Source of the DNA: Paraspadella gotoi
Lineage: Eukaryota > Animalia > Chaetognatha
Assembly: GCA_051294375.1 (NCBI GenBank)
Contig: CM119267.1
Location: 2,726,290 to 2,745,757 of the forward strand
Length of the DNA: 19,468 nucleotides
Direction: 5' to 3'
Part shown: one piece after another, positions 1-19,468 of the stretch
How positions within the stretch are numbered: position 1 is the stretch's first letter
Layout: every line of letters starts with the position of its first letter
The notes under the pieces: model-generated
What the model was told of the DNA's origin: nothing
What the model saw: only the letters and a program-made list of their open reading frames with translations
Databases searched by the model: none
Program-made: the position numbers and the translations under genes

Positions 1-288
1 AAAAAACCTATTATAAATTGCTTAATATACAATTCTCAACTTAGACGTTTATTTTATTTTGTCGGTAAAATTATTCTATCGGATTTTCTTTCTTTTCCTT
101 TTCTTTCTTTTTTCTTTCCTTCTTTCTTTCTTTCCTCCACGTTTCCTCCCTTGTTTTTTCTTTGCTCTTGCCTCTGTTTTCTTTCACTCCAGCTTCTCTT
201 TATTTTCTTCTGTTTTTTTGTTTTAGTTTGAAAAAGTCAACATCGACTCTCGCTTTCTGCGAGGACGAATACGCTTCACGTGTTGACG

Positions 289-290
<2 letters not shown>

Positions 291-364
<74 letters not shown>
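291..364. repeat. (CT)n/(GA)n microsatellite
   Basis: Near-perfect TC dinucleotide run; source of the SLSL/ERER ORFs at 162-391. Confidence 0.97.
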
Positions 365-455
365 TTCATAAATCCCCTCCAAAAGATTCACGGTCTACTC
401 TTTTCAATTTTTTCTCAATTTTTCCTCTTGACTCGTTTTTTCTTTAAGGATCTCA

Positions 456-472
456 AGGTCATTTTGAGGTCA
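456..472 (+). promoter_or_regulatory. DR5 nuclear-receptor half-site pair (RARE-like)
   Basis: AGGTCA-TTTTG-AGGTCA: two perfect half-sites separated by 5 nt. Function is inferred. Confidence 0.3.
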
Positions 473-1204
473 AATCTTTTTTTTAAAGCAAAACAAAGAA
501 AATTCAAATGCCACGTCGTCCTCGCATCGATCCCTCGCCATAGGAACGAAGATCGATCAAGAATTACACGTTAAACGCGCGTTAGCTACAATCATAAACA
601 TCCCGGTCTTCTTTTGACTGGAACATAAATGTTTGAAGTAAATAAGTTTACGATTTATTTCAATTGTATATTAAAATTTCGTTGTTTTTTAAACATTGAA
701 AAAAACCTATATCTCTTAATTTATTTCAAATATATTTAACTTTATATAAAAATTTAATTTGATATATTAAAACAAGTAGTTACAGTGACTCAACTTAACA
801 TTGAAAATACTCAAAATTATATTCGTTTATAAACGGACGGACAGACGGACGGACTGACGGTTTTCTATTTTTAAGTTATTACCGCTGCTTGTTTTTAATG
901 TTACTGTCGTCGTAAGAGTTGTTCGTTGTTGTTGTTGTTATTGTCTTTTGCCGCCAACTTCGGTGGAATTCACTTCCGGTTTATTAAACACGAAAGAGAC
1001 GAGAGAAGAAAAAGGTTTTGACAGGCGGGGATTTTAGGCTGAGAGGAGGAGGAGGAAGAGGAGGAGGAGAAAGGGAGCGAAGATAGAGAGAAGAAAGGAG
1101 GGGAAAAAAGGGAGAGAAGGGCTAAGATAGAGAGATGGGTTGTGAGAGTCAGAGACAGTCAATGAGAGGCTTTCATTTTTGTCGAGATGTGATTACTAGG
1201 GACA

Positions 1205-2078
1205 TAGGGCTTAAGCTAGAGCCAAACTTCGTCAATGGGGTGGGTCAGAAGTTTGATTTGGAACCTTCCAAATGAAACTTCATACATTCTGAGAAAACTT
1301 TCATGGAGCAAAATTTTCTAAAATGGCTAAAAGCATTAGTAATTATTTTTTATATATTATTTATAGATATGCAAATGTAAAAATTTTTTTGGGAATTTTT
1401 TTTTTAAAAGCAGATTCAAATAGCTTATGAAAAGTTATCTACACAAAGTAAATTCTTTTTCAATTATTTTGATGATAAGTGGGCTAAAATTGGGAAAAAA
1501 CCTTTAAAAAATCATCATCATCATTCATCATTATCATCCGATGATTTTATAGTTTTTACTAATTTTTAGTAATAAAACATCAAAATTTTAAAAAGTTGTA
1601 TTATACTTTTTGCTTAAATTTTTAAGCTCTATCAGAATCCATTAAAAAAACTTAAAATATCCAAAAATAATTTTTGACATTATATAGCGATATAATAATA
1701 TTAATTAGCGAATTACTCATGGTTCTGAACATTTTTGCAAAAAAATATTTTAACACAATAATTAATACCAATAATGGATTAGTTTAATGCTGTTCCCATT
1801 AAAATTTGAATTTGGTCGGACACCGCTTAAGTTAAGCTGCTGTCTTTAATTCTCATAATGAAATTATATACAAAATACTTATATATGTCGCTTAGTTATA
1901 AGTTTAGAGGTACAAAATTTTTGAGTTATGCAAATTCTAGCAAAGGTACAACCGACAAACAGACCGATAGAAATCAACTGCTCAACAGCTTATAATTATT
2001 CTATGGTGCTTAATTATTTTATAATTATTATATTTATAATTATTCTATGGTGCTTTCAGCTTGGCTCTGGCTGAAAAT
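1205..2078 (+). mobile_element. Putative non-autonomous Helentron/DINE-1-like (HINE-type) element
   Basis: 5' CTTAAGCTAGAGCCAAACT (1210-1228) is an imperfect inverted repeat (15/19) of 2058-2076. 3' end has CAACCGACAAACAGACCGA, then hairpin TTTCAGC-TTGGCTCTG-GCTGAAA. Interior AT-rich and non-coding; internal 22-bp direct duplication (1990-2011/2034-2055). Boundaries approximate. Confidence 0.45.
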
Positions 2079-2548
2079 TCATCTTAATAATTAATTTCAA
2101 AATTTCAAGAAATAAAAAAAATTCAAATTTAATTATCTTATATTTCCGTCAATATTAAATTAAATATTATTTATGTTGAGGAGTTTTTAAAAAGTTAATA
2201 GCTATCCCACTCTGATTCTCAACAGGTGTCCTTCTCGTCGCCTTCGTCTTTTGTTTCCCTCTTTTGTTCTTTTTTTTCTGNNNNNNNNNNATCGATGGTC
2301 GATAACGAGAACAAATGAAATCTTCTGTCGCTTGAAATAAATGACGCTGGGGAACGGAGCTCCGAGACTGGGGTGTCACTGTTCGGCGTTTAAGGCCGGC
2401 GCTTGTCTGGTTGAGTCAGGGGGTAAACAAGCTCGATTCCAGCCAGCTTGTTTGCCATCGGCTCGTTCGCTTCCACCTTCAGAAAAAAAAGAAAGCGGAA
2501 TTTCCAATGTAAATCAGAATGGATCCTTCGTCTCGCGACGCGGCTTGA

Positions 2549-2919
2549 AAGGTAAGGCGACCCGAAGCGAAAAGGTAAGTGAATTTCTCGCGGTTCGGCA
2601 GCCAGGACCGAAAGGAGGTAATAAGNNNNNNNNNNAAGGGTCGCGTATCGAAATGAACATCGCAGAAGGTAAGTCCATCCACTCGACGGGTCAGTTTTCC
2701 AGATGACGATCTCGCTCGATCCCTCGATCAGACGCCGCGCAAGGGTAAGGAAATCTGGTCGATCGTGGGTAAGGAAATCTTGTTGAGGCCATCGAGGGTA
2801 AGGGATCTCATTGTCGCGTCGTTCGTGAGTTTGTGAGAGATGGAATCGAAAGATGAGAAGAAATCTTGGAAGTAAGGAAAGGTAAGTTTAGACGCCGAGG
2901 CCGCGAGGCGAGGGTAAGT
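2549..2919 (+). promoter_or_regulatory. Dense array of U2-type 5' splice-site motifs (candidate multi-donor exon / U1-binding array)
   Basis: GT positions: 2552 AAG|GTAAGG, 2575 AAG|GTAAGT, 2618 GAG|GTAATA, 2669 AAG|GTAAGT, 2690 CGG|GTCAGT, 2745 AGG|GTAAGG, 2769 TGG|GTAAGG, 2798 AGG|GTAAGG, 2825 TTC|GTGAGT, 2833 TTT|GTGAGA, 2872 GAA|GTAAGG, 2882 AAG|GTAAGT, 2914 AGG|GTAAGT. No CTTACC in the same interval. Confidence 0.65.
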
Positions 2920-2957
2920 CGGATATTCGAGTATTAGTCTTCGTCCTTTTTATCATT

Positions 2958-3001
2958 TCGTCGTCGTCGTCTTCGTCGTCGTCGTCGTCGTCGTCGTCGT
3001 C
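2958..3001. repeat. (TCG)n trinucleotide microsatellite
   Basis: Tandem TCG/GTC units with one interruption, just downstream of the last donor motif. Confidence 0.95.
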
Positions 3002-3726
3002 CTATTTGCTTCTTTCCTATATGCGAATTCTGAAAACAGACTAATTTTAAATGTTAAGTTTACTTTTTTTAATGTAATGTCGACGAACAGACATATATTA
3101 TATTTTATATTGTCGATTTTTGCCATTATACGTTATTTAATGTTTATAACTTTTTAACTTGTTATTGTTTCATTCTCTTTTATTTGACGTAAATTATTTT
3201 AGACAGGCTGTTCCTTAAATTTGTGGCCGAGAAATTTGAGCGCAAAATTCATTCGCTCTTTTTAGTCAAATGCTCAAATCTAATAAATGTTATAATTTAA
3301 ATCTAAAAAAAGAGCACATCGACTGTTATCTCATAAACCATTTCAATAAAATTATCCTTAGAATTTTTCACCCTCTCTTCTCTCTCCTCTCTCTCTCTCT
3401 CTCTCATCTCTCTTCTCGTCTCTCTCCTCCTCTTCCAGCGAATCACTGGCGCCGTTGTTGAATATAAAAGAGAATTTGTTCGGCGATAAAATTGTTTTTT
3501 TTCCCAAATTTATTCCTTCATTGCTTAAGACATCACCTCGGACTGCCTCGTAAAAAATGTTTTCAAAAATACCGAAAAACACGTTTTTTGCGTTTTGGGG
3601 GCATAAATGCGTGAGGAATCGCGGGGAAAATAAAAAAGAAAAAAAAGAAAGAAAGAAATGGCATGTAAATAAGATCGACATAAGAAATACTTAGGATCTT
3701 TCTGAGTTGAGAAAAGAGAGTGAGGG

Positions 3727-3729
<3 letters not shown>

Positions 3730-3791
<62 letters not shown>
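3730..3791. repeat. (GA)n microsatellite
   Basis: GA run with one slip. Confidence 0.97.
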
Positions 3792-3794
<3 letters not shown>

Positions 3795-4338
3795 AACAAT
3801 AAAGAGGAAGCCTTCAGGGTAAGTTATCACTCCCCCCCTACTTACCCTCATCCCTTTTTGCCTCCGTCGTTTCGAGGCGACAGAAAAAGATAAGAATCGA
3901 ATTCGAAAAGATGAAAGAGAAAAAGAAAATTAGCGGAAAAAGAAGAAGAAAAATACTCGAAGATAATGAAAGAAAAAAAGGGAAAGTCTCTATGAAAAAG
4001 AAAAAAAAACAAGAACGGTAATTCCAATGTGTTGCGCCGCAGTAACTGCCTTATCACATGTATTTCTTATGACATGACATGATGTGACATGACATGACTA
4101 CAATAACTTTCTTAGCCCATGTATAAGACACACTGCATAGGAATTACGTCTTTTGTTCTTTATAGTTTTAGGATTTCCTGAAGGTGGCGTTAGAAGTCCC
4201 TTAAATTTAAGGTTTTTTTCAGTCTGAACAAATGAGCAAGTCACTCTCGGGGAATTATATGCAATTTTAGCACAGGTGGGACTGACCGACGGACAGACAT
4301 ACCAACGACCGACCAAAAAGTGACTTATAGAGAATAAA

Positions 4339-4753
4339 AACAAGAATCTTAATTCCCTGTATCGCGAAATATGTATTTCACATAAAACAACCAAAAATGA
4401 ACGTATTATGCTGTATTTATTTTGTGATCATATAACCGTGATTTCATATAGTCATGTAATTACATAAGTATAATATATATTATATAGGCTTAAAAAGCGT
4501 TTATTCACAACTTACTAATATGCTAATTATTATACTGCAGTGAATTTCTGGTCATGTGATGACTTTTTAGGTGATCATGTGACTCAACATTCAAGGTCTT
4601 ATGGTACCAAATATTAACTTAATTGACGGCGTATTACCCGAGTTATAAGCAGTTAAAACATAAGTGTAATAGACCAACCGACAGACCGATCGAAAGACCG
4701 ACCGTAAACGACTGATATAGTTGCTCCGCGAGTACTCGCGGCGCAACTAAAAA
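4339..4753 (+). mobile_element. Putative HINE/DINE-1-like element ending in a 30-nt palindrome
   Basis: GAGTTATA, then (GACC/GACA)n tract (4672-4712), then AGTTGCTCCGCGAGTACTCGCGGCGCAACT (4719-4748) and AAAAA. The same terminus recurs at 9459 and 12779. A related truncated fragment lies at about 4250-4335. 5' boundary uncertain. Confidence 0.55.
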
Positions 4754-5290
4754 GGAAAAATGATGAGAATAAAAAAACGTGAGAAAAAGAGTGAAAATTC
4801 GGCGATAGAATTAGAGCGAAAAAGAGGAGGCGACGCCTATCGGCGGAGAGAAAGGAAATTGGGTAAAAAGCGAATCCAAACAAAAGACGCAAGAGGGCGA
4901 AAACAAAAAAAACAAAAGATCTCTCTGTCTCTTACTGGAAATGGAATCCCGATCCCCGAACGGACTCGCTGAGTGTCTCTCGAGTTTCTGCTTTTGTTTT
5001 TTTTTGTTTTTCCTGTTTTGGGAGGTGTGGCAAGAACGAGGTCCTGTTTTTGATGAGACTATCCTAAGTTCCCAAGTCATTGGATGAGGTTGAGAGAGAG
5101 AGAGAGAGAGAGATTTGATTTGATTTGATTTTGTGATGCTCAAAATGTAAAAATTTAACACAGTAACAATGGAATTGTTAATGAGCTGTACATATTAAGG
5201 CGGAAACAGGTAAAAACTAACTAAGAAAGTTCTTGTCATTATAAATAACGTTAAAGCATCCCTGTGGTATAACGAAATAAAAAAAACAAA

Positions 5291-5323
<33 letters not shown>

Positions 5324-5412
5324 GAGATACTCCCCACAGGGTTAAGCCAGGTAAAGAATACTTTGATTAGAAAGCCTTATGGTGGACTAAAACCCACCAA
5401 CCGTTCATCACG

Positions 5413-5660
5413 CGGCCATTGGTGGCGGAGGCAAGTCATTCGCCTCCCAACCCAAAGGTCCGGGGTTTCAGCCCGGTGGTCGTCTGGCAGTTAAGAGGGA
5501 CGGGGCGCTTAACCCGCCCCCCTTGTAACATCGGTGTTACAGCCTGATCCGAAGCTAAGGGACTGCTTATATTGAACGGTTTCTGTCATTAACACATATC
5601 AATAATTACTGTCTCTTCATTGGTGAAGCCCGACTTCCGACAAACAACAACAACAACAAA
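5413..5660 (+). mobile_element. tRNA-derived SINE-like element, full copy
   Basis: 70-nt tRNA-like head 5413-5482: acceptor-like pairing CGGCCA/TGGTCG, A-box-like TGGCGGAGG, T-arm CCGGG-GTTTCAG-CCCGG with B-box-like GGTTTCAGCCC. The anticodon arm does not pair. Structured body and (CAA)n tail at 5641-5660. A second copy lies nearby. Confidence 0.7.
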
Positions 5661-5814
5661 TTTCAGGCGACATGACTCACCATAGGCAGATGCACTATTC
5701 TCGCCCACAACACATCAGGTCGACATGCACATGCACTCACTTTCGCACTCCACCAAAAGCAATTCACTGAAGAGACTGAAAGACATCTTTCCTACGGGAA
5801 AAGGGAAGGGATGA

Positions 5815-6078
5815 ATGGTCGGACTAAAACCTTCCAAACCGTTAACAATCACTGAGGGCCAAATTTTGTGCCGGGAGGGCAAAGTATCGATTTCGCACAC
5901 GTCCCAACCCAAAGGTCCGGTTCAACCCGGTGTCGTTCTGACATTAAGAGGAGGGCGCGTCGCTTAAAGCCTCGCCTGTAAAGCAGTGGCTCGTTTTACA
6001 GGCTGAATCCGAAGCTCAGGGACTGCTTATATTGAACGGTTCTGTCATTAACACATATCAATAATTACTGTCTCTTCA
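5815..6078 (+). mobile_element. Second, 3'-truncated copy of the SINE-like unit
   Basis: Aligns to 5379-5619: shared GGACTAAAACC, TCCCAACCCAAAGGTCCGG, B-box-like GGTTCAACCC. The last ~60 nt (AGGGACTGCTTATATTGAACGG...TCTCTTCA) are identical except one T; the 5' part is indel-rich. Confidence 0.7.
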
Positions 6079-6372
6079 ACCTCACCCTAAATCTCTTCTC
6101 TCTCTCTCTCTCCCTCTCTCTCTCTCTTCTCGGACGACTTTTTATGCAAACGAGGAAAGCCGCTTTAGGATGACTCTGAATAATCATGCTCTCTCTCTCT
6201 CTCTCCTTCTCTCTCTCTCTATCTCTCTCTCTAATAATAAGTGTTATTGAACAAAGACGCCGGCAACGGCATTAGAAAGTCCAATCTACTTGCTTAATGC
6301 TTGTAGTAACGTCAAAATTCGAGTCACATTTCTCAAAAGAATGCGCCGTCAATATAGATCGGAGAGAGTGAT

Positions 6373-6426
<54 letters not shown>

Positions 6427-7019
6427 CACTGCAATAACTTTATCTACAGCAAGATCGATTTACTGCGAATGGTCTCGCTTCTGTTTCAGCCGTCGATAAC
6501 TCGATCTCAGATTCTTGTCTAAATTGCTCTCGGTCAGAGGCGTTCCCTACTGTATCTTCGTCTCATTCGATGCTCTCTGTACAATTTCAGTTTCGTCGAA
6601 TGACGTTTTTAAATGAATATTGTTTTGCAATAATAAATTAGATATAACAAGGTAACATTATTTTATATAAAAACATTAAGAACAAGATAAAGTAAGACAA
6701 GGTAAGTATCGAAAATTAGAGACCGAATTTATCACTCTCACCTTCTCTCCTAAATTCACGAAATCCACACTCACAGTAAATCCCATTATTGCAATACCCT
6801 CGAAATTTTATGATAATTTTGGAACATTTGGCAAAAAATGCTATCGATGATGTACGATGTGTCACCAATGTGAAATGCAAATTAGATTTAGCTGTCATCT
6901 TTGTTTCCTTGGACTTTTGGATGCTGGACAAAGAAACGCGACGAATCAAAATTTGATAAAAAAACAATAAACCGACTATCGATCTCACGATGATCTCAAC
7001 CCCCACGCGTGTCACTAAA

Positions 7020-7058
7020 TGACCTCCAAATGACCTCCAAATGACCTTCAAATGACCC
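7020..7058 (-). promoter_or_regulatory. Chain of four RGGTCA half-sites at DR5 spacing (11-bp tandem repeat)
   Basis: + strand: TGACCT-CCAAA-TGACCT-CCAAA-TGACCT-TCAAA-TGACCC. Confidence 0.4.
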
Positions 7059-7506
7059 CATCTTCCCTTCCCTAATTTTCCTTTTTTTTTCTCCTTTGTT
7101 TCTTATCTCTTCTTATTTTCGTCGGTCAAAATTTGGATTTAGTCTTGGCCTCGCGATCCTTTGATCCACCGAGGAGGAAACTTTCTTTTCTTTCCTCCAC
7201 TTATTTTGATTTTCATTCTACTTCTCTTTTCTTCTCTCTTTTCTTACCTTTCTTTTCTTTTCTACTTGCCCTCTCCTTAGTTTTTCTTCCTTTCTCTTAT
7301 CTTGTCCTTACCTTTCTTTTCTTTTTTCTTCTTCTTTTCTGTTCTTTTCTTTATTTTTCCTTATTTTCTCTCTTCAAAGCGTCAAAAAAAGTCTCTTCAA
7401 TAAAAGAAAAAAAAGCCAAACGGATTCTTCCTTTTCGTTTCCTCCCTCCTTTCTCTTTCCTCCTCTTCCTCCTCTTCCTCNNNNNNNNNNTCCTCCTTCT
7501 CAAGTG

Positions 7507-7668
7507 GCCTCATGGCCGCCAATAGAGATGGCATCAGCGATGCCCATCTTAACCGCCATCTCCTCGCTCGCCATCCCCCCCCCTTCCCCGCCGCGGCCGT
7601 GTCTTCTTTCCTCCTCCTCCTCCTCCTCGATGGCCATCTCGACCTCTTTTGGCTCCGCGGCCATTTTC
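7507..7668. promoter_or_regulatory. GC-rich island with YY1/PHO-type GCCAT motif cluster
   Basis: GCCAT on + at 7555, 7570, 7633, 7660; on - (ATGGC on +) at 7512, 7528, 7630; also GCCCATCTT at 7542. Includes CCGCCATCT and GCGGCCATTTT, close to the YY1 consensus CGCCATNTT. Confidence 0.5.
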
Positions 7669-8039
7669 TATTTAGATTTGTCAATACGATTAAAAATTCG
7701 CCTTTCGAGAAAGAGGAAAGGAGGAAAAAAAGAGGAAAGGAGGAAAAAAAGAAGATAGGAAATGTCGGAGATGTTATGAAAGAGAAGATATACTGACTGT
7801 TTTGAAAGAAAGAAAGAGAAAGAAAGAAAGAAAAAAGGAAAGAAAAAATTATGCCACTTCAAATAGTCTTGGAGGGAATTAAGTCTACTGATATTCTGAT
7901 TGATTCTTGTGTAGGGTCCTTCGTATGTTATTGAAGTTCTTAACTCACCATATTGCCTTGTCAAAAATTAATAGGACAAGGTAGCTTATTTATAAATGAT
8001 TGAATAATTTTATCNNNNNNNNNNNNNNNNNNNNNNNNN

Positions 8040-8356
8040 GCCGGAATTATCACTCGGCGGCGTCACAATCTTTGCGCAGTGGAGTTTGAATCGTCGGGCA
8101 ACGGTGACAGAATTACTGCATCACGCAGGGGCGTCGAAATACTGAAGCAATTGCGTTGGAATCATCTGAAAGGGGCGTTGTAACCATCTGGAATCGTTAG
8201 TAAGTGGCGTTTTGATTGGTGAATGGCATCAGAATCGTCAGGTAGCCGCGTCGGAATTAACAGGCAGAGTTATCAGGCATATTTATTAGGCATAGTTATG
8301 AGAAATAGTTATCAGGCATAGTTATCAGGCATACATATCAGGCTGTGGCATCGGAA
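8040..8356. repeat. Degenerate ~22-bp minisatellite grading into a 13-bp tandem repeat
   Basis: Units resembling GGAATCATCAGGCAGTGGCGTC (e.g. GGAATCATCTGAAAGGGGCGTT, GGAATCGTTAGTAAGTGGCGTT), then ATCAGGCATAGTT-type units at about 8267-8343. Confidence 0.65.
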
Positions 8357-8436
8357 TCGAAAGAATCATATTCCATCTTTTTTCTCCCATTTAATCTCGT
8401 TTTCGTTAGATTATCTATTTCGTAATCGACCTGTAT

Positions 8437-8472
<36 letters not shown>

Positions 8473-8889
8473 NNNNNNNNNNNNNNNNNNNNNNNNNGAG
8501 AGAGAGGAGAGAGAGAGAGAAGAGAGAGAGAGAAAGAGAGAGAGAGAGGAGAGAATGAGAGAGGTAGGACGAGAGAGCAGACGTTAGAGAGAGAGATGGA
8601 GAGAGGAGAGAGACGATGAGTTCGCTTGACTCCAACGTTTAGATTTAGTGCTCAATTATTCGTCAATTACCAGATCAAATGCCGCAAAGGCGTGTCTCTC
8701 TCCTCTTCCATGAATAACGAGTGAGAGGATTAGGTTCCTTGCAAATGCAGGTATTTCTTCATGGGATTCTATTTCAGTCGAGAGCGAGAGAGAGCAGAGA
8801 GAGAAGAGAGAAGAGAGAGACGGAGAGAGATGAGAGAGGAGAAGAGAGAGAGGAGAGATGATGACTTTTTGATGAGAGAGAGATGAGAG

Positions 8890-9260
8890 GGGAGACAATA
8901 CATCGTGTCGTTTACGAATAGATAATCTAACGAAAACGAGGATTTATAATGCGTAGAGAAAAAGATGTGAATATGATTTCTTCGATTCGATGCCACTCAG
9001 CCTGATTATGTATCGTCTGGATAGACTATGCCTGATAACTATTTCCTCAATAACTATGCCTATATAGAATATGCCTGAAACTCTGCTTTAATTCCGTACG
9101 CGGCTAACCTGACGATTCTGATGCCATTTCCCCAATCAGATAACGCCACTTTACTAACGAAATTCCGAGATGGATTACAAACAACGCCCTTTCATATGCA
9201 TTTTCCACGCAATTGCTTCAGTATTTCGACGCCCCTGCGTGATTTGCAGTAATTCTGTCC
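8890..9260 (-). repeat. Indel-rich inverted copy of 8106-8445 (likely assembly artefact)
   Basis: Reverse complement matches throughout, e.g. CGCAATTGCTTCAGTATTTCGACGCCCCTGCGTGAT vs ATCACGCAGGGGCGTCGAAATACTGAAGCAATTGCG. Differences are mostly 1-2 nt indels; the partner lies between two 25-N gaps. Confidence 0.85.
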
Positions 9261-9349
9261 TCCCCATGGCAACCCAATTGCTTAGCAACCGATGTTGTCA
9301 AAGTACAGAGAAGCTGTTCATATGGATTTCGCCAGCAATATGTAGCAAA

Positions 9350-9492
9350 TAACAGAGTTATAGGATTGAAAACGTAAGTAGAAATACCGACAGATACTGA
9401 ATACTGACAGACAGACAGACAGACAGACAGATAGACAAATAGACAGATAAAGACAGAGAGTTCCTCCGCGAGTACTCGCGCGCAACTAAAAA
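9350..9492 (+). mobile_element. 3' part of HINE/DINE-1-like element
   Basis: GAGTTATA, (GACA)n tract 9406-9455, then AGTTCCTCCGCGAGTACTCGCGCGCAACT (9459-9487) and A-run; same terminus as 4719-4753. Confidence 0.6.
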
Positions 9493-9817
9493 GAATTACA
9501 ATTTAACTTAAAATATTTAATTCGACAAAGTCACTTCTCTGGGCGACCGAACGTCAAATAACAAATACCGTAATTTCTACTGCGGCCGAAGCTGATGCCG
9601 TGATTAATTTACCCGCTAATCGGTAATAATTAATCACGATTGTCAATTTTTATCAAAGCTACGATTCGAATCAAAATCATAAAAGTTGACTTTTTTTACA
9701 TAATTTTTTCTTAAACGGAATTGGAAATCTAATCTGTTTGAAATATTCGACCGTAAAATCGAAAGTGAAGCCTGGCGCCTGAGGTTCTAATAGAGGGGGG
9801 AAAAAGAGAGAGAGATT

Positions 9818-9819
9818 GA

Positions 9820-9915
<96 letters not shown>

Positions 9916-9916
9916 A
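9818..9916. repeat. (GAAA)n tetranucleotide microsatellite
   Basis: About 24 perfect GAAA units. Confidence 0.98.
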
Positions 9917-10232
9917 GAAATATAGAATGATAGAAAGAAAGAATAGAAAAGATAAAAACAGAAAAGCAAAATGCAGTCTTCGAATCGAGTCGCGGCATTA
10001 ATTTACTGATTTAATATGGCAATAAATTTTAAAAGTAATAAATAAATTGATCGCAGCAAAGTAACAAAATGATTTTTGACGCCGTGAAATCATTTCTCGG
10101 CTTTTTTGGAACGAAATTACTTTTCTTCAAAAACTTCACCTCCGCCGAAATACGAATTCAGAGTCCAAGATCGATTTTCCTTTTTTAAGTCAAAGAATTA
10201 AATCATTTTTTTTATTTTTTAGCCTCAAATTT

Positions 10233-10345
10233 GCAATACAATTCAATGGAATGCAATTGAATTCAATGCAATACAATGCAATACAATACAATTCAACGCG
10301 ATGCAACAAAAAGCAATGCGATAGAATTCCATGCAACGCGATGCC
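10233..10345. repeat. Degenerate (CAATN)n pentanucleotide repeat
   Basis: CAATA/CAATT/CAATG/CAACG units in 5-nt phase. Confidence 0.8.
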
Positions 10346-11448
10346 TGCCGCATGCAACCCGATTTACCAAGTTGATAAAATACTTTTCTTTCCTCGAGTG
10401 TTTCGATTTAAGGGACCAAGTGAACAGGGGGGGGAAAAAGCTTGAAAACATACGTTTGACCCTTTAACTTAAGCTGGTTCTGACCATATAATTTTTTCTT
10501 TCTATAATCATTTGGAAAGTAGTTAAAAAATCGATAAAATCAGCCAGCTTTATTTTCTTTAAAAAATCGGTAAGAAGAAAACTTTCAAGTTTAAAATTTT
10601 TTTTTCCAAAAAGAGTAAGATCTAATTTTTAAAAGATTTTCAGCTTTTATCATAAAATTTTATAAGAAAAAAAAACTAGGAATGAATCAAAATTTAAGTA
10701 TCGACTGAATTTTTTTAAACTTTCTTTTCAAATGATTCTGTTAATTGATTGAAAATAAAACTCTTTGAAGTAATATAAATATAAAAAGAAGAGAAAATTC
10801 TTACTTTGCTAAATTTTTAATTGTTATAATTAGGATCAATATAGTTTAATAATACATTTAAGGGATAATATGAATATAATTAATATTATTACAGTTGTGT
10901 TTCTCTACGAATAGAATTTAGGTTTGATTTGTCTGCTTTTAAGTAAATATAAAATATAAAAATATTAGTTTTGTTAAGCCTTTTGTTCAAATTGAGGCTT
11001 AAACCTAAAAATTGGTAGCTTTGTACAGTAAAAAATAAAAAATTGGATTTAGTAAAAAATACTTTCTAATGCAAAAATAAAATAATGGATTATATAAATA
11101 TTTAGTAGGGTCAACTAAATGTTTTTTTTCATAATTCATTAAATTTTTGTTTCCGCTACAATAAGAGATAAGGAATTTTTTTTTGCCACTTTCCCGTGCA
11201 AAGAAAAATTAATGACTATCACCATTCAAATTCCTTTGATGATAGACCCTTAAGCTTATATATCATTTTTATCACTGGTCCCCTAACAAAGTCAAACATT
11301 TTCTACTCGAGTTTTTTTCACAATCGAATGAATAAAAAAAGAAAAAAAGAAGAAAAAAATTTGAAAAATTCCAAACTTTTTTTGCATCTTTGTCTCTTTT
11401 GCTTCTTTGGCGTCAGAGGATAATTGTCTCTCTCTTCTATCTTCTCGA

Positions 11449-11795
11449 AATTGGGGAAATGTGGAATGAGGGGATAAAGGGGGAAAGGGTGAGGGGAACA
11501 ATCGGCAGAAGAAATAGGGGATCAGGGGATAAAGGGAAAACAAATTAGGGGAATGATCGTCGGAAGAAATGGGGGGATGTGGGAATATAGGGGGAATGGG
11601 CAAATTGGCATAATGGGGACATCATGGGATAAAAGGGAACAGGGTTAGGGGACCAATCGTCGGAAGGAATAAAAGTGGATCTGGGGATAAAATGGAAAAG
11701 AGTGAGGGGACCGATTGGCAGAAATAGTGGGGGATAAATGGGATAGAGGGGAAAAGAATGAAGGGACCAATCAGTGGAAAAAAATGGGGAAGATG
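11449..11795 (+). repeat. G-run-rich degenerate ~55-60-bp minisatellite
   Basis: Recurring GGGGATAAAGGG...AGGGGACCAATCG.C.GAA unit, about 5-6 copies. Confidence 0.75.
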
Positions 11796-11849
11796 AGAGA
11801 ATCTTTTCTACCTTTAATCTCTCTCATTCCCCTTTACATTTTTCACTTC

Positions 11850-12436
11850 CACCCTTTCTCCCTGTCTTCTTCCCCCTCTCTCGCCTCTCCCTCTCCCTCT
11901 CTCCTCTTTCCCTCTCTTCTCCCCTCTCCCCTCCCTCTCTCCCTTTCCCTCTCTTTCTCCCTCTCTCTCTCCCTCTCCCTCTTCTCCTTTCCCTCTCTTC
12001 TCCCTCTCTCCCTCTCTCCCTCTCTCCCTTTCCTCTCTCTCCCCCTCTCTCCCTCTCCCTCTCTCCTTTCCCTCTCTTTTCCCCTCTCCCTCTCCCTCTC
12101 TCCCTCTTCTTCTTCTCCCCTCTCTCCCTCTCTCCCTTTCCCTCTCCTTCTCCCCTCTCTCCCCTCCCTCTCTCTCCCTTTCCCTCTCTTTCCCCCTCTC
12201 CCCTCTCTCCCTCTCCTCTTTCCCACTCTTCTCCCCCTCTCCCCCTCCCTCCCTTTCCCACTTCTCCCCTTCTCCCCCTCTCCCCCTCCCTCTCTCTCTT
12301 TCCCTCTATTCTCCCCTCTCTCCCTCTCCCTCTCTCCCTTTCCCTCACTTCTCCCTCTCTCTCCTCTCCCTCTCTCCCTTTCCCTCTCTTCTCCCTCCTC
12401 TCCCTTTCCCTCTCTTCTCCCCCCCCTTCTCTCCCT
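11850..12436. repeat. ~590-bp nearly pure polypyrimidine (CCCTCT/CTT) tract
   Basis: Almost exclusively C/T; source of the Ser/Pro/Leu and Arg/Glu/Gly ORFs at 11715-12455. Confidence 0.95.
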
Positions 12437-12541
12437 CGGGGATAATTGTTTATAAATCCTTATTCGGAAAGGATTAGCTAAGGATATCAGCGGATGTAAG
12501 AAGTTGATTATTTAGCGACTTTCAGGCGACGGACTTGGAAG

Positions 12542-12542
12542 A

Positions 12543-12575
<33 letters not shown>

Positions 12576-12737
12576 TGATGATTAATGATATGGATGATGA
12601 TGATGTGATGATGATGTTGATGATGATGATGACGACGACGAAGCGCATATCGTTATCATCACCATGACACCATTAATATTTCTCTCGATGGTGATGATTA
12701 AACTTTGACGACGATGATGATGATAATGAATGATGAT
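12542..12737. repeat. Interrupted (GAT)n/(GAC)n microsatellite
   Basis: GAT runs at about 12543-12630 and 12712-12737, with GAC units. Confidence 0.9.
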
Positions 12738-12773
12738 AGAAGAGAGAGAGACAGAAAATGATGGAATGAACTA

Positions 12774-12900
12774 TTTTTAGTTGCGCCGCGAGTACTCAAT
12801 GGGCAACTTTTTGATCTGTCGGTCGTGTCGGTCTATCCCGCTACGTTTCAAAATTTCGGAAATATCTAAAGTTTTTAACCATGTCGGCTAATCTCGCCTC
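12774..12900 (-). mobile_element. Minus-strand terminus of the same HINE-like family
   Basis: TTTTT-AGTTGCGCCGCGAGTACTCAATGGGCAACT (12779-12808), followed by CTGTCGGTCGTGTCGGTC, the reverse complement of the GACCGACA tract. Confidence 0.6.
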
Positions 12901-13076
12901 TGGTATAAAAATCGTTCATAACATTTCATTTAAATTATTCATTTAATTGACGCCAATTTGGTAACTTTTTTTTTTATCTAATGGCGCCAGACGTTTTTTT
13001 GAGACGCTTAAAATGGAATCATTGCGTCAACAATTTGACACGAATCTTCCGACGATTTCTTCAACGAAAAGAAGAA

Positions 13077-13136
<60 letters not shown>
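13077..13136. repeat. (ACG)20 microsatellite
   Basis: Perfect ACG run; poly-T/poly-V in the ORF track. Confidence 0.98.
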
Positions 13137-13137
<1 letters not shown>

Positions 13138-13342
13138 ACGAGAGAAAAAATGTTGGGTTTTTATGTTTGAGGATTAAGCGAAGGATAAAACGAAGAAGAG
13201 TTTGTGTGTTTGGGGAATTTTTCACTGATTGGAAAATTCGGAAGAAGCAAAACCAAATTCTCATTTTTTTTTCCTTTTTTTTCTTTCTATTTTATTTTTT
13301 TTCATTTTTTCGCTGAATTGAATAGTTTTTCGATCGAGACGC

Positions 13343-13570
13343 GAATCGCTTTTTCGAGCGAGAATTGCTTTTCGAGGAGAATTGCTTTTTCGAGCGAAAA
13401 TTGCTTTTTCGAGCAGAATTGCTTTTTCGAGCGAGAATTGCTTTTTCAATTAAATTGCTTTTTCGAGCGAGAATTGCTTTTTCGAATAGGAATTGCTTTT
13501 TCTGAGCGAAGAATTGCTTTTTCAAGTAGGAATTGCTTTTTCAAGCGAGAATTGATTTTTCGAGCGAGAA
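13343..13570. repeat. 19-bp minisatellite, about 12 copies
   Basis: Consensus GAATTGCTTTTTCGAGCGA; units 17-21 nt, with a conserved AATTGCTTTTTC core. Confidence 0.95.
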
Positions 13571-14580
13571 ATACTTTACAAATAGCAGGGGTAAAAGGGC
13601 GAATGCTTTTTTCCTTATAGAACCGCTTTTAATTGCCTCACAAGTAAGAGAGTAAAAGTAAAACACAGAGTTTCTTACGTAATAATAAATCTAAAAATAG
13701 AGTTGGCTTCCATTGCGAATTAGAAACTATTATATTAATATTGCTTTCAAAATGTTTGTTTTTCTTGAATTTTTTTTTTTTGATGTAAATCATATATTTG
13801 ATAAACATCGTCATTAAGACTAAGTATTAATCTTAATTTTAAGAATTCTTCACAATTTTAAACATCTCGTAATATTTTGTTCTGATTTACATTAGTATGT
13901 TTCACTTTCTTAATTTGCTTTATTTATTTTTTTGTTTTAAGTCACGTCCAAAAAAAAGTAGTTTTAATGTTTGAAATTCCGAAAATAATCAGAGAGAGAA
14001 AAGTGTCTCTTGACTTTTTAGGCGACTTTTCTGTTGAGTTAAAAACATTAGTCGCCTTTTGTTTGTACAAATCAAATAGGAAAACGATTGTAAATGTTAA
14101 TTAGGTGTTTTATTCGTATCAGATTATGATGCAGATGCAAACAAATATATAAAAAAATATATAAGTAAAGCAAGACGGAGACATGTATATAATGAAATAA
14201 TTGTATATGGTTTCTCAAACTTCATTTTTTGTTAATAAATGTAATCTGGATACCAAAAAGATCCGTGAAGAGTGAGAATACTTTGCCATCTGTTCCATCC
14301 AAAAATTTCAATGCTATATACTGTATACATATGTCTTTAAAAATAAACTTCACATTCATAAGTTGGTCGTGAAACACAGTTATAATAGAACAGAACAGAT
14401 CAGTTACAAAAGTACAGGTTCTTTTTGTTTTTTTAATTAGATTATATGTACGAATTAAAAATAATATAACAAAATATCAAATAGCACTTATTAACAATCA
14501 ATATATATCATGTTTTGAAAAGTTTATTTTTTTGAGATGCAATTTTAAAACTCGACGCATCTTCACATTTGCTCCTCGAT

Positions 14581-14583
<3 letters not shown>

Positions 14584-14615
<32 letters not shown>
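14584..14615. repeat. (GA)n microsatellite
   Basis: Perfect AG run. Confidence 0.95.
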
Positions 14616-14619
<4 letters not shown>

Positions 14620-14897
14620 GGGGGTGGTTTGTGGTTTTACACTTGGTCTTGTTTCTCTTGTTGACTCGAGGATTCCCGTTTTCTTCTTCATTCTATTTCT
14701 TTTTTCTTTTTTTTCTTCTTTTTTACTCTCGGGTTTTTTCTTTTCTTGTTTTTGTTGTTGACTAAAGGATTTGTTTATGTGTCCTTCTTAGCTTCTGCAG
14801 GCGTCCAAGAGATTTGAAGTGAAACAACCGAGCGAAAGTCTACACCCAATTTCACTTCCTCACTTGAATTTCTTTCAGTTTTTTCTTTTTTATTATT

Positions 14898-14933
<36 letters not shown>

Positions 14934-15239
14934 TTATTTTCATTTATTTCATTCACTTTTTTCTTTCTTTCTTTAATTTTTTTCATTTAGTCATTAATGT
15001 ATTTTTTTTAATTCTTTTTCTTTCAATTTATCTTTGATTTTTTTTTTTAATTATTCAGTTTTTTTAAATTTCTTTCTTTCTTTCTTTTAATTATTTAATT
15101 TCTTTTTTTTTCTATCCACTGAAATATGATAATATGTCTAACATATAATTGGATTTTTTTATTCTAGCCGCTTATTAACAAAAACCATTTAAAATAAATC
15201 ACAGAAGAAAAAATAACTGAAAACAGAATTATTAAAAGT

Positions 15240-15895
15240 TAAAAGAGAAAAAAGGCAAAGAGAAAGCTGAGGGAAAAAGGAAAAGTGAGAGAAGAGAGAA
15301 AGAAAGCAAAAGTAGAGAAAAGAGAAAAAAGCAAAGGAGAGAAAAAAGAAAAAGCAAGAGAAAGCAAGAGAAAAAAGCAAAGGGAAAGAATAGAAAAAAA
15401 AAGAGAGAGAAAAGAGAATAAAAGCAATGAAAAAGAATAGATAAAAAATCAGAGGGAGCGAAAAGAAAAAAAAGGAAAGAGAGAGAAAAGAGAAAAAAAC
15501 AAAGGAAGAAAAGCTTAAAAAAAGCAAAGGAAGAGAAGAGAAAAAAAGCATAGGGAGAGAAAAGGAAAAAAAAGAAAAAGGAGAGAAAAGAGAAAAAAGT
15601 AAAAAAAGCAAAGAAAAAGAAGAGAAAAAAAGCATAGGGAGAAAAAAGAGAAAAAAAGCAAAAAGGAGAGAAAAGAGAAAAAAGTAATCTAAAAGAAGAG
15701 AAAAAAAGCATAGGGAAAGAAAAGAGAAAAAAGCAAAGGGAGAGAAAAGAGAAAAAAGCAAAGGGAGAGAAAAGACAAAAAAGAAAAGAAAAGAAGAGAA
15801 AAAAGCAAAGAAAGAGAGGAAAAAAAAGCAAAAGAAGAGAAAAGAGAAAAAAAGCAAAGAAGAGAAAAAAAGCAAAGAAGAGAAAAAAGCAAAAG
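15240..15895. repeat. Purine-rich ~25-bp degenerate minisatellite
   Basis: Unit like AAAAGAGAAAAAAGCAAAGGGAGAG, with about 20 AAAGCA cores. Confidence 0.85.
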
Positions 15896-15968
15896 GTGTG
15901 AAAGTGGGAAGAAAAAATCTACTAGACGGGTTGAAGGTTTCATTTTCTCGAGTTCAAAGCCGCCTCAC

Positions 15969-16010
15969 CAGGTAACGTCGGCGACAAAAGGAGAATGTTA
16001 CGCGTTCCAT
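15969..16010 (-). CDS. Candidate 42-nt cassette exon of an unidentified minus-strand gene
   Basis: Minus strand: CCTCGCAG | ATGGAACGCGTAACATTCTCCTTTTGTCGCCGACGTTACCTG | GTGAGG. Length divisible by 3; two open frames (MERVTFSFCRRRYL or xGTRNILLLSPTLPx). Pyrimidine-rich acceptor TTTTGTCCCTCGCAG visible in the duplicate near 17467-17481. No homology recognised. Confidence 0.25.
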
Positions 16011-16020
16011 CTGCGAGGCA

Positions 16021-16517
16021 TTCTTTTCTCCTTTTTTCCAAAATTTTTTTTATCTTTTGATTTTTTTTTAAATTATTTTCAGTTTTTTTTTTTTTAAAAA
16101 ATTTCTTTCTTTTCTTTTCCCTTTTTAATTATTTTAATCTTCTTTTTTTTTTTCTTATTTTTCCCCACTTTTGAAAATATTAATAAATTATGTCTTGAAA
16201 CATATTAAAAATTTTTGGAATTTTTTTATTTTTCTTTTCTAAGCCGCTTATTTAAAAAAACAAAAAAAAAAAAAAAAAAAAAAAAAAAACCATTTAAACT
16301 TTTTCTTATAAAAAAAAAAAAAAAAAAATTAAAAAATCCACAGGGAAGGAAAAAAAATAAAACGGGAAAAAAACAGAATTTAATTAAAAGTCTTTATAAG
16401 AGCAAAAAAAAAGGGGGGCAAAGAAACAAGAAAGGGGGGAAAAAGCTTTAAGGAGAAAAAAAAAAAAAAAAAAAAACAAAAAAGGAAAAAAAACAAAAAA
16501 AAAGAAAAAAACAAACG

Positions 16518-16564
<47 letters not shown>

Positions 16565-16690
16565 AAAATAAAAAAAAAAGGGAAAAAAGTGAGGGGAGGA
16601 AGAGAGCGAAAAGGAAAAAGGCAAAAGTTAAGAGAAAAAGAGGAAAAAAAAAAGCAAAGCTGAGAGAGGGGAAAGAAAAAAAAAAAAAGA

Positions 16691-16741
<51 letters not shown>

Positions 16742-17883
16742 AAAAGCAAAGGAGGAAAGCCAAGAGAAGAAAAAAAAGCCAAAGCGAAAGAAGGGAAAAA
16801 CGTGGGAAGAGAATAGAAAAAAAAAAAAAAAGAGAGAGAAAAAGAGAATAAAAGCAATGAAAAAGAATAGATAAAAAATCAGAGGGAGCGAAAAGAAAAA
16901 AAAAGAAAGAGAGAGGAAAAAGAGAAAAAAACAAAGGAAGAAAAAGCTTAAAAAAAGCAAAGGAAAAGAGAAGAGAAAAAAAGCATAGGGAGAGAGAAAA
17001 GGAAAAAAGAAAAAGGAGAGAAAAGAGAAAAAAGTAAAAAAAGCAAAGAAAAAGAAGAGAAAAAAAAGCATAGGAGAAAAAAGAGAAAAAAAGAAAAAAA
17101 AAGGAGAGAAAAGAGAAAAAGTAATCTAAGAGAAGAGAAAAAAAAGCATAGGGAAAAGAAAAAGAGAAAAAAGCAAAGGGAGAGAAAAAGAGAAAAAAAG
17201 GCAAAGGGAGAGAAAAGACAAAAAAAGAAAAGAAAAGAAGAGAAAAAAAGCAAAAAAGAAAAAGAAGGAGGAAAAAAAGCAAAAAGAAGAAAAAGAGAAA
17301 AAAAAAGCAAAGAAGAGAAAAAAAGCAAAGAAGAGAAAAAAGCAAAAGGTGTGAAAGTGGGAAGAAAAAATCTACTAGACGGGTTGAAGGGTTTCATTTT
17401 CTCGAGTTCAAAGCCGCCTCACCAGGTAAACGTCGGCGACAAAAAGGAGAATGTTACGCGTTCCATCTGCGAGGGACAAAATTTTTGCGAATCTCCTTTT
17501 TGAGAGAAACTTTTACATGGAATCGCGGAAAAAACAAATGTTTTTCGCTTATGACACTCGCCACCGTGGTTGAGGGAGGGAGAGAGAGAGAGAGAGAGGA
17601 GAGAAGAGAGAGAGAGAGAGAGAGGAGGAGAGGAGGGGAGGGAGAGAGGAGAGGAGAGAGAAGAAAGAGAGAGAAGGAGCGAACGAAGGCAATTAAACAA
17701 AAAGGCGGATGGTTCTGGCGCCAAAACACAATTCGTTAGACAAAATGAAACAGTTTGCAGAAAAACGGGGGAAAAAATGTTATAATATTGGTCGAAAAGA
17801 CCGGGAAGAAAGGACCGAGAACCCGCCTTTTTTAAAAATTAGGAAGAGAGAGGGAGGAAGAGAGAGAGAGAGAGAGAGAGAGA

Positions 17884-17925
<42 letters not shown>

Positions 17926-18109
17926 AGAGGAGAGAGAGAGAGAGAGAGAGGCGCGCGCGCAGGGACCAGAGGAAATTTTCGTGGGGGGCGCCGGCGTCGA
18001 TGGCCCCGCGTCTTTGGACCGGAAAATCTTCAAAACCCAAGCAAGCAATCGGGGGGGGGAAACCAATTCAACGAAGGCAATAAGGCAAAATCCGGGGACC
18101 AATCAGCGA
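16021..18109 (+). other. Noisy redundant copy (raw long-read-like gap fill) of 15012-16020 and 18136-18660
   Basis: 16021-17475 repeats 15012-16020 with inflated homopolymers (CCACTTTTGAAAATATTAATAAATTATGTC vs CCACTGAAATATGATAATATGTC). 17476-18109 repeats 18136-18660. Ends at a 25-N gap. Confidence 0.88.
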
Positions 18110-18289
18110 NNNNNNNNNNNNNNNNNNNNNNNNNAGCAAATTTTTGCGAATCTCCTTTTGAGAGAAACTTTTACATGGAATCGCGGAAAAAACAAATGTT
18201 TTTCGCTTATGACACTCGCCACCTGTGAGGGGAGAGAAGAGAGAGAGAGGAGAGAGGGGAGAGAGAGAGAGAAGGAGAGAGAGAGAGAG

Positions 18290-18324
<35 letters not shown>

Positions 18325-18530
18325 CGAAGGCAATTAAACAAAAAGGCGGATGGTCTCTGGCGCCAAAACACAATTCGTTAGACAAAATGAAACAAGTTTG
18401 CAGAAAAACGGGGGAAAAAATGTTATAATATTGGTCGAAAAACCGGGAAAGAAGGACCGAGAACCGCCTTTTTTAAAAATTAGAGAGAGAGAGAGCGAGA
18501 GAGAGAGAGAGAGAGAGAGAGAAGAGAGAG

Positions 18531-18564
<34 letters not shown>

Positions 18565-19179
18565 GAGAGAGGAAGAGAGAGAGAGAGAGAGGCGCCGCCG
18601 CATTTGACCAGAGAAAAGCAAGCAATCAATCAAGCAACGAAGCAACCAGAACTCAACCAAGCAATCAAAAAAAACAAGTTTCCGATTCCTACATCAAACT
18701 TTAAAACGTATTTTTAATTTTTTTGTTCCGTTCTTATCATTTTGGTTGAGATCGAATCCACGATTGTCGATTCGTTTATTTAAACATAGGATGTTACTTT
18801 TCTCGGAAAAATATTTCTCTCTCCCTCTTTCTACGTTTTTGTTGACTTTGGAAGATTAAACTTTTTTTTCTTTCTTTGTTTCTTTTTTTCGTTTTCTTTT
18901 TCTTTCTTTTTTTTAGCGGCGGCGAAAGAAATTATAAATAAATTTTCTCTCTCGCGAAAAGAGATGAACGGACGATAATTGGTTTGCGTGAAAAAAAAAA
19001 GGTAAACGATAAATTAGAGCAGACGAAAATCGGTCGGGAATTTTTGGGGTTAAATAGTTTTAAATAGTTTGTTTGTTCATCTTGTCTTTTTTTTTATTTT
19101 ATGATGTTGAGGTGAGTTTTTTTTTCAAATGATAATCTTAATGATAATCGTAAATGTATCCTTATACTATATTTTCACT

Positions 19180-19468
19180 TTTCATTCCCCGGTTCCATTC
19201 CATATTTCCATATATTTGAACTTCATCAAATTTACATATTTCTTTTCTGCCTTTTCCTTTGCTCTTCTCCCTTTTCCTTTTTCCATCTCTTTCCATATAT
19301 TAAAACCTTTTTATCTTTCCTCCTCTCTCTTTCCATATCTTTCCATATCATTACATCTTTCAACTTCTTTCAATGTCTTTTTAGCTCTGTGTTCTATATC
19401 TTTCCATCTTTCAAACTCGTTCCATCTCTATTCAGCTCTATCCATCTTTTCACCTTTCACTTTCCAAA
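19180..19468. repeat. Degenerate pyrimidine-rich TTTCCAT(A/C)T repeat
   Basis: Recurring TTCCATATC/TTCCATCT motifs to the window end. Confidence 0.7.

What the first reader, a model, noticed from the sequence alone, without database searches (positions are those of the whole stretch)
2226..2930. Strand-specific array of ~13 5' splice-site motifs behind one strong polypyrimidine tract: candidate U1 snRNP-sensing poison/decoy exon
Seen: eight GGTAAG hexamers in ~370 nt (starts 2551, 2574, 2668, 2744, 2768, 2797, 2881, 2913), four of them perfect G|GTAAGT, plus GAG|GTAATA, G|GTCAGT, GTGAGT, GTGAGA and A|GTAAGG. I found only about three other + strand GGTAAG in the remaining 19 kb (3818, 6701, 10569) and no CTTACC inside the cluster. 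Spacers are mostly unrelated unique GC-rich sequence of 8-55 nt, so it is not a simple tandem repeat. Upstream is a ~50-nt pyrimidine tract (2229-2280) whose AG probably falls in the 10-N gap, a second acceptor-like CTTCCACCTTCAG ending 2482, and stops in all three frames within 2291-2340. Established: multiple 5' splice sites occur in the U1-70K (SNRNP70) alternative NMD exon, in decoy exons that promote intron retention, and as the tandem U11-binding USSE. U1 binding also suppresses premature polyadenylation. Inference: a non-coding exon whose many donors measure or trap U1 snRNP, at a density well beyond those examples as I know them.
Basis: partly seen in the sequence, partly recalled or inferred. 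Interest (0 to 1): 0.85.

Follow-up and report, generated by a model that had tools for sequence, protein, structure and literature searches.

The report
Orphan array of eight splice donors
A single-copy stretch with no recognisable protein gene packs eight splice-donor look-alikes on one strand behind candidate splice acceptors and stop codons, most likely a switch where the U1 splicing particle would bind and divert the transcript to a dead-end form, but neither the host gene nor any RNA from it was found.

Summary
The core observation holds. Eight GGTAAG lie at 2551-2918, all on +; shuffles give 0.17 and never more than 4. Only 1 of 28 site pairs has related flanks, TRF sees no repeat, and the stretch is single-copy. 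'~13' is inflated: the weaker motifs are at chance level (6 versus 4.5, P=0.27), and the pyrimidine tract is 1 of 21 on +. No host gene was found: 0 of 306 ORFs reach a Pfam cut-off. No RNA holder was listed; the 'RNA?' run duplicates a 'DNA?' run. Variation is lower in the array than upstream but equally low downstream, so constraint is unproven. The layout (acceptor, stops, clustered donors) matches the vertebrate U1-70K exon 7a switch and decoy exons, with more and stronger donors (8, against 2-4 in the papers read). This scan noted similar arrays before on other DNA (arthropod LUC7, springtail U1-70K; unchecked notes). Verdict: real feature, likely a U1-binding unproductive-splicing switch (0.55), membership untested.

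The parts
2196..2225 (+). Candidate acceptor 1 (…CTCTGATTCTCAACAG|), at the border of the AT-rich upstream DNA (23% GC) and the GC-richer island
   Evidence: Sequence; 14 of 20 pyrimidines before the AG; use untested
2229..2280 (+). Pyrimidine tract, candidate polypyrimidine tract of acceptor 2
   Evidence: 46 of 52 pyrimidines, 1 of 21 such + tracts in the window; its 3 listed variants (2244, 2258, 2278) are all C/T exchanges
2281..2290 (.). N10; possible place of acceptor 2, AG not seen
   Evidence: Spanned by contigs of X1 and X8; letters not printed
2291..2340 (+). Stops in all three frames (2303, 2316, 2338) behind acceptors 1 and 2
2422..2456 (+). 12-bp hairpin upstream of acceptor 3; not more stable than shuffles
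   Evidence: z = -1.13 for 2396-2482
2463..2482 (+). Candidate acceptor 3 (…CTTCCACCTTCAG|); polymorphic: run X8 has 5 letters put in behind 2478 and 2 behind 2484
   Evidence: 16 of 20 pyrimidines; indels
2549..2557 (+). Donor-like site 1, AAG|GTAAGG
   Evidence: 11.5 bits, recalled generic matrix
2572..2580 (+). Donor-like site 2, AAG|GTAAGT
   Evidence: 12.8 bits
2666..2674 (+). Donor-like site 3, AAG|GTAAGT
   Evidence: 12.8 bits
2742..2803 (+). Donor-like sites 4-6 (AGG|GTAAGG, TGG|GTAAGG, AGG|GTAAGG); 4 and 5 are a local 20-nt duplication
   Evidence: (D3, D9)
2879..2887 (+). Donor-like site 7, AAG|GTAAGT, with A|GTAAGG 10 nt upstream
2911..2919 (+). Donor-like site 8, AGG|GTAAGT; a natural allele (2912 G>A) reads AAG|GTAAGT
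2958..3001 (.). (TCG)n microsatellite closing the GC-rich island

Best explanation
This is a single-copy, one-strand cluster of eight 5' splice-site motifs behind candidate acceptors and stop codons, most likely lying in an intron of an unidentified gene, where it would bind several U1 snRNPs and steer the transcript into an unproductive form. Shown: the enrichment, the strand, the unique flanks, the single copy, the acceptor-like sites and the stops. Inferred from the U1-70K exon 7a and decoy-exon work: (1) the + strand is transcribed as intron; (2) U1 snRNA pairs with the donors; (3) bound U1 defines an exon across to an upstream acceptor (2225, the N10 or 2482); (4) the close, competing donors are seldom used, so the rest of the intron stays in or a stop-bearing exon is included; (5) the product is held in the nucleus or removed by nonsense-mediated decay, so output falls as U1 activity rises. 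The host is guessed to be a splicing factor, on precedent only.
For: 8 GGTAAG against 0.17 expected, maximum 3-4 in 5,000 shuffles; no hexamer reaches 7 copies in 3,000 shuffles. In 2530-2930, 14 of 29 + strand GT score >=3 bits and 0 of 9 on -. Flanks of 27 of 28 site pairs are within the null range and TRF covers 0% of the array, whereas TRF covers 109 of 115 triple-GGTAAGT loci from metagenomes. One X1 contig covers 2064-2946 with no other letter, and nothing else is laid on 2350-2799 at 80% likeness. No indel and 5 substitutions in 2549-2922, none in a core; 2912 G>A moves site 8 towards consensus. Same order of parts as U1-70K exon 7a: alternative acceptor, stop, clustered donors that bind U1 additively and are seldom used (PMC3798272). 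Multiple competing sites are named as a feature of decoy exons (PMC6097662; PMC7373989).
Against: No host exon was found: 0 of 306 ORFs reach a Pfam cut-off, and recalled U1-70K/LUC7 motifs give one spurious tripeptide, so the intron context is itself unproven. Constraint is inconclusive: 5 variants in 364 nt against 22 in 505 upstream (P=0.016), but P=0.06 against the GC-matched 2291-2548; zero variants in the cores has P=0.49 by chance. The downstream flank 3011-3318 is as quiet: X6 differs at 3 places and X8 at 2, and the possible source run X1 also at 3, so a shared haplotype block explains the dip as well. The weaker motifs are at chance level and the tract is 1 of 21. Behind acceptor 3 one frame stays open to 2704, so an exon from there need not carry a stop. 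The U1C-sensing sites in U1-70K are weak (scores 5.29 and 3.38), whereas these are near-consensus.
Confidence: 0.55

Rival explanations
1. First exon or 5' UTR of a gene or long non-coding RNA: the pyrimidine tract is a start site, and the donors are alternative first-intron donors or promoter-proximal U1 sites that protect against early polyadenylation.
For: A GC-rich island (50%) behind AT-rich DNA (23%), with CpG observed/expected 1.5 against 1.03 for the window. No upstream exon was seen in 1-2225. AATAAA occurs at 3282, 3345, 3629 and 3798. Promoter-proximal U1 enrichment and pyrimidine start sites are recalled, from no call.
Against: No coding exon was recognised in the 16.5 kb downstream. 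AATAAA is common in AT-rich DNA. Short upstream frames at 2295, 2316 and 2331 end within a few codons. Eight near-consensus donors are more than a first exon needs (inference).
Confidence: 0.17
2. A neutral relic: an old, decayed tandem repeat or a piece of a rare mobile element whose unit happened to contain GGTAAG.
For: Tandem repeats are by far the commonest source of such clusters (109 of 115 metagenome loci). Sites 4 and 5 are a 90% identical duplication and site 6 shares 12 of 13 letters with site 5. The window is full of simple repeats. Constraint was not shown.
Against: Decay should erode cores and spacers alike, yet 8 cores are perfect while 27 of 28 flank pairs are unrelated. Spacing runs from 23 to 94 nt with no period. 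Single copy in X1 at 80% likeness; no second copy in the window.
Confidence: 0.15
3. A DNA-level enhancer or insulator: a cluster of binding sites for one transcription factor that recognises RGGTAAG.
For: Clusters of one motif with unrelated spacers in single-copy non-coding DNA are typical of enhancers (recalled).
Against: All 8 sites face one way (chance 2 x 0.5^8 = 0.008 if orientation were free). The letters outside the hexamer follow the donor consensus: A at -3 in 7 of 8, purine at -2 in 8 of 8, T at +6 in 4 of 8. No such factor was named by any search.
Confidence: 0.1
4. Protein-coding DNA whose codons give the motif (Gly-Lys on +, or the 165-codon frame 2390-2887 on -).
For: A coding repeat does produce such a cluster in metagenome locus L097. 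The - strand frame is stop-free for 165 codons across an N10.
Against: The cores fall in all three frames (4/2/2) and + frames carry stops. A stop-free run this long occurs in 6.8% of shuffles. No homologue among 66 candidates of 90-289 residues, no Pfam hit. X8 has a net 7-letter insertion inside both long frames.
Confidence: 0.03

Closest known systems
Vertebrate U1-70K (SNRNP70) intron 7 / exon 7a switch (Rosel-Hillgartner et al. 2013, PMC3798272; seen: abstract, sections 7 and 8, first parts of sections 9 and 11)
   Same: Acceptor, then a stop, then a cluster of 5' splice-site motifs on the same strand.
   Different: There: three close donors plus one distal, the two regulatory ones weak, host known, U1 binding and NMD shown, conserved in vertebrates. 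Here: eight near-consensus donors over 370 nt, 70-690 nt from the candidate acceptors; host, transcription and conservation unknown.
Decoy exons of retained introns: OGT, SF3B1, DDX39B, ARGLU1, SPTA1 (PMC6097662, PMC7373989, PMC12017769; passages seen)
   Same: Non-coding cassette with several competing 5' and 3' splice sites.
   Different: OGT has two 5' and two 3' sites; in three of the four decoys targeted in PMC7373989 the alternative donors lie 7-12 nt apart, and OGT's are described as weak. Here the donors are more numerous, stronger and spread wider. Retention of flanking introns is untested.
LUC7L stop-codon exon / LUC7L2 alternative exon 2 (PMC11842720; passages seen)
   Same: A 5' splice site strong on the intron side acts as the sensor of a U1-associated factor; all 8 cores here match GTAAG on the intron side.
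   Different: One donor per exon there. No LUC7 coding exon was found in this window.
U11 tandem-site enhancer (USSE) of U11-48K and U11/U12-65K (described in the PMC3798272 discussion; PMC5473595 seen as search listing only)
   Same: Tandem unused 5' splice-site motifs activate an upstream acceptor and give an unproductive RNA.
   Different: Minor-spliceosome sites; the motifs here are major-type GTAAG.
Conserved intronic pseudo-5' splice sites, e.g. ENOX1/Enox (PMC13100119; abstract and section 6 seen)
   Same: An unused intronic donor motif that binds U1 core proteins and regulates an upstream exon, in insects as well as vertebrates.
   Different: A single 9-nt site acting as a silencer; no array.

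Membership tests
U1-70K exon 7a-type switch | Cluster of 5' splice-site motifs on the sense strand | tested here: met
   8 GGTAAG on +, 0 on -, 0.17 expected; which strand is sense is not known
U1-70K exon 7a-type switch | Alternative 3' splice site closely upstream of the cluster | tested here: inconclusive
   Acceptor-like CAG at 2225 and 2482, AG in the N10 unseen; such tracts are common in the window; use not shown
U1-70K exon 7a-type switch | Use of the acceptor brings in a premature stop | tested here: inconclusive
   All three frames stop by 2338 for acceptors 1 and 2; behind acceptor 3 the stops are at 2510, 2553 and 2704; host phase unknown
U1-70K exon 7a-type switch | Lies in an intron of the U1-70K gene (or another U1 component) | tested here: inconclusive
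   No Pfam hit at cut-off in 306 ORFs and no motif hit. Only 2.2 kb upstream is in view, parts of the window look error-rich, and no genome is held
U1-70K exon 7a-type switch | Conservation of acceptor and donors across species | tested here: inconclusive
   Runs of organisms B and C lay nothing on the element at 80% (their relatedness unknown); within-species variation ambiguous
U1-70K exon 7a-type switch | U1 snRNP binds the donors; the isoform depends on U1C and is removed by NMD | not testable with these tools
   Needs binding assays and RNA
Decoy exon of a retained intron | Non-coding cassette with multiple competing splice sites | tested here: met
   By sequence only: no protein family or homologue, frameshifting allele, eight donor motifs
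Decoy exon of a retained intron | Flanking introns retained; rare junction reads to flanking exons under NMD block | not testable with these tools
Tandem repeat / high-copy transposon fragment | Periodic unit or many genomic copies | tested here: not met
   TRF covers 0%; one contig at depth 68.8 beside 69.1 for the next unique contig and 25,000-540,000 over 1150-1824
U11 USSE | Tandem U12-type 5' splice-site motifs | tested here: not met
   All repeated motifs are GTAAG, not the U12-type consensus (recalled); not scanned with a U12 model

The most novel reading that the evidence does not exclude
An invertebrate lineage has built a high-order U1 counter: eight strong donors in one intron of a U1 snRNP or U1-helper gene that load several U1 particles at once and give a steep, switch-like feedback on the gene's own output. 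Together with the arrays this scan noted in arthropod LUC7 and springtail U1-70K, it would mark a widespread class of dense donor arrays, findable by sequence alone, that I did not find described in the papers searched.
Probability: 0.25. Interest if true: 0.7.

Novelty: new variant of a known kind. Interest (0 to 1): 0.4.

Why it matters
How the cell keeps U1 snRNP levels in range, and how decoy exons block splicing, are open mechanistic questions, and the worked examples I read are vertebrate and have two to four donors. An eight-donor array would let one ask directly, by removing sites one at a time, whether U1 occupancy is counted additively or cooperatively. It would also show that such switches can be found from motif density alone. 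As it stands the element is an orphan without gene or RNA, and the scan already holds better anchored cases, so its own added value is moderate.

Tried and rejected
No whole genome is held. No RNA holder listed. X6, guessed to be RNA, gave the same depths, variants and contigs as X7, guessed to be DNA, so I treat the two as one data set and draw nothing from it about expression; it showed no splice-like joint in the element. X10 and X11 (other organisms) laid nothing on the element: no evidence either way. Rfam: only repeat-driven sub-threshold matches, none in the element. Pfam on 233 of 419 ORFs of 28 aa or more (186 low-complexity ones dropped, two of them added back) and on 71 filtered ORFs of 20-27 aa: none at cut-off. 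Exon prediction by splice signals gave no convincing + strand exon outside the element. An exact 35-mer found 0 in metagenome contigs and 0 in viral contigs. RNA structure: z between -1.13 and +1.10 in five segments; the long-range helices 2231-2244/2554-2567 and 2267-2280/2480-2493 have pairing probability 0.0 and 0.02, so a sequestering structure is rejected. My recollection that the OGT decoy has about twelve donors was wrong: the paper gives two. Look-ups of the scan's notes by place and by sequence were empty. Not run: protein atlas, structure prediction, genome-contig scan.

Full report
Setting. The window is repeat-rich eukaryotic DNA: many microsatellites, a very high-copy element at about 1150-1824, and duplicated, indel-rich segments further right. 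That it is an invertebrate is my inference from this make-up; no call names the organism. No whole genome is held. The element is a 50% GC island, about 2226-2945, between AT-rich DNA and a (TCG)n run.

The observation. Eight GGTAAG lie at 2551, 2574, 2668, 2744, 2768, 2797, 2881 and 2913, all on +. The rest of the window has three more on + and three on -. Dinucleotide shuffles of 2530-2930 give 0.17 on average and at most 3 in 5,000. As a look-elsewhere control, no hexamer of any kind reached 7 non-overlapping copies in 3,000 shuffles. The other dense hexamer clusters in the window fall in simple or tandem repeats. Sites 4 and 5 are a local duplication. Counting 4-6 as one still leaves P=3e-8, or 0.007 after correcting for all hexamers and 50 windows. 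Flanks of 27 of 28 site pairs are no more alike than random pieces of the region, and TRF covers none of the array. The letters outside the hexamer follow the donor consensus: A at -3 in 7 of 8 and a purine at -2 in all 8. Donor scores use a generic matrix recalled from memory, not one trained on this species.

What does not hold. The five weaker motifs are at chance level (6 against 4.5, P=0.27), so the count is 8 rather than ~13. The pyrimidine tract (46 of 52) is 1 of 21 on the + strand. The AG supposed in the N10 was not seen. X8's contig accounts for both N10 stretches as ten letters each, but the tool does not print them. Two acceptor-like CAGs are visible, at 2225 and 2482. Behind the first, and behind the N10, all frames stop by 2338. 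Behind 2482 the first stops are at 2510, 2553 and 2704.

Copy number and variation. One contig of X1, which may be the source of the window, covers 2064-2946 with no other letter at depth 68.8. The next unique contig has 69.1, the repeat upstream 25,000-540,000, and nothing else is laid on 2350-2799 at 80% likeness. So this is not a high-copy transposon piece. Three independent data sets were compared: X4, X8, and X6 and X7 as one, since their tables are identical. The tool lists only differences away from contig ends. In 2549-2922 there are 5 substitutions and no indel; in 2034-2548, 18 substitutions and 4 indels (5 of 364 against 22 of 505, P=0.016). Against the GC-matched 2291-2548 it is 5 of 364 against 10 of 258 (P=0.06). 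No variant hits a core, but that has P=0.49 by chance. One allele, 2912 G>A, turns site 8 into AAG|GTAAGT. Against reading this as constraint: the downstream flank 3011-3318 shows only 2-3 differences in X6 and X8, X1 shows 3 there too and shares 3127 T>G with X6, so these may be errors of the reference. A shared haplotype from about 2500 onwards fits as well as selection.

Coding potential and host gene. None of 306 six-frame ORFs reached a Pfam cut-off; 184 low-complexity ORFs were not scanned. Recalled short motifs of U1-70K and LUC7 found nothing real. The 165-codon frame on - has no homologue among 66 candidates, arises in 6.8% of shuffles and is frameshifted in X8. The host gene is therefore unknown. 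Only 2.2 kb upstream is in view, and indel-rich segments could hide exons, so this is a gap in the evidence and not a refutation. Rfam and folding give nothing unusual. No RNA evidence was obtained (see Tried and rejected).

Mechanism. The order acceptor - stops - clustered donors is that of the U1-70K exon 7a switch. There, three cryptic donors bind U1 additively, activate an upstream acceptor that brings in a stop, and are themselves seldom used, so the rest of the intron stays in and the RNA is removed by NMD (PMC3798272). Decoy exons that hold introns in also carry competing sites (PMC6097662; PMC7373989; PMC8706089; PMC12017769; passages only). I give 0.55 to the same logic here. Every step after the sequence anatomy is inferred. 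The rivals are a first exon with many donors (0.17), a decayed repeat (0.15), a DNA-binding cluster (0.10) and coding DNA (0.03).

Comparison and novelty. It is built like a U1-70K-type switch, but membership is untested on host, junction use, conservation and U1 dependence. It differs in number and strength: eight near-consensus donors, against three plus one in U1-70K, where the two regulatory ones are weak, and two in OGT. Five literature searches listed no paper whose title or abstract opening describes so dense an array in an invertebrate intron. The library lacks most subscription journals and I read no supplements; Figure S2A of PMC3798272 and Figure S2 of PMC6097662 could bear on site counts. 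The scan's own notes report like arrays in an arthropod LUC7 gene and a springtail U1-70K gene, and a weaker case in a LUC7L intron. These are unchecked AI notes on other DNA; they prompted my motif search and shape my guess at the host, but they are not support.

Verdict. A real, statistically robust feature; interpretation plausible but unanchored; a new variant of a known kind if confirmed. Interest 0.40.

Noticed in passing
window 1990-2033: A 44-nt stretch, part of a local duplication, is skipped in X6/X7 and X8 (joint 1989 to 2034): an allele or an assembly error.
   Followed up: partly
window 1150-1824: Very high-copy repeat (summed depth 25,000-540,000 against 69 in X1); family not identified.
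   Followed up: no
window 6652-6707: Three donor-like sites in 55 nt on + (AAG|GTAACA, AAA|GTAAGA, AAG|GTAAGT) in A-rich DNA with a 10-nt repeat; significance not tested.
   Followed up: no
window 5445-5619 and 5902-6078: Two copies, 83% alike over 185 nt, of a GC-rich element, each with a CTAAAACC motif upstream. It recalls non-LTR retroelement ends (from memory); no Rfam match.
   Followed up: partly
window 4671-4754 and 9413-9493: Short dispersed element with GACC/GACA microsatellite and a terminal palindrome (4718-4749) followed by CTAAAAA, with a similar piece near 12775-12810; Helitron-like by recall only.
   Followed up: no
window 8106-8460 and 8874-9259: Inverted pair, 84% alike with 45 gap letters, around an N run: a fold-back long-read artefact or a fold-back element.
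   Followed up: no
window 15273-16018 / 16689-17474 and 17479-17975 / 18138-18617: Direct duplicates at 89-90% with many indels, likely error-rich long-read fill; exons there could be frameshifted and missed.
   Followed up: no
window 13334-13577: Tandem array with alternating 18/19-nt units.
   Followed up: no
L097:1-660 (+): An open frame of six-residue repeats ending in I-G-x yields a one-strand GGTAAG cluster from codons alone: a false-positive class for donor-array scans.
   Followed up: partly
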